The translations under genes were made by a program, and so were the position numbers. Of a stretch of 64,000 nt of DNA, positions 1-64,000 are shown piece by piece; position 1 is the first letter of the stretch; each line of letters begins with the position of its first letter. The notes beneath the pieces are model-generated. The model did not search any database, was not told the origin of the DNA, and was given only the letters and a program-made list of their open reading frames with translations. Location of the stretch: sequence record NC_048046.1, one strand, 5' to 3'.

Positions 1-5
1 CCGAG

Positions 6-704
6 GTGCCTGTCGTGGACGGCACGGCTCGCATTCAGTTCCGTCGCTCGATGACGCCTGGAGCCGTCCCGGCTTCGCTGGAGACGCGCGAGATCGCCTT
101 TAACGAGGTGGACGGGATCATGTACTCGCGTGACGGTTCGGGCAGCCTGCGTCCGACGCCGTGGGGCACGCTGCGCCGTGAGAGCATCCCGGCGACGATT
201 GGCGCGGCCGGACAGACCTATCGCGCGGACGGTGCCTGGGCTGCGCCGCAGCCGGTCTACGACCTGTTCGTCCAGGGCGTCCCCGCCTCTGGCGTCCGTG
301 TTGCGCTGGGCGAGACTTTCGTGGGCAAGTCGACGCGGACGCCGGAATCTGGCCTGCCGTATTACAGTCCGTTCTTCGTACCGCGCACCGTCGACATCGC
401 GAGCCTGTCGGTCGATATCCAGGCGGCTGACATGGGCGTCGCCCAGGTCGCGATCTGGACCATGGATACGGATCGCGTCTTGGGTCAAGCCTTGGTCTCG
501 GCCTTTGTCCCGACCACCGCCTCGGGCGTGCAGACGGCGGCGTCGACCTCGGTCGTGTTGCAGCCGGGTTGGTACGCCGCCTCGCTGATCTACATCGGTC
601 TGGGCGCACCGGTCTTCAACGTCATGGAAGGTCCAGCACAGATCGCTACCGACTTCACCACGCAACAGGGAACGCCGGCCTTCGTGTTGGCGAACCTCCA
701 ATGA
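6..704 (+). CDS. Putative virion structural protein, paralog 1 of 3 (Mtd-N-like N-terminal motif); true start may be upstream of the window
   Basis: ORF; N-terminus RIQFRRSMTPGAVPASLETREIAFNEVDGIMY resembles the IQxKRS...GELAxN motif of phage fibre N-termini; ATGA overlap with the next gene. Confidence 0.65.
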   Translation: MPVVDGTARIQFRRSMTPGAVPASLETREIAFNEVDGIMYSRDGSGSLRPTPWGTLRRESIPATIGAAGQTYRADGAWAAPQPVYDLFVQGVPASGVRVALGETFVGKSTRTPESGLPYYSPFFVPRTVDIASLSVDIQAADMGVAQVAIWTMDTDRVLGQALVSAFVPTTASGVQTAASTSVVLQPGWYAASLIYIGLGAPVFNVMEGPAQIATDFTTQQGTPAFVLANLQ

Positions 705-1378
705 CCGATGTAACCACGCCCAACACCATCTTCGCCAAGGCTCTGAAGATCAATGGCGGCACGGGCGCGCCCGCGTCCCTGGACGAAGGCGAACTCTACA
801 TCGACGAGCAGGGCCGCAAGCTGTACGTCCAGACGGATGCAGGTTTGAATGCGACGCCTCTGGATGTGATGGGTTTCCCGTCGACGATCGGCGTGGACCC
901 CAGCTACGTGCTGGTCAAGGCGGATGCTGGTTCGGAATGGCGTGAACTGAGCGCCGGCGGCGGCGGGTTCGTGCCTGATGACGAGCCCTGGCATATCCCA
1001 GGGCTTGCGCCGGCTTCGGTAGGAAGCCTCAGCTTCCCGGCCGCGTCCGGGCAGAAGAGCCTCATGCGCCTGGGTAAGGCGGGCCTGCTCGTAGGCACGC
1101 GCGTGCGCGCCACCTTCGGGACGGGGTCGCTTGCGATGTCGATCTACGAGTACGACGGCGCCTTGGGTACGCAGGCCTACACGCACACGTACGCGATCGC
1201 GGGCGCGGGCGTCTACACGTTCGCTCCCAACTTCCCGTTCGACGCCGGCGAGTACGCGATCGTCTTCACCTGCCTGTCTTCGGTCATCGTGGAGGCGGTG
1301 GAGGGCTATACGGTCTGGAGCGACGCGCTTCAATCGCACCCGGTCTCGCTTCAGGTGAACTATGTCGATTCAGAATAA
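701..1378 (+). CDS. Putative virion structural protein, paralog 2
   Basis: ATG at 701 overlaps the upstream stop; motif GAPASLDEGELYIDEQGRKLYV. Confidence 0.65.
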   Translation: MTDVTTPNTIFAKALKINGGTGAPASLDEGELYIDEQGRKLYVQTDAGLNATPLDVMGFPSTIGVDPSYVLVKADAGSEWRELSAGGGGFVPDDEPWHIPGLAPASVGSLSFPAASGQKSLMRLGKAGLLVGTRVRATFGTGSLAMSIYEYDGALGTQAYTHTYAIAGAGVYTFAPNFPFDAGEYAIVFTCLSSVIVEAVEGYTVWSDALQSHPVSLQVNYVDSE

Positions 1379-2129
1379 GCACTCGGACACCGAGAACTCG
1401 CTTCCCAATCTGGTGCTGGGCGAGATTGCAGTGAACACCGCCGATGATGTGCTCTGGGTGCGCGCCGGCGGCCGGCGCACGCCTATCCATCTTCCGTCGG
1501 TTCAGCGCGCCATGCCTTATGACGGCCAGTCGGGCGCCCCGCTGGTCTCGACGGGCGGCGCATCCACCTGGGACCCCGGTCTGGCGCCGGTCGCGGTTGT
1601 CGACAACGCGATCAAGGTGGACATTCCGCCTGACGACGGCTTCATGAGCGTGCCGGGCGTGCAGATCATCGGGATCGGGAACGACCGTACGTTGCCGGTG
1701 AACTCGATCCAGATCGAGCACTTTCAGGTGCGCTCCGATCAGATCACCCTGACGTCCCTAGCTTGTGTGATCCGCTCGGCTGGCGCCGGCGCGATCCGCA
1801 TGGGCCTCTTCGACGAAAACGACAACCGTCTGCTGAACCAGCTTTTCAGCACGCCGGCGCAGGGCGTCAATTCGTTCAACTTCAATCTGGTTCTGCCGCG
1901 CGGCCATTATCGCGCGCAGATGTGGAATGCCACCGCCACCGACTTTGGGGTGGCAACCGGTATCCAGACCGATCAGGGGTGGCGCGTGGTTGGCTCGGAT
2001 TTGCAGTTCGTGCGCGGCTACGAAGGCTCGGTCAATCAGAGTAGCGGTCTTGTTCCCATTGCGGGAACGCCGCGACTGTCGCTCACGCCGGGCGTCGACA
2101 AGACGCTCCTGATGCGCTGGCACCTCTAA
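1362..2129 (+). CDS. Putative virion structural protein, paralog 3
   Basis: Motif SLPNLVLGEIAVNTADDVLWV; beta-rich C-terminus similar to the two upstream ORFs; followed by a terminator. Confidence 0.65.
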   Translation: MSIQNKHSDTENSLPNLVLGEIAVNTADDVLWVRAGGRRTPIHLPSVQRAMPYDGQSGAPLVSTGGASTWDPGLAPVAVVDNAIKVDIPPDDGFMSVPGVQIIGIGNDRTLPVNSIQIEHFQVRSDQITLTSLACVIRSAGAGAIRMGLFDENDNRLLNQLFSTPAQGVNSFNFNLVLPRGHYRAQMWNATATDFGVATGIQTDQGWRVVGSDLQFVRGYEGSVNQSSGLVPIAGTPRLSLTPGVDKTLLMRWHL

Positions 2130-2134
2130 ACGAA

Positions 2135-2174
2135 AAACGCCGCCCCATGCGTGATCCTAGGGGCGGCGTTTCTT
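2135..2174 (+). terminator. Rho-independent terminator
   Basis: aaacgccgcccc / ggggcggcgttt stem followed by a T-rich run. Confidence 0.75.
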
Positions 2175-2369
2175 CCGATTTGGGCTCCCTGTACGGCCGA
2201 GAACCTCGCCTGAGTTAATTCACCGTTGGCGCGTCCTTTCCTTCGTCTATTGTGTTGATGTCGCCGGTTGGTCGACACCCAGAGACCTAGAGGGCGCGGC
2301 GCCGTCTGTCAACTCTCGGCGCGCCGGTTTTCTTGACACTGTAGGTTGCTTCGGCTACCCTTCACGATC

Positions 2370-2651
2370 ATGTCTACTGAACGAGTCTATTCGCCGGAAA
2401 ACGAGCCGTTCGACGTTACGCCGAACCGCGCCGCTTTTCTGTGCCTGGAACGTGGGTGGACCAAGACTCCCTTCGAGCGCGTCGCTGTGCCTGAAGTGAC
2501 CCCCGCGCCGGTGTTCGACGCGGATGCAGAATCTGAAATTGAAACCATCGCCTCGCCGGTTCCCGCACGAGGGCGAGGTCGTCGGCGCCGGGCTGTAGAA
2601 GCCGTGCCGGCAGACGTGATCGCTGATCACGACGAAAGCTGGCGTAGCTAG
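2370..2651 (+). CDS. Hypothetical protein
   Basis: ORF MSTERVYSPENEPFDV... downstream of a TCTTGACA promoter-like element. Confidence 0.6.
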   Translation: MSTERVYSPENEPFDVTPNRAAFLCLERGWTKTPFERVAVPEVTPAPVFDADAESEIETIASPVPARGRGRRRRAVEAVPADVIADHDESWRS

Positions 2652-2794
2652 TTCTACCGCGTCCGGCGCGCTCTCTCACATCACAACCTGATCGTGTCGA
2701 CGGTACCCTTTTGCCGTCTGTAGCTCAAGTATTCGTACTTTTGGGTACGCCTCTCTATTGCTCATTGCTTAGTAATAAGCCTTTGAAAATAAAT

Positions 2795-2832
2795 AGAAAA
2801 AGATATTGACCCCTCACTTCACTATGTGTATA
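2795..2832 (+). promoter_or_regulatory. Promoter with AT-rich upstream element, ahead of the first tRNA group
   Basis: aaaataaatagaaaaagata TTGACC ... ctatgtgtataa directly upstream of tRNA-Trp. Confidence 0.55.
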
Positions 2833-2853
2833 AGGTCTTCATCGAAAGTGAAT

Positions 2854-2939
2854 ACGGGAATTCCAGAGCGGTCAAATGGGCTGGTCTCCAAAACCAGCGG
2901 CGCAAGCCTTCGGGGGTTCGAATCCCTCTTCCCGTGCCA
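2854..2939 (+). tRNA. tRNA-Trp(CCA) with a long variable arm
   Basis: Acceptor acgggaa/ttcccgt, G73-CCA, anticodon arm ctggt-ctCCAaa-accag, T-loop ttcgaat. Confidence 0.85.
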
Positions 2940-2949
2940 CTTCGAATAC

Positions 2950-3026
2950 GCGTCTATAGTATATTGGTCTGATTACCCTTCGTTGCCAACGAAGAGAGGC
3001 GGGTTCGATTCCCGCTAGACGCTCCA
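2950..3026 (+). tRNA. tRNA-Gly(GCC)
   Basis: gcgtcta/tagacgc, cttcg-ttGCCaa-cgaag, U73-CCA. Confidence 0.9.
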
Positions 3027-3030
3027 ATTC

Positions 3031-3104
3031 GCGTCCGTAGCTCAATGGTAGAGCAATGGGCTTCCACCCCGTGGTCGTGGGTTCGATCCCCACCGGACGC
3101 TCCA
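3031..3104 (+). tRNA. tRNA-Gly(TCC)
   Basis: gcgtccg/cggacgc, atggg-ctTCCac-cccgt, U73-CCA. Confidence 0.9.
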
Positions 3105-3357
3105 GCTTTTCTTGCAAGCTGCCAGAAATCCTGACATCATCCTGTCGTGAACCGGGAAGCCCCTCTGTTCCTCTCTCCGCCCTGGCCGTGCGGATGAAGT
3201 ACATGCGCTCCCGCCTCTGCTCCCCGCGCCTGTCTTCGGACGGGAAGGCCATATGCCCACAAGGGCGCGCAGGAGTCGTGAGAAGAGGGCGTTGGCGCCG
3301 GGCCAGCAGGAGAAGGCGTTAGGAGCGTCACCCGGTATCATCACCTTTGGAGCGAGC

Positions 3358-4218
3358 ATGGCGCGCCTTTTCGTTTCTCCTGAAGTCGCGAACAACTTCG
3401 TCGTCCACGAGTATGATGAAGTCGCGCGCCGTTCGCCTGAAGTGAACGCTGCCATCTTGGCCGATTATGAGGCGGGCAAGGTAGTCTGCTTGAAGGGATG
3501 GAAGCTCGCGTACGATTCCGCGTTCTTTGCGTCTGTAGCGCTGGAGAATAACCGTCCTGCCAAGAAGCTGAAGAGTTGGGTCGACCAGGAGGGCACTATT
3601 GAGGGTAAGCCTCTTCGTAAGGCGTTGATCCAATCAGGAGCCCCGGAGCATCAGGCCGACCGTTTTGTCGCGCAGGCTGAGTCGCTCGCGCTGCAAATTG
3701 CGCCCGTAATCGACACGATCTTTGCGGGCATGCAGTTTCGCGAACGCCGCTTTACTTGGCGCATGCTGGAGACTCTGCACGAAGACCTTCATGTTGATTC
3801 CTACGGTGAAGACAAGGATGATCACCTTGTCCGGGCCTTCATCAACCTCGATATCGTACCGCGCCTTTGGCATACCAGCTTCAGTGTTGAAGCTCTCTTC
3901 GATCGCTACGGCGATCGCCTCACCGATGCCGAGATCGCTGAGGGTAGTCCGAATAGCCTCATTCGCCTTCTGAGTGAGCGCGTTTTCGGCGGAATGGCGA
4001 ACGCCGGCTTCGATCGAGAGCCGCGTCACGCGGCATTCTTTGACCCCGGAGATATCTGGCTGGTCGATAGCCGCAAGGTTTCCCATCAAATTATGTTCGG
4101 CCGCCGTGCGCTGACGGTGGACTATGTGGCCGAAGCTAACTCCATGGCTCGTCCCGCGCTCTATTACCAGAACGCGGTGCGGGATTACTGCAAGAGGCGA
4201 ACGAACGCCTCGACTTAG
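3358..4218 (+). CDS. Kdo hydroxylase (KdoO)-like Fe(II) dioxygenase
   Basis: Motifs LHVDSY, VRAFINL...PRLW and FDPGDIWLVDSRKVSHQ match the HxD...H pattern of the Kdo hydroxylase family. Confidence 0.7.
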   Translation: MARLFVSPEVANNFVVHEYDEVARRSPEVNAAILADYEAGKVVCLKGWKLAYDSAFFASVALENNRPAKKLKSWVDQEGTIEGKPLRKALIQSGAPEHQADRFVAQAESLALQIAPVIDTIFAGMQFRERRFTWRMLETLHEDLHVDSYGEDKDDHLVRAFINLDIVPRLWHTSFSVEALFDRYGDRLTDAEIAEGSPNSLIRLLSERVFGGMANAGFDREPRHAAFFDPGDIWLVDSRKVSHQIMFGRRALTVDYVAEANSMARPALYYQNAVRDYCKRRTNAST

Positions 4219-4227
4219 GAGAACGAC

Positions 4228-4422
4228 ATGCGTCCTTACTCCCCGCCCACCGATATCGGCCGCACGATCGCCGGCCACGAAGTCCATCACCTCACTGCCG
4301 ATCATCCTCGCAATCACGCGCGCCGCGCCGCCAAGCGGCTGCGTCACGCGGCCCGCCAGTACGATCGCCAACTTATTTGCCAGGAAGTCGCCAACTTTCT
4401 TGACACCGATCGAGCGGCCTGA
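4228..4422 (+). CDS. Hypothetical protein
   Basis: AGGAG RBS; 64-aa ORF. Confidence 0.65.
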   Translation: MRPYSPPTDIGRTIAGHEVHHLTADHPRNHARRAAKRLRHAARQYDRQLICQEVANFLDTDRAA

Positions 4423-4535
4423 TACAAGCGCATCATTATGACGTACCTGATGTCCCTTTACGAACGAGAGGCCCGCTCGGGCCGAGATACGACCGCCGCT
4501 TAACAGCGGCCCTCGTGTCAAGGCCCTGTGCTTAT

Positions 4536-4614
4536 GGGGCCTTCGTCTAAACTGGACTAAGGATAGCCGGCTTTCACCCGGCAGATGCGGGTTCGAACCC
4601 CGTAGGCCCTTCCA
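4536..4614 (+). tRNA. tRNA-Glu(TTC)
   Basis: ggggcct/aggccct, gccgg-ctTTCac-ccggc, encoded CCA. Confidence 0.9.
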
Positions 4615-4629
4615 AGCCATCCTCACTCA

Positions 4630-4704
4630 GGTGCGTTCGTATATCGGCTAATACACCGGACTGTCGATCCGGGAAGACGGGTTCGACTCCCGTACGCACC
4701 GCCA
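4630..4704 (+). tRNA. tRNA-Asp(GTC)
   Basis: ggtgcgt/acgcacc, ccgga-ctGTCga-tccgg, G73-CCA. Confidence 0.92.
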
Positions 4705-4824
4705 AGGATTCCTGATGCCCACTGGTTGATCTCCCTCCTGATGAACGAATTCCAGGAAGGAGGACCCAAATGGTCTCTCTACTAGAGCCTGCCTGCCCTC
4801 CTGGTTCGTTCAGGAGGAGCCACC

Positions 4825-5022
4825 ATGGCCCACAATATCCAGCGCTCCAAGCGCATGTTGACGCTGTCGAACGCGGCGTTGCTTCAGATCATCGCGGGCA
4901 AGACGCTCGCGTCGGCCGCCGCCCGCTTTGAGTTGAAGCGTCGCGGCTACGAAGCCGTCCTCACCAAGAAGGGAGGATGGCACTTGGCCCCCATCACTCC
5001 CCACAACGAGCCGGTGCCTTAG
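4825..5022 (+). CDS. Hypothetical protein
   Basis: Strong GGAGGAG RBS; 65 aa. Confidence 0.7.
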   Translation: MAHNIQRSKRMLTLSNAALLQIIAGKTLASAAARFELKRRGYEAVLTKKGGWHLAPITPHNEPVP

Positions 5023-5037
5023 CGCCGGCTCTTGAGA

Positions 5038-5517
5038 TCACCAGTTGTAGCGGACGAAGACGCCAGAGCCGCTCTTGTGCAGAATTTGCCAACTACGTCC
5101 CGTCCAACGAAGTTGGACGTATGAGTTGGTTAGGTTCTGGTATTGACCGACATCGCTTAGAGCGAAAATGGGCGTCACCCACAGATGCAGCCCAAAGCCG
5201 CTACCCACGGAATCGTCATACGGGTCCACGAAAAGAGGCGTTTCGAGCATCGGGAACGACAGCGTAGCCAACGCGATCGTGGGACTCTGCGGGAAGTCCA
5301 CATTGCTATCGGGAAAAGGGTTGGCGAGACGACTGGTATGGATGGTCAATTCGTCGCCAACCTTCTCACCTGGGGCCAATAGGCCGTAGCGGAAGGTTTC
5401 TTCGCTCGTAGAGGGAATTTCCGCAGGGCGCGGCACAAGGTTCAGTACCGTTTCGCCGTTAGGGTTGAGAATTTCAGCCAGATGGCGTTCCGTAGCGACC
5501 ACTTGCTTAAACAGCAT
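5038..5517 (-). CDS. Hypothetical protein, paralog of 8900..9352
   Basis: GGAG RBS before the ATG at 5517; shares YGxLAPGExxGDE and LRWTGxxW motifs with 8900..9352. Confidence 0.65.
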   Translation of the reverse strand: MLFKQVVATERHLAEILNPNGETVLNLVPRPAEIPSTSEETFRYGLLAPGEKVGDELTIHTSRLANPFPDSNVDFPQSPTIALATLSFPMLETPLFVDPYDDSVGSGFGLHLWVTPIFALSDVGQYQNLTNSYVQLRWTGRSWQILHKSGSGVFVRYNW

Positions 5518-5690
5518 GACGACTCCCATAATCAGTGAAGCCTTCTGCTTATAAGGCGTAGATCAACTGATCAACCCAATTTCCGTCAGGTTCCCGACAC
5601 CCGACCCTGATGGAGATCGCGTCCCCGACGACGCGGCGCGCCTGGATGCCCCCGCCCAGGCGCAAGCGCGGTGCCCGACCACCGCGCCCC

Positions 5691-6386
5691 TTATTCCGGA
5701 AACTGGTAGACGCGGTCCTTCCAGAAGGGCATCCCCTTCACCTCGACCATGCCCAGGCTCTCGACGAACTTGGAAGCTTCGTTGACCTCGGCGCCGTGCA
5801 TCAGCGCTTCGTTGCCACGCTGTTCCATCAGGATCACCGGCCGGCAGTGCAGGATTGTGTCCTTCGCGCCGAACACGACCGGGCCTTCGAAGCCCTCGGT
5901 GTCGATCTTGATGAAGTCGACATCGCCGTAACCGTACGAGTCGATCGTGCGGACTTCGATGGGATCGGTTACGAACGAATCGTCCCACTTGGGAGCTTCG
6001 CCATCCAGGAGCGCGTGCGAGAGTTGCCCGTGGGAGGGCTTGTATTCGAAACGCAGGGCTCCCGGCTCGCGCCCGATTGCGATTAGGTGGGCGACCAAGT
6101 CCGGGTCCTTGTGCGTGTTCAGCACGAGCGCGCCGTGGATTTCCGGAACCGCTTCGAACGCCTCCACTCGTTCGAAGGTGCGCTTCAGCAGCGTTGCCGT
6201 GATCCCGACGTTGGCGCCGACGTCCAGCGCGCGCCGGCGGCGCTTGCAGATCGCGGAAGCTGCCTTCACCTTCTTCACATCCATGTTGGGCAGCCCGTCG
6301 AGGACATCGATCGCCTGGAACCGAGCAGCATCCACGAGAGGGACGTAGAAACCGTGAGCTTTGGCATAAGCGCTGGAATGGGACAA
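5691..6386 (-). CDS. FkbM-family SAM-dependent methyltransferase
   Basis: ALDVGANVG, FIKIDTEGFE, RPVILMEQ motifs. Confidence 0.88.
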   Translation of the reverse strand: MSHSSAYAKAHGFYVPLVDAARFQAIDVLDGLPNMDVKKVKAASAICKRRRRALDVGANVGITATLLKRTFERVEAFEAVPEIHGALVLNTHKDPDLVAHLIAIGREPGALRFEYKPSHGQLSHALLDGEAPKWDDSFVTDPIEVRTIDSYGYGDVDFIKIDTEGFEGPVVFGAKDTILHCRPVILMEQRGNEALMHGAEVNEASKFVESLGMVEVKGMPFWKDRVYQFPE

Positions 6387-7033
6387 CGGAGACTCCTTGA
6401 AGATGTGCGACCCTTGGTAGCTTCAGCACGGACAGCCGTCAACGCATCGTGATTTCTTCACAAACGTTTTCACTGGCTAAGCTTGACTCTGTGGTTAACC
6501 CGACATAACGTCGTTCGTAATGCGGCTGCGCCTCGGCGCGGGCTAAAGGCAGTTCTGGGGGAAGACGGCCCTCGACGTCTTCGGGCGTCTTGCTAGTCGT
6601 CTGGACAAACGGGCTGGTGAGGGGGCGACCGCACTCGACCTCTCCGGTGAGTGACCACCCACAAGCCGCAGGCTGAATTTTTCTCTGACAGTATTCTTGA
6701 CACCCGTCTCGAACTGTGAGAGAAGCAAGACCTCAACACGGCCGAGCCCACTGCGCAAAGCGTACGGCCTCGGTTCTCTTTTTCGCCTTGGATCAGAAGA
6801 TGACCTTCTTGACGCATAAGCCGAGCACTTTGAAGCCCGCCACCGGCGCGGCCTCGCTCGCCCATGCGTCCCTTCTGACGCCGGCGACGAGCAAGCCGTC
6901 GCTATCACGGTCGCTCTAGGACTCCAGTAGTCCTCACAGAAGCGGCCGGATCACCGCCGCTTCTGCTCCCTACGCTTACTCCCCAAAGCACGGCAGACGC
7001 GGCCCCTCCAACTCGGGGATCGTTAACCATTAT

Positions 7034-7110
7034 CTGCGTATAGCTCAGTCTGGTGGAGTGCCCGTTTCGGTAACGGGAGGCCGTGGGTTCAAATCCTACT
7101 ACGCAGACCA
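7034..7110 (+). tRNA. tRNA-Pro(CGG)
   Basis: ctgcgta/tacgcag, cccgt-ttCGGta-acggg, A73-CCA. Confidence 0.9.
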
Positions 7111-7118
7111 ACTTCAGT

Positions 7119-7193
7119 CAGAGTCTGGCCGAGCGGCTAGGCACCGGTTTTGGGAGCCGGACGAGGCAGGTTCAACTCCTGCGGCTCTGACCA
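7119..7193 (+). tRNA. tRNA-Pro(TGG)
   Basis: cagagtc/ggctctg, ccggt-ttTGGga-gccgg. Confidence 0.9.
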
Positions 7194-7194
7194 T

Positions 7195-7271
7195 CAGTGT
7201 GTGGCGCAGTTTGGTAGCGCGCTTGCTCGGGATGCAAGAGGTCGCAGGTTCAAATCCTGCTACACTGACCA
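7195..7271 (+). tRNA. tRNA-Pro(GGG)
   Basis: cagtgtg/tacactg, cttgc-tcGGGat-gcaag (C33). Confidence 0.88.
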
Positions 7272-7277
7272 GTTTAA

Positions 7278-7350
7278 GCTGTCGCGTGTGGATTCACGCC
7301 GGCCCCTTGGTATGGGGAAGTAGAAGGTTCAATTCCTTCCGGCAGCACCA
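7278..7350 (+). tRNA. tRNA-Thr(GGT), atypical compact D-arm
   Basis: gctgtcg/cggcagc, cccc-ttGGTat-gggg, T-arm gaagg-ttcaatt-ccttc, CCA. Confidence 0.75.
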
Positions 7351-7355
7351 AGTTC

Positions 7356-7425
7356 GCCGATGCTTCAGGGAAGAAGTGTCTTTCGTAGTGACGCCAGGAG
7401 GGTTCGAGTCCTTCCATCGGCACCA
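7356..7425 (+). tRNA. tRNA-Thr(CGT), atypical compact D-arm
   Basis: gccgatg/catcggc, loop ttCGTag, T-arm gaggg-ttcgagt-ccttc, CCA; 70 nt. Confidence 0.7.
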
Positions 7426-7465
7426 GTTTAATTCTTGATCCGAGGAGATCAGATGTAGACAAAAT

Positions 7466-7546
7466 GGATCGTGAGCTTAATTCCGGGTGGCCGGGACCGT
7501 CCTCTTAAGTCGAGAGCAAGTGGTTCGACTCCACCACGATCCTCCA
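7466..7546 (+). tRNA. Atypical or degenerate tRNA-Lys(CTT)-like
   Basis: ggatcgt/acgatcc acceptor, T-loop ttcgact, CCA; ctCTTaa loop, but anticodon and D stems pair poorly. Confidence 0.5.
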
Positions 7547-7552
7547 AAACAT

Positions 7553-7642
7553 GGGTGAGTTCTCCGAGCGGTCGAAGGGGAGTGACTCTTAATCACTTGG
7601 ACGAAAGTCCCACCGTGGGTTCGAATCCCACCTCACCCTCCA
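7553..7642 (+). tRNA. tRNA-Lys(CTT) with a long variable arm
   Basis: gggtgag/ctcaccc, agtga-ctCTTaa-tcact, variable hairpin ggac-gaaa-gtcc, CCA. Confidence 0.85.
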
Positions 7643-7650
7643 AGTTTTAT

Positions 7651-7738
7651 CCCTGCGTGGCGAAGTATGGTAGACGCGCCAGTTTCAGATACTGGTGTCC
7701 GAAAGGGCGGGTAGGTTCGACTCCTATCGCAGGGACCA
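7651..7738 (+). tRNA. tRNA-Leu(CAG)
   Basis: Class II cloverleaf, ccagt-ttCAGat-actgg, A73-CCA. Confidence 0.92.
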
Positions 7739-7748
7739 AATTCCAGAT

Positions 7749-7835
7749 GCCCATCTGGTCGGAATGGTAGACGCAGCGCACTCAAAATGCGTGGGCCGAA
7801 AGGCCGTCCCGGTTCAAGTCCGGGGGTGGGCACCA
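7749..7835 (+). tRNA. tRNA-Leu(CAA)
   Basis: Class II cloverleaf, cgca-ctCAAaa-tgcg. Confidence 0.9.
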
Positions 7836-7843
7836 AAGTTAAT

Positions 7844-7931
7844 CGCAGCGTGGCGAAGTCAGGTAGACGCGCCATCTTGAGAGGGTGGTGTCCGAAAGGG
7901 CGGGTAGGTTCGAATCCTATCGCTGCGACCA
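7844..7931 (+). tRNA. tRNA-Leu(GAG)
   Basis: Class II cloverleaf, ccatc-ttGAGag-ggtgg. Confidence 0.92.
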
Positions 7932-7939
7932 AGTTCTGA

Positions 7940-8014
7940 TCTGGTGTAGTCGAGTGGTTAAGACGCTGCATTGTGGATGCGGAGGCTCTGGTTCAATCCC
8001 AGGCACCAGTACCA
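7940..8014 (+). tRNA. tRNA-His(GTG), A73 and no encoded G-1
   Basis: ctgca-ttGTGga-tgcgg, acceptor ctggtg/caccag, ACCA end. Confidence 0.85.
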
Positions 8015-8018
8015 ATAC

Positions 8019-8093
8019 GGGGATGTAGCTCAGGGGTAGAGCGGCTGTTTTGCAAGCAGCGGGTCGGGGGTTCGAATCCCTCCATCTCCACCA
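8019..8093 (+). tRNA. tRNA-Ala(TGC)
   Basis: G3.U70 pair, gctgt-ttTGCaa-gcagc. Confidence 0.92.
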
Positions 8094-8098
8094 ACTAC

Positions 8099-8169
8099 GG
8101 GGCCAGCGCTGGGCGCAGCCATCCTTTGCAAGGAAGGCGGGCGGGGTTCGATTCCCCGTGACTCCACCA
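8099..8169 (+). tRNA. Atypical tRNA-Ala(TGC), minimal D-arm and extended anticodon stem
   Basis: ggggcca/tgactcc with G3.U70; gcgc-tgg-gcgc D hairpin; gccatcc-ttTGCaa-ggaaggc. Confidence 0.7.
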
Positions 8170-8170
8170 C

Positions 8171-8259
8171 GGATGGTGAATTGATCAGGCGATCAGGGCG
8201 GTTTCGAAAACCGAGCGGACCTTCACGGGTCTGGGGTTCAAGTCCTCCGCCATCCGCCA
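8171..8259 (+). tRNA. tRNA-Ser(CGA), 8/4 fold
   Basis: 8-bp acceptor ggatggtg/cgccatcc, 4-bp T-stem gggg/cctc, ttCGAaa loop, long variable arm, G73. Confidence 0.85.
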
Positions 8260-8263
8260 ACAT

Positions 8264-8353
8264 GGAGAGCGAACCGGACAGCCGCGCCGGGACCGATTGG
8301 AAATCGCGTCGGACCTTCACGGGTCTGGGGATGGTGTCCTCCGCTCTCCGCCA
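8264..8353 (+). tRNA. tRNA-Ser(GGA), 8/4 fold, non-canonical T-loop
   Basis: ggagagcg/cgctctcc, cga-ttGGAaa-tcg, T-loop atggtgt. Confidence 0.8.
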
Positions 8354-8357
8354 ACAT

Positions 8358-8445
8358 GGATGTATGGCTGAGAGGCTGAAAGCGCCCGTCTTGAAAACGG
8401 GTCGACCGAGAGGTCGCGGGAGTTCGAATCTCTCTGCATCCACCA
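8358..8445 (+). tRNA. tRNA-Ser(TGA)
   Basis: Canonical 7/5 class II, cccgt-ctTGAaa-acggg, A73. Confidence 0.88.
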
Positions 8446-8519
8446 ACACATGAGGGTCACGACCTCTCTCGCCTGTCGTGAGAAATTCCGGGAAGGATCG
8501 TCCTGGAGCCCGTGGAATT

Positions 8520-8609
8520 GGAGAGCGAACCGGACAGCCGCGCCGGCGCCGATTGCTAATCGAGTGGAGCCTTCACGGGCCTGGGGATGGTGCCCTCCGC
8601 TCTCCGCCA
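8520..8609 (+). tRNA. tRNA-Ser(GCT), 8/4 fold, non-canonical T-loop
   Basis: Near copy of 8264..8353; cga-ttGCTaa-tcg, T-loop atggtgc. Confidence 0.8.
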
Positions 8610-8638
8610 AGTTCAACCGCGAGCAAGGGAGCCGCACA

Positions 8639-8860
8639 ATGACGACGATGACGCAATGCCGACTGGAACGCAATGGCGCGGTCCAAGTCGCCTGGATCGA
8701 GTCGAAGTTCGCCAAGCCGACGAAGGTCGTCAAGATCAAGGTCGACGGCGAGTGGGAAGACGGATGGGTGGTCGCTAAGACTGGCACGACCCTACCGGCC
8801 AAGACGGTCCAGGACCGCGAGCGGGACTTCAAGTCACACCGCCGCGCCACCGACGTGTAA
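8639..8860 (+). CDS. Hypothetical protein
   Basis: AGGGAG RBS; MTTMTQCRLERNG... Confidence 0.7.
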   Translation: MTTMTQCRLERNGAVQVAWIESKFAKPTKVVKIKVDGEWEDGWVVAKTGTTLPAKTVQDRERDFKSHRRATDV

Positions 8861-8865
8861 AGGGG

Positions 8866-8899
8866 AACGCCCCGGTCTCGCGACCGGGGCGTTCTTTGT
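8866..8899. terminator. Terminator between convergent genes, possibly bidirectional
   Basis: aacgccccggtc-tcgc-gaccggggcgtt followed by ctttgttt. Confidence 0.8.
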
Positions 8900-9352
8900 T
8901 TAGGCCGTCACGCCGTCAGTGGCAGCCACGACCAGCCATTGCGTGCCGGTCCAACGCAGGATCACCATCGTCGGCGGGGTCGGGATGTGAGCCCCGACAA
9001 CGCCCAGCGGATTGAACGGCAGGAAGGTCAGTTCCTGGTACTGCTGAGCGTTCCACTGGAATGGCTTGGCCGGCGAGGTCTCCGCCAGATTGAGCGTTTC
9101 CGAAAGCGCGCGCAGCTTGAAGGTGGTGCGATTTGCGGTGTTCGTGCTCGACTCGAACTGAGACGGCAGCGGTAGCAGACGGACGACAATCTCGTCACCG
9201 GGCGACTCACCCGGTGCGAGCCAGCCGTACAGCGTGACGTCGCTGTTATGCTCCAGGCGGATATCCACCTGACGCTCATCATTGCGATTGATCACCGGAG
9301 CCACGACGTAATTATTCGCGGACTGCGGAATCGAGATCAAGGTAGCAGACAT
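8900..9352 (-). CDS. Hypothetical protein, paralog of 5038..5517
   Basis: AGGA RBS before the ATG at 9352; YGWLAPGESPGDE and LRWTGTQW motifs. Confidence 0.7.
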   Translation of the reverse strand: MSATLISIPQSANNYVVAPVINRNDERQVDIRLEHNSDVTLYGWLAPGESPGDEIVVRLLPLPSQFESSTNTANRTTFKLRALSETLNLAETSPAKPFQWNAQQYQELTFLPFNPLGVVGAHIPTPPTMVILRWTGTQWLVVAATDGVTA

Positions 9353-9438
9353 ATGGTAGTTCCTTTGGTTTGATGGACCGGACAACGTCGTCCGGCTCAG
9401 CTTGTTTATAGAACGTAACCGGAACATGCAAGCGGTAA

Positions 9439-10110
9439 ATGGACAGAAATTCTGGCGACGTTAAACTGTGCGCCATGTCCTATCCGATCGCTCCGACCTC
9501 ATTCGAGTCCAACCATTTCGATCCGGCGTGGGTCGATTTGGATTTCTTCTATTCTCAGAGTGGGATTGGTAGCTTTCCCAAGCATGTATGTAAGCGGACC
9601 TTCCAGGCTTCGCTGCCCTACATCCAGAGCGCTCGACACGCGATCGACATTGGTTGTCGCGACGGCGAATACAGTCGCTACTTGCAGACGAGCTTCGCGC
9701 ACGTCTTCGGCTTCGATCCGCGCCGGCGCGAGTACCTTCCGTTCAACGTCGATCTCAAGCGCATGACGCATTTCCTCTGCGCTCTGGGCGATGAGCCCGG
9801 TACGATCAAGATGTCGGGCGGTACCCACAAGCAGTTCGGTCCTAAGCAGCATGTCGCGCCGTGCTTCACGCTCGACAGCTTCGGCCTTCAGGATATCGAC
9901 TACATTAAGATCGACGTCGAAGGATTCGAGAAGAAGGTACTGATTGGCGGTTGGGCAACGATTGACCGTTGCCGGCCGGTGATCGTCATCGAGCAGAACG
10001 ATGTCACGCTGCCGGGGGCAGCGCGCTACGAAGCGCGAGACTGGCTGGAGCAGCGAGGCTATAGCGTAGCTGCGATCAGCAAGGATGACCTGATCATGGT
10101 TCCGCAGTGA
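9439..10110 (+). CDS. FkbM-family SAM-dependent methyltransferase (alternative start 9475)
   Basis: AIDIGCRDG, YIKIDVEGFE, RPVIVIEQ motifs. Confidence 0.85.
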   Translation: MDRNSGDVKLCAMSYPIAPTSFESNHFDPAWVDLDFFYSQSGIGSFPKHVCKRTFQASLPYIQSARHAIDIGCRDGEYSRYLQTSFAHVFGFDPRRREYLPFNVDLKRMTHFLCALGDEPGTIKMSGGTHKQFGPKQHVAPCFTLDSFGLQDIDYIKIDVEGFEKKVLIGGWATIDRCRPVIVIEQNDVTLPGAARYEARDWLEQRGYSVAAISKDDLIMVPQ

Positions 10111-10124
10111 ACAAGGAGACCCAT

Positions 10125-10355
10125 ATGACCGACGCCCAAATCAAGTACATGACCGACCGCTTCCTTGGCTGGAAGCTGCCGGCCAATTTCCAACCCGACG
10201 CCGGAATCAGCTTCCAGCCCGAGTACAACGTCGAGTTCATGGCGAGCCAGGGCAAGCCGCCCATGCGCCACGAGCCGGTCGGCACGAATCTGTTCAGCGC
10301 TGAGCAGGCCCAGGCGATGATCCGCCACATGCTCGAAGGCTTGCCCAGCGATTAA
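10125..10355 (+). CDS. Hypothetical protein
   Basis: AAGGAG RBS; MTDAQIKYMTDRFLGWKLP... Confidence 0.75.
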   Translation: MTDAQIKYMTDRFLGWKLPANFQPDAGISFQPEYNVEFMASQGKPPMRHEPVGTNLFSAEQAQAMIRHMLEGLPSD

Positions 10356-10650
10356 CTGTGTTGACAGGGCTGGCGCCGCGTGCCAGTAATCCTGTCAGCC
10401 AATAGACCCCTGACGGCGTTCGAGCGTTGCGAAGCTCCCGGCAAGCACCGGGCTCCCACAGCATCGTCCCGCCCTCCTGGGATGCGGCTTCGAGCAGGTT
10501 CGTCAGGCCCATCTCACAAAAAGGTGCCTGACGGGGTTGGTGGATTGCCCGATGCGTACGCGCATCTGAAAACCACCACGAGTTCGCCGGTTCGCCGGCC
10601 TTATACGGATGAAGCTCTAGGGTGTCTCGGCGAAGCGCTTCGTCGGGCCT

Positions 10651-10729
10651 AGGATGGGGAGCGCTTCCCATCGTGGAGTGCCGGGTAGTTAACCCGGAGG
10701 CGGGGGTTCGAGTCCCTCCATCCGTTCCA
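10651..10729 (+). pseudogene. Degenerate tRNA-Asn(GTT)-like
   Basis: Good anticodon arm ccggg-taGTTaa-cccgg and T-arm, terminal CCA, but only a 5-bp acceptor and A33. Confidence 0.5.
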
Positions 10730-10852
10730 ATCAAGGTGGGCCAGCGGAGAATTTCATCCGTTCGCTGGATCAAGAAAAGGGACGCCGGGGTCTTGCCGGC
10801 TACCGAGGGCGCGGCACCTGAACCGCCTGCCCCACCGCCTCTCGGAGCCTAC

Positions 10853-11614
10853 ATGCGCATCCTGGTCTTGAGCGACCTGCACCTCGAATTCGGCAACATG
10901 GATCGCAACTGGCAGCCGCCCGAGTGCGACGCGGTGATCCTGGCCGGCGACATCGCGACCGGTGTCTTCGGCGTCATGTGGGCACAGACGCTCCCGGCGC
11001 CGGTCTTTTACGTGCCGGGCAACCACGAGTTCTACGGCAAGCGCCGCTACCTCCACCACATGGAGAAGCTGCACGCGAAGGCGGAAGACTCCAATGTCGC
11101 CGTCATGCAGAACCGCATTATCCAGGGCGAGATCGCCGGCGAGAAGGTCCGCATCCTCGGCGCCACGATGTGGACCGACTTTGGCCTGCATGGGACCGAG
11201 CATTTGTCCCAGGTCGCGGCGCAGCGCGAGATGAACGACTACAAGCAGATCAGGCTGGATCACAGCAAGATGCTGACGGCCGACCACACGCGCAGCCTCC
11301 ACCTGGAATCCCGCTACTGGCTCAGCGAGCAGCTTCGACAGCCGTTCGACGGCAAGACGATCGTCATCACCCACCACGCCCCTTCCGAGCAGTCGATTCC
11401 GCAGCGCTATCGCGGCGATCCTCTGTCGCCGGCCTACGCCGCGCGTCTGGAGAACCTGATCTGCAACTACGAGCCTACGCTGTGGGTGCATGGGCATATC
11501 CACGACAGCCTGGACTACCGCATCTGCGAGACGCGTATCGTCTGCAACCCTCGCGGCTACAAGGGCCACGAACTCAACAAGAACTTCAACCCGCATCTGG
11601 TGGTGGAGATTTAA
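10853..11614 (+). CDS. Calcineurin-like metallophosphoesterase
   Basis: SDLH, GD, GNHE, HH, HGHIH motifs. Confidence 0.92.
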   Translation: MRILVLSDLHLEFGNMDRNWQPPECDAVILAGDIATGVFGVMWAQTLPAPVFYVPGNHEFYGKRRYLHHMEKLHAKAEDSNVAVMQNRIIQGEIAGEKVRILGATMWTDFGLHGTEHLSQVAAQREMNDYKQIRLDHSKMLTADHTRSLHLESRYWLSEQLRQPFDGKTIVITHHAPSEQSIPQRYRGDPLSPAYAARLENLICNYEPTLWVHGHIHDSLDYRICETRIVCNPRGYKGHELNKNFNPHLVVEI

Positions 11615-11616
11615 GC

Positions 11617-11952
11617 ATGCCCCGCAAATGGCGCGTATTCGGTGGAGAGGTCTGGCACTTGCATGCGCCCGCACCGGAGCAGCTACCGACGAACAATCAG
11701 TTCGCGAGCATCTTCCGAGATTGCGATAAGGTTGAATTCGCGGGCGATTACGACACCGAGAAGGAAGCGCGGGATGTCTGGAAGGCTCGGGCGCAGCAGA
11801 CCGTCGACAACGCCTTGATGCGCTTCTTCATCGTCCCTTACGATTACGAAGAGATGTCACCGAAGGAGTGGTGGGCTAAACGCGTCGAGTTCCTATCGCA
11901 GAATATGGACGTACCTGCTATCGGCCGCTCGCGTCCGGAGATTATGCGCTAA
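11617..11952 (+). CDS. DUF4170-like protein
   Basis: VFGGE...WKARAQQTVDNALMRFFIV resembles alphaproteobacterial DUF4170. Confidence 0.7.
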   Translation: MPRKWRVFGGEVWHLHAPAPEQLPTNNQFASIFRDCDKVEFAGDYDTEKEARDVWKARAQQTVDNALMRFFIVPYDYEEMSPKEWWAKRVEFLSQNMDVPAIGRSRPEIMR

Positions 11953-12473
11953 TGGCTTACCGCCAGATCATCCCCATCGACGACAAGCTGCTGACCAAGC
12001 CGTCAGCGCCGATCGAACTCATCAACGGCGAGGTTCCGCAGGATATCCTCGATCTCGCTGGCGACATGCTGGAGACCTGCCGCGCTATCAACGGCGCCGG
12101 CCTCGCGGCGGTCCAGGTGGGCGAGCCGGTTCGCATGTTCGTGATGGACCTCGTCCAGATCAACGGCCCGACCATGGTCTTCATCAATCCGGAGATCATC
12201 GTGCGTTCGGGCGAGACGATCGAGATGCTGGAGGGGTGCCTGTCGATGCCGGGCATCGGCTTCACGCTGGAGCGCGCCGCGACTGTCACTGTCCGGTACA
12301 CTGCGATCGACGGCGAAGAGAAGACCTATGACGCCGGCGGATACGCGGCGATCTGCTGCCAGCACGAAATCGACCATCTCGACGGCATTAGGCATATTGA
12401 CCACTTGTCGAAGCTGAAGCGTTCGCGCTACATGTCCAAGTTCAAGAGCATGCTTCAAGCACGCTCTGGTTAA
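11952..12473 (+). CDS. def: Peptide deformylase
   Basis: GAGLAAVQVG, EGCLS, QHEIDHLDG signature motifs. Confidence 0.95.
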   Translation: MAYRQIIPIDDKLLTKPSAPIELINGEVPQDILDLAGDMLETCRAINGAGLAAVQVGEPVRMFVMDLVQINGPTMVFINPEIIVRSGETIEMLEGCLSMPGIGFTLERAATVTVRYTAIDGEEKTYDAGGYAAICCQHEIDHLDGIRHIDHLSKLKRSRYMSKFKSMLQARSG

Positions 12474-12497
12474 TTAACCCCTTAGCCTGGAGTCCAC

Positions 12498-13697
12498 ATG
12501 TCCCACTTCGCCCTCGTGGTCGTCACGACCACCAACTCGGAAGAACAACTCAAAGCGGTGCTCCAGCCGTTCCACGAGTTCGAGTGTACCGGCACCAGCG
12601 ACCAATATGTCGTCGAGGTCGACGACACGGAGGAGAAGCGCGCGTCCTACGAGACTGCGAAAGGCCGCCGTTACCGTTCGCCGGACGGCGCCCTGCACGA
12701 TCCCTACGACAACATCTACTTCCGCGATCTCACTGCCGATGAACTCAAGCAGGCCGGCACTGAGAAATTCGCCCGTATCCCAGGCCTCTTCATCCACGAT
12801 CAGGACTGGAATGACGGGCGCGGATATCGCTCGAAGGTCCACTTCGTGCCGGCGGGCTGGGAGGACGTCGAAGTTCCCGTCAAGGAGTTCTCCTCGCTCC
12901 GTGACTACATCGCCGGCCAAACCGACCGCAAGGTCATCGTTCAAGGCGGGCTTCCGGACTACAACGATACCCACAAGTACGGCTACACGATCGTCGACGC
13001 CAAGGGCGAGGTCGTGAAGACGGTGCGTCGCACCAACCCAAATGCCAAGTGGGATTGGTGGGAGATCGGCGGCCGGTATCGTGGGCGTCTCCTGTCCAAG
13101 GGCGGCTTCGGTCACCAAGGTCGGCCGGGCACCTTCAATAACGACACCTACCATCAAGGGGGCAGCGACGGCTTGCCGAAGGGCGAGATCGACTTCGAGC
13201 GCATGCGCAAGCTGAACGTCGAAAAGCATCTGGGCTGGGTCGAGGAAGCGTACGCCAAGATGGGTGACATGCCTCGCGTCGAGGTCAAGGCGCTCTGCAT
13301 CGAGTACGCCGGCCTGTTCAACGAGGTGATGCGCCCGAAGTTCGCCGCGATCGACGCCGGCACGTGGAAGGACGGTAACGTCTGGGAGAAGGCGAATGCG
13401 GAGAGCCCACGCTTCGAGGAACTCGGCAACATCCTCAACCCCTTCTACGACTACTTCAACGGCGCCGGCTTCGATCGCGACATCGGCGATCCCTGGGCCT
13501 GGGCGGAGTCCGTCGCGCCCCTGACCGCCTATGCCTTCCTGGGCACGGACGGCGTCTGGCGCGGCTCGGGCGAGATGGGTTGGTTCGGCATTTCGACCGG
13601 GGTGAAGGACTCGGGTGAGTGGAATCGCGAGTTCGCCAAGGCGCTCGCCGCCGTGCCGGACCACCACACGATCTGGGTCGTCGACTGCCACATCTAA
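12498..13697 (+). CDS. Hypothetical phage protein
   Basis: GGAG RBS; 399 aa, genome-typical codon usage; WDWWEIGGRY motif. Confidence 0.85.
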   Translation: MSHFALVVVTTTNSEEQLKAVLQPFHEFECTGTSDQYVVEVDDTEEKRASYETAKGRRYRSPDGALHDPYDNIYFRDLTADELKQAGTEKFARIPGLFIHDQDWNDGRGYRSKVHFVPAGWEDVEVPVKEFSSLRDYIAGQTDRKVIVQGGLPDYNDTHKYGYTIVDAKGEVVKTVRRTNPNAKWDWWEIGGRYRGRLLSKGGFGHQGRPGTFNNDTYHQGGSDGLPKGEIDFERMRKLNVEKHLGWVEEAYAKMGDMPRVEVKALCIEYAGLFNEVMRPKFAAIDAGTWKDGNVWEKANAESPRFEELGNILNPFYDYFNGAGFDRDIGDPWAWAESVAPLTAYAFLGTDGVWRGSGEMGWFGISTGVKDSGEWNREFAKALAAVPDHHTIWVVDCHI

Positions 13698-13751
13698 AAA
13701 AGTTTGCCAGAATAGTTGACACCTCTGGCTCAATGTGAGACACACAATCCC

Positions 13752-13847
13752 ATGATGACCTATCGCAACAACGTGCAGCAAATTCGAGTTCGCCAGTTTA
13801 ACTGGACGGGCCGTTCGCACGTGTGTGATGGAATGGTGGGCGGATAG
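13752..13847 (+). CDS. Possible 31-aa leader peptide
   Basis: Short ORF between a TTGACA promoter and a strong terminator; weak RBS. Confidence 0.3.
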   Translation: MMTYRNNVQQIRVRQFNWTGRSHVCDGMVGG

Positions 13848-13874
13848 CCCACTCCACATCAAACAGATCGAGCG

Positions 13875-13915
13875 AAGGCCCGCCAGGAACCCCTGGCGGG
13901 CCTTTTCTTTTTTCC
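13875..13915 (+). terminator. Rho-independent terminator upstream of the second large tRNA cluster
   Basis: aaggcccgccagg-aacc-cctggcgggcctt plus a T-run. Confidence 0.85.
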
Positions 13916-13966
13916 ACCTTCCGATCCGAGGAGATCGTCATGAACAACGGCGGGTAACCGCCTTCT

Positions 13967-14052
13967 GGGTAGGCACCGGGCACGAGTGAGCCCAACCGAC
14001 TGTAAATCGGCCGCGAAAGCTGTGAGGGTGCGAATTCCCTCCCTGCCCTCCA
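13967..14052 (+). tRNA. tRNA-Tyr(GTA), atypical T-loop
   Basis: gggtagg/cctgccc, ccga-ctGTAaa-tcgg, variable arm, T-loop tgcgaatt. Confidence 0.75.
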
Positions 14053-14053
14053 T

Positions 14054-14128
14054 CCCTACGTAGCTGAGACAGAGTAGCGCCAGAGTGAAATCCTGGAGAC
14101 GGAGGTGCGAGCACTCTCGTGGGGGCCA
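14054..14128 (+). tRNA. tRNA-Phe(GAA), atypical T-loop
   Basis: ccctacg/cgtgggg, loop gtGAAat, T-loop tgcgagc. Confidence 0.7.
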
Positions 14129-14136
14129 TTTTCAGT

Positions 14137-14211
14137 GGCAGGTTAGTTCAGAGGTAGAACGCCGCTATGACATGGCGGATGTCGGGGGTTCAATTCCCTC
14201 ACCTGCTACCA
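14137..14211 (+). tRNA. tRNA-Val(GAC)
   Basis: ggcaggt/acctgct, ccgct-atGACat-ggcgg. Confidence 0.88.
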
Positions 14212-14212
14212 T

Positions 14213-14288
14213 CCTAGTGTAGCTCAGTTGGTAGAGCAGCGGATCGATAATCCGCCGGTCGCCGGTTCAAGTCCGGCCGCTAGGTCCA
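14213..14288 (+). tRNA. tRNA-Ile(GAT)
   Basis: cctagtg/cgctagg, gcgga-tcGATaa-tccgc (C33, U73). Confidence 0.85.
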
Positions 14289-14296
14289 GTTTCTGA

Positions 14297-14372
14297 TGGG
14301 GCATAGCTCAGGGGTTAGAGCGCGCGCTTGATAAGCGTGAGGCCGTTGGTTCGAGACCAACTGTCCCTACCA
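14297..14372 (+). tRNA. tRNA-Ile(GAT)
   Basis: cgcgc-ttGATaa-gcgtg, canonical D and T arms. Confidence 0.88.
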
Positions 14373-14405
14373 ACAAAGGCCGGCGCGGAGATGCGCGCCG
14401 CCTAA

Positions 14406-14481
14406 CGCGAACGGGCCAGATGGGAAGGCTGGGGTGTCACATACCTCGATTGACTGTGTTCGATTCACAGGTTCGCGACCA
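14406..14481 (+). tRNA. tRNA-Val(CAC)
   Basis: cgcgaac/gttcgcg, ggggt-gtCACat-acctc, T-arm ctgtg-ttcgatt-cacag. Confidence 0.8.
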
Positions 14482-14488
14482 TGTTTAT

Positions 14489-14562
14489 TGGGGGATCGTC
14501 TAATGGTAGGACGGTAGAGTCTGGTTCTACAGATATAGGTTCGAGTCCTATTCCCCCATCCA
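14489..14562 (+). tRNA. tRNA-Gln(CTG)
   Basis: U1-A72, gtaga-gtCTGgt-tctac. Confidence 0.88.
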
Positions 14563-14568
14563 AGTTGT

Positions 14569-14642
14569 TCTCGGGTGGTCTAATGGTAGGACATCTGGTT
14601 TTGGTCCAGAGGGTTGGGGTTCGATTCCTTGGCCGAGAGCCA
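14569..14642 (+). tRNA. tRNA-Gln(TTG)
   Basis: U1-A72, tctgg-ttTTGgt-ccaga, G73. Confidence 0.88.
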
Positions 14643-14652
14643 ACTTATTTAT

Positions 14653-14741
14653 TCTCATGTGGCGGAACTGGTAAACGCACCGGACTGTTAATCCGGCGTC
14701 TCGCAAGAGACTTGGGGGTTCGAAGCCCTCCGTGAGAGCCA
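14653..14741 (+). tRNA. tRNA-Asn(GTT) with a long variable arm
   Basis: tctcatg/cgtgaga, ccgga-ctGTTaa-tccgg, variable hairpin gtctc-gcaa-gagac, G73. Confidence 0.88.
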
Positions 14742-14770
14742 ATTTGTCGCAGCCCCGGCTGCGGCGTTAT

Positions 14771-14854
14771 GCCCTGGTAACCCGGCGCGCACTACGAATG
14801 CGCGAGCCGTAGCTGGAGTTGAAAAGGCTGGTTCGAATCCAGCCCAGGGCGCCA
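14771..14854 (+). tRNA. D-armless tRNA-Arg(ACG)-like
   Basis: gccctgg/ccagggc, 8-nt connector, cgcgca-ctACGaa-tgcgcg, 22-nt variable region, canonical T-arm, GCCA. Confidence 0.7.
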
Positions 14855-14859
14855 CCTTT

Positions 14860-14937
14860 AGCGATGTAGCTCAGTGGATTTAGAGCGTTCCCCTACGAAG
14901 GGAAGGGTCGGGGGTTCGAGTCCCTCCATCGCTGCCA
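14860..14937 (+). tRNA. tRNA-Arg(ACG)
   Basis: agcgatg/catcgct, ttccc-ctACGaa-gggaa. Confidence 0.92.
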
Positions 14938-14942
14938 ACCTT

Positions 14943-15025
14943 AGCGTACAGGCCGAGCAGGATTATCGTCAGGCGCCGCCCTCCGAAGGCGGAGAGGCTC
15001 GGTTCGAGTCCGAGGTACGCTGCCA
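14943..15025 (+). tRNA. tRNA-Arg(CCG), enlarged D-loop
   Basis: agcgtac/gtacgct, ccgcc-ctCCGaa-ggcgg. Confidence 0.85.
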
Positions 15026-15142
15026 GACATTGAGAGTTGACAGGCATTTTTAGGCAGCCTATATCCTCTCAAGTGAATTCCAAGCCCGCACCGGGATCGC
15101 TCTGGCGATTAGGCGGGCCTGGGCCTCCTGATCGTCAAGCAG

Positions 15143-15178
15143 AGCCCCCGCGTGGTCCCGGTCCGCGCGGGGGCTTTG
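15143..15178 (+). terminator. Putative terminator after the tRNA cluster
   Basis: agcccccgcg / cgcgggggct followed by ttgt. Confidence 0.6.
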
Positions 15179-15308
15179 TGATTCAGGCGTATCCTGAGTC
15201 AAGGTATTTATAGTTGACAGACAAGTGCCAGGAATCTTGACTCTCCAGGTCGATTCTACTACCGTGCGCTGCATCAACAACGCGTAGCTACCGTCGGGGA
15301 CGAAGGCT

Positions 15309-15473
15309 GTGTCGGACAACGACAAGGGCCAAACGGTGATCCCCGAGGCCCAAGCTGAAAACCAGGGACAGCAGCGCTTTTACGCCCTGCTCAACGAACT
15401 TCGGACGGCACTGCGTCGTCCGTCGACGGAGGCTCATACACCCAACCTGGATGTCGAGACCGACCATGGCTAA
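15309..15473 (+). CDS. Small hypothetical protein (54 aa, below the ORF-track cutoff)
   Basis: GTG start, open for 55 codons, stop overlaps the next ATG. Confidence 0.5.
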   Translation: MSDNDKGQTVIPEAQAENQGQQRFYALLNELRTALRRPSTEAHTPNLDVETDHG

Positions 15474-15945
15474 CCAACCGAATGGAGCAGCGCAGGCCGA
15501 TCGCGTGCGGGAGATCGAGATGCGTCTTTGGGAAGAGGTGGGCACCCAACTCAAGGGTGTCACGGAAGCTATGAAGGAACTCGCGCTCGAAATGCGCGAC
15601 GTTCGTGAACGCCTCATTCGTATCGAGGCCCAGGACCAGCCCAAGAAGCTGGCAAGCCTGGAAGAAGACCTGCGCGAGACGCAGGACGAGATCGCGCGCG
15701 TCGAGAAGGACGCGGCGGACGATCTGGCCCGCGCGACGGCGGTGCATCACCAGGAAATTGGCCTGATCAAGTCCCAGGCCACGGCCGACATCGCCCGCGT
15801 CGAGAAGACCGCGTCGGACGACAAGCTTGCGCTCGAAAAGCGCCTCACTCGCATGGAAATGATCATCGCACCGCTGACCTGCGCGGGCGGCGCCCTGCTG
15901 GCGACGATCATCACGATCCTGGTTCAGAAGTTCACGGGGAGCTAA
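15466..15945 (+). CDS. Coiled-coil protein with a C-terminal transmembrane helix
   Basis: Heptad-rich body; hydrophobic IIAPLTCAGGALLATIITILV tail. Confidence 0.75.
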   Translation: MANQPNGAAQADRVREIEMRLWEEVGTQLKGVTEAMKELALEMRDVRERLIRIEAQDQPKKLASLEEDLRETQDEIARVEKDAADDLARATAVHHQEIGLIKSQATADIARVEKTASDDKLALEKRLTRMEMIIAPLTCAGGALLATIITILVQKFTGS

Positions 15946-16055
15946 ACTACCTGCGGTCGTTTGCCGCATCAGCTTCACAATAGGAAGTAGCTTGTGGCCC
16001 CGTCCGGGCAAGGGTAGCTTAAACGCTATACCAACGCGCCCTCGGAGGGGACCAC

Positions 16056-16292
16056 ATGATTAGCGCCGCTGCCGTCCTGGAATTTCAGGACGACCAAGAA
16101 CAAGAAACGGCGCACACCGCCGACGACTACCAAACGAATTTGATCCGTTTGAGTTCCGAGTTCTTCTCGCTCATTCAGGACGATGTGACGGACGAGGGTA
16201 AGCGCCGCCTGGGTGATCTCCACCGAGCGATCGGGGTCGATCTCCAAAAATTCCGCAAGGCTTCCACTGTGGAGGGTCTTGCGGCCATTTAG
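16056..16292 (+). CDS. Hypothetical protein
   Basis: GGAGGGG RBS; 78 aa. Confidence 0.65.
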   Translation: MISAAAVLEFQDDQEQETAHTADDYQTNLIRLSSEFFSLIQDDVTDEGKRRLGDLHRAIGVDLQKFRKASTVEGLAAI

Positions 16293-16318
16293 TTCCTTAC
16301 GCCGCAAGGGAGCGACGT

Positions 16319-17143
16319 TTGTCCGAAGCTTTTGAGTCTCACTCGTTCGACGATTCCACGTTCGAGCGTCCTCCCACCAAGTCTAAGGCGCAGGCGCGCG
16401 CTGAACGCCGCGCCGATCGAGCGTCAAAGCAGGCGGAGCATCGCGCTCCGCCGCTGGTTCCCAAGACCGAGAACCAGCGCGAGTACATCGAAATTCTCCG
16501 CGATGCCAATAGCTGCATCGCGCTCGGCCCCGCCGGCACCGGCAAGACCTACATCGCCGCCCGCATCGCGGCGCAGCGCAAGATGGCGGGGCACGTCGAC
16601 AAGATCATCATCACCCGCGTGAACGTCTCAAAGCGAGAGCACGCCCTGGGCTTCCTGCCGGGCAACATCGACGCCAAGATGAAGCCCTGGATGACTCCGG
16701 TTGTCGAAGGCCTGCGCGCCGAGGTGTCGGCCAAGGTCATGGACACCTGGAAGGCCGCCGGCGAGTTCGAGATCGTGCCGTTCGAGTTCATGCGTGGTCG
16801 TACCTTCGACAACGCCTTCGTCATCCTCGACGAAGCCCAGAACGCGTCGTTTGACGATCTGGAACTGTTCGTGACCCGTACGGGCCAGGGCTCGCAGGTC
16901 GTGATCTGCGGCGACCCCGGCCAGATCGACATCCCGAACTCGGGCTTGGAGATCATCGCCGACATCGCCGAGGAAGACGGCATCGTCGATCTGATCGAGT
17001 TCACCGAGGAGGACGTCGTTCGCTCGGCCGAGGCCAAGGCCTGGGTCAAGGGCATCGCGAAGTACAAGCGCGCTAAGGCTGCTGCCGCCGGCGACGCACG
17101 GAATCTTGACGGTGTCAACCGTTTCATCCATTCTGGGAATTAA
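16319..17143 (+). CDS. phoH: PhoH-family ATPase
   Basis: GPAGTGKT Walker A, MRGRTF, ILDEAQN. Confidence 0.95.
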   Translation: MSEAFESHSFDDSTFERPPTKSKAQARAERRADRASKQAEHRAPPLVPKTENQREYIEILRDANSCIALGPAGTGKTYIAARIAAQRKMAGHVDKIIITRVNVSKREHALGFLPGNIDAKMKPWMTPVVEGLRAEVSAKVMDTWKAAGEFEIVPFEFMRGRTFDNAFVILDEAQNASFDDLELFVTRTGQGSQVVICGDPGQIDIPNSGLEIIADIAEEDGIVDLIEFTEEDVVRSAEAKAWVKGIAKYKRAKAAAAGDARNLDGVNRFIHSGN

Positions 17144-17193
17144 GGAGTCACGTTTCGGAGGAAACGTGACTCATTTATAGGGTAGAACGGTCG

Positions 17194-17715
17194 ATGGCGT
17201 TTCAATTTGTGGTCGAGACGGGTGAGGGTGATCCCGACGCCAACTCCTACTGCACGGTGGAGTTCGCCGACGACTATTCGGAGATGAACATCCAGCGTTC
17301 CTCGGAGTGGCTAGCTCTGGAGGAAGAGGACAAGCAGCGCATCCTGGCGCGCGCGTCCAAGACGCTGGATGTCCGCTTCAAGTGGAACGGCACGCGCGTC
17401 GATGGAGACTCAGGTCTGAAGTGGCCGCGTGCCGGCATCTACGATGAGGATGGCTTCATCATCGCTGATGACGTCATCCCCGCCATCCTTCAGGAAGCGA
17501 CCGCCGAGTTCGCCCTGTATCTCATGTCGGATGACTGGACCGCGCCGCGTGACGAGGATCAGTTCAAGGAACTGAAGGTCGACGTGATCGACATCAAGTT
17601 CGACACCACCTATCGCCGCTCCTACATCCCACCGACGATCGTGGCGATGCTGGACGGCCTGGGCTCCTCCAACTCGGGCGGGCGCCCGGCTTTCAAGAAG
17701 ATCGTCCGGTCGTAA
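17194..17715 (+). CDS. Putative head-tail adaptor
   Basis: VETGEGDPDANSY N-terminus typical of DnaT-like phage adaptors; position before the tail genes. Confidence 0.7.
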   Translation: MAFQFVVETGEGDPDANSYCTVEFADDYSEMNIQRSSEWLALEEEDKQRILARASKTLDVRFKWNGTRVDGDSGLKWPRAGIYDEDGFIIADDVIPAILQEATAEFALYLMSDDWTAPRDEDQFKELKVDVIDIKFDTTYRRSYIPPTIVAMLDGLGSSNSGGRPAFKKIVRS

Positions 17716-17718
17716 TCC

Positions 17719-18093
17719 ATGGGTCTGAAGAACACGCTCCGTAAGGGGGTCAAGAAGGCGTTCGAAGCGCTGGACGATATCCCCAAGAAGGTCACGTACC
17801 AAAGCGTGTCCGGCCCGCCGGTGCGCGACCTGGATGCGGGCGCCTTCACGCGAGCGTCGTCCAACTACACGTTGCCGATGGTCGTGTTCACCAGCTTCAC
17901 CACGCGTGAGCGGGACAAGGACCCGGCGATCGAGACAAATGATGTCAAGGTGCTCTTCCCCAGCATGGACCTGCCGGTGAATGCCAAGACGCAGGACACC
18001 ATCATCGACGATGAAGGCGTGCTCTGGGAAGTGATCGACAAGAAGACGGACCCCGCTTCGGTCGTGACCATTCTCCAGATGCGAGCGGCCTAA
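17719..18093 (+). CDS. Putative head-closure protein
   Basis: Size, synteny and beta-rich sequence. Confidence 0.6.
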   Translation: MGLKNTLRKGVKKAFEALDDIPKKVTYQSVSGPPVRDLDAGAFTRASSNYTLPMVVFTSFTTRERDKDPAIETNDVKVLFPSMDLPVNAKTQDTIIDDEGVLWEVIDKKTDPASVVTILQMRAA

Positions 18094-18094
18094 C

Positions 18095-18592
18095 GTGGCG
18101 TACAAGCGCAGCGGGAGCAAGCTCGCTGTCCAAGTCGACAATCCCTTCTCCCATGCCTTCGAGCGTTTCTTCGAGCAGGCCCAGGATAGCTTTGAGCGCC
18201 GCGAGAACGCGCTGCTGATCAAGCTGAATGAGAAGATTCTGGAGAACACGCCGGTCTGGGAAGGCGACACGATCCTCAATTGGCGGTGGTCGACTCGCGC
18301 GCCGGACCTGAGCCACGAGGAGCCGCGCGGGACCGGTATCGATCCTGGCCCGACAAATACGATGCCGATCGGGTCCGAGCCGCGCCGTAAGGCCAATGAG
18401 TCGCGTCCTCGTCGTTCGCTGGCCGGCGCCCTGCGCGCCAAGAAGCCGGTCGACATCTATCTGACCAATACGTCGGACAGCGCGGTCGCCCTGGAATATG
18501 GGCTGCTGCCGACGCCGCAGCGGTCTCGTGTCGATAGTTCGAAGGGGATCGTCCGTCTGGCGATCGCTGAAGCTATGGCTGGTGTCCTGTGA
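18095..18592 (+). CDS. Putative neck/tail-completion protein
   Basis: NTPVWEG...VALEYG pattern of HK97 gp10-like proteins; synteny. Confidence 0.6.
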   Translation: MAYKRSGSKLAVQVDNPFSHAFERFFEQAQDSFERRENALLIKLNEKILENTPVWEGDTILNWRWSTRAPDLSHEEPRGTGIDPGPTNTMPIGSEPRRKANESRPRRSLAGALRAKKPVDIYLTNTSDSAVALEYGLLPTPQRSRVDSSKGIVRLAIAEAMAGVL

Positions 18593-18659
18593 TCTGGTTC
18601 GCCGCTTTCCACATCTTGCCCTGGCTGCCGTTCTGGTGGCTTTCTGAGGAGACCTGACC

Positions 18660-19115
18660 GTGTCGATCTTTAACGCCCTCCGACGTGTCCTGGACACGAA
18701 GGCGCTGGCGGCGGCCACGGAAGCAGGGCTCGCCGGCAAGATTCAGTTGATGAACGAAGAGACCGTGAAGGACAAGCGCACGGTTCACGCCGAGTTCTGG
18801 TTCCGAACGGGCGGCTCCAAGCAGTGCGAGCTTGGCCCGAACACGTCGCTCGAAATGACCGTGGGTATCTTCCAGTTCACCGTTTATTCGCCCGAGAACG
18901 TGGGCAGTGGCAGCGGCACTGCGGCGGCCGATATCCTGCGCGCGCGGTTCAATCGTAAGCAGTGGATGGTTGATCCTTACGGCTACATCAGCACCCAGGT
19001 CGCCAACCTCAAGACCCCGATGAGTGGTCCGGTAAACGGCCAGTTCGTGACGATCGTCGACGGTACCTTCTACTACTACCACCGTGACCCCGACGCAGGC
19101 GATTTCCGCGAATAA
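18660..19115 (+). CDS. Putative tail terminator protein
   Basis: GIFQFTVYSP...G.G...AD pattern; directly before the tail tube gene. Confidence 0.65.
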   Translation: MSIFNALRRVLDTKALAAATEAGLAGKIQLMNEETVKDKRTVHAEFWFRTGGSKQCELGPNTSLEMTVGIFQFTVYSPENVGSGSGTAAADILRARFNRKQWMVDPYGYISTQVANLKTPMSGPVNGQFVTIVDGTFYYYHRDPDAGDFRE

Positions 19116-19256
19116 CGCTTGACGACAGCTTGACTGGCTGCTATCTGCCAGGATTCTTGACACTCTCAGGCTTTTCGAGTAGGGTCCACCACATCGGCGC
19201 GCAGACCGGGGCGGTCGCCAGCCAACCCCCTGTTTTGCAACTTTTGGTGGGCAGAA

Positions 19257-21092
19257 ATGGTCCAAATCTTCGCCGACTCCAACCGCGCGGGTCTTCGCTA
19301 CATCAAGGAAGACCCGAACGCCTGGGGCACCACGCCGGTCGATGGTGTGTCGCGCGCGCTGCGCTACACTGGCTCGACCATCAACGCCAACAAGGAAACG
19401 GCGGTCTCGGAAGAAATCCGTGAAGACCGTATGACGGCCGACTACATCGAGACGGGCGCGCGCTCGGCCGGTGACTTCAACGTCGAATTCTCGGCCGGCT
19501 CGCACGACGACTTCCTGGAATCCTTCGTGTTCGGCGCGTGGACGCGCCCGATGACCTTTGACTCCGTCAAGGGCACCAGCCTGGAATGGGCGAACACCAC
19601 GACCCTGTACATCAAGGGCCAGGACGTCACCGACTACTTCTTCCCCGGTCGCCGCGTGAAGACGCTGGGCTTCCTGGAGACCGCCAACAACAACTACTGG
19701 CAGATCAGCACCGTCACCTGGAACGCCGGCGCGAACCGCACCGAGATCGTCGTGACCGATGCGACTGCCGTCGCCGAGTTGGGCTCCTTCTACACCTCGC
19801 TGATCGACGCCAACGACGTCATCGTTCTGAAGAACACCGCGATCCGCGCTGGCACCGCCGGCGAAGCTGCGTTCGACTCGAACGGCTCGAACGCTTTTGC
19901 GGCGGCGATCGCGGCGGGCCAACTGAGCCCCGGTCAGAAGATTTTCGTCGACGGCCTGGGCATCGAAACCGGCACCGTCACGTTCTCGGACCAGCCGGCC
20001 GTGGGTTCGAAGGTCACCGTCTCGGACGGCGACAAGACCCTGGTCTTCCAATTCGGCGGCACCGTGCCTCCGGGCACCGAAGCTGTCGACCTGGGTTCGG
20101 GCGCTGATGCGACCGCTGAAAACTTCGCTGCGGCTCTGAACGGCTTCAACCGCGACGGTTCGCTCCTCGTTTCGGCCACCGCTGCTGCGGGCGTCGTGAC
20201 GCTGAAGAACCTGCGCCGCACCAACGGCTCGATCCTGGAAACGACCGACACGGCCAACGTGATCACGGTCGCTCAGTTCTCGGGTGGTTCGGCTTCGCTG
20301 CACGGCGTGTTCAAGATTGAATCGGTCTCGGACGACAAGATCACCGTCTCGCCGGCGCCGGCGACCTTCGCCAATGGCGCGGGTCTGGCCGTGACGATCA
20401 AGGGCTCGATGCTGCGCAACCCGTCGGAAACCGCCGACATCATCCCGCAGTCGTTCACGATCGAAACCGGCTTCGGCGACGTCAGCCAATACTGGATCAC
20501 CGACGGTCTGCGCGTCGGCACGTTCACCTACAACATCGCCTCGAACGCGATCCTCACCGGCTCGTTCGGCTTCAACGGCCGCCAGACCAAGCGTCAGGGC
20601 GTGACCAAGCTGGGCGCGGCGCCGTACACGGTCCTGGACTCGACGGCCACGCCGGTCGCGAACGCTACGACCAACGTCGGCGCGATCAAGATCAACGGCG
20701 AAGAACTGTCGACCGCGATCCAGTCGATCACGATCTCGGGCAACAACAACCTGCGTGACCAGAACGCCGTCAGCTACAAGTTCCCCGCCGGTATCGGCGC
20801 GGGCCGCCTGGAAGTGACCGGCAACCTCGTAGCCTACTTCGCCGACGGCAGCCTGTGGGACAAGTTCATCGAGCACGACACCGTTTCGGTGGAATTCTCG
20901 ATCGAGGACGTCTTGAGCAACCACTACGAGTTCACGGTCCCCGCCGTCAACTTCACCACGGACACGGTCAACCCGCCGGGCGGCAACCAGGACGTGATGG
21001 AGAACATGGAATACGGCGCCAAGCGCGACCCGATCACGAAGTGCGAACTCCAGATCGACCGCTTCTCGGCGATCTCCGCCGTCACCGCCTAA
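19257..21092 (+). CDS. Major tail tube protein
   Basis: EEIREDRM...GDFNVEFS N-terminus and GRLEVTGNLVAYF C-terminus of tube proteins; strong codon bias. Confidence 0.85.
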   Translation: MVQIFADSNRAGLRYIKEDPNAWGTTPVDGVSRALRYTGSTINANKETAVSEEIREDRMTADYIETGARSAGDFNVEFSAGSHDDFLESFVFGAWTRPMTFDSVKGTSLEWANTTTLYIKGQDVTDYFFPGRRVKTLGFLETANNNYWQISTVTWNAGANRTEIVVTDATAVAELGSFYTSLIDANDVIVLKNTAIRAGTAGEAAFDSNGSNAFAAAIAAGQLSPGQKIFVDGLGIETGTVTFSDQPAVGSKVTVSDGDKTLVFQFGGTVPPGTEAVDLGSGADATAENFAAALNGFNRDGSLLVSATAAAGVVTLKNLRRTNGSILETTDTANVITVAQFSGGSASLHGVFKIESVSDDKITVSPAPATFANGAGLAVTIKGSMLRNPSETADIIPQSFTIETGFGDVSQYWITDGLRVGTFTYNIASNAILTGSFGFNGRQTKRQGVTKLGAAPYTVLDSTATPVANATTNVGAIKINGEELSTAIQSITISGNNNLRDQNAVSYKFPAGIGAGRLEVTGNLVAYFADGSLWDKFIEHDTVSVEFSIEDVLSNHYEFTVPAVNFTTDTVNPPGGNQDVMENMEYGAKRDPITKCELQIDRFSAISAVTA

Positions 21093-21250
21093 TCGGAGAG
21101 TCACGTTTCCCCCGAAACGTGACTACTCCTCCTTCTTTTCCCCGACAGACGCCAGTTTAGCCCTCGGGCTTACGGAGTCTCAGCGCTGAGCAGGGCGTCC
21201 CGGAGTCGGGGCCGGGACGCCCACCCTTCCCCTGACAAGGTATCCCGAAA

Positions 21251-21664
21251 ATGAGCGAAGCTCTCGACCTGTTTGATCTGTTCTCGTCCAACAAGGAATC
21301 CGAAGAAGCCGGCCGCTGGGTCGAACTCGGTTCCGGCACCAGCTTCAAGATTCGTGCGTTCGGCGCCAAGGCCGTCTCCGACCTGCGCGACAACCTGACG
21401 AAGCCCTACGCGCAACTGCTGCGCGTCGGCTCGAAGATTCCGGACGACAAGAACGAAGAGATCGGCCTGAAGGTTCTGGCCGGCGCCGTCATCGCCGACT
21501 GGAAGAACGTCAAGAACGCCGCCGGCGAAGTCGTTCCCTACACCGCCGACGAAGCCTACGCCATCCTGAAGGCCCTGCCGAAGCTCGCCAGCTTCATCGT
21601 GCAGTACAGCCTGGAAGGCCAGAACTACCGCGACGAGGCCAAGGAAGACGGCCTGGGAAACTGA
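21251..21664 (+). CDS. Tail assembly chaperone (gpG-like)
   Basis: Between tube and tape measure; ends at the G GGA AAC slippery site. Confidence 0.85.
   Translation: MSEALDLFDLFSSNKESEEAGRWVELGSGTSFKIRAFGAKAVSDLRDNLTKPYAQLLRVGSKIPDDKNEEIGLKVLAGAVIADWKNVKNAAGEVVPYTADEAYAILKALPKLASFIVQYSLEGQNYRDEAKEDGLGN
21655..21661 (+). other. -1 programmed ribosomal frameshift site (GGGAAAC)
   Basis: X XXY YYZ heptamer before the stop; the -1 frame is open to 22056. Confidence 0.85.
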
Positions 21665-22056
21665 TCAGCGCGCTCGATCAGGCCCTAGAAAACCCTCCCG
21701 ATGCGAATTGGGAGTTTAAGAACACGGCACGTGTGGCGAAGGGGCTCCCGCCCCTTCCGCCACCACCGCCCCCGATCGAGGTCTTCCAAGACCTTCAGTG
21801 GGCATATGCCGGTTTCTGGCGCCTGTCGAACGCGCGCCCCATCGGCATGGCCGGACCTCTCCGAATCCCCTTCTCCGAAATCGCCGGCTACTGCCAACTG
21901 CACGGCTACGATATCGGGAAGCGACTAGACTTCCTCTACTACGTCGAACGGCTCGATGACAAGTTCATGGAGTACGTGAAGAAGAAGCAAGACGAGGAAG
22001 AGCAAAAGAAGGCTCAAAATAATGGCACGCCGCGATCGAATCCTTCGCGGCGCTGA
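21655..22056 (+). CDS. Tail assembly chaperone extension (gpT part of gpGT)
   Basis: -1 frame ORF, FWRLSNARPIGMAGPLRIPFSEI. Confidence 0.8.
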   Translation, partial: GKLISALDQALENPPDANWEFKNTARVAKGLPPLPPPPPPIEVFQDLQWAYAGFWRLSNARPIGMAGPLRIPFSEIAGYCQLHGYDIGKRLDFLYYVERLDDKFMEYVKKKQDEEEQKKAQNNGTPRSNPSRR

Positions 22057-22063
22057 GGGATAG

Positions 22064-25000
22064 ATGGACACCCAACCGCTCAAGCTTAAGGTAGACTCAG
22101 GGCAAGCGCAGGCCGACTTGGCGGCGCTGGCCCGTTCGCTTGACATGGCGGGTGTCGCGGCCCTCAAGACCGCGAAGAATTTCGAGACCGGCATGGCCGG
22201 CGTGTCCAAGGCCATCAACGGCTCCTTGGGCTCTATGGAGAAGTTCGCGAAGGTCGCGGGCCTCCTCTCCAAGATTAAGATGGATGGTTCGGGCGTCTCG
22301 GCGATCGGTGAATTCGCTAAGGCTCTGAACCAAGTCGCGCGCGTCCGCGAGATCGAACAGTCGAAGCTGAACAGCTACCGCAAGTTCATCGAAGTCGGCG
22401 CCCAGGTCTCGAAGCTGCGCTTCGATGGCCAAGCCACCAACAGCATCCTTAAGTTCTCTCAGGCCCTGGACGCGGTGTCCAAGGCCCGCGCGATCACGCC
22501 TGCCAAGATGCAGTCGTGGGTCAAGTTCATCGAGATCACCGCGCGCGCCAGTCAACTGCGCCTGTCGGGCTCGGCGACCAATAGCATCAAGCAGTTTGCC
22601 GAGGCCCTGGAATCGGTCTCGAAGGTGCGCGCCATCACGCCGGCGCGCGTGCAGTCGATCAAGAGCCTGTTCGAGGTTCTGGGCTCGGCGAAGGGCCTGG
22701 GCAACGCCGGCAAGCTGGCGGGCGACTTGGACAAGATTGCGGCGGCAGCGGCGCGTGCGTCGACCGCGCTGAGTTCGATGCCGTCTAAGGTCCGCGCCGT
22801 TTCGCCGGGCTTCCAGGCAGCGACCAAGAACGCAGAATCGCTCCACAAGGAAATCGCCAAGACGCCGGGGCACGCCAGCCGTGCGAGCAAGGGTCTCGGC
22901 GGACTGATCGGCCGCCTGGGTGACTTGGGCGAGCGCTTCAAGCTTTCCTATCAGGCTGGTACGGCGTTCAGTGCCTTCTTCTCGGCCTTCACCTTCGGCC
23001 AGTTCCTCAAGAGCACCTACGAAACCAACATCGCCCTGGCTAAGCTCCAGAAGGCTCTGCTGTTCTCGACCGGTACCTTCAAGGGCGCCCACGAGGCGAT
23101 GGACCGCTTCGTCGGCACGTCGCTGGAACTCGGCCTGAACATCGAGAAGACGGCAGAAGCTTACGGCCGCTTCACGCTGTCGGCTAAGGCTTCGGGTATC
23201 GGTATCACTGACTCCGAAAAGATTTTCAAGTCCGTTGCAGGTACTCTTCAAGTAGTTGGCGCTAATTCTGAGCAGACTGAACTTGCGTTCTATGGTCTGA
23301 CGCAGATGATCCAAAAGGGCAAGGTCAGCGCCGAAGAATTTAATCGCCAGATCGGCGAGCAAATTCCTGGTAATGCTGTTATCGGTGCGCGCGCGCTGAG
23401 TAAGCTTGAAGGCCGCGTGGTCTCTGTTGCTGAATTCTTCAAGCGCATGTCTCTTGGTCAGATTATGTCGACCAAGTTCGTGCCGGCATATGCCGAGGCG
23501 CTGCAAGAAGAGTTCGGTGATCTCTTGAAGGTTGCTCAACGTCGTCCTGACGTCGCGCTGAACAAGCTGACCTCGGCCTTCACGATCTTCAAGAAGAGTG
23601 TGGGTGAAGCGGGCTTCATGGCCTCGCTGGGCCGTGAGTTCGGGCGCCTCACCGACAAGATCATCGTCACCAAGGACGGCCAGACGTCGCTGACGCCGGC
23701 CGCGCAGCGTCTCGCCGATACCCTGGGCAAGAACCTCGCCAGCATGGTGCGCCTGCTCGGTAAGGGCCTGGAGTTCCTGGTCGAGAATCTCGATAGCGTC
23801 GTCGCCGCGATCAAGGGTCTCGCTGCCCTGAAGATCGGCGCGACCTTCATGGACTGGACCAAGAAGGCCAACGGTTTTGCCGGCAGTCTGATCCCGGTCA
23901 AGAACAACGTCGCCGAAGTCGCCAAGACCGAAGCGGCTATCGCCGGCGCTGGAGCGAATGCCGCGACGGCTGCTGCCGCCACCCAGGGCTCGACCATGGG
24001 CGGTCCGGCGCTGTATGCCTCGAAGGGCTCCAAGACCCAGACCTACGACAACCTGCGCAAGCAGGGCTACTCGCACGAGGATGCGACCTTCTACGGCTCG
24101 CTGCCCACCCGAGACAACGAGAAGTTCACGGCGCAGAGCGGCACGCTCATGGGCAATCCTGGGCAGCGCACGCAGCGCCAGTTTGGCCGCCGTGTCCAGA
24201 CCTACAACAACACCACCAACGGTCTGAGCGGAAACGCCGTAGCCTTCGGCATGCGCAACAACGCGGCAGCTACCGCTGCGGCTCAAACGGCGTCTAAGGG
24301 CGCCGGTGCGATGGCGGCTGCCGCTAAGGGCGCTTCCATGGCGTTCGCAGGCCTGCGAGGCGTACTGAACCTGCTGCCCGGCGTCGCGGTTGCGGCCGGC
24401 ATTGCCCTGGCGATCTTCAGCGACAAGATCACCGGTGTGAAGACTGCCGCTGGCAACGATGTCCAAGTTGGCGATATCGCGAGCGGAGCGCTCGGCGCCG
24501 CCGGCAAGGACATCGGCAAGTGGTTCAACGATGCTGCAATCGGTATCGGCGCGCTGTTTGGCGTCTCCAAGGAAAAGGCTGGCGGTAAGTCGCTGGGCGA
24601 GTGGCTCGGTTGGATCGCTGCGGGCCTGATCACCCTGGGTAAGGTTCTGTTCTCTCTCGCCGACTCTCTGGGCAAGGTCATCGGCACGACGCTGGCGAGC
24701 ATCATTGGCGACGTGGTTACTTTCGCTCGCGTCACGGGTCGCGTCTTCAAGGGCGACTTCGCGGGTGCCAAGCAGATCGGCGCAGACTGGCAGAAGCAGA
24801 AGGAAACGAACGCGAAGAACACCGCTGACGATATCGTGGCGGGTACGCGCAACGCCTTCAACATGCGCGGCGTGTACGACGACATCATGGCTCGCGCCAA
24901 GACGGCAGCGGACGGTCGTAATCAAGAGCAGGCTACCGACGCCGCTGTTCAGCGCGAAAACGCCGACATTGAGCGCCAGATGGCTGCGCGTCAGCAGGCC

Positions 25001-28000
25001 TTCAAGGACCAGGAAGCCGCCGCTGAACTGGAAGCTCTGCGCAATCGTGCGAACCTTGGCAGCCTGAGCGCGCCTTCGTGGGACAGCGTCTTCCAGAAGT
25101 TCGCCGACGCTGGCAAGACCACGGCAGAAGCCGCTAAGACGTCTGCGGATGCGGCGTCGACGACTGCTGCTGCCGCGACCGTGGCCGCCAGCGGTGTGAC
25201 CACGGCAGCCAAGGGTACGGCCCCTACGCCGAAGAACCAGAACGTCGCTGGAGCCATCACGGATGCCGCGCGCGTCACGGGCGTAAATGAAGAAGTTCTG
25301 AAGGCGATCGCTTATCGTGAATCGCGCTTCAATCCTACGGCTGCTGCGCAGACGTCGTCGGCGCGTGGCCTCTTCCAATTCACTTATGCGACGGCGCGCG
25401 ACTACGGCCTGACGAAGGCGAAGTCGGTCGATGAGTACAAGCGTAATCCTGGCGATGCGTTCGACGCTCAGGCTTCCTCCTTGGCGGCAGGACGACTGGC
25501 GAACGCGAATGCGGAAGCGATCAAGAAGGCCACCGGCCGCGACGCGACGGGCGGCGAAATCTACGCAGCCCACTTCATGGGCTCGGGTGGCGTCACGAAG
25601 CTGATCAACGCGGTGGGCAAGAGCCCCAACGCAAGCTTCGAGAAGCTCTTCCCGGCCGAAGCCAAGGCGAACGGCTTCACCCAGGGCAAGACCGTCAAGC
25701 AAGTTTACGACAACCTGACGGCAACGGTGGGAGGGACCGCCGGCACGGGCGCGGCGATCAACCCGCGCGCGGCGCTGGACGGCATCACTGAGGTCGAAGG
25801 CGAGTCCCTGACCGCCAAGTATGAAAATCTCAGCAAGCAGCTTGCCGCGATCACGTCTCAGGTTGATCCGGCTGCGGACGCTATCGGCGGCATGCAGGAA
25901 ATCCTGGTGCGTCTGTCGAAGCTGGGTGACGCGAACGCCAAGCTGGTCGAGCAGGGCGTGTCGAGCCAGTTCACGCCGGAAGTCCAGGCGTCGTTGCAGC
26001 GCCTGAAGGATAAGCTGAACCGCGACATCCAGGACGCCGTCAATCCGTTCACGAAGGACGAGCGCACCGCTAAGCAGGCGAATGAAATCACGCAACTGCG
26101 CCTGAAGGGCATGCAGGACGAAGCGGAGTTCAAGGAGAAGCTGAACGGCCTCTACGAGCAAGGCTACGATATCTCCAAGCTCGACACGCAAGAGAACCGC
26201 AATCGCATGAAGGCGACCCGTCAGCAGACGGACGCCCTGGCCGCGCAACTCGAAGTCGTCAACGCCTTGAATGACGCTCAGCAGAAGCGCGTTGAACGCA
26301 CCGGCTCAGCCGCCGATATCGCCTTCGCGCGTGGCGTGAAGCTGCGCGACGGCCAATCGCTCAACGATGCGATCAGCCAGATGTCGCCGGAAGAACTGGC
26401 AGCGCGCCGCAAGGCCGCGAACATCGCCGTGCAGACGCAGCGCGACGATGCGCTGTACAACGCCCAGGGCCAAATCCAGGAAATGGTGGCGACTGCGGGT
26501 CTGAAGGGTCGCGGCAAGTCGCTGCGCGATGACTACAAGACCTTCCTGGAAGATATCAGCGGCCTGACTGACACTTCGCTGTCGCGTCTGGAGCAACGTG
26601 CTGGTCCGGAACTGACGACCCTCGCCAAGAAGGCCGCCGAGATCAAGGACACCCTTGAGAACCCGCCGGGCTTCCAACGTTGGGCCGACGGTCTGGAGCC
26701 GTTGAAGGAGCGCCTGGAGGACATCAAGGCCGGCTTCGCTGAAGACCTGTCGAGTGCGATCACCGACGCTCTGTCGGGCGACGACGTCGACTGGCGCGAA
26801 CTGGTCCACAACACGTCCAAGCAGATGCTGAAGGCGCAGGTTGACAGCCAGCTTGCCGGTCTCTTCAACATCTTCTCGGGCGGCCCGCAGGCCCAGGCTC
26901 AGCAAGTCGCGAGCGGCTTCCCTGGTATGCAGGGCATGCCGGGTATGCAGCAACAGCAGCAGCCGAACATCTTCCAGCGGCTGTTCGGAACGCGCCCGGC
27001 TAATGGCGGCACCAACACGGGCGTTGGCGCTGGCGTGGGCAGTGCCCAAGGTAACGCCGGTCCGAGCACGGGCGGTGGCTTCTTCGGCGGCCTGTTCCGT
27101 GGTCTCTTCGGTGGCGGCACCCCGCCGGCTTCTAGCCTTGCTCAGGCCCCTGGCCAGAACACGGGCTTCAGCAGCGGCATGCCCAGCATCTACGACTTCA
27201 ACGGTTCGCCGAGCGTGGCGCAGGCCGGTTGGGCAAACGGCACGGACCTGCAAGTTGCAGGCCCGACCGTGGACACGTCGTCGGGCCTGGGTCAGGCTCT
27301 GTCGTTCTTCGGTCTCTCGAATGCCGGCATCAAGTCTGAAACGGCGATGAGCGGAGCGTCGGCGTTCGGCGGCAACACGGCCGTGACGACCGGTATCGGC
27401 GCGATCAATGGACCGACGGGCGCGGCCGACGCGATGAACTCGGCCAACATCTCGGTGTCGAACGCCCAGGTGTCGGCCCAGAACATGACGGTTCAGGCTC
27501 AAACGGTCAACCTGAGCGGCAACGTCGCAGGTGGTGGCGGCGCCGGGGGAGCGCCCGGCGTTGGTCCGGCAGGTGCTGCGTCGGCGACGGGCGGCCTGGG
27601 CGGTGGTGCAGGCGCGGGCGGTGGTGGAGCTAATCCGTTCAGCAGCATCTTTGGTGGTGGCGGTAGCGCCGGTATCACGGCGCCTGCCGTCAACCCGGTG
27701 TCGGTGAACGACGCCATGCTGACGCCGTACACGGTCGATCAGACGGGCGGCCCTGGCTTCGTGCCGGCGGGCATGGGTATGCCTGATCTGAGTGGCATGA
27801 CCCCGTTCGGACAGGGCGGCGGAATCACGGGCTGGTTCAGCAACACGTTCGGTAACATGGGTCAAATGGGTCAGCAGGTCGGGCAGCAGGTCATGGCCCT
27901 GGCTCCGTTCCTGCTGGCGAACCTGACCCGCCGCAAGGACAAGAACAAGGAACCGAAGAAGAACATTAACGGCGTGATCGGCGAAGCACGTCCGGTTGAA

Positions 28001-28540
28001 GTTTCGGGTACCCAGGTATCGGCGCACGGCAACATCGCGGCCGACCTGATCAACATGGGCCTGAACGCCGCGACCGGCAACTTCGGCGCCGGCGGCGGCT
28101 GGAGCATCGGCCAGACGTTCGGCAATATGGGTTCTTCGCTGGGCAGCAGCTTCAGCAACATGGGTGCCGGTTTCTCGCGCATGTTCGGCGGTGGTTTCTC
28201 GGAAGGCGGCTATACCGACAAGCCGGTCCACAAGATGGCTCTGGGCGGGTTCTCGTTCGCGAACGCTCCGCATTACTCGGAAGGCACGCCGAACACCTCG
28301 GGCGGCATGCCGGCGATCCTGCATCCGAACGAAGCAGTCATCCCGCTGTCGCGTGGCCGCTCGATCCCGATCGAAATGCCAGAAGATCACGCCGGCCCCG
28401 GCGTGACGAACAACATCACGTCGCGCATCACGGTCGTGGCACCCAATCCGGACGGGTTCCGTAAGTCGTCTGGCGCGATTACCCGTCAGCAGAACCGCGA
28501 TCTGAAGCGCGCGGCCCTGCGTAACCTGAGCAGCCGGTAA
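22064..28540 (+). CDS. Tape measure protein with an embedded lytic transglycosylase domain
   Basis: 2158 aa, Ala/Gly-rich, tape-measure core; SLT motif IAYRESRFNP...ARGLFQF near 25260-25720. Confidence 0.93.
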   Translation: MDTQPLKLKVDSGQAQADLAALARSLDMAGVAALKTAKNFETGMAGVSKAINGSLGSMEKFAKVAGLLSKIKMDGSGVSAIGEFAKALNQVARVREIEQSKLNSYRKFIEVGAQVSKLRFDGQATNSILKFSQALDAVSKARAITPAKMQSWVKFIEITARASQLRLSGSATNSIKQFAEALESVSKVRAITPARVQSIKSLFEVLGSAKGLGNAGKLAGDLDKIAAAAARASTALSSMPSKVRAVSPGFQAATKNAESLHKEIAKTPGHASRASKGLGGLIGRLGDLGERFKLSYQAGTAFSAFFSAFTFGQFLKSTYETNIALAKLQKALLFSTGTFKGAHEAMDRFVGTSLELGLNIEKTAEAYGRFTLSAKASGIGITDSEKIFKSVAGTLQVVGANSEQTELAFYGLTQMIQKGKVSAEEFNRQIGEQIPGNAVIGARALSKLEGRVVSVAEFFKRMSLGQIMSTKFVPAYAEALQEEFGDLLKVAQRRPDVALNKLTSAFTIFKKSVGEAGFMASLGREFGRLTDKIIVTKDGQTSLTPAAQRLADTLGKNLASMVRLLGKGLEFLVENLDSVVAAIKGLAALKIGATFMDWTKKANGFAGSLIPVKNNVAEVAKTEAAIAGAGANAATAAAATQGSTMGGPALYASKGSKTQTYDNLRKQGYSHEDATFYGSLPTRDNEKFTAQSGTLMGNPGQRTQRQFGRRVQTYNNTTNGLSGNAVAFGMRNNAAATAAAQTASKGAGAMAAAAKGASMAFAGLRGVLNLLPGVAVAAGIALAIFSDKITGVKTAAGNDVQVGDIASGALGAAGKDIGKWFNDAAIGIGALFGVSKEKAGGKSLGEWLGWIAAGLITLGKVLFSLADSLGKVIGTTLASIIGDVVTFARVTGRVFKGDFAGAKQIGADWQKQKETNAKNTADDIVAGTRNAFNMRGVYDDIMARAKTAADGRNQEQATDAAVQRENADIERQMAARQQAFKDQEAAAELEALRNRANLGSLSAPSWDSVFQKFADAGKTTAEAAKTSADAASTTAAAATVAASGVTTAAKGTAPTPKNQNVAGAITDAARVTGVNEEVLKAIAYRESRFNPTAAAQTSSARGLFQFTYATARDYGLTKAKSVDEYKRNPGDAFDAQASSLAAGRLANANAEAIKKATGRDATGGEIYAAHFMGSGGVTKLINAVGKSPNASFEKLFPAEAKANGFTQGKTVKQVYDNLTATVGGTAGTGAAINPRAALDGITEVEGESLTAKYENLSKQLAAITSQVDPAADAIGGMQEILVRLSKLGDANAKLVEQGVSSQFTPEVQASLQRLKDKLNRDIQDAVNPFTKDERTAKQANEITQLRLKGMQDEAEFKEKLNGLYEQGYDISKLDTQENRNRMKATRQQTDALAAQLEVVNALNDAQQKRVERTGSAADIAFARGVKLRDGQSLNDAISQMSPEELAARRKAANIAVQTQRDDALYNAQGQIQEMVATAGLKGRGKSLRDDYKTFLEDISGLTDTSLSRLEQRAGPELTTLAKKAAEIKDTLENPPGFQRWADGLEPLKERLEDIKAGFAEDLSSAITDALSGDDVDWRELVHNTSKQMLKAQVDSQLAGLFNIFSGGPQAQAQQVASGFPGMQGMPGMQQQQQPNIFQRLFGTRPANGGTNTGVGAGVGSAQGNAGPSTGGGFFGGLFRGLFGGGTPPASSLAQAPGQNTGFSSGMPSIYDFNGSPSVAQAGWANGTDLQVAGPTVDTSSGLGQALSFFGLSNAGIKSETAMSGASAFGGNTAVTTGIGAINGPTGAADAMNSANISVSNAQVSAQNMTVQAQTVNLSGNVAGGGGAGGAPGVGPAGAASATGGLGGGAGAGGGGANPFSSIFGGGGSAGITAPAVNPVSVNDAMLTPYTVDQTGGPGFVPAGMGMPDLSGMTPFGQGGGITGWFSNTFGNMGQMGQQVGQQVMALAPFLLANLTRRKDKNKEPKKNINGVIGEARPVEVSGTQVSAHGNIAADLINMGLNAATGNFGAGGGWSIGQTFGNMGSSLGSSFSNMGAGFSRMFGGGFSEGGYTDKPVHKMALGGFSFANAPHYSEGTPNTSGGMPAILHPNEAVIPLSRGRSIPIEMPEDHAGPGVTNNITSRITVVAPNPDGFRKSSGAITRQQNRDLKRAALRNLSSR

Positions 28541-28673
28541 CAGCCAACTAGGCTGTCACCGGCGTGCCAGGAATCTTGACGCTCCTGGCGTTTCGTGACA
28601 CTCAGATAGTCCCCGTTAACCACGTCGGTGAAAGCCGGCGCGCCCCTTCACGCACAACGAGTTAACCCCCAGC

Positions 28674-29321
28674 ATGCCCGCTTTCCACGAGGTTCTGTTC
28701 CCTACGGACATCTCCTATGGCAGCCAGGGCGGTCCGAAGTTCAAGACGACCGTCTTCATGGCAGACTCCGGCTACGAGCAGCGCAATATCGACTGGCGAT
28801 CGACGCGCGCCGAGTACGACGTCAGCCACGGCATCAAGCGCCTGGACCAAATGCACGAACTGACGGCGTTCTTCTACGCCCGCATGGGCCGGGCTTACGG
28901 TTTCCGGTTCAAGGACTTCAACGACTATCACCTCCAGGCTGAGACGATCGCGATCGGGGATGGGGTGAAGAAGGCGTTCCAGATCGTCAAGACCTACACC
29001 AGCTTCCAGTCTGAATCGGGTGAGACCTACAGCCACACTCGCAATATCACCAAGATCGCCTGGGGCACGCTGACCCAAGTCATGGTTGGTCTCGCGGCCC
29101 AGACGCCGGACGTCGACTATTCGGTCGACGAGAACACTGGCATCATCACGTTCGTCGATGCGCCGCCTGAAGGCGCCACGATCAAGATCGGCTACTGCGA
29201 ATTCCACGTGCCGGTCCGTTTCGACACCGACCACCTCGATTCGGTCCATGATTTCTGGAACACGCAGTCCTGGTCCTCGATCCCGCTGGTCGAAGTGCGT
29301 GATTGGGGGAACCTGTTCTAA
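28674..29321 (+). CDS. DUF2460 distal tail protein
   Basis: FHEVLFP...SGYEQRN...VPVRFDTD. Confidence 0.9.
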   Translation: MPAFHEVLFPTDISYGSQGGPKFKTTVFMADSGYEQRNIDWRSTRAEYDVSHGIKRLDQMHELTAFFYARMGRAYGFRFKDFNDYHLQAETIAIGDGVKKAFQIVKTYTSFQSESGETYSHTRNITKIAWGTLTQVMVGLAAQTPDVDYSVDENTGIITFVDAPPEGATIKIGYCEFHVPVRFDTDHLDSVHDFWNTQSWSSIPLVEVRDWGNLF

Positions 29322-30949
29322 TGAAGAACCTGACCCCGGCACTCCAGCAGCACCTCCAAAGCGGCGTGACGACAATCTGCACCTGCATGGAGATCATCCG
29401 CCGCGACCAGAAGTCCTACCACTTCACGGATAACGACCAGATCGTCCGTGTCGCCAATGTCGACTACGTGCCGTACGCCTCGTTCGCACGCACGTCGATC
29501 TCCACGTCGCTCGATCTCGAAGTCGACGGCATGGAGATCAAGGGCATCCTGAACTCGAACTACATCTCCCGCGATGATGTCGCCGGCGGCGTGTTCGACT
29601 TCGCCGAGGTGCGTGTCTTCGTTGTCAACTATATGGACCCGGATGGCGGGCAGGCCGTGCTTCGTGTCGGCTGGCTCGGCGAAGTGACCATGAACGAGGA
29701 CGGCACGTTCAACGCCGAGCTTCGCGGCCTCAGCCAAGTCTACGCCTATCGCATTGGCGAAGCGTACGCACCCGAGTGCCGCGCCGACCTGGGTGATCGT
29801 CGCTGCAAGCTCGCCTTGGCGCCGCCGCGCTGGCTACCCAACTACGCCTACAAGCGCGGAGACACGGTGCTTGGCGCGATCAACCCCGCGAACGCCTACG
29901 TCAACCTGTCGCTGGTCAATCCGTCGTTCGATGACGAGGCGGCGGTCACCCTGACCCGCGACGTCGAAGGCTGGACGACCTACGGCGACTCCAAGGGCCG
30001 GTGGACGATCCGTCAGGACCCCTGGTACAACACCAAGGCTCAGGATAGCTACGCCATCTACAACACCGACAATGGCGACCGAGATACGTCGGACCTGGGG
30101 CTCTACCAGGACGTCAACATCGTCGAGCAAGGCGTCGACGCCTACGAGATTGATACGGGCCTCTGCCGGCTCTACGCGACGTTCAAGACGGCGTGCGTCA
30201 ACGGGCGCGAGGCCGGCACGCGCGTGCGCATCTACTGCTACGACGAGAACCACAACCCGATCGGCCCTACGACGCTCTATGACACGGGCCTTCAGAAGAC
30301 CGCTGAAGATCGCTGGTTCACCCAAATCTGCGACAATGTCCTGATCCCGCCGGGCACCCGCATCCTTCGTTTCGATCTCTTCGCTCACAAGCGCTCGCGC
30401 TATGAAGAAGGCGCCGGCTTCGACACGGTTACGGCCGCGATCAACACGCCGGAAGGCGACTTCGCGGGTTCTGATCAATTCGGCGACGTGGCCTTCATGG
30501 CGATGAACTCGGGCCACACCGGCGATACCGAGCCGGCCTGGAGCAACCTGATCGGCAGCGAAGTCGTCGACAACGAGATCACCTGGAAGGCGATCAAGCT
30601 GTGGCGCGTCACGACCTATGTCGACGGTGTGGTTTCCCCGAACAAGCTGCGGCCGACCTACGTGTTTGACGCGGATGGCTATTACGATGGCGGTCTGATC
30701 CGCTGGGAGACCGGAAAGAACGCCGGCCGCGCCCAGGAGATCAAGTTCTGGAAGGATGGCGTCCTGACGCTGTTCCAGCGCCCTTATCACGTGCCCCAAG
30801 AAGGTGACCGCTTCGTCCTCCACCCTGGCTGCGACAAGCGCCGCGCGACCTGTAAGACGAAGTTCGGGAACATCCTGAATTTCCGAGGCGAGCCCGACGT
30901 GCCGGGCCAGGACTCCTACTACAGCGGACCGGATGCTCCGACCTCGTAA
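29321..30949 (+). CDS. DUF2163/BR0599-type tail hub protein with an internal insertion
   Basis: CRADLGDRRC and GCDKRRATCKTKFGNILNFRGEP motifs. Confidence 0.88.
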   Translation: MKNLTPALQQHLQSGVTTICTCMEIIRRDQKSYHFTDNDQIVRVANVDYVPYASFARTSISTSLDLEVDGMEIKGILNSNYISRDDVAGGVFDFAEVRVFVVNYMDPDGGQAVLRVGWLGEVTMNEDGTFNAELRGLSQVYAYRIGEAYAPECRADLGDRRCKLALAPPRWLPNYAYKRGDTVLGAINPANAYVNLSLVNPSFDDEAAVTLTRDVEGWTTYGDSKGRWTIRQDPWYNTKAQDSYAIYNTDNGDRDTSDLGLYQDVNIVEQGVDAYEIDTGLCRLYATFKTACVNGREAGTRVRIYCYDENHNPIGPTTLYDTGLQKTAEDRWFTQICDNVLIPPGTRILRFDLFAHKRSRYEEGAGFDTVTAAINTPEGDFAGSDQFGDVAFMAMNSGHTGDTEPAWSNLIGSEVVDNEITWKAIKLWRVTTYVDGVVSPNKLRPTYVFDADGYYDGGLIRWETGKNAGRAQEIKFWKDGVLTLFQRPYHVPQEGDRFVLHPGCDKRRATCKTKFGNILNFRGEPDVPGQDSYYSGPDAPTS

Positions 30950-31371
30950 TGCTGCGCTCTGAAATCGTCTTCGAAGCTCGTCGCTATCTCGAACGCCCCA
31001 CGCGCTGGACGCACATGGGGCGCACGATCACGGGCGTCGATTGCATCGGTCTGGTCTGCGGCGTCGCCGATCAGTTCCAAATCCAGTACGACGACATCAG
31101 CGGCTATTCGCGTAATCCGGACGGCCGGTTCGTCGATCACGTCAAGAAGTTCATGGTTCTGCGTGAGCCGCAGACTGTGGTGCCCGGCTGCGCGGTCATC
31201 TTCCGCGACAACTATCAGCCCTGCCATATCGGGATCATCTCCGAAAAGTACGGCCGGCACTACCTCATCCATTCTTCCTTGGCGAAGCGGTGCGTCGTCG
31301 AGGAGGAGTACGACCAATTCTGGCAGAAGCGTTTCCGCTGCTCTCTCGATTTCCCTGGCGTGGAGGACTAA
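30949..31371 (+). CDS. NlpC/P60-family tail protein
   Basis: GVDCIGLV...H catalytic pattern. Confidence 0.88.
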   Translation: MLRSEIVFEARRYLERPTRWTHMGRTITGVDCIGLVCGVADQFQIQYDDISGYSRNPDGRFVDHVKKFMVLREPQTVVPGCAVIFRDNYQPCHIGIISEKYGRHYLIHSSLAKRCVVEEEYDQFWQKRFRCSLDFPGVED

Positions 31372-34300
31372 ATGGCCGATCCCGTTTCCTTCATCGTCGC
31401 GCGGGTCGCGCAGGTCGGCGTCAGCTATCTCTTCCCCTCGGAAGGCCCTCGTCTCAAGGACTTGAAGGTCACCGCGTCGACCTATGGCGCCGCGATCCCC
31501 TGGGTCTTCGGCCTGACTCGCGTGCCCGGAAACATGATCTGGGCTAAGCCGATCCGGGAAAAGAAGAAGAAGAAGATGGCCGGCAAGGGCGGCTTCTACA
31601 ACCAGTACACCTATTACGGCACGTTCGCGATGGGTCTCTGCATGGGACCGGTCAAGTCGATCCTGCGCATCTGGGCCGACGGCAAGCTGATCTACGACTT
31701 GACCAACGGGTTCGACCGCAAGGACCAGGACGACATGACGATCAAGCAGACGCTCCAGTCTGCGATCAACAATCCCCAGGCCGTTTCGCCTAAGTACCGC
31801 ATCCGCATGTACATGGGTGATGAAGAGCAACTGCCCGACTCCGCCATGGAGCAGTACCTGGGTGCCGGTAATGCGCCGGCGTTCCGAGGTATGTGCTACC
31901 TCATGTTCGATGACGTCCCTCTGGCCGACTTCGGGAACCGTTTCCCGCAGATCACCGCCGAGGTGTTCGTGGGGTCGACCGAGAACAACGCCCAGGTCGT
32001 TCCGCTGACCCTGTTTGACGGCACCACGCCGATCGACACTGACTACGCGCCGGGCGAGGCCATCTTCGATTGGGAGCGCAGCTTCGCCTATCTGCGCTAC
32101 GACGACACGATGGCGCAGATCAATCTGCGCACTTCCAAGCAGAATCAGCTTTTCACCAACGAGAATTTCCGCTTCCCGGATGGCGGCGGACTCGACAAGC
32201 TGCTCTGCGCCGGTCGCGACAGTTCACTCTACGTCAACTTCGATTCGGCTACCGGTGGATCGGGCCGGTTCGCGCGCCTGGACCCCTACTCGCTCCAATG
32301 CCTGGGTGTTAAGGATTATCCGTCCGAGGTCGTGGCCGCGACGACGGCCTACGATAACCAGTCGATCGAGCACGTCCTGACCGTCTCGGCCGACGGTACG
32401 ACGAAGTGCCTGAAGAAGGCAGACCTCAGCGAAGAGTGGTCGCTGACCTTGCCGGGCAGTATCTTCAAGGTGTGTGCGCGGGATGCGGACGCGACGGGTA
32501 AGCCGACCTTTTTCGTCTTCCATGGCGACGGCGGCACTAACCTCTATCTGGCGCGTGTCCGCGACGGCGCCTACGAGGACGTCTGGGCCGGCTGGGCACC
32601 AGATACGACCACGCCCAGCGCGATCCTGTGGGACAGCGCCGTCCCTGGCGTGATCATGTTCTGGCACGATGGCGCTGCGCCCAATTCTAGCATCGCGAAG
32701 TGGTCGGAGGACTCCAACTCGGAGGTCTGGCACCACAGCATCGTCGGTTACCCAGACGTCTATGACGGCCAGTCGCGGCTACTCAATCAGGTACTCGCGT
32801 GGCAAGTCGACGGGCGCCTGTTCGTGATCGATACGAACACGGGCTACTATCGAGACGATATCGTCGATCCAAGCACCGGCGAGATCAACGACGACGTTGG
32901 TGAGGTCAACTGGCAGGACTACCTGGATCGCTACCCAGACGTCAACGCTGCCTATTACGCGGGCGGCTATGAGGTCGCGTCCTCACCGACCGAGTTCGCG
33001 CAGTGGCACTATCAGCATTACGGCGAAGACGAAGGCCGCACGCTAACCTACATCGGTGACAATCAGGGCCAGGGCTTCGCGCTTCCGCCTGAGTACGCTG
33101 GCATCTCCAGTAAGCTGCAAGGCTACGATGGGTTGCGTGCGGCATTGATCTGCCTGGATGGCATCGAAGGGTCTGCCGGCATCACGACGACGGGCGTGGG
33201 CGTGAGTGTCGGCACCGTCATCCAGCGCATGCTGACGGAAGGTGGCTTGACGCCGGCGCAGATGGTGCTCGACCCGCTTTACAAGATCGGTCTGCGCGGA
33301 TTCGGCTGGGCCTCCGGCACGGACATCAAGTCGATCGTCGAGGAGTTGAAGCGCCTCTACCTTTTTGACCTTGTCGAAAGCGAGGGCATGATTGTCGCGA
33401 TCATGCGCGGCAATCCCGATAATGGCCTGGGCGAGCCCGACATCACGATCCCTCAGAACGTCCTCGGCTCTTCGAGTCCCGACGCGATGGACTTCTGGCA
33501 GGAGACGCGCGCTCAAGAAGCTGACTTGCCTTTCAACGTCACCTTGGCCTACATGAATTGGGAGCAGGACTACGAGACGGGCACGGCCCGCTCGCAGCGG
33601 ATCAGCAACCCATTCCCGACGATGTTTTCGCGCCAGCAACTGGCGTTGGAGATGAACGTCGTCATGACCCCGACCGAAGCCAAGGTCCAGGTCAACAAGA
33701 TTCTCTACGCTCAGTGGTACGAGCGTACGCAGCACGTGTCGCGTCTGCCTTGGGCCTACCTCGCCGTCGATCCGGCTGACATCATTCAGGTTCACATGAA
33801 TGATGGGCGCTCTTACATCGACCGGCTGCATCGAACCGAGCTAGGCGCTGACTTCTCGATCGCGACCGAGAGCTATAGCCAGGATAGCGGCGCCTACGCC
33901 GAGTGGGAAGACTTCGTCAATGGCGATGGCGGTGCGGGTACCGGTACGTCGATCGTAGACGACGCGCCGCAGGTCTCGCTGCCCTTTATCCTGAACACGC
34001 CGCTACTGCGCGACCAGGATGATACGGGCGGGTCCTTCTCGACCTATTACGTCGGCCTGGGCAACGGCTCGCCGGGCGTGTGGAAGGGTGCTTCCCTCTA
34101 CCGCTCGACCAACAACCTCGACTACGACCTGATCGACTCCGGCGCCAGCGATGTCGAATGGGGTACCGTGATCGGTAAGTTGCCGCCACCGCCGGCCAGC
34201 GCTTTCGCGGTGGACTGGAAGACCAAGCTGACCATCTTGCCGGCGGTTAGCTGGTTCGACGTCGACTCGATCACCGATGACGACCTGTGGCTGGGCGCCA

Positions 34301-34968
34301 ACGCGTGCATGGTCGGCAACGAAGTGATCCAGTTCCGCGATGTCGTGGAGAATGAGGATGGAACTTGGACGCTGTCCACGCTGCTGCGCGGCCGGCGGGG
34401 GACCGAGTACGCCTGCGACAACCACGTCGCCGGGGAACGCTTCCTTTTCCTCGATTCCAACACGATCGCCGAGCAAGGCGACTTGATCAACTCGCGCGGT
34501 CAGGCTCGCTTCTTCAAGGGCGTTGGTAATGGCAAGTCGCTGCAAGATGCGACCACGATCCAGATCGCTTACGAACCGCGCGACCTCATGCCCTATGCGC
34601 CCAAGGACATCCGTCGGGAGTTCGGTACGGCCGGCATCGAAGTCACGTGGTCGCGTCGTCCTCGCTTCGGCGGAAACATGATGGACGGCACGGGTGAAGT
34701 ACCCCTGGTCGAGAAGTCGGAACGCTACGAGGCCTATGTGCTTTCGGGGCCGTTCGAGGGAGACCTGTCGCGCGGTGCGGCCCCGACCAACTACCTCCAC
34801 AAGTACGAAGTGACCGAGCCGCGCTTCACGTACAACCTCCTGTCGCAGGGCCTGGATGGGTTCAATCCCGCAACGGACACCTTGTACGTCGTGATTTACC
34901 AGTTGTCGGATTCCGTGGGACGAGGCTTCCCCGGTTACCGTGCCATTCCTCCGTACACCGAGTTCTAG
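31372..34968 (+). CDS. Tail tip/host-specificity protein, copy 1
   Basis: STYGAAIPWVFG...GNMIW, APAFRG, FGNRFPQ, LLRGRRGTE motifs. Confidence 0.88.
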   Translation: MADPVSFIVARVAQVGVSYLFPSEGPRLKDLKVTASTYGAAIPWVFGLTRVPGNMIWAKPIREKKKKKMAGKGGFYNQYTYYGTFAMGLCMGPVKSILRIWADGKLIYDLTNGFDRKDQDDMTIKQTLQSAINNPQAVSPKYRIRMYMGDEEQLPDSAMEQYLGAGNAPAFRGMCYLMFDDVPLADFGNRFPQITAEVFVGSTENNAQVVPLTLFDGTTPIDTDYAPGEAIFDWERSFAYLRYDDTMAQINLRTSKQNQLFTNENFRFPDGGGLDKLLCAGRDSSLYVNFDSATGGSGRFARLDPYSLQCLGVKDYPSEVVAATTAYDNQSIEHVLTVSADGTTKCLKKADLSEEWSLTLPGSIFKVCARDADATGKPTFFVFHGDGGTNLYLARVRDGAYEDVWAGWAPDTTTPSAILWDSAVPGVIMFWHDGAAPNSSIAKWSEDSNSEVWHHSIVGYPDVYDGQSRLLNQVLAWQVDGRLFVIDTNTGYYRDDIVDPSTGEINDDVGEVNWQDYLDRYPDVNAAYYAGGYEVASSPTEFAQWHYQHYGEDEGRTLTYIGDNQGQGFALPPEYAGISSKLQGYDGLRAALICLDGIEGSAGITTTGVGVSVGTVIQRMLTEGGLTPAQMVLDPLYKIGLRGFGWASGTDIKSIVEELKRLYLFDLVESEGMIVAIMRGNPDNGLGEPDITIPQNVLGSSSPDAMDFWQETRAQEADLPFNVTLAYMNWEQDYETGTARSQRISNPFPTMFSRQQLALEMNVVMTPTEAKVQVNKILYAQWYERTQHVSRLPWAYLAVDPADIIQVHMNDGRSYIDRLHRTELGADFSIATESYSQDSGAYAEWEDFVNGDGGAGTGTSIVDDAPQVSLPFILNTPLLRDQDDTGGSFSTYYVGLGNGSPGVWKGASLYRSTNNLDYDLIDSGASDVEWGTVIGKLPPPPASAFAVDWKTKLTILPAVSWFDVDSITDDDLWLGANACMVGNEVIQFRDVVENEDGTWTLSTLLRGRRGTEYACDNHVAGERFLFLDSNTIAEQGDLINSRGQARFFKGVGNGKSLQDATTIQIAYEPRDLMPYAPKDIRREFGTAGIEVTWSRRPRFGGNMMDGTGEVPLVEKSERYEAYVLSGPFEGDLSRGAAPTNYLHKYEVTEPRFTYNLLSQGLDGFNPATDTLYVVIYQLSDSVGRGFPGYRAIPPYTEF

Positions 34969-34969
34969 T

Positions 34970-37900
34970 ATGGCTGATCCTATTTCGTTTGCCGTCGGGA
35001 CGGTCGCCACCATGGGGGTGAGCTACCTGTTTCCGTCTGAAGGCCCGCGCATCAAGGACATGAAGATCAGTGCGTCGACGTACGGCGCACAGATTCCGAA
35101 TGTCTTTGGAGTCACGCGCGTGCCCGGCAACATGATCTGGTCGAACAAGATTCGTGAGACCAAGCGCAAGAAGATGGTTGGGAAGGGCGGTTTCTACAAC
35201 CAATATAAGTATTACTGCACGTTCGCGATGGGTTTCTGCTACGGCCCGATCACGATGCTTCGTAAGCTCTGGGCGGACGGTAAGCTCATCTATGATGCTA
35301 GCGGACAGTCTGAGCTTGAGACCAAGCATAACTATAAGCTGAACGTTTATACGGGTAGCGAGGAGCAATACCCGGACCCGATCATGGAAGCGATCGTCGG
35401 AGAAGGGAACACGCCAGCATATCGCGGCCTGTGCTATGTCGTGTTCGACGACATGCCTCTCGACGACTTCGGCAATCGCATTCCGCAGTTGACTGCTGAA
35501 GTCTTCAATGGCGAAGGCGTCATTGTCGCTGACGGCCCGGATGTTGTTTATCAGAATCCAGAGCCTGAAGAGAATACGGGAGATAATCGTCCTCCCGTGC
35601 TGATGGGCTATCAAATTAATCAAATCGCTGTAGATAGTTTTGGGGGCTATTTTTACGTTCTAGATAAGTCATCTGTCTATCCGGTAATTCGTCAAGTCCG
35701 TATTTCGGATGGACAGGAGTGCGGGCGTTTCAGCTTCATGACGCCTCGGACCGATTCCTGCTATGAGTTCAGCTACGACTCTCAGACTATTGATCAGATC
35801 GTAGGGGTAGCTCCGGGCGGCGAACTACTGTGCTCGATCAGTCTCAATAATAATGTCGCCTATGCCATGATCGATTTGATCACCGGTAATCTGGCAGTGC
35901 ATGGTACGACCGATCCTTTTGGAGGACGCAATTGCGGCTTCGGAACGGGGACGCCGCCTGGGAACGGTTCGAACTATCACGCAGTATCCGTGAACAGTGC
36001 TGGCCAAGCTCAGTTGGGCATTAGCGGGCTGTTCGGCGACGTTTCTATTTACGACTGTACTTCACTTCTCGCGTTCGAAGGTAACCCGCAGAATACTCCT
36101 ACGGGTCATTCGGGCTTTGGATCGTTTCCTATTGTCGGCGCAATCGGGAGCACGTGCCATTTTTATTTGCCGTCTGTAGCGTCCGAGAACAGTAATTTCA
36201 TTACGATCAATCGAGCGACGCGCGTCGCCGATCAAGTGGGCTTCTGGTCTGCGGGCTATATTATGCCTTATCAGCCTCAAGACCCTGATTACGGTTACGG
36301 TCATATTATTGTGCGCAACGCCGTCTACGATGCCACGGATGGGGGAGTGCTCGTAATGTTTACCGTTCGCAAGGCGAACGGTCTCGAAGCCTATATGTTT
36401 GGGAAGTGGTCAGGGGTCACGTATCAACAGCTTTGGGTCAAGGAAGTCCCGATCGAGGCGCCGGGGGTGTATCCGCGCGTGGGCGTCGCACACCAGGGTC
36501 AATATGCTTTCGTGCAGCCCCTCAACTCCCATGTACCGTATCCTACGGTCTGGATCATCGACACGATGACGGGCGAATGGAAGGCGATGTCTGTCTCGGA
36601 GCAGCCGTCTTTCGTGACCTATACCGATGAAACGGAAAGCGAAGTGATCGTTGATCAGTCGGCCTACACGGGCTACCCGATCAAGGATACGCAGTTCATC
36701 GGCTACGATATGCAGTATTACGATCCGATCCGACAAGCGGTGATCACGCTTGGGCCGGACGGCGTTGATAAGATCGTCAAGATCGGTCCCGAGATCGGAT
36801 CGACGACCCTGGGCGCGATTGTCCGCAGCGTGCTCAAGCGGGGAGGCCTGTCCGAGCAACACATGGACATGTCCCGCCTGGAGTCGACTCATGTCTGGGG
36901 CTATGGCTGGGCCGCTGCGACCGACATCAAGTCGATCCTGGAAGAGCTTGAACGCGTCTACCTCTTTGATATCGTCGAGAGCGAAGGCAAGCTGGTCGGC
37001 GTCATGCGTTCGGCAGGGTCCGACGAAGACTTCCCCGGCTCGACGGTCGTGACGATCAAGCAGGGCGCCCTGGGGTCCACGAGTCCCGAAGTCGCTGACT
37101 TCTGGCAAGAGACTCGCATCCAGGAAGCGGACCTGCCGGCGAAGATCAACTTCACCTACATGAACCTGGACGCGGACTATCAGCCCGCCACCGCTTACTC
37201 CAAGCGGATCAGTGATCCGGCGCCGACTATGTTTTCGGCGCAGCAGGTAGCAATCGAGATCAACATCGTCATGAAGCCTTCCGAGGCTAAGACCCAGGCT
37301 AATCGCGCGCTCTACGCTCAGTGGGCTGAACGTACGATGCACAAGACGATTCTGCCCTGGGCCTATTTGCGTCTGGACCCGGCCGACATCATTTCCGTCG
37401 AGATGGATGACGGACGTTCTTATCGCGAGCGCCTGCATCACACCGAAATCGGCGCGGACTTCTCAATTCAATCCGAGACGTACGGCCAGGACAGCGGTGC
37501 CTACGACATTGTCCGCGAGGGTGATGGTGGCGGTGTGCCGTCTCAGCCTATCAAGGCGCCCGGCACGATCACCGGCTTCATCATCAACACGCCGCTACTG
37601 CGGGACCAGGATGATACGGGTGGTTCGTCCAGCCGCTATTACTCGGCGCTCGGCAACGCGAGTGGCGATGGTTGGCGCGGCGGAGAACTGTGGCGTGCGG
37701 AATCGCTTCCCAACTTCGATCAGATTGACACGCCGATCAATGAGGCTGAGTGGGGATATGTTTCGGGTACGCTGCCCCCGCCGCGACACGGCCATTTTGC
37801 CCTGGATTGGGAAAACAAGATCACGATCTGGCCCGGCGTGAAGTGGTTCGAACTCGATTCGATCACGGATGACGAACTGTGGGCTGGCGGCAACGCGGCT

Positions 37901-38560
37901 CTCGTGGGCGACGAAGTGATCCAGTTCCGCGACGTTCGCGAGAACGATGATGGGTCCTGGACCGTCTGGAACTTGCTGCGCGGCCGGCGCGGGACGGAGT
38001 ATGCGACCCACACGCATAAGCAAAGTGAAAAGTTCCTGTACCTGTTGAACGAGAATTCGATCGCTCCCGAGGGGGAAATGATCGACACGCGCGGACAGAA
38101 GCGCTACTATAAGGCCGTCGCTTATGGTCGGACGATCGCGGAGACGCCGCTGATCACCGTCGACTACGAGCCGCGCGATCTGATGCCGTATGCCCCTAAG
38201 GACATTCGGCGCGAATTCTCCTCCGACGGCCGCATCGAAGTTTCCTGGGCGCGCCGCACGCGCATGGGCGGCAACATGCAGGATTACGTGGGCGAGGTCC
38301 CTGTTAACGAGGCTGCCGAGAAGTACGAGGTCTATTTCTACAAGACCCCCTTCATCGGCGATCTGTCTCGCGGCGGCCAAGTTCAGCCGGACTATTTCCA
38401 CTCGGCGGTAGTCACGGAGCCCCACTACAGCTTCCTGCCTAATCCGGCCCAATTTGCCAGTAATCTTGACACTTTGACGGTCGTGGTTTACCAAATTTCT
38501 GCGACGGTCGGTCGTGGATTCCCAGGCACTCGCGATATCGAACCCTGGCAGGACTTCTAG
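34970..38560 (+). CDS. Tail tip/host-specificity protein, copy 2
   Basis: Paralog of 31372..34968 with a different central domain. Confidence 0.88.
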   Translation: MADPISFAVGTVATMGVSYLFPSEGPRIKDMKISASTYGAQIPNVFGVTRVPGNMIWSNKIRETKRKKMVGKGGFYNQYKYYCTFAMGFCYGPITMLRKLWADGKLIYDASGQSELETKHNYKLNVYTGSEEQYPDPIMEAIVGEGNTPAYRGLCYVVFDDMPLDDFGNRIPQLTAEVFNGEGVIVADGPDVVYQNPEPEENTGDNRPPVLMGYQINQIAVDSFGGYFYVLDKSSVYPVIRQVRISDGQECGRFSFMTPRTDSCYEFSYDSQTIDQIVGVAPGGELLCSISLNNNVAYAMIDLITGNLAVHGTTDPFGGRNCGFGTGTPPGNGSNYHAVSVNSAGQAQLGISGLFGDVSIYDCTSLLAFEGNPQNTPTGHSGFGSFPIVGAIGSTCHFYLPSVASENSNFITINRATRVADQVGFWSAGYIMPYQPQDPDYGYGHIIVRNAVYDATDGGVLVMFTVRKANGLEAYMFGKWSGVTYQQLWVKEVPIEAPGVYPRVGVAHQGQYAFVQPLNSHVPYPTVWIIDTMTGEWKAMSVSEQPSFVTYTDETESEVIVDQSAYTGYPIKDTQFIGYDMQYYDPIRQAVITLGPDGVDKIVKIGPEIGSTTLGAIVRSVLKRGGLSEQHMDMSRLESTHVWGYGWAAATDIKSILEELERVYLFDIVESEGKLVGVMRSAGSDEDFPGSTVVTIKQGALGSTSPEVADFWQETRIQEADLPAKINFTYMNLDADYQPATAYSKRISDPAPTMFSAQQVAIEINIVMKPSEAKTQANRALYAQWAERTMHKTILPWAYLRLDPADIISVEMDDGRSYRERLHHTEIGADFSIQSETYGQDSGAYDIVREGDGGGVPSQPIKAPGTITGFIINTPLLRDQDDTGGSSSRYYSALGNASGDGWRGGELWRAESLPNFDQIDTPINEAEWGYVSGTLPPPRHGHFALDWENKITIWPGVKWFELDSITDDELWAGGNAALVGDEVIQFRDVRENDDGSWTVWNLLRGRRGTEYATHTHKQSEKFLYLLNENSIAPEGEMIDTRGQKRYYKAVAYGRTIAETPLITVDYEPRDLMPYAPKDIRREFSSDGRIEVSWARRTRMGGNMQDYVGEVPVNEAAEKYEVYFYKTPFIGDLSRGGQVQPDYFHSAVVTEPHYSFLPNPAQFASNLDTLTVVVYQISATVGRGFPGTRDIEPWQDF

Positions 38561-38608
38561 TCCGCCGGCCCTTCCACCGTCTCTTAAGAGTCACGTTTCG
38601 GTCCAAAA

Positions 38609-39442
38609 ATGACTGACTACACCTCCATCCTCCATATGCCGATGGTGGCCCCCAACCAGAACCAGAAGGAGGCCACGATCAACACCGCCTTGGCGATCGT
38701 CGAGGCCGCGTGCAACGACACGCTGGTGTTGGCCCTGACCGGCAACCGTGCGCTGAACGCTGAGGAGTTCACGCGTTACTTCTTCTTCAAGTTCACCGGC
38801 AATTCCGTCACGCGGAATGTCTCGGTTCCCAACACCCCTCGCTTCTTCACGGTCTCGAACGCCGGCACGGCGTCCATCAACCTGGACGTCATTGGCGGCA
38901 GCGACACGCCGGTCGTGATCGAGGCGGACAAGCGCGTCCTGGTTTACAGCGACGGTACCCAGATCGTGGCGGTCTCGTCGGGCGTATCGGCCCTCGGTAA
39001 CCTCTCGGATGTGACCGGCGCCGGCGATGCAAGCGCGGGACAGGTGCTGAGCTTCGACTCGGGCTCTGGGACCTGGACGCCGACCGACAACATCGCCGAC
39101 CGCGAGTTCTTCACCAACGGCAAGCCGACGGCCTCACAGCGCGTCTATGCCCACACCTTCGTGCGCAACTGCCGCCTCTTCAGCGACTTCACCGGGTCGC
39201 AGGGCCGTGCGGGCACCGCCGCCACCGCGAACGCAGTCTTCAATGTCTACAAGGGCGCCACCTTGGTCGGCACCATGACCGTCGCGGCCGGCTCCACGGT
39301 GTTCACCTTCTCGACCGACACGGGGGGCGGCTCGACCACTGTAACCTACGCGCCCGGCGACACGCTAACGATCCGGGCTCCGTCCTCGCAGGACGCCAAC
39401 CTCGCCGATATCTCCGTCACCCTCAAGGGCGTCTACTTCTAA
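38609..39442 (+). CDS. DUF2793-like tail protein
   Basis: P(N)QNQKEATINTAL N-terminus shared with the next gene. Confidence 0.75.
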   Translation: MTDYTSILHMPMVAPNQNQKEATINTALAIVEAACNDTLVLALTGNRALNAEEFTRYFFFKFTGNSVTRNVSVPNTPRFFTVSNAGTASINLDVIGGSDTPVVIEADKRVLVYSDGTQIVAVSSGVSALGNLSDVTGAGDASAGQVLSFDSGSGTWTPTDNIADREFFTNGKPTASQRVYAHTFVRNCRLFSDFTGSQGRAGTAATANAVFNVYKGATLVGTMTVAAGSTVFTFSTDTGGGSTTVTYAPGDTLTIRAPSSQDANLADISVTLKGVYF

Positions 39443-39443
39443 A

Positions 39444-42400
39444 ATGACCGACTACACGCCGGACCTCCACCTTCCTCTGGTCGCGCCGAACCAGAACCAG
39501 AAGGAAGCCACGATCAACACTGCGCTGGCCATTCTGGAGTCGGCGGCGAATGATTCGGTCACGATCTCGCTGATCTCGGGCAATCTGACGCTCAACGACG
39601 ATCAGTACACGAAGTATTTCCATCACCAGTTCGTCGACCACCTGTCCTCGCGCATCGTTTCGCTGCCGGCGACGCGACGCTGGTTTGCTGTTGAGAACCT
39701 CGGCAGCGGCCCGATTACCTTCAAGGTAACGGGCTCGACTGGCCTGTCCGCAGAACTGCCTTCCGGCAAGATCGGCCTCGTGGTTTCTGATGGCGTCGAT
39801 GTGCGTTTTGTGGTCCCCGATCCCACTGGCGGCCTGGGTCTGCTGCGCGATCTCTCTGACGTTGACGGCATCCCTACGGATGGGCAACTGCTGCGCTGGT
39901 ATGCGGCTGATAGCCTGTGGAAGCCTTGGACCCTGACTTTGCCCTTCAAGGGCTTGAGCGACGTCCCGAGCACGTACGTCGGGCAGGGCGGCAAGCTGCT
40001 GGCAGTGCGTAACGATGGCAACGGCATCGAGTTTGTTTCCTCGGCCGCCAACATCAACTCGTTCGTCGACCTGGACGACACGCCCAATAGCTACAGCGGG
40101 TCCGCCAATTTCACCGTCAAGGTCAACTCCGCCGGCACGGGCCTGACCTTCGCGCTGCCGCGCCTGACCGAAGCTGCCGATTTCCCCTCGAACTACACGG
40201 GAGCCGCCAACAAGCTGCTGCGCGTCAACTCGACCGCTAACGGAGTCACGTTTGACGTCCTGAAGGTCGTCGACCTGAGCGACGGCCCTGGCGCGCCGAC
40301 CGCGCCTAACGCCCTGCGCTATATCCGCGTCAACGCCGCTGGCGATGGCTGGGAGTACGCGACGGGCACCGGCGGCCCTGACCACTTCACGCAACTCGAA
40401 GACACGCCCGACAGCTACACGGGCAAGGCTAAGCAATTCCCCCGAGTCAACGATGCCGAAGACGGCCTGATCTTCTCGACCGTCAAGTTCATCGATCTCG
40501 CCGACGGTCCGGGAGACTTCACGGGCTCCGCGAAGAAGTTTCTGCGCATCAACAACGCGGCGAACGCGATCATCTACGATGCGCCTAAGGTTGAAGACCT
40601 CGCGGATGGTCCCGGCGCGCCGGCGGTTGCACATGCCAAGAAGGTGCTGCGCGTCAACACGGCAGGTAACGCGGTTGAGTACATTACGCTCAAGATCACC
40701 GATCTGGGCGGCTTCCCTTCATCGTTCACCGGCCAGGGCGGCAAGTACCTGATCGTCAAGGGCGATGAATCTGGCATCCAGTTCACCACGGCCTCGTACA
40801 CCACGAGCTTCCTCAATCTGACCGACGTGCCGGCTGAGTCTTATGCTGGGCTCGCGGGCCGTGCCTTCGTGGTCGACCCCACGGCTACGGGCCTCATCCC
40901 TGGGCCGATCATTCCGACTCGCTTGGGTCAACTGGCTGACGTCGAGGACGGTACCGGTACGCCGCAGCAGGGCGACTTCCTGCGCTGGATTGACGGTGTC
41001 TGGCAAGCCGATCCGTTCCCGGTCTCGGGCGGAGGGGGCGGCGCGACCGAATTGGCGGAACTGACGGACGTCGAGATCGCCGCCTCGGACCCGCCGCAGG
41101 ATGGGCAGGTGCTGGGCTTCAGCGCCGCCACCGGAAAGTGGACGCCGACGACCGTTCAGACGACGGTCGTCTCGGACTTGGACGATTTGACTGACGTCAC
41201 GCTCACGTCGCCGGTCAACGGCCAGATCATCGTCTACCGTGACGGTGAGTGGGTCAACGAAGACCCTGCCAGCCAGGGCGTGCCGTCGAACGGTTCGCAT
41301 ATCTACTGGCGCCTCCTGCTGCACGCGACCGACGGCTCGACCGTCCAATACGGCATCCAGGAAATCCAGTTCAAGCAGTCCAAGTTCGGGCCGGATTTGG
41401 CAAACGGTGGCACGGCCTCGGCGAGCACGGACGAATTCGGTACCGTGAGCGGCGCGTTCGACAACGTCATCAGCGGCGCGTGGTTCTCGACCTCGGCCGC
41501 AGACGGTCAATGGATCAAGTACCAGTTCCCGACGCCGGCCGAAGTCCGCTACATGACGATCCAAGGATCGCAGTCGCAGCCTAACACGTCGCCGTCGGCC
41601 TTCTCGGTTCAGTGGTCGGACAACAACGCCGACTGGACGACGGCTTGGGAAGTGACCGGACAGACCGGTTGGGCGCCGGGCCAGACGCGTGAGTTCCACG
41701 CGCCGATCGACCTCTACTTCACCGATCTGGCCGACGCGCCGCAATCGTACATCGGGCAGGCCGCCAAGCTGCTGCGCGTCAAGGGCGACAGTACCGGCCT
41801 GGAGTTCTTCTCGCTGTTCGTGCCGACGACCCTCGGTCAACTGTCCGACGTCGAAGATGGTACGGGTACGCCGCTGGATGGCTACGTCCTGACCTATAAG
41901 GACGGCGTATGGCAGGCTGAGCCGCCGGCGGGCGGGCCGGGCGGAGGCGGTGGCGCGAGCACTTTCCTGGACCTGACCGATACGCCTAACGTTTATGCCG
42001 GCGAGGGCGGCAACGCCGTGCGGGTCAAGATGACCGAGGACGGCCTGGAATTCTATGCGCCCGGCACGGGAGGAGGTGGAGGCGGCGGCTGGCGTGGCGG
42101 CTGGGCGGCGGGAGCCGAGCAGGTCTTCATCACCTTTGAAGATGGGACTCTCAATCCAGCCTTCACCTATGATGCGGCAGGTTTCACGGTGGTTAGCCAG
42201 CCGGATTCTGTTGTGGGTACTAACTTCGCGTTGAAGTTCCGCCCGATCGGAGATGGTGCGACCTGCTATTGCGAACTTCCAATCGAAGACGTGGTCAATG
42301 CAGGTGATTTGACGGTACGCTATAAGGTTTCCTCGGAAAGTCCGGATTTCTTCCGCATCCGCCAGGACGGTGTGCAAGTTCATCAGGACAGCGGTAACAC

Positions 42401-44444
42401 CGGGGTCTACGAGACGTTTACGCTGGCAACGACGGGTGATCACACCCTGCGCTTCTCCTACAGCAAGGACGGCTCGCTAGCGATCGGCGCTGATACTGTC
42501 TACATCTCGCAAATCAGCTACTATAAGACCTTGACCAATCCTTATGTTTATGGGGATACGGTCTCGTACCAGGGTGCGTATTGGTTCTGCCGCCAAGCCG
42601 GAACCAGTGAGGCGCCGGGCGCGGGTGACGACTGGATCAAGCTCCCGGAATATCTCGCCAATCTTAAGGATGTCGACCTCTCGACCCCGCCTTCGAATGG
42701 ACAGGCGCTCGTTTTCGACGGGGTCTCGAACAAGTTCAAGCCGGGCACCGTTTCCGGAGGAGGAGGCGGTTCGGGTAACACCTATAACATCGGCTTGGCG
42801 CCTCGCACGCGCGTTCATCGCGTGGCTGTTCAATCGATCGCGACTGCGACCTGGACGGCAGTTCAATGGGACGCCGAAGCGGAAGATGCGGTCAACGCAT
42901 TCTCCAGCGGCACGAACACTCGGATTACTGTGCCGGCCGGTGTAACCAAGGCACGTGCGACGGGCTACGTGAATTGGGGCACCAACCTGAGTGGAGCCAG
43001 CATCGTCGGCGCTGCGTTGCGCCGCAATGGTGTCGAGACCGGGAGCACGGGAGGAAGCCGGATTGTTGCCTCGCGCAGTGGTCAGTACGAGTCGCACCTC
43101 AACTTCACGTCGGAATGGTTCCCGGTTACGGCTGGGGATTACTACGAGCTGTTCGTCCTTCAACAATCAGGGGTCAACGCCAATCTCAACGGCCCGGTCA
43201 CCAACTTTGGCGAGAACACCTATCTCCAATTTGAATGGGATGACGGGACGCCGACTTCGGCTATCGAAGCGGGCGACCTCCATGCTGCGCACCAGGGATG
43301 GCGGGTAATCGTCACTGACAGCCAAACGGGGACGTTTGCCTCGCTCTCGGAACTGAAGTTCTACGATCGATCAGGTGTGCAGATCGCCACGACGGGCGGT
43401 AAGGTCTTTGACACCAACTCGCACGGTACCTATCCGGCCTCGCAGGCTTTCGATGGGAACACTTCTACGTTGTGGTCGTCGCTCCAGCAAACTTCGACTG
43501 ATGTGCTGGGAGGGCCGGGCTATATCTTTGCCTCGGCCGTTGACGTTGGATCAATCAAGATCACTTCGACTGATACGAGCTTTAATACCACCAATTCGCC
43601 CAAGAATTTCGCTGTCCAATACACCGATGACGATGGGGCAACTTGGCTGACTTACGCTTATTTCAGCGGGCAGACTAGCTGGGGTGACCGAGAAGAACGC
43701 ACTTTCGTCCTCCCGCTGATCGGTACGGCTCGGGTGGGGGGCGCGCGTAAGATTAGCGAACTCCAAGACGTCGCGATCGGTACGCCCAAGCACGGCGATC
43801 TGCTGACCTACGATGGTTTTTCACAGGTCTGGAAGCAGAAGACGCGTTGGGGGTATTCGCCGCCGAAGGCTGCCGATTTCCCGACCCTTTTGGGATCGGT
43901 TTCCCTCACCCTGACCGATGATGATGATGTCGGACTGATGGTTGATTGCGGCCAAAGCACCTTCGGTGACATCCAGCGCATCGCCGTAAAGCCCCTACCC
44001 GCAGGCCTCGCCGATTTTACGGTGACTGCCAAGATCGTCGATCACCTGCTGCCGTACAACTACAACGGTGTCGGGCTCATCATGCGAGAATCCTCGTCTG
44101 GTAAGATCGTGATGTTCGGTATTGAGAACAACACTAACGGCAGCACGACTCAATCGATTCGGAAGCTGCGATATAGCCGCCTGCCCGGCTTGACGGGGTT
44201 TACCAGCAACGTCTATTCGGATTTTACGCCTTCTGGGGCTCAGTGGTTCCGCCTCAAGAGCACCTCAGGCCTATTGACGGCTTGGGTTTCCGTCGACGGA
44301 AAGATGTGGCGGCAAATCTATCTGGAATCGAATGGCGGGTCCTTCAATTCTGGACCTGACCAGATTGGCATTGGCTGCTCGCTCAATGCCAACTACGCAC
44401 TAAACCCTATGTTCTCGATCCCCTATTGGGATCAGAGCTTCTAA
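39444..44444 (+). CDS. Long tail fibre with repeats and carbohydrate-binding-like domains
   Basis: QNQKEATINTAL start; many LxDLxDxPxxYxG repeats; two discoidin-like segments (YWRLL...EIQF, WRVIV...ELKF). Confidence 0.88.
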   Translation: MTDYTPDLHLPLVAPNQNQKEATINTALAILESAANDSVTISLISGNLTLNDDQYTKYFHHQFVDHLSSRIVSLPATRRWFAVENLGSGPITFKVTGSTGLSAELPSGKIGLVVSDGVDVRFVVPDPTGGLGLLRDLSDVDGIPTDGQLLRWYAADSLWKPWTLTLPFKGLSDVPSTYVGQGGKLLAVRNDGNGIEFVSSAANINSFVDLDDTPNSYSGSANFTVKVNSAGTGLTFALPRLTEAADFPSNYTGAANKLLRVNSTANGVTFDVLKVVDLSDGPGAPTAPNALRYIRVNAAGDGWEYATGTGGPDHFTQLEDTPDSYTGKAKQFPRVNDAEDGLIFSTVKFIDLADGPGDFTGSAKKFLRINNAANAIIYDAPKVEDLADGPGAPAVAHAKKVLRVNTAGNAVEYITLKITDLGGFPSSFTGQGGKYLIVKGDESGIQFTTASYTTSFLNLTDVPAESYAGLAGRAFVVDPTATGLIPGPIIPTRLGQLADVEDGTGTPQQGDFLRWIDGVWQADPFPVSGGGGGATELAELTDVEIAASDPPQDGQVLGFSAATGKWTPTTVQTTVVSDLDDLTDVTLTSPVNGQIIVYRDGEWVNEDPASQGVPSNGSHIYWRLLLHATDGSTVQYGIQEIQFKQSKFGPDLANGGTASASTDEFGTVSGAFDNVISGAWFSTSAADGQWIKYQFPTPAEVRYMTIQGSQSQPNTSPSAFSVQWSDNNADWTTAWEVTGQTGWAPGQTREFHAPIDLYFTDLADAPQSYIGQAAKLLRVKGDSTGLEFFSLFVPTTLGQLSDVEDGTGTPLDGYVLTYKDGVWQAEPPAGGPGGGGGASTFLDLTDTPNVYAGEGGNAVRVKMTEDGLEFYAPGTGGGGGGGWRGGWAAGAEQVFITFEDGTLNPAFTYDAAGFTVVSQPDSVVGTNFALKFRPIGDGATCYCELPIEDVVNAGDLTVRYKVSSESPDFFRIRQDGVQVHQDSGNTGVYETFTLATTGDHTLRFSYSKDGSLAIGADTVYISQISYYKTLTNPYVYGDTVSYQGAYWFCRQAGTSEAPGAGDDWIKLPEYLANLKDVDLSTPPSNGQALVFDGVSNKFKPGTVSGGGGGSGNTYNIGLAPRTRVHRVAVQSIATATWTAVQWDAEAEDAVNAFSSGTNTRITVPAGVTKARATGYVNWGTNLSGASIVGAALRRNGVETGSTGGSRIVASRSGQYESHLNFTSEWFPVTAGDYYELFVLQQSGVNANLNGPVTNFGENTYLQFEWDDGTPTSAIEAGDLHAAHQGWRVIVTDSQTGTFASLSELKFYDRSGVQIATTGGKVFDTNSHGTYPASQAFDGNTSTLWSSLQQTSTDVLGGPGYIFASAVDVGSIKITSTDTSFNTTNSPKNFAVQYTDDDGATWLTYAYFSGQTSWGDREERTFVLPLIGTARVGGARKISELQDVAIGTPKHGDLLTYDGFSQVWKQKTRWGYSPPKAADFPTLLGSVSLTLTDDDDVGLMVDCGQSTFGDIQRIAVKPLPAGLADFTVTAKIVDHLLPYNYNGVGLIMRESSSGKIVMFGIENNTNGSTTQSIRKLRYSRLPGLTGFTSNVYSDFTPSGAQWFRLKSTSGLLTAWVSVDGKMWRQIYLESNGGSFNSGPDQIGIGCSLNANYALNPMFSIPYWDQSF

Positions 44445-45094
44445 TGAGCCGCTTCTGGAAGGCCCAGAAGTGGCACCCCAACAAGACCTGCTTCATCGTC
44501 GGTGGAGGCCCAAGCCTTAAGGGCATGGACCTCTCCGGCCTTGACGGACGACTCGTAATCACCGCGAACAACGCCTACCAGTTGGTGAAGGAGCCTGACA
44601 CGATCTTCTTCGCCGATACGCGTTGGTGGCGCTGGCATCGTGAGCGCATCGGCGAGTTCCGAGGACGGATCGTGACTGCGGCGTCGTCGCGCGACTTTGG
44701 TGATGGCCGCGTCTGTCGTATGGGTCGTGACTACAGCTTTACCAAGGACGAGGGACCTGCACTCGCTCGGGACCCCTCGATGCTGTGTGGTGCCGACAGT
44801 GGCTATATGGCGATCAACCTCGCCTACCACTATGGCGTCAGCCGCATCGTGCTCCTGGGCTTCGACATGGGTTTTATGGGCGGCGAGGCCCACTGGCATC
44901 CGGACCATCCGATCGCCACGCCAGAGTCACATTACGTGGATCGATTCGGGCCAACCTATCCCGCCTTGATCGCGGCCTTGAAGAAGGAAAACGTCGAGGT
45001 GCTGCGCAGCACGCCTTCGCGGCTGGACTTCATTCCGGAAGTCGCCTTGGCCGATGCCCTCGAACTGCCGGATCGATTCCACGGCCGTCTCTAG
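44444..45094 (+). CDS. GT29/Maf/MptE-like nucleotide-sugar transferase domain protein
   Basis: FIVGGGPSL, SGYMAINLAYHYG..RIVLLGFDM. Confidence 0.7.
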   Translation: MSRFWKAQKWHPNKTCFIVGGGPSLKGMDLSGLDGRLVITANNAYQLVKEPDTIFFADTRWWRWHRERIGEFRGRIVTAASSRDFGDGRVCRMGRDYSFTKDEGPALARDPSMLCGADSGYMAINLAYHYGVSRIVLLGFDMGFMGGEAHWHPDHPIATPESHYVDRFGPTYPALIAALKKENVEVLRSTPSRLDFIPEVALADALELPDRFHGRL

Positions 45095-45143
45095 GGCGCC
45101 AGTATTCTTGACACGTTAACCCTATTCGCCTTAAGACCTAGGG

Positions 45144-45977
45144 ATGCCCAAGGCTTACGTCCATCTCCTGGAAGCGGTCCACTACCGCCGCGATGCGTTC
45201 GTCAACGGCTTCGCGCGTCTGGGCTATATCGTTGAGCGCGGCACGCCGGCAGTCCCGTTGGCGCCCGATGATGTCGTGGTGATCTGGAATAAGACGGCGC
45301 GTTCTGCCCAGGCTCTTCGGATGGCACGCAAGAACGGTGCGGCCGTCCTCGTGGCCGAGAACGGTTACTTCGGGAAGGACGCTAACGGGCACCAGCCCTA
45401 CGCCCTAGCGCTCGACGGGCATAACGGATCAGGGCGTTGGTATGCGCCAGATTCTTCGCGTCTCGATCGCTTGAATGTACCGTTCGAGCCCTTGCGTGCT
45501 CCTGGGATGGGCAAGGTTCTGATTGCCGATCAACGCGGCATCGGTAGCCAAAAGATGCGCTCGCCGCCCAAGTTCGGCGTGCAGATGTTGGAGCGCCTGA
45601 CGCACCATCAGCCGTTCCGCCAGATCGAGCTTCGAGCGCATCCCGGACGCCATGCTGCCGGGGTGTCGCTGGAGCGTGACCTGGAGGATTGCGACGCGCT
45701 TGTGGTCTGGTCTTCGAATTGCGCAACTCTCGCGCTTCAGAAGGGCATTCCCGTCCACTACTGCGCACCCGCGATCGCCTCGGCCGGCGCCGCTAAGCCA
45801 TTCATGCCGAGCTTGCGCGCCTCCTTCACGGAGACAGAGCGCCGTGAGGCCTTTTCCAATATGGCCTGGGCGCAGTGGTTCCTAGACGAGATCGCCAGCG
45901 GCGAGGCGATGCGCACACTGCTTGACGTATATGCGGGCAAGCTTCCCTCCGTTTCACCGGGCATTGACCTCGCATGA
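45144..45977 (+). CDS. KpsC/KpsS-like GT-B glycosyltransferase
   Basis: ENGYF and LVVWSSNCATLALQKGIPV motifs. Confidence 0.6.
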   Translation: MPKAYVHLLEAVHYRRDAFVNGFARLGYIVERGTPAVPLAPDDVVVIWNKTARSAQALRMARKNGAAVLVAENGYFGKDANGHQPYALALDGHNGSGRWYAPDSSRLDRLNVPFEPLRAPGMGKVLIADQRGIGSQKMRSPPKFGVQMLERLTHHQPFRQIELRAHPGRHAAGVSLERDLEDCDALVVWSSNCATLALQKGIPVHYCAPAIASAGAAKPFMPSLRASFTETERREAFSNMAWAQWFLDEIASGEAMRTLLDVYAGKLPSVSPGIDLA

Positions 45978-46819
45978 TCCGACCGCCTCATAACCCTCTA
46001 TTCCAGCCGCCGGTCTGCATCATCCAGCGTGGTAAGCCCAAGTCTCAGATGCTCGCGGAAGCGATCGTCAAGGGCGCCCGTGGCGGCAAGATCATGGTCG
46101 CGCCGCATGTGAGCGATTTGCCGGCTGGACATGTCCCGGTCGTGATCGGGGCGCACCCCACGACCATCGAGACGCTGCGAGCGCTCCACTACAACGGGCA
46201 CCCCTACGTCTACGTGGATAACGGCTACTTCCATCCGTACAAGAGCGGCGGCTATTTCCGCGCCACCTGCAATGCGCTCCAATGGGTCGATCGCTGGCCC
46301 TACGATCGCGCCGAGGCGCGAAACCGCTGGGAAAGTCACAAGCTGAAGGTCGCGCCCTGGCGGGAAGAAGGCGACCATGTGCTGATCGCCCTTCAGACTC
46401 CGACTTGGTATCAGATGATGGGCGTCGATCAGGACGCCTGGGTGCGCGATGTCCTGGAGCGTCTGACGCCGTGGACGAAGCGTAAGATCATCGTCCGCCA
46501 GAAGCCGCTCAAGGGCATCCAGGTCCCTCCTCTGGAGGAAGAACTGAAGAACGCCTGGGCGGTGGTCGCCTATTCCTCGAACGTCATGCTCGACGCATCC
46601 CTTCAGGGCATCGCTGTCTTCCCGCAGCGGTCGTGCGCCGCGCAAGCCCTGGGCACCGGACAGCTATCGCGTATCGAGGAGCCTCGCCGGGTGTTCGACC
46701 GCGAAGGCGTCTATGAAGAACTCGCAGCAGCGCAGTGGACCGTCCCCGAGATGGAATCCGGGAAGATGTGGAACGACCTGCGCTGCCAGTACCAGCCTGA
46801 ATTTGGACGTCTTGCATGA
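45974..46819 (+). CDS. KpsC/KpsS-like GT-B glycosyltransferase, paralog
   Basis: DNGYF and VVAYSSNVMLDASLQGIAV motifs. Confidence 0.6.
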   Translation: MIRPPHNPLFQPPVCIIQRGKPKSQMLAEAIVKGARGGKIMVAPHVSDLPAGHVPVVIGAHPTTIETLRALHYNGHPYVYVDNGYFHPYKSGGYFRATCNALQWVDRWPYDRAEARNRWESHKLKVAPWREEGDHVLIALQTPTWYQMMGVDQDAWVRDVLERLTPWTKRKIIVRQKPLKGIQVPPLEEELKNAWAVVAYSSNVMLDASLQGIAVFPQRSCAAQALGTGQLSRIEEPRRVFDREGVYEELAAAQWTVPEMESGKMWNDLRCQYQPEFGRLA

Positions 46820-47601
46820 CCCTTCACGTCTTCGTCGGCTACGACATTCGCGAGCACGCCGCCTGGATGGTGTGCCGCGACAGTCTGCTCAATCCGATCG
46901 CCTACGAAGGCGACGCGCCGCTGGATGTCCAGGTCCATCCTGTCTCCCACCGTGAACTGCGCCGCGCCGGCGTCTTCGATCGTCCCTGGCGAATCGACGA
47001 GAAGGGTCAGACCTGGGACGAGCGAGACGGCCGCCCGTTCTCGACCGAGTTCAGTCACTCGCGTTTTCTGGTCCCGTCTCTGGCGCAAGCGATGGGTTTG
47101 ACCGGGCAAGTCGTCTTCGTCGACTGCGATTTCATGTTCATGCACTCGGTGGTCGACATGGTCGATGCGCTCGATCCGACCAAGCTGGTGTCAGTGGTCA
47201 AGCATGACTTCGAGCGGATCGCGGCCGGCACGAAGATGGATGGCATGTCCCAGAGCCGCTACTATCGCAAGCTCTGGTCGAGCCTGATGGTGTTCAACCT
47301 CGATCACGAGGATGCACACCTCTTCCATCCGCACTACGCCAACACCTGGGACGGGTCCAGCCTGCACGGCTTCCAGCCTCTGACGGATGCTGAGATCGGC
47401 GACATCCCCAGCGAGTGGAACCACATCCCCGGCCATTCCTCGGCGAACGAAGTCCCGTCTGCGATCCACTGGTCTTTCGGCGGTCCCTGGATGCCGGCCT
47501 ACGAAAAGGCAGCATGGGCGCCGCTGTGGCGCGCTCGCTACGTCCAGGTGATGCAGGATGCCTTGACCGACGATATCTCCACCACTTTCCCGATCCTGTG
47601 A
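46816..47601 (+). CDS. GT-A fold glycosyltransferase (GT8-like)
   Basis: FVGYD, STEFSHSRFLVP, DxD (FVDCD), RKLWSS, EWNH. Confidence 0.8.
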   Translation: MTLHVFVGYDIREHAAWMVCRDSLLNPIAYEGDAPLDVQVHPVSHRELRRAGVFDRPWRIDEKGQTWDERDGRPFSTEFSHSRFLVPSLAQAMGLTGQVVFVDCDFMFMHSVVDMVDALDPTKLVSVVKHDFERIAAGTKMDGMSQSRYYRKLWSSLMVFNLDHEDAHLFHPHYANTWDGSSLHGFQPLTDAEIGDIPSEWNHIPGHSSANEVPSAIHWSFGGPWMPAYEKAAWAPLWRARYVQVMQDALTDDISTTFPIL

Positions 47602-47603
47602 CC

Positions 47604-48110
47604 ATGCTGATCAGTACCCAATATCAGGCGCTCAATGCGCAACTCCACGCGGACATCGCGACCTACGGCGCCGGCGGCTGGCAGTGGATCGGTCCTGCCC
47701 TGAAGTTCGCTGAGCATCTGGGCGTCCGCACCATCCTCGACTATGGCTGTGGCAAGGCGAGCTTCGGCGAATGGACGCCGGGCGATTATGTCGTGCTCCC
47801 CTATGATCCGGTGACCTATCCCGGTGAGCGTCCGGCTTGCGGCATGGTCGTCTGTCTCGACGTCATGGAACACATCGAGCCGGATTGTCTGGATTCGGTC
47901 CTGCGCCACATCCGCTCGAAGGCTGAACGCGGCGCTTTCTTCGTGATCGCGATGCGGCCGGCTCAGAAGACGCTGGCCGATGGGCGCAACGCCCACCTGA
48001 TCGTGGAGGACGCGAAGTTCTGGATCAACAAGCTCCACGAGCACTTCACGTCTACCGAAATCGTCAACATCGGCCGCCCCGATGAACTGGTCGTGCGTGC
48101 GAAGGTCTGA
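47604..48110 (+). CDS. Class I SAM-dependent methyltransferase
   Basis: ILDYGCGK; DVMEHI. Confidence 0.85.
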   Translation: MLISTQYQALNAQLHADIATYGAGGWQWIGPALKFAEHLGVRTILDYGCGKASFGEWTPGDYVVLPYDPVTYPGERPACGMVVCLDVMEHIEPDCLDSVLRHIRSKAERGAFFVIAMRPAQKTLADGRNAHLIVEDAKFWINKLHEHFTSTEIVNIGRPDELVVRAKV

Positions 48111-48112
48111 GT

Positions 48113-48988
48113 ATGGGTTACGGCGACAAGTTGATGGCGATCGGCGACGCCTGGGCGATGCACCAGCGCGATCCGATGAAGCGGAAGGTGGCGATCGGTG
48201 ATGGCCGCAACATCGATAAGACGGACCTCAATCTGACTTGGGGCCTGGAGCATTTTCTAGCGACTCAGGAAGAGGTCGACGCTGGGTATCCGATCAATTG
48301 GGTCATCAGCTACCCAGGCAATCGCCCCTACATCGACTACGGCGCCGTGCGCTCAGCGCTGGTCAACCAAGGCATTCGGCTCATCAAGCCGCGCAAGATG
48401 ATCGGAAAGCTGGGGCGCTACATCTTCGATCTCTCGTATCGTCCGCGCCCGGCTCCGATCAAGCTAACGCCCGAGGAAGAAGCCATCGCCGCCGAATGGG
48501 CCGCCAAGGGTCCGTTCGTACTGATCGAAGGCTTCACCAAGGCACGCGCCTCGCCGAACAAGCAGTGGCCCGTGGATCGATTCCGCGAAGTCGCCCGCAC
48601 GCTGAAGCGGGAAATCCCGGTCTATCAGATCGGTGCGGCCGGCACGATGCCGCTGCTGCCGAGCTTGCCGCAAATCCGCCCCGAGAGCTTCCGCCAGTCT
48701 CTGGCATACCTGAAGGCGGCTTCGCTCTACATCGGCCCCGAGGGCGGATTGCATCACGGCTCTCGTGCGATGAACACGCGTGCGGTGGTGATCTATGGCG
48801 GGTTCACGTCCCCTCTCATCACGGGGTACCCCGACCTGCACATCAATTTGACCGGGGACAACGAGGGCCGCGCCTGCGGTTCGAAGAACGAGTGCATGCA
48901 CTGTACCAAGGCGCTCCAGAGCATCTCGGCTGGAGAAGTCCTGGCGCACGCTCGTCGGCAACTGGAGAAGGTCCATGCTGGACTCTAA
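48113..48988 (+). CDS. GT9 (heptosyltransferase-like) glycosyltransferase
   Basis: GYGD, NKQWP, YIGPEGGLHH motifs. Confidence 0.8.
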   Translation: MGYGDKLMAIGDAWAMHQRDPMKRKVAIGDGRNIDKTDLNLTWGLEHFLATQEEVDAGYPINWVISYPGNRPYIDYGAVRSALVNQGIRLIKPRKMIGKLGRYIFDLSYRPRPAPIKLTPEEEAIAAEWAAKGPFVLIEGFTKARASPNKQWPVDRFREVARTLKREIPVYQIGAAGTMPLLPSLPQIRPESFRQSLAYLKAASLYIGPEGGLHHGSRAMNTRAVVIYGGFTSPLITGYPDLHINLTGDNEGRACGSKNECMHCTKALQSISAGEVLAHARRQLEKVHAGL

Positions 48989-49238
48989 GCCGGGCTATCA
49001 CGTCGCTGAAATCCCCAAGGGCGTCCTGGGCGAACCGTCCAAGATCGCCGAAGAACACGCCGAGTTCCAGGACGCGGTCTCTCAGGGCATCAAGATCATG
49101 GCCCTGGTCGAACTGGCGGACCTCTACGGCGCCATCAAGAAGTACCTCGAAAAGCACCATCCCGGCGTCACCTTCGACGACCTGGACGCCATGAGCTTCG
49201 TCACCGAAAGGGCATTCATCAATGGCCGCCGCGCTTAA
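48975..49238 (+). CDS. Small protein, possibly MazG-like NTP pyrophosphohydrolase
   Basis: KIAEEHAEF...ELADL acidic pattern. Confidence 0.5.
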   Translation: MLDSKPGYHVAEIPKGVLGEPSKIAEEHAEFQDAVSQGIKIMALVELADLYGAIKKYLEKHHPGVTFDDLDAMSFVTERAFINGRRA

Positions 49239-50076
49239 TTGGCGGGATTTCCCCGTCGCCGACTGTGAGTTCAGTGTCAAAGCGCTGAACGCGATCTGGA
49301 ACGATCACGGACCGAACGCCACCCTGGGCATGCTCGCCTCCAAGACCGATGAGGAACTGGTGCGCTCAGCCCACATCGGACGCAAAACGCTGAAGGAAAT
49401 CCGATCCATGATCGACTACATCTCGCAGCAACACCCCGATCCGGCACCGCAACGTCCGATCTTCATCCCGCACGCGACTATCGACTGGTCGTTGCTGGCG
49501 CGCGCCGTGGACTTCTATCAGGCCCAGGGCTTCAAGTACGTCGAGATGCCCTGGGCGGTCAGCCGCGAGAGTGTCGCGATCACCTGTCCGAAGCCGGAGT
49601 TCACCGCTGAGGTCGACGGTCTGGGCAGCCTCGTGGGGTCGGCCGAGCAGTCGTTCCTGCACATGGACCTCGCCGGCAAGTTGGGTAAGGGGCGCTTCTG
49701 CGCCCTGACGCCGTGCTTCCGGCTGGGCGACTACGAGGACGATCTGCATCACCCCTACTTCATGAAGGTCGAACTCTACGCCAATAACGCCGAGGGCATT
49801 TCGGTGATGATGGGGGACGAGGAGGTGGCTCCGCCCGAAGCGCGTGCTATGATGTCGCTCCTCCACATGATGAGCATCGTCGGCCAGTTCAATCGTTCGG
49901 AGTTGACTGCCGAGGAACTCGCGAATGTCCATGGCGTCCAGACGGCCGAAGGCTACGACATCGAACTGAACGGTATCGAGATCGGCAGCTACGGCGTCCG
50001 CCAGCATGGCGACCACACCTGGGTCTACGGCACCGGTGTCGCCGAGCCGCGCTTCTCGCAAGCCCGCCGCGCCTAG
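49222..50076 (+). CDS. RNAP alphaCTD-like domain fused to a class II aminoacyl-tRNA synthetase-like catalytic domain
   Basis: N-terminal FSVKALN...SKTDEELVRSAHIGRKTLKEI; C-terminal GFKYVEMP (motif 1), CFR..HHPYFMKVE (motif 2), GTGVAEPR (motif 3). Confidence 0.72.
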   Translation: MAAALNWRDFPVADCEFSVKALNAIWNDHGPNATLGMLASKTDEELVRSAHIGRKTLKEIRSMIDYISQQHPDPAPQRPIFIPHATIDWSLLARAVDFYQAQGFKYVEMPWAVSRESVAITCPKPEFTAEVDGLGSLVGSAEQSFLHMDLAGKLGKGRFCALTPCFRLGDYEDDLHHPYFMKVELYANNAEGISVMMGDEEVAPPEARAMMSLLHMMSIVGQFNRSELTAEELANVHGVQTAEGYDIELNGIEIGSYGVRQHGDHTWVYGTGVAEPRFSQARRA

Positions 50077-50152
50077 CCGATTTCTTGACCGCTGTCAACA
50101 ATGCTGGCAGGATGCCGTTAACCAAACTGGCATCTTGCTGAGCCTCTCTGAC

Positions 50153-50764
50153 ATGCAAATTTCCGCCGAGGGGCTGAAGATCATTCAGTCCGCCGAAAAG
50201 TTCGAGCCCAAGTTCTACTACGAGAACGCCCACATCGCCACGGTCGGCTGGGGGCACGCGCTCACGACGCCCGCCGGTCAACTGATCGACTACGATGTCT
50301 TCGGGCGTCCGAAGGCCGACCAACTGGCGCGCGAGGCCATGCAGCGGATGTTCGGTAAGCAGGAGATCACCGTCGCTGAAGCCGACGCGCTCCTGACGAA
50401 GGACTTGGCCCGCTTCGTTGCGGCCGTCAACGCCGTTGCGGACGACAAGACCTACCAGTGCGAGTTCGACGCCATGGTTTCCATGGCCTTCAACATCGGC
50501 ACCGCCGGCTTCGCGAGTTCGGCCGTCGCCCGTCTACACAAGGCCGGGACCCGCAAGGTCGGTCAGGTCTCGATGAGCGCGCTGTCGGCCGCCGCGAAGA
50601 ACAAGGCCTCGCCGACGGACATCAAGATCGCCTTCGTGCGCTGGTCCAACGTCAACGGAGCCTATTCGCTGGGCTTGTTCCGCCGCCGTCTCGCTGAGGT
50701 CATGGTCTACGGCGGCATGAAGGCTGCCGATGCCCTGAAGACCGCCTGGAGTTTCAAGGGCTAA
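50153..50764 (+). CDS. GH24 lysozyme-family endolysin
   Basis: ISAEGLKII..E...TVGWGH and EFDAMVSMAFNIG. Confidence 0.88.
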   Translation: MQISAEGLKIIQSAEKFEPKFYYENAHIATVGWGHALTTPAGQLIDYDVFGRPKADQLAREAMQRMFGKQEITVAEADALLTKDLARFVAAVNAVADDKTYQCEFDAMVSMAFNIGTAGFASSAVARLHKAGTRKVGQVSMSALSAAAKNKASPTDIKIAFVRWSNVNGAYSLGLFRRRLAEVMVYGGMKAADALKTAWSFKG

Positions 50765-51234
50765 TGCAGATGCCGGCAATGCCCAACATGGCTCAGGCGC
50801 AAGGGTTCGCGCAGCGCTTCGCCAATTGGGCGGGCTCCACTGTAAAGACGCTTTGCGATCGTCCTGATCATCTTCAGCGCCTCGCCATCATCGGCGCTGG
50901 CATGGTGGTTCAGTTGACGATGTGGGCGGTCATCCTCATCGTCTGGCTCGGCTATGACCGCACGCCTGAACTCCAGTCGCAGTCGCTTAATTTCATGGGC
51001 TGGGCGCTGATGGGCTCCATGGCTCTGTGGGGCCTAGTTGTCGTCACGCTGCTGGGCACGATCAAGGGCCTCTCGATCGCGGGGCCGGGCGGCTTCGGCA
51101 TCAATCTGCTGACCACGGCTGACGACCCTGATGTCGATCCCAACACGCCGCGCGGTCATGATCATGGCGGCTGGCGCGGAGGGGGCGGGGGGCCGCCGGC
51201 CGACGGCGGGAAGCAAATCCAGGTGACCGAATAG
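50764..51234 (+). CDS. Holin-like membrane protein
   Basis: Two hydrophobic helices; directly after the endolysin. Confidence 0.55.
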   Translation: MQMPAMPNMAQAQGFAQRFANWAGSTVKTLCDRPDHLQRLAIIGAGMVVQLTMWAVILIVWLGYDRTPELQSQSLNFMGWALMGSMALWGLVVVTLLGTIKGLSIAGPGGFGINLLTTADDPDVDPNTPRGHDHGGWRGGGGGPPADGGKQIQVTE

Positions 51235-51735
51235 ATGTTCTCGATCCTTCTCCACATGCTTATCTCGCCGGCGACCCTCTGGGGCGTCGGCGGCCTCGCG
51301 CTGATCGCGGTGGCGCTCTACTTCCTCGCTGGCCCGGTCTTCCTCTGGAAGCTCGCTTCGGACATCCGCACTTGGTTCGCGATCGCGGCCGTGCTGGCGG
51401 TCCTGGCTTTTGCTCACAATGAGAAGCAGAACAGCGACCTGAAGGCGCAGATCGCCCAGGCGGGGGAGCAGAAGACCGCTGATAAGGACGCCCAGAAGAC
51501 TACCGAACTGCGCGTCAAGCAGAAGACGGCCCGCGCGTCCCAGACGCAGCGCTACCAAGCCGCCATCACCAACGCCACCCCCGGAACTGAAGTGGACACC
51601 CTTCTCGATGCAATCGCCGCTGACCAAGCCCCTGTCGTCCGTACTGCGCCGCCTGTCCAAGGCCCTGTTCCTGGCCCCGCTCCTGGTGGTGGTGACGGGC
51701 TGCGCAAGCACCCCGACGTCACTGTTGTCCCCTGA
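51235..51735 (+). CDS. Inner-membrane spanin (Rz-like)
   Basis: N-terminal TM helices plus a coiled coil; overlaps the lipoprotein gene. Confidence 0.7.
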   Translation: MFSILLHMLISPATLWGVGGLALIAVALYFLAGPVFLWKLASDIRTWFAIAAVLAVLAFAHNEKQNSDLKAQIAQAGEQKTADKDAQKTTELRVKQKTARASQTQRYQAAITNATPGTEVDTLLDAIAADQAPVVRTAPPVQGPVPGPAPGGGDGLRKHPDVTVVP

Positions 51736-51988
51736 CAGCCTCTACCCGGAGTCGATCACGTCCTGCGCCCCTGAGCCTGACGTGCCGGCGCGTCCGGCAC
51801 CCAACGTCGCGCGCCCGGAGCCGGTGAAGGCGACCTACGTCAACGACCTGCGGGCTGCCGGCGCAGATTGCCGCGATACGGTCGGGGCCACGGCCCAGCG
51901 CAAGGCAGACTACAAGAAGCAGTACGACGCCGCCACGGCGCCGGCCTGGAAGAAGCTCTTCAAGTTCGGCAAGAAGGACTAGGACCAT
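51608..51988 (+). CDS. Outer-membrane spanin (Rz1-like lipoprotein)
   Basis: Lipobox VTGC, Pro-rich, overlaps the Rz-like 3' end. Confidence 0.7.
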
Positions 51989-52133
51989 GAAGACTGAAGG
52001 TTATCGAGAAATCGACACCGGTTGGATCGGCGATGGCGGCTCGGCCGGTATCGGCGATGGAGGTACGGGCTGCATCGGTGACGGCGGCACCAAGATTTAG
52101 TCCCCGGTCTGAGTCGACTCCTCGACGGAAATC

Positions 52134-52162
52134 TTGACAGATCGCCGTTCGTTCATCATAAT
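52134..52162 (+). promoter_or_regulatory. Sigma70-type promoter
   Basis: TTGACA-N17-CATAAT. Confidence 0.75.
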
Positions 52163-52175
52163 GCGCGTCTCTTGA

Positions 52176-52209
52176 AAAGCTCGCCTCTAATCGGGGCGGG
52201 CTTTCTTTT
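52176..52209 (+). terminator. Terminator-like hairpin
   Basis: aaagctcgcctc-taatc-ggggcgggcttt followed by ctttt. Confidence 0.7.
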
Positions 52210-52217
52210 GCCTTAGA

Positions 52218-52533
52218 TGGCATGGCCCCGTGGAAGCGGGCCAAAGCGGTAGGCGCGGCCTGGGAAACCTCGCACGCACCACACGCTGTCCCGGCTGGAA
52301 AGCCGGCTTATAGCAGGAGGGTCGCCCAGCGCCTCTCCACCCCTGGGACGTTACAGCTACGGCTCTGGCGTCGTCATTGTGAGGTGAGAACTCCTTCCTC
52401 ACACACGCTGGGACGCCGGCGTAAAGTACGAGGGCAAAAGGGACGTCCATGTTGGCGTCCACCCGTCGGAAGAGATGCGGGAGATCGGTCGACTTGTCGG
52501 CCGACTGAAAACCGAGGACCCCGCCACAATGAC
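52218..52533 (+). ncRNA. Candidate structured ncRNA of unknown family
   Basis: No credible ORF; many hairpins with purine-rich loops; two crossing long-range helices. Confidence 0.5.
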
Positions 52534-52534
52534 A

Positions 52535-52569
52535 AAGGCCCGCCGGAGTGATCCGGCGGGCCTTCCTTT
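52535..52569. terminator. Bidirectional terminator downstream of the TROVE gene
   Basis: aaggcccgccgga-gtga-tccggcgggcctt, T-runs on both strands. Confidence 0.85.
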
Positions 52570-52589
52570 AATCGGCTTCCGGCGCCCGC

Positions 52590-53999
52590 TTAGTCGCGGA
52601 CACCCTCCGGCAGAAGCGCCTCGCCGATGACGCCGGCCGCTTCGGCTTCATGGATGAAGCGCAGGACCGATTCCGAGAAGCCGTCGATGTGCGTCCACTT
52701 GCCGTAGCCCACGCCGTTCTTGTTCGAAGCGACGTTGATCACGTACGAGTGCTTTGCCTTCGGCGCCGGCATGCTGCCGCCGCCCAGCATGTGGTTGACG
52801 CTCGCGCCCGAGGCTTGCTCATCGGTGATGATGATCAGGCGATCGAACTCGAACTTCGCCTGGACAGTGGCGACGGCTTGAACGAGCGCCGTGCCACCGT
52901 AAGGCTGCGAGCGAGCGATCGCTTCGACGCCGGCCATGCCCTTGCGAGCCGGCACTTCCACCACCGAGTTCGAGAAGCTGATCACGCGCAGGTCTTCGGC
53001 CGGGATGACCGAAGCCAGGGCGCAGGCAGCATCACGACGCGTCAGATCGGACTTGGCCGACAGGCGGTCCCGCATCGAACCCGACACGTCCACCATGACC
53101 ACGGTGCGGCCCGGCAGCTTCGGCATGTCGGCGATCGACGCGATCAGCGCTTCATCCAGGGCCGGTTCGAACGACGGTGCCGCACGAGCCGCCGCGATGT
53201 AGCGGAACGGCAGGACGCGGTGCGCGCCGCCCTTGCGGGCCTTAATCGCATCGATCACCAGCTTGCGGTCGACGCCGGCCTGTTCCATGTTGCGCAGGTT
53301 GCGCAGCAGGGCGAGGTAGCCGAGCTTCTTGTCTTCCAGCAGACGGGTGAACTCCGCCTTCTTGTCACCGCCGGCCGACAGCGCGACTTCCCAGGTGTCC
53401 GGCGACTCCAGCGTCTGTTCGACCAGACCCTTGTACAGGGTTTGACGTTCGTCGTTGGCGGCCTTCGGGTGGCTCAGGAACAGCACGTCACGCAGACGCA
53501 CCTCCTTGGCGCGGTCGTACTTGGCGATCTGGTACGCGTCGAACTTCGCGAACGCCTTGGCGAGGCCCAGCTTCATTTGCTTGGACAGCGGAGCCTTGCG
53601 GGCGCCGTCGCGCGGCGGGTTGTACTTCCAGTACAGCGCCACCAGTTCCGACAGTTCGTCGGCGCGCTGGATCACGCGGGCGATCGTCTCGGAGACGAGG
53701 CCGTTGCCCGAGCCGCGCTTGGCCAGGGTGACGAGCAGCAGCAGCGGCACGTGACGCAGGTTGGCGACTTCACGGGCTTCGATGGCGATCTGAGCCAGGG
53801 TGTCGACCGGGACCTGCTCGGCCAGCTTGGCGATGCGGGTGCTGATCTCGACGCCGTCCTCGTAGGCCTCGTTCTCGAACAGGAGGCAGGACATCACCGA
53901 CCGGCGCAGCGCCTGGACGGTCGTCATGCGGGCAGCGGTCGCGCCCTCGTGCGTCTTTTCGGTGAAGGTGTTCTTGGTCGAACGGTTGGTCGATGCCAT
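52590..53999 (-). CDS. rsr: Ro60/TROVE-domain RNA-binding protein with a C-terminal vWA domain
   Basis: THEGA, LRRSVMSCLLFE, DTWEV, LGYLALLRNLRNM, LPFRY, vWA MIDAS DVSGSM and ITDEQ. Confidence 0.92.
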   Translation of the reverse strand: MASTNRSTKNTFTEKTHEGATAARMTTVQALRRSVMSCLLFENEAYEDGVEISTRIAKLAEQVPVDTLAQIAIEAREVANLRHVPLLLLVTLAKRGSGNGLVSETIARVIQRADELSELVALYWKYNPPRDGARKAPLSKQMKLGLAKAFAKFDAYQIAKYDRAKEVRLRDVLFLSHPKAANDERQTLYKGLVEQTLESPDTWEVALSAGGDKKAEFTRLLEDKKLGYLALLRNLRNMEQAGVDRKLVIDAIKARKGGAHRVLPFRYIAAARAAPSFEPALDEALIASIADMPKLPGRTVVMVDVSGSMRDRLSAKSDLTRRDAACALASVIPAEDLRVISFSNSVVEVPARKGMAGVEAIARSQPYGGTALVQAVATVQAKFEFDRLIIITDEQASGASVNHMLGGGSMPAPKAKHSYVINVASNKNGVGYGKWTHIDGFSESVLRFIHEAEAAGVIGEALLPEGVRD

Positions 54000-54038
54000 G
54001 GTCGGGTCGGCTCCTCTACTGCGTCAAAGGTTGACCGC

Positions 54039-54172
54039 AAGGTTGAGGGGGAACAAGTCGTCCACGGGGTGCGTCTACCAATTCCGCCATCCCTTTCCGA
54101 AGATCGGGAGCAGGGCTCGAACCTGCATTTCGCTTTACCGAAGTATCCGTGTACTACGCCACCCTCAACCTT
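54039..54172 (-). ncRNA. Y-RNA-like unit 1 (permuted tRNA module, T-arm before D-arm)
   Basis: Terminal stem aaggttgaggg/ccctcaacctt; UGGCGUAG core; T-arm gcagg-ttcgagc-cctgc, then D-arm tggcggaattggtagacgc. Confidence 0.85.
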
Positions 54173-54187
54173 ACGGCTGATGACTTG

Positions 54188-54349
54188 GAGAGGTTGAGGG
54201 GGAACTGGCGAGCACGGTTTCTTATTCCGGTGCGTTTGGCCACTCCGCCACATGATCCTGTTGGGGATCAAGGTGGGACTCGAACCCACGTGCCCTTTCG
54301 GACGCCGGTTCCACGAAGTATCCGCACTCTGCGCCACCCTCAACCTCTC
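54188..54349 (-). ncRNA. Y-RNA-like unit 2 (permuted class II tRNA module)
   Basis: 13-bp terminal stem; Leu-type variable arm gtccgaaagggc, T-arm, acceptor closed by ccaaca, D-arm. Confidence 0.88.
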
Positions 54350-54362
54350 GGTCGTTGGTGTC

Positions 54363-54506
54363 GAGGTAGAGGGGGAACAGTCGGCAACGCGTTTTTAGCG
54401 CTCTACCACTGAGCTACCTTGGGCTTTTGGCCCTCGGGTTGGACTCGAACCAACGACCTCTCGATTAACAGTCGAAGAACTCGTCGCCTACGCCACCCTC
54501 TACCTC
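54363..54506 (-). ncRNA. Y-RNA-like unit 3 (permuted tRNA retaining an Asn GTT anticodon hairpin)
   Basis: gaggtagaggg/ccctctacctc stem; tcga-ctGTTaa-tcga, T-arm, acceptor, D-arm tagctcagtggtagagc. Confidence 0.88.
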
Positions 54507-54508
54507 AA

Positions 54509-54648
54509 TCGGCGTGTAGGTTGACACATGGGGAACTGGCGCCGTCGGTTTAGGGGGATCGAACCCCGTGGCGCGGATTTGCGGCCGCACCATTTCAACC
54601 AGCGAAGTAGCCGAAAGCTACGCCACCATGTGTCAGCCTACACGCCGA
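54509..54648 (-). ncRNA. Y-RNA-like unit 4 (non-permuted, D-armless, Cys-like module)
   Basis: About 22-bp terminal stem; gcgg-ccGCAaat-ccgc, then T-arm gggg-ttcgatc-cccc. Confidence 0.8.
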
Positions 54649-54661
54649 CACCCCGATCATT

Positions 54662-54832
54662 AGGCGGTGGGGGAACAAGCGATCCCACAACCTTAGGCGC
54701 TCTAACCGCTGAGCTACACGCCCATCATCAATTCAGGCCGGAGCCTGGACTGGTGGTGGACGCGGCTGGATTCGAACCAGCGACCTCCCGCTCCTAATGC
54801 GAAGTAAGTGACATCTACGCCACCCACCGCCT
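54662..54832 (-). ncRNA. Y-RNA-like unit 5 (permuted tRNA with an internal ACCA)
   Basis: aggcggtggg/cccaccgcct stem; T-arm gctgg-ttcgaat-ccagc, cgcgtcc-ACCA, linker hairpin, gggcgtg plus D-arm. Confidence 0.88.
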
Positions 54833-54842
54833 CGTGATCGGT

Positions 54843-55018
54843 GTCGAGTGCGTTTTGGAGGGCTCAGGGGAATGAACGAGAAGGCACTTTGGATGCCGGT
54901 TGTTCTACCGCTGAACTACACCCGAGTTGCCCCGGATGGTGGGATTCGAACCCACGACCCACTGGTTGGAGAAGAAATCCTCCTCTACGCCACCTGAGCC
55001 TTCCAAAACGCACTCGAC
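54843..55018 (-). ncRNA. Y-RNA-like unit 6 (permuted tRNA module)
   Basis: 26-bp terminal stem; T-arm gtggg-ttcgaat-cccac, acceptor catccgg/tcgggtg, D-arm tagttcagcggtagaac. Confidence 0.88.
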
Positions 55019-55047
55019 CTGCCTTTGACGACAGACCAACCCGATCA

Positions 55048-55144
55048 GCGGTGGGGGAACGAGCGCCCCCAGGGAGACTAGACCTTTCAGTCCGGTCGCT
55101 TGGTTATGGTAAGCGAAGTACCCGAGGACTACGCCACCCACCGC
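55048..55144 (-). ncRNA. Y-RNA-like unit 7 (no tRNA module)
   Basis: gcggtggg/cccaccgc stem; same UGGCGUAG-N8-UACUUCG and GUUCC core; two small apical hairpins. Confidence 0.8.
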
Positions 55145-55154
55145 AAATCTGGTC

Positions 55155-55233
55155 GTCCGGGAATTGTCGAGGTCGGAAATGGGCCGAAGCCCGCTCTATG
55201 CAAAAGAAGTAACCGATCTCTGTCGCCACGGAC
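55155..55233 (-). ncRNA. Y-RNA-like unit 8 (short, divergent)
   Basis: gtccg/cggac stem; UGGCGACAG-N8-UACUUC; AUUCC 3' strand; inner helix still pairs. Confidence 0.6.
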
Positions 55234-55239
55234 AGTGAC

Positions 55240-55278
55240 CTTGTCACATAGGGCGATTCCGATGTCAACAATGCTGGC
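55240..55278 (-). promoter_or_regulatory. Promoter of the Y-array/rsr unit
   Basis: Minus strand GCCAGcattgTTGACA...ctatgt directly upstream of unit 8. Confidence 0.6.
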
Positions 55279-55374
55279 AAACTTTTTTCGAGAAATGTGT
55301 GCCTGACTGTCAGACATGAAAAAGCCCCGCAACGTCCGGACGTCACGGGGCTTCCCCAGGTAGGTGATGGCGAC

Positions 55375-56106
55375 CTAGAGGTCGCTCACCTTCCCTACCA
55401 CCTTGCCGAGGAAGTGCAACTCCTCCGGATCGACCTCGTCGAATTTCTTGCGATCGGCCGAGTAGACGCGGTAGGGGCCGTTGCGATGCGGGCGCGTGAT
55501 CGACGCGACCGAGGCGATGCCGTTCTGGGCGTAGACGTACTCGGCGTGGGAGGAGCCGGGTTCGGAACCACGGCGCACGACCGCGACGTCGCCGGGCTTC
55601 AGGTTGGTGGAGAAGTCGTTGACTGTGTAGAGGGCTAGGGCTTGGGGCGAGACCTCGAATCTGGAGACGATCCAGTCTTCATCGAAGGTCCAGGGCTTGA
55701 GGGCGATCCAGACTTCGCCGTCGGCGATGTAGTCGACCTCTTCGATCATGCCGGGCATGTCGGTGGATTCTTCGCCGATCCCGAAGGCCAGCCACTGCGG
55801 GTCGCACTTGAGCACCGTGGCGAGCAGGACGATCTTGGACAGGTCGGGAACGACTTCGCCCGACTCGTACATGCAGTACGCCGAGCGGGAGAGCACTTTG
55901 TGCTCATGCTGCTTGTTGTTCCAGAAGATGATCTGGCGGGCGACGTCGAGTTGGCTCAGCCCAAGGGCGTCGCGCTTCTCCTTCAGTCGATCCTTCAGAC
56001 CCTCGATCATTTCCAGAGGCGTCGGGGAAGAGCCACCGCGCGCCTTCGATTGAGTGGGGCGCTCGGTGGTGTTGACCGACTCCCTCATCATCGTAACCTG
56101 TTGCAT
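55375..56106 (-). CDS. XRE/Cro-CI HTH transcriptional regulator with an S24-like C-terminal domain
   Basis: RDALGLSQLDVA...SRSAYCMYESGEVVP...DPQWLAFG. Confidence 0.8.
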   Translation of the reverse strand: MQQVTMMRESVNTTERPTQSKARGGSSPTPLEMIEGLKDRLKEKRDALGLSQLDVARQIIFWNNKQHEHKVLSRSAYCMYESGEVVPDLSKIVLLATVLKCDPQWLAFGIGEESTDMPGMIEEVDYIADGEVWIALKPWTFDEDWIVSRFEVSPQALALYTVNDFSTNLKPGDVAVVRRGSEPGSSHAEYVYAQNGIASVASITRPHRNGPYRVYSADRKKFDEVDPEELHFLGKVVGKVSDL

Positions 56107-56446
56107 GCCTTCATCCTTGTCGGAGCCCGTTGGGGGCGAATTGGTTATCCCCTGCCAGCACGGTTAACACGCCATGTCAGCAGTAGTTGCATGCCGAACG
56201 TAGTCTTCGTCTGGCAACAAATCAACTCCAGACGAGATATAGCGGCCATCATTTGTTAAGAACACATCCTATAGTACGTGCAGAAGCACAGGTTGCAGTA
56301 AAGAGCTTGGCAGTAGAAAACCCAAGCCAGGAAGGGAGTTGCCGTGAATCACGACAGCCGGACCGGCCTTTCGGCCAGCCCGGCTGTCATGGGGTAGTTT
56401 GTCCCAGGTGTGACGGCTAAGCCACACATAAATAGGTGAAAATAGT

Positions 56447-57094
56447 TTACGAAATTCCGGTCGACCCGAATCCGCCGGTGCCGCGCTCGGTCTGGTCAAG
56501 CTCCGCAACGACGTCGAAACGGATGCGGACATAGGGCGCGAAGACGGCCTGGGCAATCCGATCGCCACGATTGATGACGAACGGCAGCTTGCCGTGGTTG
56601 ATCAGGATCACCTTGATCTCGCCGCGATAGTCGCTGTCGACGGTGCCGGGCGAATTCAGGACGGTGATCGACGACTTGGCAGCGAGGCCCGAGCGCGGTC
56701 GAACTTGCAGTTCCAGCCCGGTCGGCAGAGCGACCGTGACGCCGGTCGGGATGATACCGACGTCGCCCGGCGCGATCGTGAAGGGTTCATCCTCTGGGAT
56801 CGCGGCGCGCAAGTCTAGGCCGGCGGACCCACGGGTCTCGTAGGCCGGCAGTGGTAGGCCCTGGGCGTGTTCCAGAGCCACGAATGCGACGGGAACGCTG
56901 TTGTGCTGATCCTGAACGTAGGCCAGGGCCGCCTCCCAGGTCAGCACCGTGTTGTCGTCCAGGTAGACGGCCTCTTGGTCGTCAGTCGAGACGTTCGTGC
57001 GCCGGCCGAGCGCCTCGAACAGCTTGGCGAGTTCGTAGGCGCGTTCAGCCCGATTGGCGCGGGTATAGGTGATGATGACGGTCGGGGTCGCCAT
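56447..57094 (-). CDS. dut: Trimeric dUTPase with an N-terminal extension
   Basis: AGLDL, RSGLA, GTVDSDYRGE, RIAQ, RGTGGFGSTG. Confidence 0.95.
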   Translation of the reverse strand: MATPTVIITYTRANRAERAYELAKLFEALGRRTNVSTDDQEAVYLDDNTVLTWEAALAYVQDQHNSVPVAFVALEHAQGLPLPAYETRGSAGLDLRAAIPEDEPFTIAPGDVGIIPTGVTVALPTGLELQVRPRSGLAAKSSITVLNSPGTVDSDYRGEIKVILINHGKLPFVINRGDRIAQAVFAPYVRIRFDVVAELDQTERGTGGFGSTGIS

Positions 57095-57097
57095 GGG

Positions 57098-58504
57098 TTA
57101 TTCCTTCAGGTAGGTGCGGAGATCGGAGGCGCCGCCGATGAATTCGACTTCTTCGTCGCCATTGAGGGTGAAGATCATGGGCGAGGACTGCCAGCCGGTG
57201 GCGCCCCACTTCGAATTGACTTCGGCGAACTTGGCTTGACGCTGTTCCGCTTCCGGCAATTCGATGGCTTCGAAGACTAGGCCCTTGGCCTTCAGCAAGG
57301 CCTTGGCGTCGTCGCAGTGCTGGCAGCCGGGCTTGGTGTAGACCCGGAACTCCGGCTCGATCTGCATGTCGATCGTGATCGAGCCCCCGTGGGACAGCGG
57401 CAGGACGAGTTCGATCGGATGCACGACCCCTTCCGGAACTGCGCAGAAGCCGTCTTCTTCGCAGCCGTCGGTCGCTTCGGCCGCGAGCAGCTTGGCGATC
57501 TTGCCGGCGCCGCCTTCGATCAGCAGAGGACCGCGCTTCAGGAAGTCGAAGGCGTTCGGCCAGCCGGGCGTCTCGCCCTTGCCGTACTCCGTCGAGCGCT
57601 GCTCAAAGAAGTTGGTGTGGGTCGGCGCGTTCATGATCCAGTCGAGCCAGTCGAACGGATTTTCCTTCACACCGTAGTTCGGCTTCAGGCCGAGTTGCAG
57701 CAGGCGGCGGTCCGCGATGTAGCGGATGTATTCCTTGGCCTCGGCGGCGGTGAAGCCTTCGACCTCGCCCAGGTTGGTGCATTGGTCGATGAAGGCGTCT
57801 TCCAGGGTGACCATGGCGCGACAGGCGTCGTAGACACGCTTCTTGGTCTCGTCGTTCCAGGCGCGCGGATGCTCCTTGATCAACTCGTGCAGGAGCTTGA
57901 TCATCGATTCGACGTGCAGCGATTCGTCACGGATCGACCACTCGACGATCGTGGTCATGCCCTTCATCAGGCCACGACGCTGGAAGCTCATCAGCAGCGC
58001 GAAGCTAGAGAAGAGTTGCATGCCTTCACCGAAGGCGCTGAAGACGGCGATGTCCACCATCAGGTCGGCGATGCCCTTGCCGGACTCGCGCTCGAACATG
58101 TACTCATGCTTCTTGCGCATCGCCTCGTATTCCTGGAAGGCCTTGTATTCGACCTCCGGCAGGCCCAGGGTCTCGATCAGCGTCGAGTAGGCGTCGATGT
58201 GATTGGCCTCGGCCGCGATGAACGCGCCGATCATCATGCGCAGTTCAGGCAGCTTGAAGCGCGGGGCGTACTTGTCGAAGTAGCCGGAGGCGATGTCGAT
58301 GTCGGCCTGGGTGAAGAATCGGAAGAGTTGGGTCAGCAGACCCTTCTCCTTCGGATTGAGCTTCATGTTCCAGTCGAGAATGTCCTTGTCCATGGGTGCC
58401 TCGTGGGGCTCCCAGGCAATGTCACGCATCAACTTGTAGGCCTTGTAAGCCCAGGGGTATTGGAAGGGCTTGTAGTAATCGCGGGTCGAGAAAAGGTCGG
58501 ACAT
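57098..58504 (-). CDS. nrdB: Class I ribonucleotide reductase beta subunit fused to a C-terminal glutaredoxin
   Basis: EANH, EGMQLFSSF, RDESLH iron ligands; C-terminal YTKPGCQHC...SPMIF. Confidence 0.92.
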   Translation of the reverse strand: MSDLFSTRDYYKPFQYPWAYKAYKLMRDIAWEPHEAPMDKDILDWNMKLNPKEKGLLTQLFRFFTQADIDIASGYFDKYAPRFKLPELRMMIGAFIAAEANHIDAYSTLIETLGLPEVEYKAFQEYEAMRKKHEYMFERESGKGIADLMVDIAVFSAFGEGMQLFSSFALLMSFQRRGLMKGMTTIVEWSIRDESLHVESMIKLLHELIKEHPRAWNDETKKRVYDACRAMVTLEDAFIDQCTNLGEVEGFTAAEAKEYIRYIADRRLLQLGLKPNYGVKENPFDWLDWIMNAPTHTNFFEQRSTEYGKGETPGWPNAFDFLKRGPLLIEGGAGKIAKLLAAEATDGCEEDGFCAVPEGVVHPIELVLPLSHGGSITIDMQIEPEFRVYTKPGCQHCDDAKALLKAKGLVFEAIELPEAEQRQAKFAEVNSKWGATGWQSSPMIFTLNGDEEVEFIGGASDLRTYLKE

Positions 58505-58554
58505 AAGCGGCGCTCGAAAATGGAGAGAAGGGCAAGTGGGGGAGGGCCGGAGCC

Positions 58555-61368
58555 CTACCCCTCGCAGGCGATGCAGGTGGAGTCGTCGAGCGGATTGGCC
58601 GACAGACCGTTGGAAGGCGGCGCTTCCACCTCGACCGACGCGGTCTTCGCCCGCTCGATCTTCTCGTTGGTGTTCTCTGCGCGCTTGGGCGTCGTCGAAC
58701 GGTAGTAGTAGAGGCTCTTGATCGGCGCGCCTTCGGCGTCCGGGTCCCAGGCCAGATAGTGGACTTCCGACATGTAGCCGGCGTCCGCATCGTGCGGGAA
58801 CGCGGTGTTCACCGACTGAGCTTGGTCGATGTCTTCCTGGCGGTCGCGCGCCAACTGGACAACCCAGCGCATGTCCAGTTCGGTGAAGGTCTTGAAGACC
58901 TCCATCAGGTTTTCCCAGACCTCGGCATCGATCTCGATACCTTCCACGCCCAGGTCGTCGAAGACGTAGTAGGGAGCCTTGCCGAGTTCCTTGACCAGGG
59001 TACCCAGGCCCTGCACCGAGCCTTCGTTGGCGATGATCGCCTTCCAGACGCCTTGCGTGTCCAGGCCGAGCTTGGCCAGTTCGCGGACCAGCCACGGGTT
59101 CTTCACAGGGAAGGAGCCCGACAGCGTCTTGTGCAGGTAGGCGTTCGCGCGCCACGGTTCGATCGACGGCGACGTGTTGCCGCAGAGGATCGACGACGAC
59201 GCGTTCGGCGCGATCGCCATCTTGTGGGCGAAGCGCTCGCCCGTGCCGGCCATGTCCGGAGCTTCACCGCGCTCAGCGCCCAGCTTCAACGAAGCGGCAT
59301 CCGCCAGGGAGCGGATGTGCTTGAAGATCGCACGGTTCACCTTGCGAGCCTTGTGCGACTCGAAACGGATCATGTGCTTCTGGAGATAGGCGTGGAAGCC
59401 CAGCAGGCCCAGGCCAACCGAACGCTCTTGCGTAGCCGAGTAGATCGCGTAGGCCAGCGCCTCAGGCGCCTGCTCGATGAACACCTGGAGGCAGTTGTCC
59501 AGCATGCGCATCAGGTCTTCGATGAAGTGCGGATCGTCGACCCATTCATCGTACTTCTCGGCGTTGACGCTCGACAGGCAGCAGACAGCGGTGCGCTTCT
59601 TGCCCTGGTCGTCGCGGCCGGTTGCCAGCGTGATCTCGGTGCAGTTGCCGGTCAGGGTGCCGTTGAAAACGGCGCGATGGCGCAGCGGCTCGGTGACGCA
59701 GTACGTGTCGGTCTTGAACGGGATCGGCACGACGTCGGCTACGACCGGGTGGGTCTTCTTGGTCGTGGCGCGGCCCGTATGCTTCAGAAGCATACCGCCC
59801 TGGTTCAGCCACCACACGTCACCTTCGTCCAGCATGAAGGCGTTGCCGGCGTCGGTGATGCGGATGCGCGGCGTCAAGAAGGCTTCGAGAGCATCCAGGC
59901 GCATCTGGTTGACCATCGCTGCGTCGTTCAGGGTCACGGTGAGGTACTTGCCCTCGGCGCCCAGGTCGACCCAGCTACCGCCGGCGTCCATGATGCCCGC
60001 GAACCAAGCCAGACGTGCGGTCTCCGTCCACCCCGTCGGCGCGCGGCCCGAGGGGATCGACTTCGGCTCGTAGCGGATCGTGAATCCGCCCGCGAGCGCA
60101 TCAGCCGAGGCGTTGACCGAATGTTGCATCAGGCGCTTCGTCACGGCGTCACCGGGAATGTCCGGCGAGAACACCGTCAGGCGATTGGCATCTTCGAAGC
60201 CTGCGAACGTAGCGTAGCCCGCCGTGTAGGCGACATCGACGCTATAGTCGTGGCCGCCTTCGATAATCGGATGAGCCGCCGGCTCCAGGATCGTGCCGAC
60301 CTTCAGAGCGCCGGCGCGGATTTCCGTGCCGTCCTTGGCGTAGAACTTGTGGTAGGGCGTGACGTCCAGGTGGCTGCCGTCTTCGAACCAGACACGGACC
60401 AGTTCTTGAGCCTTGCCGGTTTCCTCGACCGTGACCTTCGACCACGCGTCGCCGTTCCAGACCTCGACTTCCTGACCAACCAGGGCGCCGATCGGCTTGT
60501 GGCCCAGCTTGGTCAGCAGTTCGGTGTACGGTGCGACGCACAGGTTCGACTGGTTGACGCGCAGGCCCTTCTTCTTCTGAGGCTCCGGCAGGGCGCGGTT
60601 CGCCACGTCCACGAAGAACATGTACGGCTCGCCGGTCTGCTTGCGCGTCTCCATGATCTGCTTCCACATCTCGCGGGCAGAATGGGTCGCGACGACCTGC
60701 TTGGACTTCGGATCGACGAGATCGAACGGCGCATCGTCGCGCACCGCTTCCATGAACTTGTCGGTGATGCAGAGGGCGTTGTGCAAGTTGATGAACTTGC
60801 GGTTCGCGTCACCACCGGTCGGCTTGCGCCCGGTGATGAATTCCATCACTTCGGGGTGGTCGATATCCATGTAAGCGGCGTACGAGCCACGGCGGGTGCC
60901 GCCCTGGCTGACCGACAGAATGATGCGATCGACGGCCGCGATGAACGGAATGACGCCGGTGGACGACGAGCCTTGCGAGGTCTTCGTGCCGTTGGAGCGC
61001 AGCGGCCAATAGCCGCCGACGCCGCCGCCGACGCTGGACAGCCAGCCGGTTTCGGTCCAGTGATCGAAGATGCCTTCACGGCTGTCTTCGGCGGTCGAGA
61101 GGAAGCAGGAGATAGGCAGGCCGCGCGACGTGCCGCCGTTGCTGAGCAACGGAGTGGCAAACATGAACCAGCCCTTCGACACAGCGTCGTACAGACGCTG
61201 GGCATGCTCAGCGTCGTCTGCGAACGCGGCCGAAGCGCGAGCGAAGGCATGCTGCGGCGAGGTTTCGCCGTCGATCAGGTAGCGATCTCGAAAGGTCTGG
61301 AGCGTGAATTCGTCGAACAGGCTGTCGCGGGAGAGGTCGAAGGTAACGAGGTGCGGGTCGACGGCCAT
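58555..61368 (-). CDS. nrdA: Class I ribonucleotide reductase alpha subunit, intein-containing
   Basis: TPLLSNGG, ISCFL, SNL[intein]CTE, AIAPNASSS, IDQAQS, C-terminal CIACEG. Confidence 0.95.
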   Translation of the reverse strand: MAVDPHLVTFDLSRDSLFDEFTLQTFRDRYLIDGETSPQHAFARASAAFADDAEHAQRLYDAVSKGWFMFATPLLSNGGTSRGLPISCFLSTAEDSREGIFDHWTETGWLSSVGGGVGGYWPLRSNGTKTSQGSSSTGVIPFIAAVDRIILSVSQGGTRRGSYAAYMDIDHPEVMEFITGRKPTGGDANRKFINLHNALCITDKFMEAVRDDAPFDLVDPKSKQVVATHSAREMWKQIMETRKQTGEPYMFFVDVANRALPEPQKKKGLRVNQSNLCVAPYTELLTKLGHKPIGALVGQEVEVWNGDAWSKVTVEETGKAQELVRVWFEDGSHLDVTPYHKFYAKDGTEIRAGALKVGTILEPAAHPIIEGGHDYSVDVAYTAGYATFAGFEDANRLTVFSPDIPGDAVTKRLMQHSVNASADALAGGFTIRYEPKSIPSGRAPTGWTETARLAWFAGIMDAGGSWVDLGAEGKYLTVTLNDAAMVNQMRLDALEAFLTPRIRITDAGNAFMLDEGDVWWLNQGGMLLKHTGRATTKKTHPVVADVVPIPFKTDTYCVTEPLRHRAVFNGTLTGNCTEITLATGRDDQGKKRTAVCCLSSVNAEKYDEWVDDPHFIEDLMRMLDNCLQVFIEQAPEALAYAIYSATQERSVGLGLLGFHAYLQKHMIRFESHKARKVNRAIFKHIRSLADAASLKLGAERGEAPDMAGTGERFAHKMAIAPNASSSILCGNTSPSIEPWRANAYLHKTLSGSFPVKNPWLVRELAKLGLDTQGVWKAIIANEGSVQGLGTLVKELGKAPYYVFDDLGVEGIEIDAEVWENLMEVFKTFTELDMRWVVQLARDRQEDIDQAQSVNTAFPHDADAGYMSEVHYLAWDPDAEGAPIKSLYYYRSTTPKRAENTNEKIERAKTASVEVEAPPSNGLSANPLDDSTCIACEG
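59644..60540 (-). mobile_element. Intein (299 aa) in the NrdA active-site loop with a degenerate LAGLIDADG region
   Basis: N-terminal CVAPYT; C-terminal YCVTEP..H..VFNGTLTGN followed by Cys+1. Confidence 0.92.
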
Positions 61369-61553
61369 GTACGGTTCCGAAGAAAAAGGCCCTGCACAGC
61401 AAAAGTGCTGTGAAAACAGGGCCTTACGTTTGTGACGAAAGGCGTTAACGATACTTCTCCAGGGCTCTAAAGTCAAGATTCCTGGCAGTTCAGAAAGGTA
61501 AATTGATTCCTTGACTGGCTAAGTCTCAGAAGCCCTTTGGGAAACGTGACTCC

Positions 61554-61778
61554 TTAGGAGTCCTTGAACTTCAAACCGGCCGCCTTGAGCACCTTTTCGG
61601 TGTTCGCCGGCTTGCCGTCGAGCAGGAAACCCTGCTTGGTGATCTTCAGGCGCTGGCCCAGGATGATCTCGGCGGTGTCGATCAGCGGGGGCGGGTCGTC
61701 GAACGGAACCGTGGGGAAGTTGTCTTCGCGCGGAAGGCGAAACTGGAGCTTCGGATTGGGGGTCTTGTCTTCGGACAT
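61554..61778 (-). CDS. Hypothetical protein
   Basis: In the co-directional gene run; 74 aa. Confidence 0.65.
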   Translation of the reverse strand: MSEDKTPNPKLQFRLPREDNFPTVPFDDPPPLIDTAEIILGQRLKITKQGFLLDGKPANTEKVLKAAGLKFKDS

Positions 61779-61796
61779 ACGCGTACGCTCTACTGA

Positions 61797-62159
61797 CTAG
61801 GTGCCGGACGCGCGGTCGTGATAGCCCGTCTCGATCGCCTCGGGAGCGATGATCTTGACCTTCTGGATGCGGTGCGGAGGGTAATGGACCAGGATGTTCG
61901 GCTGATTTTCCTGGACCGAGCGGTAGCCCGTAGCGATGATCGCCGAGACGTGCTCGCGGGCTGAGGACATGGAGTCTACGTCGTAGTTAAACGTGACTCC
62001 ATCATCCAGGTAGATCACGATCCGATAGCTCGCCGGCGCCGGTTGGATGAAGGGCTGGCCAGCCGCGTCCCGCATTTCCCGCGCCAGAAGGGGCGGGAAA
62101 CCGGTCGAGTTGAAGTCGCTCTCGAAGATGGGGCCGCCGTCGAGATACTCGGTCGACAT
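61797..62159 (-). CDS. Hypothetical protein
   Basis: ATG at 62159; YRIVIYLDDG...SAREH motif. Confidence 0.7.
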   Translation of the reverse strand: MSTEYLDGGPIFESDFNSTGFPPLLAREMRDAAGQPFIQPAPASYRIVIYLDDGVTFNYDVDSMSSAREHVSAIIATGYRSVQENQPNILVHYPPHRIQKVKIIAPEAIETGYHDRASGT

Positions 62160-62163
62160 GACC

Positions 62164-62586
62164 TTAAGCCTCCGGCGTGGGCTCTTGTGGCAGATCGACG
62201 TCGCCGATGCTGCCGTCCAGCGCCTTGTCGGCGGTGGCGAAAGCGTCTTCAACCGAGGCGCCTTCAGCGAGTTGCTTGTGGACGTTGCCGAGCGTCTGGG
62301 CGACGAGGCCGACGGCGTCCTGGAGCGCTTGCGGGCGCTGGCGAATGATGGTCGAGATGGCGAGCGCCATGATGTCGACGATCGACACCGGATGCGACGT
62401 GTTCGGGTAGAGTTCTTCCATCCGGGCGCCGTGAAGGCCCAGGCCGACCGTAAAGCCGCCGGTGCCGGGGATTTCGGTCAGGGTGATGACGGACTTGGCG
62501 GCGTCGCCCGGCTTGTAGGAGAGCTTGGAGGCCAGCGCCTTCTCGGCGGCGCGGCGTTGAACTCGGGACTTGGAGGCGGAGGTCAT
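62164..62586 (-). CDS. Hypothetical protein
   Basis: AAGGA RBS; 140 aa. Confidence 0.7.
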   Translation of the reverse strand: MTSASKSRVQRRAAEKALASKLSYKPGDAAKSVITLTEIPGTGGFTVGLGLHGARMEELYPNTSHPVSIVDIMALAISTIIRQRPQALQDAVGLVAQTLGNVHKQLAEGASVEDAFATADKALDGSIGDVDLPQEPTPEA

Positions 62587-62594
62587 GAGGGTCC

Positions 62595-62885
62595 TTAAGC
62601 GGTGGTGAACTTGGCGATGCGATTGCAGGCATCGACTTCGTTGATGGGGCCGGCGTCCAGGAGTTCGTTCATGCGCTGCTCGATCGTCCCGTCGTGATCC
62701 AGCGACAGGATCGCCAGCCCGTAGAGAAGAGAAAGCGAGGCCGCGCGCCGAATGTTGGGCTTGGACGGGGTGGTGGTGATGATCTGGACGTCGCCCTCGG
62801 GCTCGTCGTACGCAGTCAGACTGAAACGGGCTTCAGCTTCCTCGTGGGCGGCCTGGATCACATCGAGAGCAGCGGCTTGGGACAT
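62595..62885 (-). CDS. Hypothetical protein
   Basis: 96 aa, co-directional. Confidence 0.65.
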   Translation of the reverse strand: MSQAAALDVIQAAHEEAEARFSLTAYDEPEGDVQIITTTPSKPNIRRAASLSLLYGLAILSLDHDGTIEQRMNELLDAGPINEVDACNRIAKFTTA

Positions 62886-62970
62886 CGGGGAACGAACTCA
62901 TTGCCAGGAAAACTGACATCTTAGTAGCCAGGAATCCTGGCGCCGGTCAACGTAGTTAATGCGGTGAAGC

Positions 62971-63345
62971 TTAATTTTCCAGGGGTGTGAATACGTCGCA
63001 GTCGACGGAGGGGGCGCGACGCCATCCACCGTAGATCGGCTTGCCCCACATCTTGGCCCAGGCGATCTCACGGCGAGTGCTGAATCCGATGTAGTGCTGG
63101 AAGGCGCTAACCTCGCTTTCGTGCAGCGTGAGTCCGTCGCCGCCGACGATCAGGATCGCGTCGCTCTCCACGATCTTCCGGAAATGGACGAGATCGAGCA
63201 TAATCTTGTCCTCCTCGGTCATGTCGTCTTCGTGGTGCCCGAAGCTGGCGACCGAGTAGACGATATGCCCGGCCTTCGAGAGGACACGGTTGGCGTGGGT
63301 GAAGGCGTCACGATACTTGGTCGAGCCGCAGAGGGTGATCTTCAT
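62971..63345 (-). CDS. Nucleoside 2-deoxyribosyltransferase-like protein
   Basis: ITLCGS, HFRKIVESDAI, YIGFSTRREI pattern. Confidence 0.6.
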   Translation of the reverse strand: MKITLCGSTKYRDAFTHANRVLSKAGHIVYSVASFGHHEDDMTEEDKIMLDLVHFRKIVESDAILIVGGDGLTLHESEVSAFQHYIGFSTRREIAWAKMWGKPIYGGWRRAPSVDCDVFTPLEN

Positions 63346-63348
63346 GGG

Positions 63349-63555
63349 TTATTCCTTCCAGAGGCGGTCGACGAAGGCGCAAAGCGCGGTTTCGGCGCGG
63401 TCCTCGGCATCGATCAGGTCTTGAGGCTCGCACCACTGACCATCACCCGGCGGCCCGCCATTCGTCGCGTTCACGACGGTCTGGCGGTAGCGCTTCAATA
63501 GGCGGATGAAATCCGCCAGTTGAGCCGATTGGGCATCACTGGCCGTGCCCATCAC
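63349..63555 (-). CDS. Hypothetical protein
   Basis: 68 aa, overlaps the upstream stop. Confidence 0.6.
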   Translation of the reverse strand: MMGTASDAQSAQLADFIRLLKRYRQTVVNATNGGPPGDGQWCEPQDLIDAEDRAETALCAFVDRLWKE

Positions 63556-64000
63556 AGTCGCTCGTTCGGGACGAACTTACGGAATTGGGCGAAGCCGCTG
63601 AAGTTGCCCTGGACGTAGTCCGGATCGCTCATCAGCAGCGGCCGAGCCTGATGTTCCAGCGGCGAAGCGTGCTTCGGATCGGCGCCGGCGAGGCGCAGAT
63701 AGAGGTTCAGGTCGGTCTCGATCTCGGGGCGGGCTCCGTCGTGCTTCGAATACGAGACACGGCAGCAGCGGGCAGTCGAGATCGCCAGGAGCAAGGCGTT
63801 GCGAGCCGAGATCGCGTGATGGCCTTCCAGACCCTTGAGGCCCATCAGATCGTAGATCACCTTCGGGACCACCTCGCCCGGTAGAGCGCGTTGGCGAGCG
63901 ATGTTGTCGGCGTCGACGACATCCTGCTGGGTGATGTAGGGCAGGTGCCATTCGCCGTGCTTGAGCACCTTCGGCGTCGCCGCCTCTCGGGCCTCCAGCA
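63552..64000 (-). CDS. ThyX-like protein, C-terminal part (runs off the window)
   Basis: WHLPY, STARCCRVSY, HASPLEHQA motifs seen in phage ThyX-like proteins. Confidence 0.6.
   Translation of the reverse strand, partial: LEAREAATPKVLKHGEWHLPYITQQDVVDADNIARQRALPGEVVPKVIYDLMGLKGLEGHHAISARNALLLAISTARCCRVSYSKHDGARPEIETDLNLYLRLAGADPKHASPLEHQARPLLMSDPDYVQGNFSGFAQFRKFVPNERL

Follow-up and report, generated by a model that had tools for sequence, protein, structure and literature searches.

The gene at positions 7553-7642 raises two questions, namely which amino acid is carried by a tRNA that joins a lysine anticodon to a long variable arm, and why a phage would encode a lysine tRNA in that shape; according to textbooks and recent reviews, long variable arms in bacterial systems belong to Leu, Ser, Tyr, and Sec tRNAs. 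The window analyzed here, 64,000 nucleotides in length, is 100% identical to bases 62001-126000 of Caulobacter phage CcrPW (NC_048046.1, 308 kb, Dolichocephalovirinae), and all coordinates below are positions in this window, on the plus strand. The gene lies in the second of several CcrPW tRNA islands and is labeled simply tRNA-Lys in RefSeq. ARAGORN predicted a 90-nt tRNA-Lys(ctt) over the same interval, and the Rfam tRNA model RF00005 scored 38.6 bits, above its gathering score of 29; together with the family covariation described below, these sources identify a class II tRNA gene with a CUU (Lys) anticodon and an encoded CCA. On the best reading of the sequence, the gene encodes a bona fide Lys tRNA with a class II body that would read AAG. 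A fuller account, which we hold on balance to be probable, is that it is a working Lys tRNA charged by the host LysRS, with a body that may, more speculatively, help it to evade host nucleases.

Structure of the tRNA and covariation of its fold

The 5′ strand of the acceptor stem, GGGUGAG (7553-7559), forms a perfect 7-bp helix with CUCACCC (7632-7638), and is followed by the connector UUC (7560-7562), which has three nucleotides where canonical tRNAs have two (positions 8 and 9). The D arm, UCCG-AGCGGUCGA-AGGG (7563-7579), is of the Ser/Tyr type by sequence and alignment and carries A14, G15, G18, and G19, with G26 at 7580. The anticodon arm, AGUGA-CUCUUAA-UCACU (7581-7597), places the anticodon CUU at 7588-7590 and keeps U36-A37-A38-U39-C40-A41; the variable arm, U-GGAC-GAAA-GUCC-CACC (7598-7614), consists of a single U, a 4-bp stem closed by a GAAA tetraloop, and the four unpaired nucleotides CACC; and the T arm is GUGGG-UUCGAAU-CCCAC (7615-7631). 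The 3′ end (7632-7642) comprises the second acceptor strand, a U73 discriminator (7639), and the encoded CCA (7640-7642). Class II tRNAs have a variable region of at least 10 nt with a base-paired arm, and here the region is 17 nt with a 4-bp stem. Further identity-relevant positions include G1-C72, G2-C71, G15 and C48, and a C at position 16. U8, A14, G18, G19, the UUCRANY T loop, and the 7/5 acceptor and T stems are all present and invariant in 61 homologs, and the one extra connector nucleotide is the departure from a canonical tRNA. The first-pass annotation had read from the letters a perfect anticodon arm, a Ser/Leu/Tyr-like D arm, a 17-nt variable region with a GAAA-capped hairpin, a U73, and from these a tRNA-Lys(CUU) on a class II body, and all of this was borne out by direct reading and by the gene-finding programs, the hairpin additionally by family covariation.

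The fold was evaluated in an alignment of 61 class II Lys members sharing the CcrPW architecture. Across the five helices, 96.6% of the alignment cells were standard pairs, compared to 67.8% in shuffles and at most 47% in registers slid by one to three columns, and compensatory changes occurred at 22 of the 25 pairs. The acceptor stem was 99.5% paired with compensatory changes at all seven pairs, the D stem 90% paired, and the variable arm 94% paired, the latter two each with compensations at all four pairs. In the wider family of 167 members, described below, a variable stem of at least 3 bp was found in 95%, as compared to 43% of shuffled arms, and 89 distinct variable stems were represented, mostly with GNRA loops. 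The anticodon loop was CUCUUAA or CUUUUAA in 166 of the 167, and A31-U39 and G30-C40 were near-invariant. A relative with 95% identity differs at just five positions, all of which preserve structure, including a change of the GAAA loop to GCAA. The five-helix cloverleaf, including the helix of the variable arm, is thus beyond chance. Identity to the copy in phage CcrColossus is 100%, but this was discarded as a sign of selection because the spacers are equally conserved.

An alternative register, with a 4-bp D stem, a normal 2-nt connector, and no position 26, was also considered and rejected, as family covariation does not support it: in no more than 12 of the 61 homologs can the third connector base pair with column 30, immediately 3′ of the D stem. 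A 3-nt connector was found in 69 of the 167 class II Lys tRNAs, and in 2/90 Ser, 2/76 Leu, 0/18 class II Thr, and 0/11 class II Trp tRNAs. The minimum free energy structure of the isolated sequence is an alternative fold (-35.4 kcal/mol, compared to -29.9 to -33.0 kcal/mol for the cloverleaf), a calculation on a single sequence that is uninformative and deserves small weight.

These observations bear on whether the gene acts in translation at all. It could instead be a decaying pseudogene, or a tRNA-shaped decoy or regulatory RNA, such as a sponge for a host nuclease that targets tRNA-Lys. The odd connector and the non-cloverleaf energy minimum would suit such a role, as would the presence of several degenerate tRNA-like genes in the CcrPW arrays and a retained nuclease site (UAAUC|A, discussed below) that could serve a decoy; in addition, a search of public reads returned only DNA-like contigs of relatives and one 151-nt wastewater contig flagged “probably DNA.” We nevertheless consider a role outside translation very unlikely, since every stem is fully paired, conservation extends to G18, G19, the T loop, and the encoded CCA, covariation in the 61 homologs is strong, all five differences in the close relative keep the structure, and the gene is the sole phage tRNA-Lys and matches the commonest Lys codon.

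The surroundings of the gene were also surveyed. By Pfam, the genes neighboring the array include no synthetase and no RNA-repair enzyme, and a promoter and terminator scan found nothing beyond chance level. Genes of the 8/4 Ser type adjoin the focal gene (8171-8259). Two sister class II tRNAs were identified in the same phage by ARAGORN and from the sequence, a tRNA-Trp(CCA) with A1-U72 and G73 (2854-2939) and a tRNA-Asn(GUU) with G73 and a Leu-like D arm (14653-14741).

A family of class II lysine tRNAs in phage tRNA arrays

A long-arm Lys tRNA had been implied to be unique to this locus, and this was wrong: the focal gene belongs to a large and diverse family that is conserved in structure and located for the most part in phage tRNA arrays. 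Besides the identical gene in CcrColossus, phage phiCbK encodes two class II Lys tRNAs, one with a CUU anticodon (87 nt) and one with UUU (91 nt), both with U73. Class II Lys(CUU) genes were recovered by BLAST from Ruegeria phage V10 and Rhodobacter phage RcXuper (A73), and a class II Lys tRNA with A73 occurs in Xanthomonas phage XacN1; a blastn search of E. coli genomes with the focal tRNA gave no match. Related class II bodies also carry an Asn anticodon, as in the tRNA-Asn(GUU) with G73 of Pseudomonas phage phiKZ and its relatives (BLAST) and in Cellulophaga phage phi4:1, where the class II Asn gene is annotated “tRNA-Pseudo.”

A class II Lys(CUU) pattern recruited 116 viral contigs, and 104 of the 109 new loci were confirmed by ARAGORN, as a rule within a densely packed tRNA array. 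Applied to 596 Gb of genomes from bacteria and archaea, this pattern gave just 60 matches; 35 of these were real, nearly all in dense tRNA arrays and mostly on contigs of metagenome-assembled genomes (MAGs). After de-duplication, 167 distinct class II tRNA-Lys genes (CUU or UUU) were obtained, mostly from phage tRNA arrays and falling into 84 clusters at 78% identity. A second pattern, built on the junction of the variable arm and T arm and blind to the anticodon, recovered 56 IMG/VR loci, and the tRNAs with this junction bore Lys, Met (CAU), Thr, Asn, Cys, Gly, Trp, and Ser anticodons. In sequence, the body of the focal tRNA resembles some phage tRNA-Ser (0.82) no less closely than it does other class II Lys tRNAs, and its nearest non-Lys relatives are phage tRNA-Ser, Gly, Thr, and Asn. 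Derivation from a Tyr body was rejected, as the body is at least as close to the Ser type by sequence and only the geometry of its variable arm is Tyr-like.

A full-text literature search, outside the scope of which lay most subscription journals, turned up no account of phage-borne class II Lys tRNAs, and the family is provisionally regarded as undescribed. The phiCbK genome paper merely counts the tRNAs, variable arms go unmentioned in the paper on immune evasion by phage tRNAs, and, among the tRNA clusters of alphaproteobacterial phages, Mukai et al. (PMC5389517) report Ser and His tRNAs of the 8/4 type but not the class II Lys family.

Amino acid identity

The focal tRNA was compared to phage-internal Ser, Leu, and Tyr tRNAs and to a review of tRNA identity. 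Lysine identity depends on the anticodon (U35/U36) and A73, and in LysRS-1 U35 and U36 dominate and A73 is marginal (PMC9976931). The CUU anticodon at 7588-7590 supplies U35 and U36, with C34 at the position where either C34 or U34 is expected. The A73 used by the class II LysRS of E. coli is replaced by U73 at 7639, and G2-C71 is present rather than the G2.U71 needed by the Borrelia LysRS-1, the only LysRS-1 studied. Caulobacter crescentus and most alphaproteobacteria have only a class I LysRS, whereas beta- and gammaproteobacteria have the class II enzyme; U73 is therefore plausible for a Lys tRNA in this host, since the single class I LysRS examined so far depends only marginally on the discriminator. 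The two classes of LysRS approach the acceptor helix from opposite sides, so an extra arm should be easier for the class I enzyme to tolerate. The host enzyme would accordingly charge the focal tRNA through U35 and U36, the chief determinants of lysine identity, and should tolerate both U73 and the arm. The distribution of discriminators is in line with this: non-A discriminators were found in 18 of 20 contigs labeled as alphaproteobacterial and 4 of 13 elsewhere (Fisher p = 0.0007, which overstates independence because the samples are related), and XacN1, the host of which has a class II LysRS, has A73. Non-A discriminators were also concentrated in high-GC loci. Since the family also occurs where hosts have a class II LysRS, both enzyme types must cope with the arm.

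Compared to the class I tRNA-Lys(CUU/UUU) of bacteria and phages, the focal tRNA has the same CUCUUAA loop, A31-U39, G30-C40, U36-A37, 7/5 stems, T loop, and presumed decoding of AAG, but its variable arm has 17 nt rather than 5, its D arm is of the Ser/Tyr type, its connector has 3 nt, and U73 takes the place of A73. With bacterial Tyr, Ser, and Leu tRNAs it shares a long helical arm, and its D motif, CCGAGCGG, is Ser/Tyr-like and its arm geometry Tyr-like, but it differs from them in its Lys anticodon, its U73 (A in Tyr and Leu, G in Ser), and a G15-C48 combination where Leu has A15-U48. Both LeuRS and TyrRS depend critically on A73 according to the identity review, and the absence of A73 and A15-U48 would remove determinants used by LeuRS. 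The Tyr elements are A73, U35, and the GUA anticodon, of which only U35 is present; U73, C34, and U36 would remove the determinants of TyrRS.

Serine is the more demanding comparison, as a SerRS (or, less likely, a TyrRS) could charge the tRNA through its long arm and thereby insert Ser or Tyr at AAG. SerRS ignores the anticodon, and the long arm is accompanied by two pairs conserved in bacterial tRNA-Ser, G1-C72 and G2-C71; the body similarity of 0.82 is to a phage tRNA-Ser; U73, although not the G73 of Ser, is carried by 14 of 90 phage tRNA-Ser; and Mukai et al. regard a long arm with G73 or U73 as compatible with SerRS and report allo-tRNAs with non-Ser anticodons that insert Ser in E. coli (PMC5389517). 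The variable arm itself points the other way. The numbers of paired and unpaired bases in this arm are a discriminating parameter among class II tRNAs in the identity review, and class II Lys tRNAs have a stem of 3-4 bp with 3-4 unpaired 3′ nucleotides, like Tyr, whereas Ser has 5-6 bp and one nucleotide. A 5-6-bp stem was found in 65 of 90 phage tRNA-Ser and at most two unpaired 3′ nucleotides in 89 of 90, as compared to 4 bp and four nucleotides in the focal tRNA, which is thus not of the Ser type and has a shorter stem than the tRNA-Ser of the same phages. Codon use also speaks against missense insertion: in the window ORFs, 548 of 588 Lys codons (93%) are AAG and 40 are AAA, AAG represents ∼3% of codons overall, and the focal gene is the only Lys tRNA in the CcrPW arrays by ARAGORN and annotation. 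Mischarging by TyrRS would further lack the critical A73.

The sister tRNAs offer a broader view. In class II array tRNAs, the discriminator was U in Cys (8/8), Gly (3/3), and Thr (16/18), G in Trp (11/11), Asn (19/21), and Ser (74/90), and A in Met (9/9), Ile (8/8), Val (5/5), Leu (76/76), and Tyr (34/34), and the class II Gly members begin their acceptor stems with G1-C2-G3. These discriminators match bacterial identity rules; the identity review confirms the rules for Lys, Asn, Trp, Tyr, Leu, and Ser. That the discriminator tracks the anticodon in this way argues for cognate charging and against missense. Within class II Lys itself the discriminator was A in 109 and U in 53 of the 167, so that two thirds carry the Lys discriminator, alongside a near-invariant Lys anticodon stem-loop. 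In many arrays, a class II Lys tRNA with one of the two anticodons is accompanied by a class I Lys tRNA with the other, an arrangement that suggests complementary isoacceptors. The first-pass annotation had left two readings side by side, a Lys tRNA resistant to nucleases and a missense tRNA. The part of the former that concerns lysine gained indirect support from the Lys anticodon stem-loop, the A73 majority of the family, the anticodon-matched discriminators, the class I partners, and the class I LysRS of the host, and missense, disfavored by the geometry of the variable arm and by the family-wide discriminators, is in our estimation unlikely. Counted against the lysine explanation are U73, G2-C71, the non-cloverleaf energy minimum, the 3-nt connector, the Ser-like body, and the retained AriB site described below.

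Two known groups of tRNAs with discordant bodies and anticodons were compared with the focal tRNA. Nematode nev-tRNAs, attributed to Hamashima et al., are V-arm tRNAs with Gly or Ile anticodons that are reportedly charged with Leu; they likewise combine a class II body with the anticodon of a class I family, but they are eukaryotic and truly missense, whereas cognate charging is favored here. The allo-tRNAs and 8/4 tRNA-Ser/His (PMC5389517) share a long arm and non-Leu/Ser/Tyr anticodons, and some occur in alphaproteobacterial phage clusters; however, allo-tRNAs have 8/4 or 9/3 stems and long, Sec-like D stems with a tetraloop and accept Ser (or Ala) whatever the anticodon, whereas the focal tRNA has a 7-bp acceptor stem, a 5-bp T stem, and a normal D arm and loop, and its relatives keep identity elements that match their anticodons.

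The class II body and host tRNA nucleases

If lysine is the amino acid, the question becomes why the body is class II. The AriB nuclease of PARIS cuts host tRNA-Lys(UUU), Thr(UGU), and Asn(GUU) at C40|A41, recognizing U36AAUC and, via a second subunit, U16-U17 of the D loop, and the tRNA-Lys of phage T5 escapes through U39A, A41C, and U16C (PMC11464382; bioRxiv 10.1101/2025.02.04.636281). A bacterial Schlafen nuclease targets Lys(UUU) and Met(CAU), with cleavage in the anticodon stem. The focal tRNA retains the AriB site, U36AAUC|A41, and has a D loop with C16 and without U16-U17, and its variable arm begins three nucleotides past the cleavage site. Compared to the T5 tRNA-Lys(UUU) that neutralizes PARIS (PMC11464382), it is likewise a phage tRNA-Lys with C16 rather than U16 that would stand in for a host tRNA attacked by a defense nuclease, but where T5 has point substitutions at U39 and A41 on a class I body, CcrPW keeps U39, C40, and A41 on a different body. 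Since the site is retained, any protection would need to come from the altered body and not from the anticodon stem. A foreign body, with another D loop and an arm beside the 3′ strand of the anticodon stem, may more speculatively be a poor substrate for defense nucleases that recognize the whole host tRNA-Lys, while the anticodon stem-loop stays canonical.

Such a role in evading host tRNA nucleases is plausible, and two comparisons across the family bear on it. The commonest isotypes on the phage class II body, Lys and then Met, Thr, and Asn, overlap the AriB and Schlafen targets, in anticodon statistics that are biased by how the loci were retrieved and drawn from related, non-independent sequences. 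In subsets unselected on the anticodon stem, UAAUC was kept in 59% of class II Lys(UUU) and 23% of phage class I Lys(UUU) from arrays of a similar type (p = 5e-5, with non-independent sequences). This contrast fits a scenario in which class I phage Lys tRNAs would escape by stem mutation and class II tRNAs would have no need to, and it equally fits a class II family that is younger or more constrained. To our knowledge, no tRNA-targeting defense has been described in Caulobacter.

The strongest alternative on the choice of body is neutral inheritance, in which a functional Lys tRNA arose when a Ser/Tyr-type body was remolded by an anticodon change in a phage array, was tolerated because LysRS reads mainly the anticodon, and spread by horizontal transfer without the arm having any adaptive role. 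The same body (D arm YCGAGYGG, stem-GNRA-stem-CAYC, and T arm GUGGGUUCGAAUCCCAC) indeed bears many anticodons, the nearest non-Lys relatives are the phage Ser, Gly, Thr, and Asn tRNAs noted above, and a tRNA-Lys body can be given asparagine identity by transferring the anticodon and G73 to it (identity review). There is also a precedent for tolerance in Streptomyces coelicolor, where one LeuRS is reported to charge both type I and type II tRNA-Leu (PMC6614811), although that case runs in the opposite direction, a class II family having gained a class I member, and is cellular rather than viral. Against neutrality, the Lys architecture is maintained through 84 clusters and in phages whose hosts range from Alphaproteobacteria to Xanthomonas, the Asn sister type extends to Bacteroidota (the Cellulophaga phage), even a scan blind to the anticodon yields isotypes skewed to Lys, Asn, Thr, and Met, and class I and class II Lys differ in the conservation of the anticodon stem. 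We regard a body without adaptive role as possible rather than probable. A broader proposal, which we put forward tentatively and as more doubtful than not, is that phages repeatedly transferred nuclease-prone anticodons (Lys, Asn, Thr, and Met) to a common class II body as a general “change of shape” counter-defense, in which the synthetase would still read the anticodon and discriminator while nucleases that recognize the whole tRNA would lose their grip.

At least 167 distinct tRNAs put Lys anticodons on a long-arm body, and related bodies bear Asn, Thr, Met, Trp, Cys, and Gly anticodons. Such genes are now labeled tRNA-OTHER or pseudo, as in Cellulophaga phage phi4:1 and CcrColossus, with consequences for annotation, and LysRS, AsnRS, ThrRS, and other synthetases must accept a fifth helix. 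Class II Lys-type tRNAs may serve synthetic biology as natural, orthogonal-looking scaffolds, and for phage-host conflict they are natural test substrates for recognition of the tRNA body by PARIS, PrrC, and Schlafen-type nucleases. If the “change of shape” proposal is true, the textbook restriction of bacterial-type class II tRNAs to Leu, Ser, Tyr, and Sec would no longer hold, and immune evasion by tRNAs would have a second route in addition to point mutations of the anticodon stem.

Retention of the PARIS AriB motif in phage tRNA-Lys

Across the phage tRNA arrays (loci L003-L231), U36AAUC40, the motif recognized by the tRNA-Lys-cleaving defence nuclease PARIS AriB, was mostly lost from class I tRNA-Lys, with only 23-40% of these tRNAs retaining it. 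The class II tRNA-Lys of the same arrays mostly retained the motif, which was present in 59% of the unbiased UUU subset and in 10/10 of the unbiased CUU subset.

tRNA-like genes flanking the CcrPW class II tRNA-Lys

Directly 5′ of the class II tRNA-Lys(CUU) of Caulobacter phage CcrPW lies an uncalled tRNA-like gene (7466-7546, plus strand) whose acceptor and T stems have 8 and 4 bp, respectively, whose D arm resembles a hairpin, and which carries U73-CCA; its CUCUUAA loop lacks a proper anticodon stem. It matched the tRNA-Sec model only weakly (16.7 bits), and the related phage phiCbK instead carries an intact class II Lys(CUU) at this place. Further upstream are two sub-threshold tRNA-like genes (7278-7351 and 7356-7425, plus strand), one of which (26.9 bits) resembles tRNA-Thr(GGU) and has a D arm that is very short, and the other of which (21.4 bits) has a 9-nt loop, UUUCGUAGU, closed by a 5-bp stem that shows compensatory changes relative to phiCbK.

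Downstream, another tRNA-Ala(UGC) (8099-8169, plus strand) measures only 71 nt, and its anticodon lies at position 29, suggesting a truncated D arm; this short form is also kept in phiCbK (L003 2397-2467). It is followed by a group of Ser-type genes with 8-bp acceptor and 4-bp T stems (8171-8259, 8264-8353, and 8520 to about 8610, plus strand), comprising one tRNA-Ser(CGA) and two uncalled Ser-like genes with GGA and GCU in their anticodon loops and an odd T loop, AUGGUGU; the group is consistent with the 8/4 tRNA-Ser of alphaproteobacterial phages (Mukai et al., 2017; PMC5389517).

Other unusual tRNAs and intervening genes in CcrPW

A long variable arm is also found in the 86-nt tRNA-Trp(CCA) (2854-2939, plus strand; GGC-GCAA-GCC), which has a Ser/Tyr-type D arm and the bacterial Trp identity set, A1-U72 and G73, and in the 89-nt tRNA-Asn(GUU) (14653-14741, plus strand; GUCUC-GCAA-GAGAC), which has a Leu-like D arm and the Asn discriminator, G73. 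Neither ARAGORN nor Rfam called a Tyr(GUA)-like element (13967-14052, plus strand) that combines U73-CCA with a variable hairpin and a T loop of 8 nt. Next to it, on the 3′ side, lies a Phe(GAA)-like tRNA whose T loop is aberrant (14054-14125, plus strand; 30.2 bits). According to the phiCbK genome paper, neither Tyr nor Thr tRNAs were detected in these phages.

The tRNA islands alternate with genes for two FkbM-family methyltransferases, a calcineurin-like metallophosphoesterase, a DUF4170 protein, and a peptide deformylase (5691-6386, minus strand; 9475-10110, 10853-11614, 11659-11952, and 11952-12473, plus strand); neither a synthetase nor an RNA ligase was detected among the neighbouring genes.

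Class II tRNAs in other phages and in bacterial chromosomes

In phiKZ, the annotated tRNA-Asn (L004 600-686) belongs to class II and has G73. The gene labelled “tRNA-Pseudo” in Cellulophaga phage phi4:1 (L347 51-139) encodes a class II tRNA-Asn(GUU) that is well formed, and the class II tRNA-Lys(CUU) of Xanthomonas jumbo phage XacN1 (L346 51-139) combines A73 with the three-nucleotide connector. On several viral contigs (L010, L018, L028, L039, L046, L059; L045, L062), a class II tRNA with anticodon CAU was the sole tRNA detected in the fetched stretch, and two such tRNAs had an initiator-like acceptor end with C1 opposite A72. The cultured alphaproteobacteria Thalassospira xianhensis (L088) and Pseudaminobacter soli (L096) also carry class II tRNA-Lys in pairs, one CUU and one UUU, within tRNA arrays located on large chromosomal contigs.

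Follow-up and report, generated by a model that had tools for sequence, protein, structure and literature searches.

A tRNA array in Caulobacter phage CcrPW contains serine tRNA genes with anticodons CGA, GGA, and GCU, and the T-loops of the last two read AUGGUG(U/C). Are these genes working tRNAs and, if so, of what type, and what do the odd T-loops signify? Here, we address these questions for a stretch of 64,000 nucleotides of the phage sequence (“the window”; GenBank MH588545.1, where record position minus 62000 gives the window position used throughout). We conclude, with a probability of roughly 0.78, that the genes belong to a phage-borne (8/4) tRNA-Ser class of the allo-tRNA type, i.e., that they are serine isoacceptors, and that the elbow of the GGA and GCU copies is closed but inverted in polarity.

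Serine tRNA genes in the CcrPW array

The array that includes the three genes extends from 7034 to 8609 on the + strand, as judged from ARAGORN, annotation, and sequence. Its order is Pro (three genes), Lys, Leu (three), His, Ala (two), Ser(CGA), Ser(GGA), Ser(UGA), and Ser(GCU). Spacers are ~1–10 nt, ACAT precedes both the GGA copy and Ser(UGA), and every gene encodes its CCA. The preliminary description had placed three 8/4 tRNA-Ser genes here, and a tRNA parser locates all three on the + strand, each ending in G73-CCA and scoring 76.0–82.8 bits with a covariance model, R1, described below.

Ser(CGA), at 8171–8259 (+), is found by ARAGORN, the parser, and R1 (82.8 bits). Its acceptor stem pairs 8171–8178 with 8248–8255, with one G.U among the eight pairs; an AA linker, an anticodon at 8205–8207, a long variable arm, and an encoded G73 and CCA complete the gene. 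A D arm of 6 bp with the tetraloop AGGC is possible, position 20 is C, the T-loop is a canonical TTCAAGT, and the minimum free energy (MFE) fold is an 8/4 cloverleaf.

Ser(GGA), at 8264–8353 (+), is found by the parser and R1 (79.8 bits). Its anticodon lies at 8299–8301, and G73 and CCA are encoded. The D-loop (8278–8286) reads ACAGCCGCG, with G18 at 8281 and C19 at 8282, and the T-loop (8331–8337) reads ATGGTGT, i.e., A54, U55, G56 (at 8333), G57, and U58. Ser(GCU), at 8520–8609 (+; parser and R1, 76.0 bits), has its anticodon at 8555–8557, the same D-loop sequence at 8534–8542 (C19 at 8538), the T-loop ATGGTGC at 8587–8593 (G56 at 8589), and likewise an encoded G73 and CCA. The AUGGUG(U/C) T-loops attributed earlier to these two copies, next to a canonical one in the CGA gene, were thus read correctly. 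All three genes have eight acceptor pairs followed by an AA linker, GGGG/CCTC T stems, anticodons in 7-nt loops with U33, and variable regions of 18 nt with a stem of 4–6 bp. In the GGA and GCU copies, position 20 is again C, and the D arm has four secure stem pairs closing a 9-nt loop and extends only imperfectly. Under a constrained fold, their anticodon stem has 6 bp arranged as 3+3, with nt 42 bulged, and this one bulged base resolves the apparent mismatches in that stem.

The interval also holds a canonical 7/5 tRNA-Ser(UGA), which the preliminary description had overlooked. It lies between the GGA and GCU copies at 8358–8445 (+; ARAGORN; Rfam tRNA, 56.8 bits) and falls outside the 8/4 family, with an R1 score of only 26 bits. 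Position 73, the discriminator, is A in CcrPW but G in Colossus. The 74-nt spacer between Ser(UGA) and Ser(GCU) (8446–8519, +) is conserved in Colossus by alignment and is possibly a decayed tRNA relic; neither Rfam nor R1 finds an RNA family match in it, and its fold is cloverleaf-like but not significant (z = −0.3).

A family that standard annotation misses

The 64 relatives from which R1 was built include no sequence of CcrPW or Colossus. The CcrPW genes score with E values of ~1e-19 to 1e-17, canonical tRNAs in the window reach at most 26 bits, and the three genes are far beyond chance. The model has at least 204 matches at E ≤ 1e-9. At least 150 unique relatives were gathered, a count that, like the family frequencies below, is a lower bound set by the matches listed; all have serine anticodons (GCT, CGA, GGA, or TGA) in a standard 7-nt loop with U33, AA at 8–9, and GCCA tails. 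Pairs of the variable stem covary across the family. All three CcrPW genes have the identity set for seryl-tRNA synthetase (SerRS), a long variable arm with discriminator G73 (or U73), in its G73 form. The CGA, GGA, and GCU genes, in some phages joined by UGA, occur as complementary sets spanning the serine codon boxes.

The preliminary description suspected that standard annotation could overlook such genes, and it does. None of the three is annotated in MH588545.1, and none matches the Rfam tRNA model (RF00005) at its gathering score of 29 bits. Even at E ≤ 10, Rfam gives no tRNA-clan match for the GGA and GCU copies; for Ser(CGA), the sole Rfam match is tRNA-Sec, an end-to-end alignment at 40.5 bits, under the gathering score of 47. 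ARAGORN calls Ser(CGA), drawn as 7/5, does not call the GGA and GCU copies, and recovers 23 of 150 family members (15%), including none of 10 with G56. Serine tRNAs of this kind are carried by these phages but absent from the records of CcrPW, Colossus, CcrBL10, Rogue, BL57, and phiCbK, as well as those of several Ruegeria, Rhodobacter, Phaeobacter, Mesorhizobium, Brevundimonas, and Stenotrophomonas phages. The published statement that Rogue has no serine tRNA is an artefact of tRNA finders missing the class, and studies of phage codon usage and tRNA repertoires undercount it for the same reason.

Evidence for the 8/4 register

In all three CcrPW genes, the 7/5 register sets U49 opposite C65, a U.C mismatch, whereas the 8/4 register gives a G8-C pair. 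The 8/4 fold had been proposed from this difference; covariation across the family decides the matter in its favor. The family was gathered with T-arm patterns and a parser demanding at least six of eight acceptor pairs, a slight bias toward pairing, and the eighth acceptor pair (position 8 with the base 3′ of the T stem) forms in 64 of 64 relatives (GC 31, UA 18, AU 10, CG 5). By contrast, the alternative 49:65 pair forms in 22 of 64, without double changes, position 49 being an almost invariant U. Among 146 sequences aligned to the covariance model, the eighth pair is GC in 66, UA in 42, AU in 23, CG in 15, and unpaired in none. In the GCU gene of Colossus, pair 8 has changed from G-C to A-U.

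Two features extend the structural description of the 8/4 family, namely pairing at position 26 and a 6-bp anticodon stem that contains a bulge. Positions 26 and 45 pair in 143 of 150 genes (GC 63, CG 51, AU 23) and positions 27 and 44 in 109 of 150, with one bulged base, in both cases among the at least 150 relatives gathered.

Folding of single sequences did not discriminate, so covariation was used as the basis instead. Canonical Ser(UGA) itself has z = −1.6; the unconstrained MFE folds of the GGA and GCU copies are not cloverleaves and lie 4–6 kcal/mol below the cloverleaf (z = −1.9 and −0.04, respectively). Non-cloverleaf MFE folds are common for GC-rich tRNAs.

Comparison with known tRNAs

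The closest known relatives are the (8/4) tRNA-Ser of Mukai et al. (Nucleic Acids Res 2017), which that paper reports from tRNA clusters of alpha-proteobacterial phages (PMC5389517). The precedent for rare 8/4 tRNAs named in the preliminary description is real and more specific than stated there and, since the class already includes phage tRNA-Ser, the 8/4 fold seen here is not new. The paper also reports that allo-tRNAs with an 8/4 structure function in E. coli translation and that SerRS accepts 8/4 and 9/3 tRNAs. Common to the Mukai tRNAs and the CcrPW genes are the 8+4 branch, a D arm that recalls tRNA-Sec (clearly so only in the CGA copy), and a location in an alpha-proteobacterial phage tRNA cluster; the CcrPW cluster also holds a tRNA-His that fits 8/4, as in Mukai-type clusters. 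The text of the paper describes no T-loop or D-loop variants and does not mention the Caulobacter phages named here (PMC5389517).

Bacterial tRNA-Sec (RF01852) shares with these genes an extended acceptor, a 6-bp D stem with a tetraloop (in the CGA copy), a 6-bp anticodon stem, a long variable arm, and, as predicted for the CcrPW genes, charging by SerRS. It differs in having an 8/5 branch (13 bp) and the anticodon UCA, where the CcrPW genes have 8/4 (12 bp) and serine sense anticodons. We therefore rejected a tRNA-Sec identity: the CGA copy scores below the gathering score, the GGA and GCU copies are unmatched, the T stem has 4 bp, and the anticodons are sense serine anticodons. We likewise rejected a canonical RF00005 tRNA, with 0/3 matches at gathering and ATGGTGY T-loops in two copies. 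Canonical class II tRNA-Ser, such as the phage's own Ser(UGA), has in common the long variable arm, the serine anticodon, and the array; Ser(UGA) differs in that its branch is 7/5, position 8 is U, the D stem has 3–4 bp and closes a large loop, nt 26 is unpaired, and the T-loop is TTCGAAT.

An inverted elbow pair

The GGA and GCU copies carry C19:G56 in place of the G19:C56 tertiary pair, together with A54 and U58. The inversion accounts for the odd AUGGUGY T-loops, and, because G56 is compensated by C19, the elbow is preserved rather than lost. The preliminary description regarded these T-loops as having lost the T54-Psi55-C56 motif. A54 and G56 are indeed present, but U55 is retained, A54 is the norm of the 8/4 family (122 of 150 genes among the at least 150 relatives gathered), and C19 matches G56.

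The inversion recurs. At least ten genes have G56: two each in CcrPW, Colossus, and the metagenome contigs L372 and L314, and one each in BL57 and contig L317. A pyrimidine occupies D-loop position 19 in 10 of 10 G56 genes (C in nine, U in one) vs 3 of 140 C56 genes (naive Fisher p = 2e-13), although the ten examples are not independent, seven being from one Caulobacter phage group. They span at least three sequence-distinct lineages. A tool count of the 19:56 pair gives GC 85, CG 6, and other 1, and the wobble state U19.G56 is present in L314. In IMG/VR, the exact D-arm pattern of the variant has 25 matches, real only in the CcrPW and Colossus records, and the T-arm pattern without the 3′ tail has more than 119 matches, none of which parses as a tRNA outside those two phages. 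Searches with the G56 pattern gave no tRNA among the matches listed for genome contigs and at least three real metagenome contigs (L314, L317, and L372), other matches being mostly chance.

T-loops vary in other ways too. Within BL57, ATCGAGA, TTCGAGT, and ATGGTGT occur side by side. All five genes with G55 have A18, yet A18 also occurs with U55 in nine genes, so a second tertiary covariation, from G18:U55 to A18:G55, is only suggestive. The T-loop of eukaryotic initiator tRNAs is of the AUCGAAA type, with A54 and A60. The commonest T-loop of phage 8/4 tRNAs, AUCGAGA, has A54, A58, and A60 and resembles it; unlike initiators, these are elongator serine tRNAs of bacterial type, and U58 and G56 set the GGA and GCU copies further apart. 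We take this resemblance as a possible lead rather than as evidence of homology.

Inversion to C19:G56, combined with A54/U58, appears to be new as a variant. The nearest parallel is mammalian mitochondrial tRNA-Ser(UGA), in which engineered C19:G56 restores serylation, which depends on elbow integrity and not on the identity of the 19:56 pair (PMC10412605). Both cases have an inverted Watson-Crick 19:56 pair in a serine tRNA; the mitochondrial one is a laboratory mutant read by mitochondrial SerRS (PMC10412605), whereas the CcrPW inversion is natural, recurrent, and found in bacterial-type phage tRNAs. These genes represent a natural, recurrent inversion of the near-universal G19:C56 pair, partner included, and would offer in-genome evidence that bacterial readers of the elbow, SerRS among them, accept 19:56 in either polarity. 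Together, A54:A58, A54:U58, A18:G55, and C19:G56 form a natural variant set for the study of T-loop recognition.

Relationship between the GGA and GCU copies

The near-identity of the two copies beyond the anticodon region and variable arm, noted earlier, is evident: they match at 80 of 90 positions and differ at nt 26–27, the anticodon, nt 42, the variable arm, and also nt 60. Between CcrPW and Colossus, 12 stem pairs differ, none is broken, and six are double changes. The GGA orthologue differs by one base, which turns a G-C pair into G.U, and is 99% identical, compared to 92% for the whole array. In the GCU gene of Colossus, compensatory substitutions affect two acceptor pairs (6 and 8), the first pair of the D stem, and one pair of the variable stem. 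The part that GCU has in common with GGA differs between the two phages: acceptor and D arm in CcrPW, anticodon stem and variable arm in Colossus.

The duplication with anticodon switching that the preliminary description proposed is right in that the paralogues clearly exchange sequence. However, CcrBL10, Rogue, BL57, and metagenome contig L372 have separate GGA and GCU genes, each with an anticodon arm specific to its isoacceptor, which makes the GGA/GCU split old, and patchy gene conversion between the two fits at least as well as duplication with anticodon switching.

Codon use and possible function

Serine codons in 43 ORFs of the window include 42.6% TCG, 21.0% TCC, and 21.1% AGC, so that UCG, UCC, and AGC make up 85% of the phage's serine codons. 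The three genes are the only CGA, GGA, and GCU isoacceptors found in the window and most likely decode these three codons. The array would be co-transcribed and the tRNAs then excised by host tRNA-processing enzymes. Host SerRS would charge them through the long variable arm and G73 and not through anticodon or T-loop bases, and they would read UCG, UCC/UCU, and AGC/AGU, the phage's main serine codons. A paper on RNA-seq of phiCbK infection makes no mention of tRNA.

The elbow flip is perhaps most simply viewed as compensatory and tolerated, and probably arose by way of a U19.G56 wobble; gene conversion between the tandem paralogues (GGA and GCU) may have spread it. As a side effect, m5U54 modification has probably been lost, perhaps with Psi55 as well.

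Alternative explanations

Alternatively, A54, G56, and U58, together with C19, may have been selected to escape a factor that reads the T-loop or elbow, with the L-shape kept for translation. The target could be a tRNA-cleaving or tRNA-modifying defense effector of the host or a rival phage, or a T-loop modification enzyme. Such escape has relatives: phage tRNAs with altered sequences are reported to evade tRNA-targeting defenses, both where the anticodon loop is changed and in the case of PARIS and retrons (PMC10264068, PMC11555353, and PMC11464382). The recurrence of G56 with C19 in at least three lineages and the departure of the whole 8/4 family from T54 are also consistent with it. We nevertheless consider selection of this kind unlikely. 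The change affects only 2 of ~27–28 window tRNAs (25 ARAGORN calls plus the GGA and GCU copies), and the other 25, Ser(CGA) and Ser(UGA) included, keep TTCRANN T-loops, so a general T-loop-directed threat would go uncountered. T-loop types are mixed within single phages such as BL57, and the U19.G56 wobble in L314 is as expected for neutral compensatory drift. We know of no effector specific to the tRNA-Ser T-loop, and none was found in the literature searched; the paper on bacterial Schlafen proteins describes anticodon-arm cleavage and nothing specific to serine tRNAs or the T-loop. Escape from T-loop-reading toxins, as first suggested for this locus, thus appears poorly supported by the sequences, in which U55 and a purine at 57 are kept and G56 is compensated. 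In its fullest and similarly doubtful form, the inverted elbow would remain usable by SerRS, EF-Tu, and the ribosome and be invisible to a T-loop or elbow reader, with the whole A54-bearing 8/4 family serving as an orthogonal set for serine decoding. Were this so, the factor hidden from might be a defense nuclease or transferase, or the m5U54/Psi55 modification enzymes, and the 8/4 set might be maintained because host serine tRNAs are attacked or depleted in infection.

Could the GGA and GCU copies be decaying, unused pseudogenes whose T-loops have mutated off consensus? Rejection by standard tRNA finders, two mismatches under a standard 5-bp anticodon-stem model, and the non-cloverleaf MFE folds would fit, but decay is very improbable given that, with the family's extended, bulged anticodon stem allowed for, no stem is disrupted, and that G73 and CCA are still present. 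The GGA copy is better conserved between CcrPW and Colossus than the array as a whole, the stem differences of the GCU copy all keep pairing, and the change from C56 to G56 is matched by a pyrimidine at 19 in every case. The two copies are also the only window isoacceptors for UCC and AGC, 42% of serine codons.

We give equally little credence to tRNA-like RNAs that act outside translation, for example by sequestering a tRNA-binding protein as decoys or sponges, or as processing punctuation of the polycistronic transcript. There is some precedent, in that Mukai et al. describe allo-tRNAs of the UAU group as inactive in translation and adjoining toxin-antitoxin genes. Against this, every one of the at least 150 members has one of four serine anticodons in a standard loop with U33, and phages hold complementary anticodon sets.

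Lastly, that these are ordinary 7/5 tRNAs with a tolerated U49.C65 mismatch, the 8/4 fold being an artefact, can be dismissed almost entirely: ARAGORN does draw the CGA copy as 7/5, and roughly one relative in three has a position 49 able to pair with the 3′ base in question, but that base covaries perfectly with position 8 (0 mismatches in 146), near-invariant U49 pairs with it in only 22 of 64, and pair 8 of the Colossus GCU gene has switched from one Watson-Crick pair to another.

Surroundings of the array

A Pfam scan of neighboring ORFs found nothing clearly tRNA-directed; domains nearby include two FkbM-type methyltransferases, a metallophosphoesterase, DUF4170, and a Kdo-hydroxylase-like domain. 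Downstream of the array, annotation and a terminator scan place a small ORF, gp106 (8639–8860), and then a terminator-like hairpin (8875–8890), both on the + strand. This hairpin is likely the 3′ end of the array's transcription unit, and the Colossus record has a terminator annotated at the matching place.

A known class of 8/4 tRNA-Ser in CcrPW

The window is 100% identical to Caulobacter phage CcrPW (MH588545.1, 308 kb, genus Colossusvirus); record positions minus 62000 give the window positions used here. A tRNA array at 7034–8609 encodes, in order, three Pro, one Lys, three Leu, one His and two Ala tRNAs, with serine genes forming its 3′ end. As claimed in the preliminary description, three genes are of serine type: Ser(CGA) at 8171–8259, Ser(GGA) at 8264–8353 and Ser(GCU) at 8520–8609. 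Each has an 8-bp acceptor stem and a 4-bp T-stem (8/4), with the eight 5′ bases pairing with the eight bases before G73 and a T-stem reading GGGG/CCTC; in the conventional 7/5 register, U49 would oppose C65 in all three. A canonical 7/5 tRNA-Ser(UGA) at 8358–8445 lies between the GGA and GCU copies, followed by a 74-nt spacer (8446–8519). Downstream of the array are a small ORF, gp106 (8639–8860), and then a terminator-like hairpin (8875–8890). All tRNAs called in the window have an encoded CCA.

The three genes are new, unannotated members of an already known class. The fold is of a known kind because exactly this class, the (8/4) tRNA-Ser of alpha-proteobacterial phages, is described in the text of Mukai et al. 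(2017; PMC5389517). A covariance model built from 64 diverse family members, with CcrPW and Colossus left out, scores the CGA, GGA and GCU copies at 82.8, 79.8 and 76.0 bits, respectively, against 26 bits for the canonical Ser(UGA) and less for all other tRNAs in the window.

BLAST against phage genomes revealed unannotated homologues in many phages. All three genes are present in CcrColossus, and the Caulobacter phages CcrBL10, CcrRogue, BL57 and several RBC/BL isolates have three in tandem (CGA, GGA, GCU); phiCbK-type phages have GCU only. Further homologues occur in Ruegeria, Phaeobacter and Rhodobacter phages (DSS3_MAL1, RpAliso, MD18, RcXuper), Mesorhizobium phage Cp1R7A-A1, Brevundimonas phage Bajun and Stenotrophomonas phage DLP_6. 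Pattern scans of IMG/VR for the family T arm plus a GCCA tail found at least 120 contigs. Parsing by simple structural rules gave 150 unique genes among the matches listed; since the patterns had fixed T-stems, the diversity of the family is under-sampled. Among these listed matches, every one of the 150 genes carries an anticodon for serine (GCT, CGA, GGA or TGA), and positions 8–9 are AA in nearly all of them.

Detection by standard tools

The suggestion that standard annotation could miss these genes was borne out, with none of the three appearing in the CcrPW or Colossus GenBank records. ARAGORN calls only the CGA copy, and none of the three reaches the threshold of the Rfam tRNA model. 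When the Rfam settings are made permissive, the CGA copy hits the tRNA-Sec model, though its 40.5 bits fall short of the gathering score (47); the GGA and GCU copies have no match. ARAGORN recovers 23 of the 150 family members among the matches listed and none of the ten with G56 (see below), meaning that this class is undercounted in the tRNA repertoires of phages. According to the phiCbK genome paper, Rogue has no Ser tRNAs (PMC3556154). This statement is an annotation artefact, because CcrRogue (locus L010, JX100814.1) has tandem 8/4 Ser genes CGA, GGA and GCU at 1350–1436, 1444–1530 and 1538–1625, all missed by tRNAscan-SE 1.21 and Rfam.

Acceptor branch and anticodon stem

In the alignment of 64 diverse members, which excludes CcrPW and Colossus, position 8 pairs with the base just 3′ of the T-stem in every sequence (GC 31, UA 18, AU 10, CG 5). 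The 49:65 pair of a 7/5 fold forms in just 22 of the 64, position 49 being an almost invariant U. Among the matches listed, 146 distinct sequences aligned to the model have an eighth pair of GC (66), UA (42), AU (23) or CG (15), and none is unpaired; between the CcrPW and Colossus GCU genes, the pair changes from G-C to A-U. On this comparative pairing, the family fold is 8/4.

The tRNA-His(GUG) gene at 7940–8014 has a U1.U72 mismatch, A73 and no G-1, and fits 8/4 as well as 7/5 (eighth pair U.G, T-stem CTGG/CCAG). It resembles the (8/4) tRNA-His reported beside (8/4) tRNA-Ser in alpha-proteobacterial phages in the text of Mukai et al. (PMC5389517).

If the anticodon stem is given the standard 5 bp, two mismatches seem to be present in the GGA and GCU copies. 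These are resolved because the family pairs 26:45 (143 of 150 genes; GC 63, CG 51, AU 23) and 27:44 (109 of 150), with 27:43, the usual pair, formed in only 53 of 150, all among the matches listed. The predicted anticodon stem is thus 6 bp with one bulged base, nucleotide 42 in the CcrPW GGA and GCU copies. ViennaRNA gives the same bulged stem when constrained to form the acceptor, D and T stems together with the three anticodon-stem pairs nearest the loop. In Caulobacter-phage genes, 27:44 occurs as A-U, U-A, G-C and G.U, and 26:45 as G-C and C-G.

An inverted elbow pair

The T-loops of the GGA and GCU copies, ATGGTGT and ATGGTGC, are indeed non-canonical; that of the CGA copy is TTCAAGT. A54 is ordinary relative to the family, in which 54:58 is A:A in 93 genes, A:U in 29 and U:A in 24, and in which the commonest T-loops are ATCGAGA and ATCAAGA, with ATCGTGC also common (11 genes), among the matches listed. 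The CcrPW loop ATGGTGC differs from ATCGTGC solely in the change from C56 to G56.

Ten genes have G56: the GGA and GCU copies of CcrPW and of Colossus, the GCU copy of BL57, two genes each at loci L372 (a 1.9-kb metagenome contig with phiCbK-like array order) and L314, and one at L317. They form at least three sequence-distinct groups, and the D-loop played no part in finding them. Among the matches listed, the D-loop base following G18 is a pyrimidine in all ten (nine C, one U) but in only 3 of 140 C56 genes, all three with displaced GG pairs. The association has a naive Fisher p of 2.4e-13, the G56 examples being few and partly related. On the model alignment, 19:56 is GC in 85 sequences, CG in six and a non-pair in one. 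Because 19:56 is inverted but still paired, and U55 and purine 57 are retained, the elbow contact between D-loop and T-loop is predicted to be preserved in the G56 genes. The U19.G56 state at L314 looks like a wobble intermediate.

Genes with G55 T-loops (TGCAAGY, AGCATGT, CGCAAGA; loci L187, L210, L250, L281 and L209) have A18 in five of five cases; A18 also occurs with U55 in nine genes among the matches listed. This suggests a second tertiary alternative, from G18:U55 to A18:G55, with a weaker signal than that at 19:56. A54 precludes m5U54. TruB reportedly depends on C56; Psi55 may therefore be missing from the G56 copies. In the literature examined, which for the key paper was its main text, we found no description of a natural compensated elbow inversion or of a bulged anticodon stem with position 26 paired across the family.

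The altered T-loops had been proposed to evade T-loop-recognising toxins. Phage tRNA evasion of tRNA-targeting defences is established in the case of anticodon-loop changes and of PARIS and retron systems (PMC10264068, PMC11555353, PMC11464382). However, TTCRANN is kept by all other tRNAs in the window, including two of the four serine tRNAs; T-loop types are mixed inside single phages; and the G56 change is compensated rather than disruptive. This pattern argues against general evasion through the T-loop, and evasion of a specific defence by the change is improbable.

Evolution and likely use

The GGA and GCU copies are near-identical, as had been described, with 80 of 90 positions the same; the differences fall only at nucleotides 26–27, the anticodon, nucleotide 42, the variable arm and nucleotide 60. 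Duplication with anticodon switching was offered as the origin, and the paralogues do have patches in common; recurrent gene conversion between old tandem paralogues would explain the pattern at least as well as recent duplication. In CcrPW, the GCU gene matches GGA in the acceptor and D arm; in Colossus, it matches GGA in the anticodon stem and variable arm and has its own acceptor and D arm. One variable arm is common to all three Ser genes in CcrBL10, and a different one is shared by the GGA and GCU genes of L372. Across CcrBL10, Rogue, BL57, L372 and Colossus, the GGA and GCU isoacceptors each have their own anticodon-arm signature.

Over the length of the array, CcrPW and Colossus share about 92% identity. 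Their GGA genes differ by one base (G-C to G.U), and 11 further stem pairs differ in the CGA and GCU genes. None of these 12 stem changes breaks pairing, and six are double changes. The CGA T-loop has T54...A58 in CcrPW and A54...T58 in Colossus.

Serine codons in 43 high-GC3 ORFs of the window are chiefly TCG (42.6%), TCC (21.0%) and AGC (21.1%), together 85%, and the anticodons of the three 8/4 genes match these codons. The canonical Ser(UGA) likely serves the rare TCA. The 8/4 genes would be transcribed together with the rest of the array, and host enzymes would process the transcript; host SerRS would then charge the tRNAs, reading the long variable arm and G73, and they would work in translation. 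Charging and translation are supported by two precedents: 8/4 and 9/3 allo-tRNAs are active in E. coli, according to the text of Mukai et al. (PMC5389517), and in mitochondrial tRNA-Ser(UGA) an engineered C19:G56 rescues serylation abolished in a G19C mutant (PMC10412605).

Other features of the array and window

The discriminator of tRNA-Ser(UGA) (8358–8445) is A73 in CcrPW and G73 in its Colossus orthologue; the serine discriminator is usually G73, and a long variable arm combined with A73 is a leucine-like feature. The spacer at 8446–8519 is kept in Colossus and can be folded on paper into a three-hairpin, cloverleaf-like shape, with a fold no better than that of shuffled sequence (z = −0.3); it is possibly a degenerate tRNA.

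On either side of the array lies an FkbM-family methyltransferase gene, at 5691–6386 (−) and 9475–10110 (+) (Pfam PF05050, E = 9e-13 and 1e-14), and genes for a calcineurin-like phosphoesterase (10853–11614) and peptide deformylase (11952–12473) lie between this array and the next, none with an evident link to tRNA.

Five weak, unannotated tRNA-like sequences are present. That at 7278–7347 (Rfam tRNA 26.9 bits) has the anticodon loop GGU (Thr), and CcrBL10 has a tRNA-Thr(GGT) at the same place in its array. That at 7356–7422 (21.4 bits) has a Colossus homologue annotated as a tRNA pseudogene. The others are at 7466–7543 (19.6 bits with our model), 10652–10724 (Rfam 22.6, our model 22.3) and 14054–14125 (Rfam 30.2 bits, above the gathering score, and called by neither ARAGORN nor GenBank). 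The second tRNA-Ala(UGC), at 8099–8169, spans just 71 nt; its D-loop is very small, and its acceptor stem contains an internal C.A mismatch. In Rfam it matches the mascRNA/menRNA model best (28.8 bits), rather than tRNA.

Lastly, three tRNAs of 86–90 nt have class II architecture, with stem-loop variable arms, for normally class I amino acids: tRNA-Trp(CCA) at 2854–2939, tRNA-Lys(CUU) at 7553–7642, with discriminator U73, and tRNA-Asn(GUU) at 14653–14741. Comparably long Lys and Asn tRNAs appear in the annotation of phiCbK, Rogue and CcrBL10. A long Asn tRNA and a Lys tRNA with an 88-nt record span occur in Mesorhizobium phage Cp1R7A-A1, and the Lys tRNA of Rhodobacter phage RcXuper is also long.

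Follow-up and report, generated by a model that had tools for sequence, protein, structure and literature searches.

In mycobacteriophage virion modification, methyltransferases are said to stand alongside the phage glycosyltransferases (GTs). As far as the same work (Freeman 2023) is related in PMC12619734 and PMC11256854, mycobacteriophage capsid and tail-tube proteins are glycosylated by phage-encoded transferases; the F1-cluster phage Maravista has its GT genes close to the right end of the genome (PMC11256854), and virion glycoproteins have been reported for Xanthomonas phage XacN1 (PMC5852040). Phage transferases of this general kind also act on DNA: GT-A (GT8-like) and GT-B enzymes attach hexose, heptose and Kdo to 5hmC, and their gene clusters hold a C5 methyltransferase with 5mYOX, or a hydroxymethylase, among DNA metabolism genes (Pyle et al., bioRxiv 10.1101/2023.12.21.572611). 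The retaining beta-Kdo transferases KpsC/KpsS (GT107), WbbB (GT99) and KrkA (GT140) have a modified GT-B fold, and the nucleophilic Asp of their QXXXD motif is absolutely conserved and mechanistically essential (PMC10148158, PMC12887879).

Here we describe a cassette of six transferase genes from Caulobacter phage CcrPW (Colossusvirus), whose 308-kb genome is the source of the window, i.e., the whole stretch of 64,000 nucleotides that was analysed. A literature search found no paper that treats the cassette; three of its genes are already named in the annotation of CcrColossus. The features, in positions of the window, are:

39444..44444, + strand, distal tail protein of 1666 aa, homologous to phiCbK gp101; upstream neighbour and candidate acceptor
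44444..45094, + strand, ORF1 (gp453, 216 aa), Maf/GT42-like transferase for CMP-activated ulosonic acids
45098..45112, + strand, promoter-like motif GCCAG-N5-TTGAC, 32 nt 5' of the ORF2 start
45144..45977, + strand, ORF2 (gp452, 277 aa), KpsC-fold, beta-Kdo-transferase-like GT
45974..46819, + strand, ORF3 (gp451, 281 aa with the upstream start), paralogue of ORF2
46816..47601, + strand, ORF4 (gp450, 261 aa), GT-A, GT8-like glycosyltransferase
47604..48110, + strand, ORF5 (gp449, 168 aa), class I SAM-dependent O-methyltransferase
48113..48988, + strand, ORF6 (gp448, 291 aa), GT9 heptosyltransferase-like
48975..49238, + strand, small ORF of 87 aa that overlaps the ORF6 stop and is kept in CcrColossus; no family match

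The first-pass annotation had placed six ORFs between 44444 and 48988, the first overlapping the stop codon of a fibre gene, and both statements hold: all six are co-directional on the + strand, and the ATG of ORF1 (44444-44446) and the TAA of the tail protein have one A (44444) in common. From ORF1 to ORF6 neighbouring genes overlap by 4 nt or stand 2 nt apart, except for the 49 nt after ORF1, and this tight operon has tail and virion genes upstream and a lysis cassette downstream. For ORF3 we favour the start at 45974 over that of RefSeq (46049) because the N-terminus is conserved. The upstream tail protein carries lectin-like domains (F5_F8_type_C, Pfam, 2.7e-14), and its phiCbK homologue, gp101, is a virion protein (Table 2, PMC3556154). 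None of the six cassette proteins has a transmembrane segment, and ORF2, ORF3 and ORF6 are basic (pI 9.0-9.5). The position of the cassette is kept in CcrColossus, CcrSC, CcrBL9 and C1-like phages, with amino-acid identities of about 50%.

The motif that had been noticed before ORF2 is present and belongs to a recurrent set. There are 24 exact copies in the whole genome as against 0.7 expected, and 23 copies with at most one mismatch in the window as against 4.6 expected; the copies point the way transcription runs, and the one upstream of ORF2 is kept in CcrColossus. From gene position and this recurrent promoter-like motif we infer late expression of the cassette, in which ORF1 would be expressed by read-through of the tail-protein message and ORF2 to ORF6 would additionally be served by their own copy of the phage promoter motif.

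ORF1 had been labelled GT29/Maf-like, a call that stands with some refinement. Its AF2 model (pLDDT 94) ranks Maf (5mu5) best among PDB structures (E 4e-6, TM 0.65), followed by Cst-II and Cst-I of GT42 (Cst-II, E about 1e-5 to 1e-4; by profile, 1.5e-4), and GT29 structures are more distant matches. ORF1 matches phrog_4603 at 2.5e-51 and the Pfam MptE-like family at 31.3 bits, under the cut-off of 34.6. It has the fold of the Maf flagellin nonulosonic-acid transferases (PF01973) and of Campylobacter Cst-I/Cst-II, and alignment with Cst-II shows the N-terminal G-x-G-P-S-L nucleotide motif, an Asn, an Asp and the S-G..G-x-D core in both proteins; its conserved residues are GGPS, N42, D58, D141, H150 and H155. 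Its 216 aa make up the catalytic core alone, with neither the flanking domains of Maf nor the lid and membrane tail of Cst-II, and its conserved histidines (H150, H155) are placed otherwise than the catalytic His of Maf/GT42. Genes of the ORF1 type are phage-borne and lie in morphogenesis regions, e.g., P1 PmgP, D3-like Pseudomonas phages and jumbo phages; XacN1 has two homologues.

The description of ORF2 and ORF3 as KpsC/S-like is upheld by structure and paralogy. The ORF2 model (pLDDT 94) matches KpsC-N with a structural Z of 12.8, WbbB with 12.4 and KrkA with 9.3, as compared to 8.6 or less for generic GT-B enzymes, and ORF3 is its paralogue (27% identity, E 5e-10), so placed that the adjacent pair echoes the two GT modules of KpsC. 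As in beta-Kdo transferases, ORF2 has the modified GT-B fold, the Arg/Lys-x-His-Pro CMP-binding motif and the Gln of QXXXD; the Glu of its E-[DN]-G-[FY] segment aligns with the general base Glu66 of KpsC, and Trp48 with Trp42. What ORF2 lacks is the QXXXD Asp, the nucleophile of all characterised beta-Kdo transferases, which is absent from the phage KpsC-like family, in which the HP motif and the general-base Glu are kept: the Asp position is Gly in 85 of 104 ORF2-type proteins and aromatic or Ala in the ORF3 type. In ORF3 the base position is taken by Asp, and Arg-x-Lys-Pro stands where Arg-x-His-Pro is expected, the histidine being replaced by Lys or Trp throughout ORF3-type proteins. Even so, Asp72, Arg164, Ser191, Arg233 and Gln244 are kept across 71 ORF3-type sequences, which argues for selection on the active site and against a dead ORF3. 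The phage proteins are soluble, about 270 aa long, and lack the membrane-anchoring C-terminus of KpsC/KpsS-type enzymes; their scores with Pfam PF05159 are sub-threshold. The family comprises 4,333 clusters at 50% identity, with 19 matches among 185,579 species genomes, and is almost exclusive to phages.

The remaining three assignments, GT8-like, SAM methyltransferase and GT9-like, were likewise sound. ORF4 has invariant D103-x-D105 and H218, weak profile matches to GT8/WbbM and membership of a GT8-flagged Atlas cluster; its homologue in CcrColossus carries the annotation nucleotide-diphospho-sugar transferase. ORF5 carries the DxGxG SAM motif (D46-x-G48-x-G50), matches phrog_24759 at 5.6e-42 and finds UbiG, Hen1 and 3dli, O-methyltransferases, among PDB profiles. 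ORF6 exceeds the cut-off of Pfam GT9 PF01075 (32.2 as against 22 bits), matches TIGR02193 at 3.7e-6, WaaF (1psw) at 1.2e-7 and WaaC at 2.7e-5, and keeps G4-D5, K143, E210-G211 and H215 invariant. Its alignment with WaaF/WaaC spans the half that binds ADP-heptose and takes in the Lys and the G-G-L-H-x-A-A-A segment; ORF6 is shorter than WaaC, WaaF, TibC and Aah, its N-terminus beginning at the G-x-G-D motif. It falls far under the equivalog cut-offs (26 as against 185 bits) and matches the model of the protein-heptosylating TibC/Aah autotransporter heptosyltransferases only at E 0.01.

The gene order recurs as Maf-like, KpsC-like, KpsC-like, methyltransferases, GT9, GT8 in about 100 metagenomic phage or prophage loci, a recurrence that is new here; in these loci the cassette is as a rule flanked by the major capsid gene on one side and by head-completion or connector genes on the other. 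Genes in the fetched loci were called by a crude procedure, and near-duplicates occur among these loci; with that reservation, 83 of 86 fetched phage loci have an ORF2-type gene, 71 have at least two ORF2/ORF3-type genes, and 69, 56 and 39 have ORF1, ORF4 and ORF6 types; the cassette order is found in 19 further MAG or prophage loci. The nearest large upstream genes (n=56) include those for capsid (21), portal (7), protease (2), connector (2), terminase (2) and tape measure (1), and those downstream (n=89) head-completion (18), connector (8), tail-completion (5) and gp10-like (5) genes. Accessory cassette genes are mostly sugar methyltransferases (19 FkbM-type, about 16 Methyltransf_11/12/23/25, three C-methyltransferases), with DegT and SDR enzymes among the others. 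In one phage, KdsB-like, cupin and KdsA-like genes directly precede the ORF2-type gene, and two cassette phages have GmhA/HldE-like heptose-pathway genes; CTP_transf_3, NeuB and DAHP_synth_1 are all absent from CcrPW, and Caulobacter has all three. The general rule is that the cassette is embedded in a virion assembly operon, and the coupling to a tail-fibre gene that had been proposed applies in Colossusvirus and Bertelyvirus only.

The first-pass annotation had left a choice between a methylated glycan on the virion and remodelling of host LPS. Since about 100 phages carry the cassette among their head and tail morphogenesis genes, its product is most likely a methylated glycan on virus particles, and the methyltransferases and the Maf-like enzyme lean the same way. 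In full, the cassette would carry out late cytoplasmic glycosylation of virion proteins with host CMP-Kdo, ADP-heptose and UDP-hexose, a scheme to which we give an even chance. The sugar nucleotides would be drawn from the LPS-core and flagellin supply of the Gram-negative host, and the product would be a short, methylated, acidic glycan on one or more virion structural proteins. ORF1 would take an ulosonic acid in CMP-activated form, either Kdo or a nonulosonic acid (pseudaminic acid, for example), and move it onto Ser/Thr of the acceptor protein directly or onto a glycan as its cap; its closest solved relative, Maf, is a flagellin O-glycosyltransferase, which would count for a protein target. 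ORF2 and ORF3, as split analogues of the two KpsC modules, would attach Kdo-type residues and are probably inverting, because the Asp of the covalent intermediate is absent, with Glu/Asp as base and His/Lys as acid. ORF6 would attach heptose from ADP-heptose, ORF4 hexose from a UDP-sugar, and ORF5 would O-methylate the product. The predicted enzyme identities and intact active-site motifs count for such a pathway, as do the lack of transmembrane segments and the mycobacteriophage and XacN1 precedents, and the argument for the virion rests on gene position and enzyme family.

Several observations pull away from virion glycosylation. No single constant neighbour stands out as acceptor across the loci, the immediate upstream genes being variously connector-like, collagen-like, capsid or small unknown proteins; a few cassettes adjoin lysis genes, not capsid genes; and phiCbK-type relatives, whose virions are similar, do not have the cassette. 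The folds of GT9, GT8 and Kdo transferases are moreover the classical toolkit of LPS-core and capsule-linker synthesis, the three basic proteins resemble the membrane-peripheral KpsC and KpsS, and the donors would be LPS precursors. The enzymes might then remodel the host envelope from the cytoplasmic side of the inner membrane, with nascent lipid A-core, a phosphatidylglycerol-Kdo primer (as for KpsS/KpsC) or another lipid-linked glycan as acceptor, against superinfection or the trapping of progeny on debris; for cassettes in prophages within alphaproteobacterial contigs of 0.4-1.2 Mb, seroconversion is plausible. We consider this rather unlikely. In most loci the cassette stands between capsid and head-completion genes and is not associated with lysogeny modules or Gtr-type membrane proteins, the six proteins include no membrane-spanning or flippase component, cellular genomes are almost without the KpsC-like family, and the nearest relative of ORF1 glycosylates protein. 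In CcrPW the cassette lies between tail and lysis genes and is apparently late, so that newly made LPS would hardly have time to appear on the cell surface.

Flagellin is the normal substrate of the Maf family, and phiCbK-related phages use the flagellum and pili, which would favour another soluble target (a non-virion phage or host protein, such as flagellin or pilus components that serve as receptors, or a small molecule); alternatively, part of the cassette may be catalytically dead, as the Lys or Trp of ORF3-type proteins and the missing nucleophile of both paralogues could indicate. Such outcomes seem unlikely: besides the residues kept in ORF3, many small siphophages carry the cassette, always in the assembly module. 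A Kdo/heptose/hexose glycan on a modified phage base, serving restriction evasion, is very improbable, although GT8-like enzymes and Kdo and heptose adducts have their precedent in phage DNA hypermodification (bioRxiv 10.1101/2023.12.21.572611), three of the enzymes are basic, as would be fitting for work on DNA, and CcrPW encodes a C5 cytosine methyltransferase (genome 134.5-135.5 kb). That gene lies about 25 kb from the virion-module cassette in an opposite strand block, T4 beta-GT-like DNA transferases are absent among the fold matches, and searches for Tet/JBP dioxygenase, ThyA and hydroxymethylase-family genes were negative in CcrPW and in four cassette-bearing phage genomes at least 94% complete (the Tet_JBP search having no positive control).

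The cassette resembles the clusters of Pyle et al. in its LPS-related phage GTs and in the proposed recourse to host pools for Kdo, heptose and hexose donors, but their partner genes were not found beside it nor, mostly, elsewhere in cassette-bearing genomes. With the mycobacteriophage system, as far as PMC12619734 and PMC11256854 present it, the cassette would have in common phage-encoded GTs, capsid or tail proteins as targets and a cytoplasmic site of action. The hosts here are Proteobacteria, unlike in the mycobacteriophage case, and the enzymes belong to types (CMP-ulosonate, heptose, GT8) that characterise Gram-negative LPS, whereas the mycobacteriophage families and sugars differ; and where the GT genes of Maravista lie near the right genome end, the cassette is set within the assembly operon.

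The window matches Caulobacter phage CcrPW (NC_048046 / MH588545, 308 kb, genus Colossusvirus) at 100% identity, the window coordinate being the genome coordinate minus 62,000, and CcrColossus at 87.7%. The first-pass annotation described a cassette of six genes, the first of which overlaps the stop codon of the fibre gene, and this layout is borne out: six + strand ORFs span the interval listed below, and the ATG of ORF1 and the TAA of the tail protein gene have one base in common.

Features of the cassette region
39444-44444 (+), tail protein of 1666 aa, a homologue of the phiCbK virion protein gp101
44444-48988 (+), six cassette ORFs, with 4-nt overlaps or 2-nt gaps and a single 49-nt spacer after ORF1
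downstream of the cassette, an 87-aa ORF, an alpha-CTD/aaRS-like gene, then endolysin, holin and spanins
13706, 15227, 19147, 28566, 38456 and 45098 (+), copies of GCCAG-N5-TTGAC
40343, 50108, 55278 and 61486 (-), copies of GCCAG-N5-TTGAC

RefSeq names the six genes gp453 to gp448, and three of them carry names in the 2012 GenBank annotation of CcrColossus (sialyltransferase-like, nucleotide-diphospho-sugar transferase and family 9 glycosyltransferase); the main text of the accompanying paper (Gill et al. 2012) does not mention the cassette. No paper on the cassette was found in our literature search, in which the query "CcrPW" gave unrelated plant papers among the matches listed. The RefSeq start of gp451 (46049) drops about 25 residues, among them the stretch QRGKxKS that homologues conserve; the better start, and the one in closer agreement with those homologues, is the ATG at 45974, where the gene overlaps the stop of ORF2 (window 45974-46819). 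A PADLOC search gave no match and hence nothing that points to defence or anti-defence genes, and an NCBIfam search gave weak GT9 matches and nothing else. In the distal tail protein, F5/8 type C (discoidin-like) carbohydrate-binding domains at about residues 657-755, together with a CBM5/12 match that is weak and lies near residue 1040, suggest a glycan receptor.

The promoter-like GCCAG-N5-TTGAC that had been placed before the second gene is present at 45098-45112 and is no chance match, the motif being far commoner than expected: allowing up to 1 mismatch, 23 copies lie in the window where 4.6 are expected, and 24 exact copies lie in the CcrPW genome where about 0.7 are expected. The 15-nt motif extends to the consensus GCCAG[GT]A[AT]TCTTGACac. 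Its + strand copies span the + strand structural block (21-107 kb of the genome), its - strand copies lie inside the - strand replication block (112-146 kb), and nearly all are intergenic and point along the local direction of transcription; the motif looks like an undescribed middle or late phage promoter or activator site. CcrColossus retains copies ahead of the tail-fibre gene and ahead of ORF2; CcrSC and CcrBL9 have none at the cassette, and there ORF1 and ORF2 overlap. A generic sigma-70 scan of the cassette found nothing on the + strand, and there are no convincing terminators inside it. ORF1 is therefore probably carried on the tail-gene message and ORF2-6 probably have an extra internal start. 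None of the public RNA runs searched for the window holds the stretch, one freshwater metagenome having 6% of its words.

The enzyme types proposed in the first-pass annotation largely survive closer comparison: the GT29/Maf-like reading of ORF1, the two KpsC/S-like genes (ORF2 and its paralogue ORF3), the SAM methyltransferase (ORF5) and the GT9-like protein (ORF6) are all upheld, and ORF4 is a candidate GT8-like enzyme. ORF1 matches PHROG 4603 ("alpha-2,3-sialyltransferase") at E 2.5e-51 and Pfam MptE-like (PF01973) at 31.3 bits, below the gathering threshold of 34.6, and most of its homologues are flagged PF01973 in precomputed data. Its AlphaFold model (pLDDT 94) is closest to the Maf flagellin glycosyltransferase 5mu5 (E 4e-6, TM 0.65), followed in order by Cst-II (1ro7, E 2.6e-5) and Cst-I, the archaeal MptE kinase and GT29 sialyltransferases; the 5mu5 and 1ro7 matches give it the Maf/GT42 fold. 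A profile of 28 ORF1 sequences reaches Campylobacter Cst-II (GT42) at 1.5e-4 through GxGPSL, Asn, Asp and SG..GxD segments, ORF1 GGPSL pairing with Cst-II GNGPSL, so that the N-terminal nucleotide-binding motif is present. This alignment ends before the Cst-II general base H188; two near-invariant histidines, H150 (79/80) and H155 (78/80), are candidates for the catalytic His. Solitary ORF1 homologues include PmgP of phage P1 and genes adjoining head-tail connector genes in D3-like Pseudomonas phages. Single-sequence searches of PDB sequences with ORF1 and ORF6 gave nothing useful.

Sequence searches with ORF2 were less productive: PF05159 (Capsule_synth) gave 12.8 bits (gathering threshold 20, E 0.084), a PF05159 search of the whole phage genome was empty, no family match of ORF2 was significant, and a profile search did not find KpsC, the link to which comes from fold comparison and hhalign only. 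The ORF2 model (pLDDT 94) matches well only retaining beta-Kdo transferases, namely KpsC-N (6mgc, Foldseek E 1e-6, Z 12.8, rmsd 4.2 over 228 residues), WbbB (Z 12.4) and KrkA (Z 9.3), versus Z of 8.6 or less for generic GT-B folds; the model thus has the predicted modified GT-B fold of beta-Kdo transferases (GT107). ORF3 is a paralogue of ORF2 (27% identity, E 5e-10).

Residues of ORF2 aligned with KpsC-N of E. coli CFT073, whose sequence was taken from its genome (hhalign, ORF2 family profile)
W48 with W42
E72 with E66, the general base
D129-Q130 with D155-Q156
R164-x-H166-P167 with K192-x-H194-P195
G134, invariant, with D160, the nucleophile

The first-pass annotation had named missing catalytic residues as something that would refute its reading. 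In ORF2 the nucleophilic Asp of the QXXXD motif is absent, Q130-x-x-x-G134 falling on KpsC Q156-x-x-x-D160 in a profile alignment rather than a superposition, but the general-base Glu is aligned and the CMP-binding HP motif is kept, H166-P167 (on KpsC H194-P195) being invariant in the alignment of ORF2-type proteins. The 175 KpsC-fold members from the fetched loci split into two subtypes. The ORF2-like (O2) type has E-N-G-Y, H93, R131, G134, R-x-H-P, S191, R233 and Q244, and the ORF3-like (O3) type has D at the base position, S131, R-x-K/W-P, S191, R233 and Q244. ORF3 itself has Lys-Pro in place of HP, the O3-type residue being K in 52/71 and W in 16/71. The nucleophile position is Gly in 85/104 O2-type proteins and F/Y/A/W in the O3 type. 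Because the nucleophile loop of neither subtype has a conserved acidic residue, we infer an inverting mechanism: ORF2 and ORF3 would catalyse a single-displacement reaction in which Glu/Asp is the base and His/Lys the acid, on the model of GT-B enzymes that use CMP-sialic acid. As a side observation, W42, R45, E66, Y93 and D160 of CFT073 KpsC (L006:21743-23770) agree with the numbering of PMC10148158; position 94 has a Tyr, the HP motif being H194-P195, and the general acid "His94" of that paper (discussion and Figure 10) should probably read His194.

ORF4 has an invariant D103-x-D105 and H218, candidate metal ligands of a GT-A fold, and weak profile matches to WbbM (1.4e-3) and, over the DxD region, to the GT8 structure 5gvv (0.05). 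It has no Pfam match, GT8 (PF01501) included, at E up to 0.1; one ESM Atlas neighbour cluster is 12% PF01501. ORF5 has the invariant D46-x-G48-x-G50 (motif I) and D68 (motif II) of class I SAM methyltransferases, matches 3dli (2e-6) and UbiG (6e-5) in PDB profile searches, scores under the cut-off for Pfam Methyltransf_23 and resembles small O-methyltransferases. ORF6 exceeds the gathering threshold of Pfam GT9 (PF01075; 32.2 bits, threshold 22), and its profile reaches WaaF (1.2e-7) and WaaC (2.7e-5) over the ADP-heptose-binding C-terminal half, with the conserved Lys and GGLHxAAA aligned. Its G4-D5, invariant in the family alignment, resembles the G-D of WaaC and is a candidate for the N-terminal catalytic Asp (WaaC D13).

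The cassette occupies the same slot, between tail protein and lysis genes, in CcrColossus, CcrSC, CcrBL9 and C1/J4/RB23-type phages, at about 50% amino acid identity, and in reduced version it occurs in Brevundimonas jumbo phages; phiCbK-type phages are without it, having just two genes between tail protein gp101 and endolysin gp104. The ORF2 family counts 735 relatives in a 90%-identity protein collection and 4,333 cluster representatives at 50% identity (E up to 1e-3, 2,418 of them reaching 1e-10), and 126 IMG/VR contigs bear a relative. Among 185,579 prokaryotic species (one genome each) there were 19 matches, an undercount because a single peptide pattern was used; all are on MAG contigs, mostly of Alpha- and Gammaproteobacteria and some in prophage-like contigs of 0.4-1.2 Mb.

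Homologues of ORF1-ORF6 (O1-O6) in 86 fetched loci, from simple ORF calling and iterated HMMs; gene calls are crude and some loci near-duplicates
O2-type gene, 83 of 86
two or more O2/O3 genes, 71 of 86
O1, 69 of 86
O1 followed directly by an O2/O3 gene, 60 of 86
O4, 56 of 86
O6, 39 of 86
O5, 16 of 86

The commonest order is O1, O2, O3, methyltransferases, O6, O4, and the unlabelled genes within cassettes are chiefly FkbM-type and other SAM methyltransferases, sugar C-methyltransferases, DegT aminotransferases and SDR enzymes. The nearest large upstream genes (n=56) include matches to capsid (21), portal (7), prohead protease (2), connector (2), terminase (2) and tape measure (1) families, collagen-like repeats (6) and a few lysins, and those just downstream (n=89) include head-completion (18), gp6-like connector (8), tail-completion gp17 (5) and HK97 gp10-like (5) genes. 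Precomputed maps read capsid, cassette, head completion in one locus (L009) and connector and head completion, cassette, tail completion and tail tube in another (L012). In at least six loci (L016:7946-9154, L030:7502-9148 and four others) the gene directly before the cassette encodes a collagen-repeat protein, some of these with CBM5/12-like ends; such proteins are possible fibre or decoration components and might accept the glycan. A universal acceptor gene beside the cassette was discarded, the immediate upstream genes forming several unrelated clusters, as was a 188-aa neighbour in locus L071 whose likeness to the CcrPW tail protein (39 residues, E 2e-4) is too weak.

Some loci carry genes for the donor sugars. 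In an uncultured phage (L068:6100-7876, IMG/VR 3300033417_000053) three genes directly upstream of the O2 gene make up, by their similarity, a phage-borne CMP-Kdo supply line: a cytidylyltransferase of KdsB type (KdsB-like, matching E. coli KpsU at E 8e-21), a cupin, and a Kdo-8-phosphate synthase resembling KdsA. GmhA-like, PfkB (HldE kinase-like), cytidylyl/adenylyltransferase-like and transaldolase genes by the cassette in two others (L010:4029-7765, L022:11147-12507) suggest phage-encoded ADP-heptose synthesis. The CcrPW genome has no CTP_transf_3, NeuB or DAHP_synth_1 match and Caulobacter vibrioides has all three. The most likely donors for the cassette are therefore those of the host: CMP-Kdo (or CMP-pseudaminic acid), ADP-heptose and UDP-hexose.

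What the cassette glycosylates is a matter of weighing. The leading reading, which we hold at about even odds, is that its targets are virion proteins; it is favoured because the cassette repeatedly sits among structural genes at insertion points that differ between phage lineages, because sugar methyltransferases abound in it, because membrane components are absent and because the nearest relative of ORF1, Maf, is a protein O-glycosyltransferase. Remodelling of the host envelope would fit enzymes of LPS and capsule types, and three of the proteins (ORF2, ORF3 and ORF6) are basic; however, the integral membrane flippase and transferase of a Gtr-type or O-antigen seroconversion module were not encountered, and none of the seven proteins has a transmembrane segment, their hydropathy over 19 residues peaking at 1.5 or less. 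We consider envelope remodelling rather unlikely. Glycosylation of DNA seems improbable: Kdo and heptose on 5hmC are real elsewhere, but CcrPW has no PF12851 (Tet/JBP) or PF00303 match, and neither a Tet/JBP nor a hydroxymethylase partner was found in four cassette phages whose genomes are at least 94% complete (the PF12851 searches being without a positive control). Some other soluble target, or partial loss of activity, is also unlikely. Outside the window, the replication module of CcrPW encodes a C5 cytosine DNA methyltransferase (G000:C1:134516-135496, -), for which no Tet/JBP or ThyA-family partner was found.

To our knowledge, phage-encoded virion glycosylation has been documented biochemically mainly in mycobacteriophages and giant algal viruses. 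Going beyond CcrPW, we tentatively propose that in many phages of Proteobacteria the capsid or tail bears a methylated Kdo/heptose glycan resembling the LPS core, made by a phage-specific cassette from host LPS precursor pools, and that the two KpsC-fold enzymes found a fourth, nucleophile-less (probably inverting) and almost virus-only family of Kdo transferases. If so, virion glycosylation would be common among phages and no peculiarity of mycobacteriophages: a cassette conserved within the assembly operons of more than 100 proteobacterial phages, with a core enzyme family of thousands of sequence clusters, would make it a general feature, and such a glycan could affect phage stability, adsorption, recognition by immune systems or predators, and phage engineering. 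Caulobacter with CcrColossus or CcrPW offers a tractable laboratory system for questions of virion glycosylation and Kdo-transferase mechanism.

The precedent for virion glycosylation by phage genes, as passages of PMC12619734 and PMC11256854 cite it, lies in mycobacteriophages (Freeman 2023), in which phage-encoded transferases glycosylate capsid and tail-tube proteins; for the CcrPW cassette the case comes from gene context. An analogy of position with mycobacteriophage glycosyltransferase genes beside the capsid was dropped, those of the F1-cluster phage Maravista lying near the right genome end (PMC11256854). Xanthomonas phage XacN1 is reported to have at least two virion glycoproteins, credited to other glycosyltransferase genes (PMC5852040); its ORF375 and ORF374 (L112:6956-8265) are tandem ORF1-family genes followed by three large hypothetical proteins. 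KpsC-fold proteins without the QXXXD nucleophile bear on the evolution of double-displacement beta-Kdo transferases and could show, as a natural experiment, whether an inverting reaction is also possible on that scaffold. In the characterised families GT99, GT107 and GT140 the QXXXD Asp is always present, being absolutely conserved and essential (PMC10148158, PMC12887879), whereas by profile alignment the ORF2/ORF3 family does without it.
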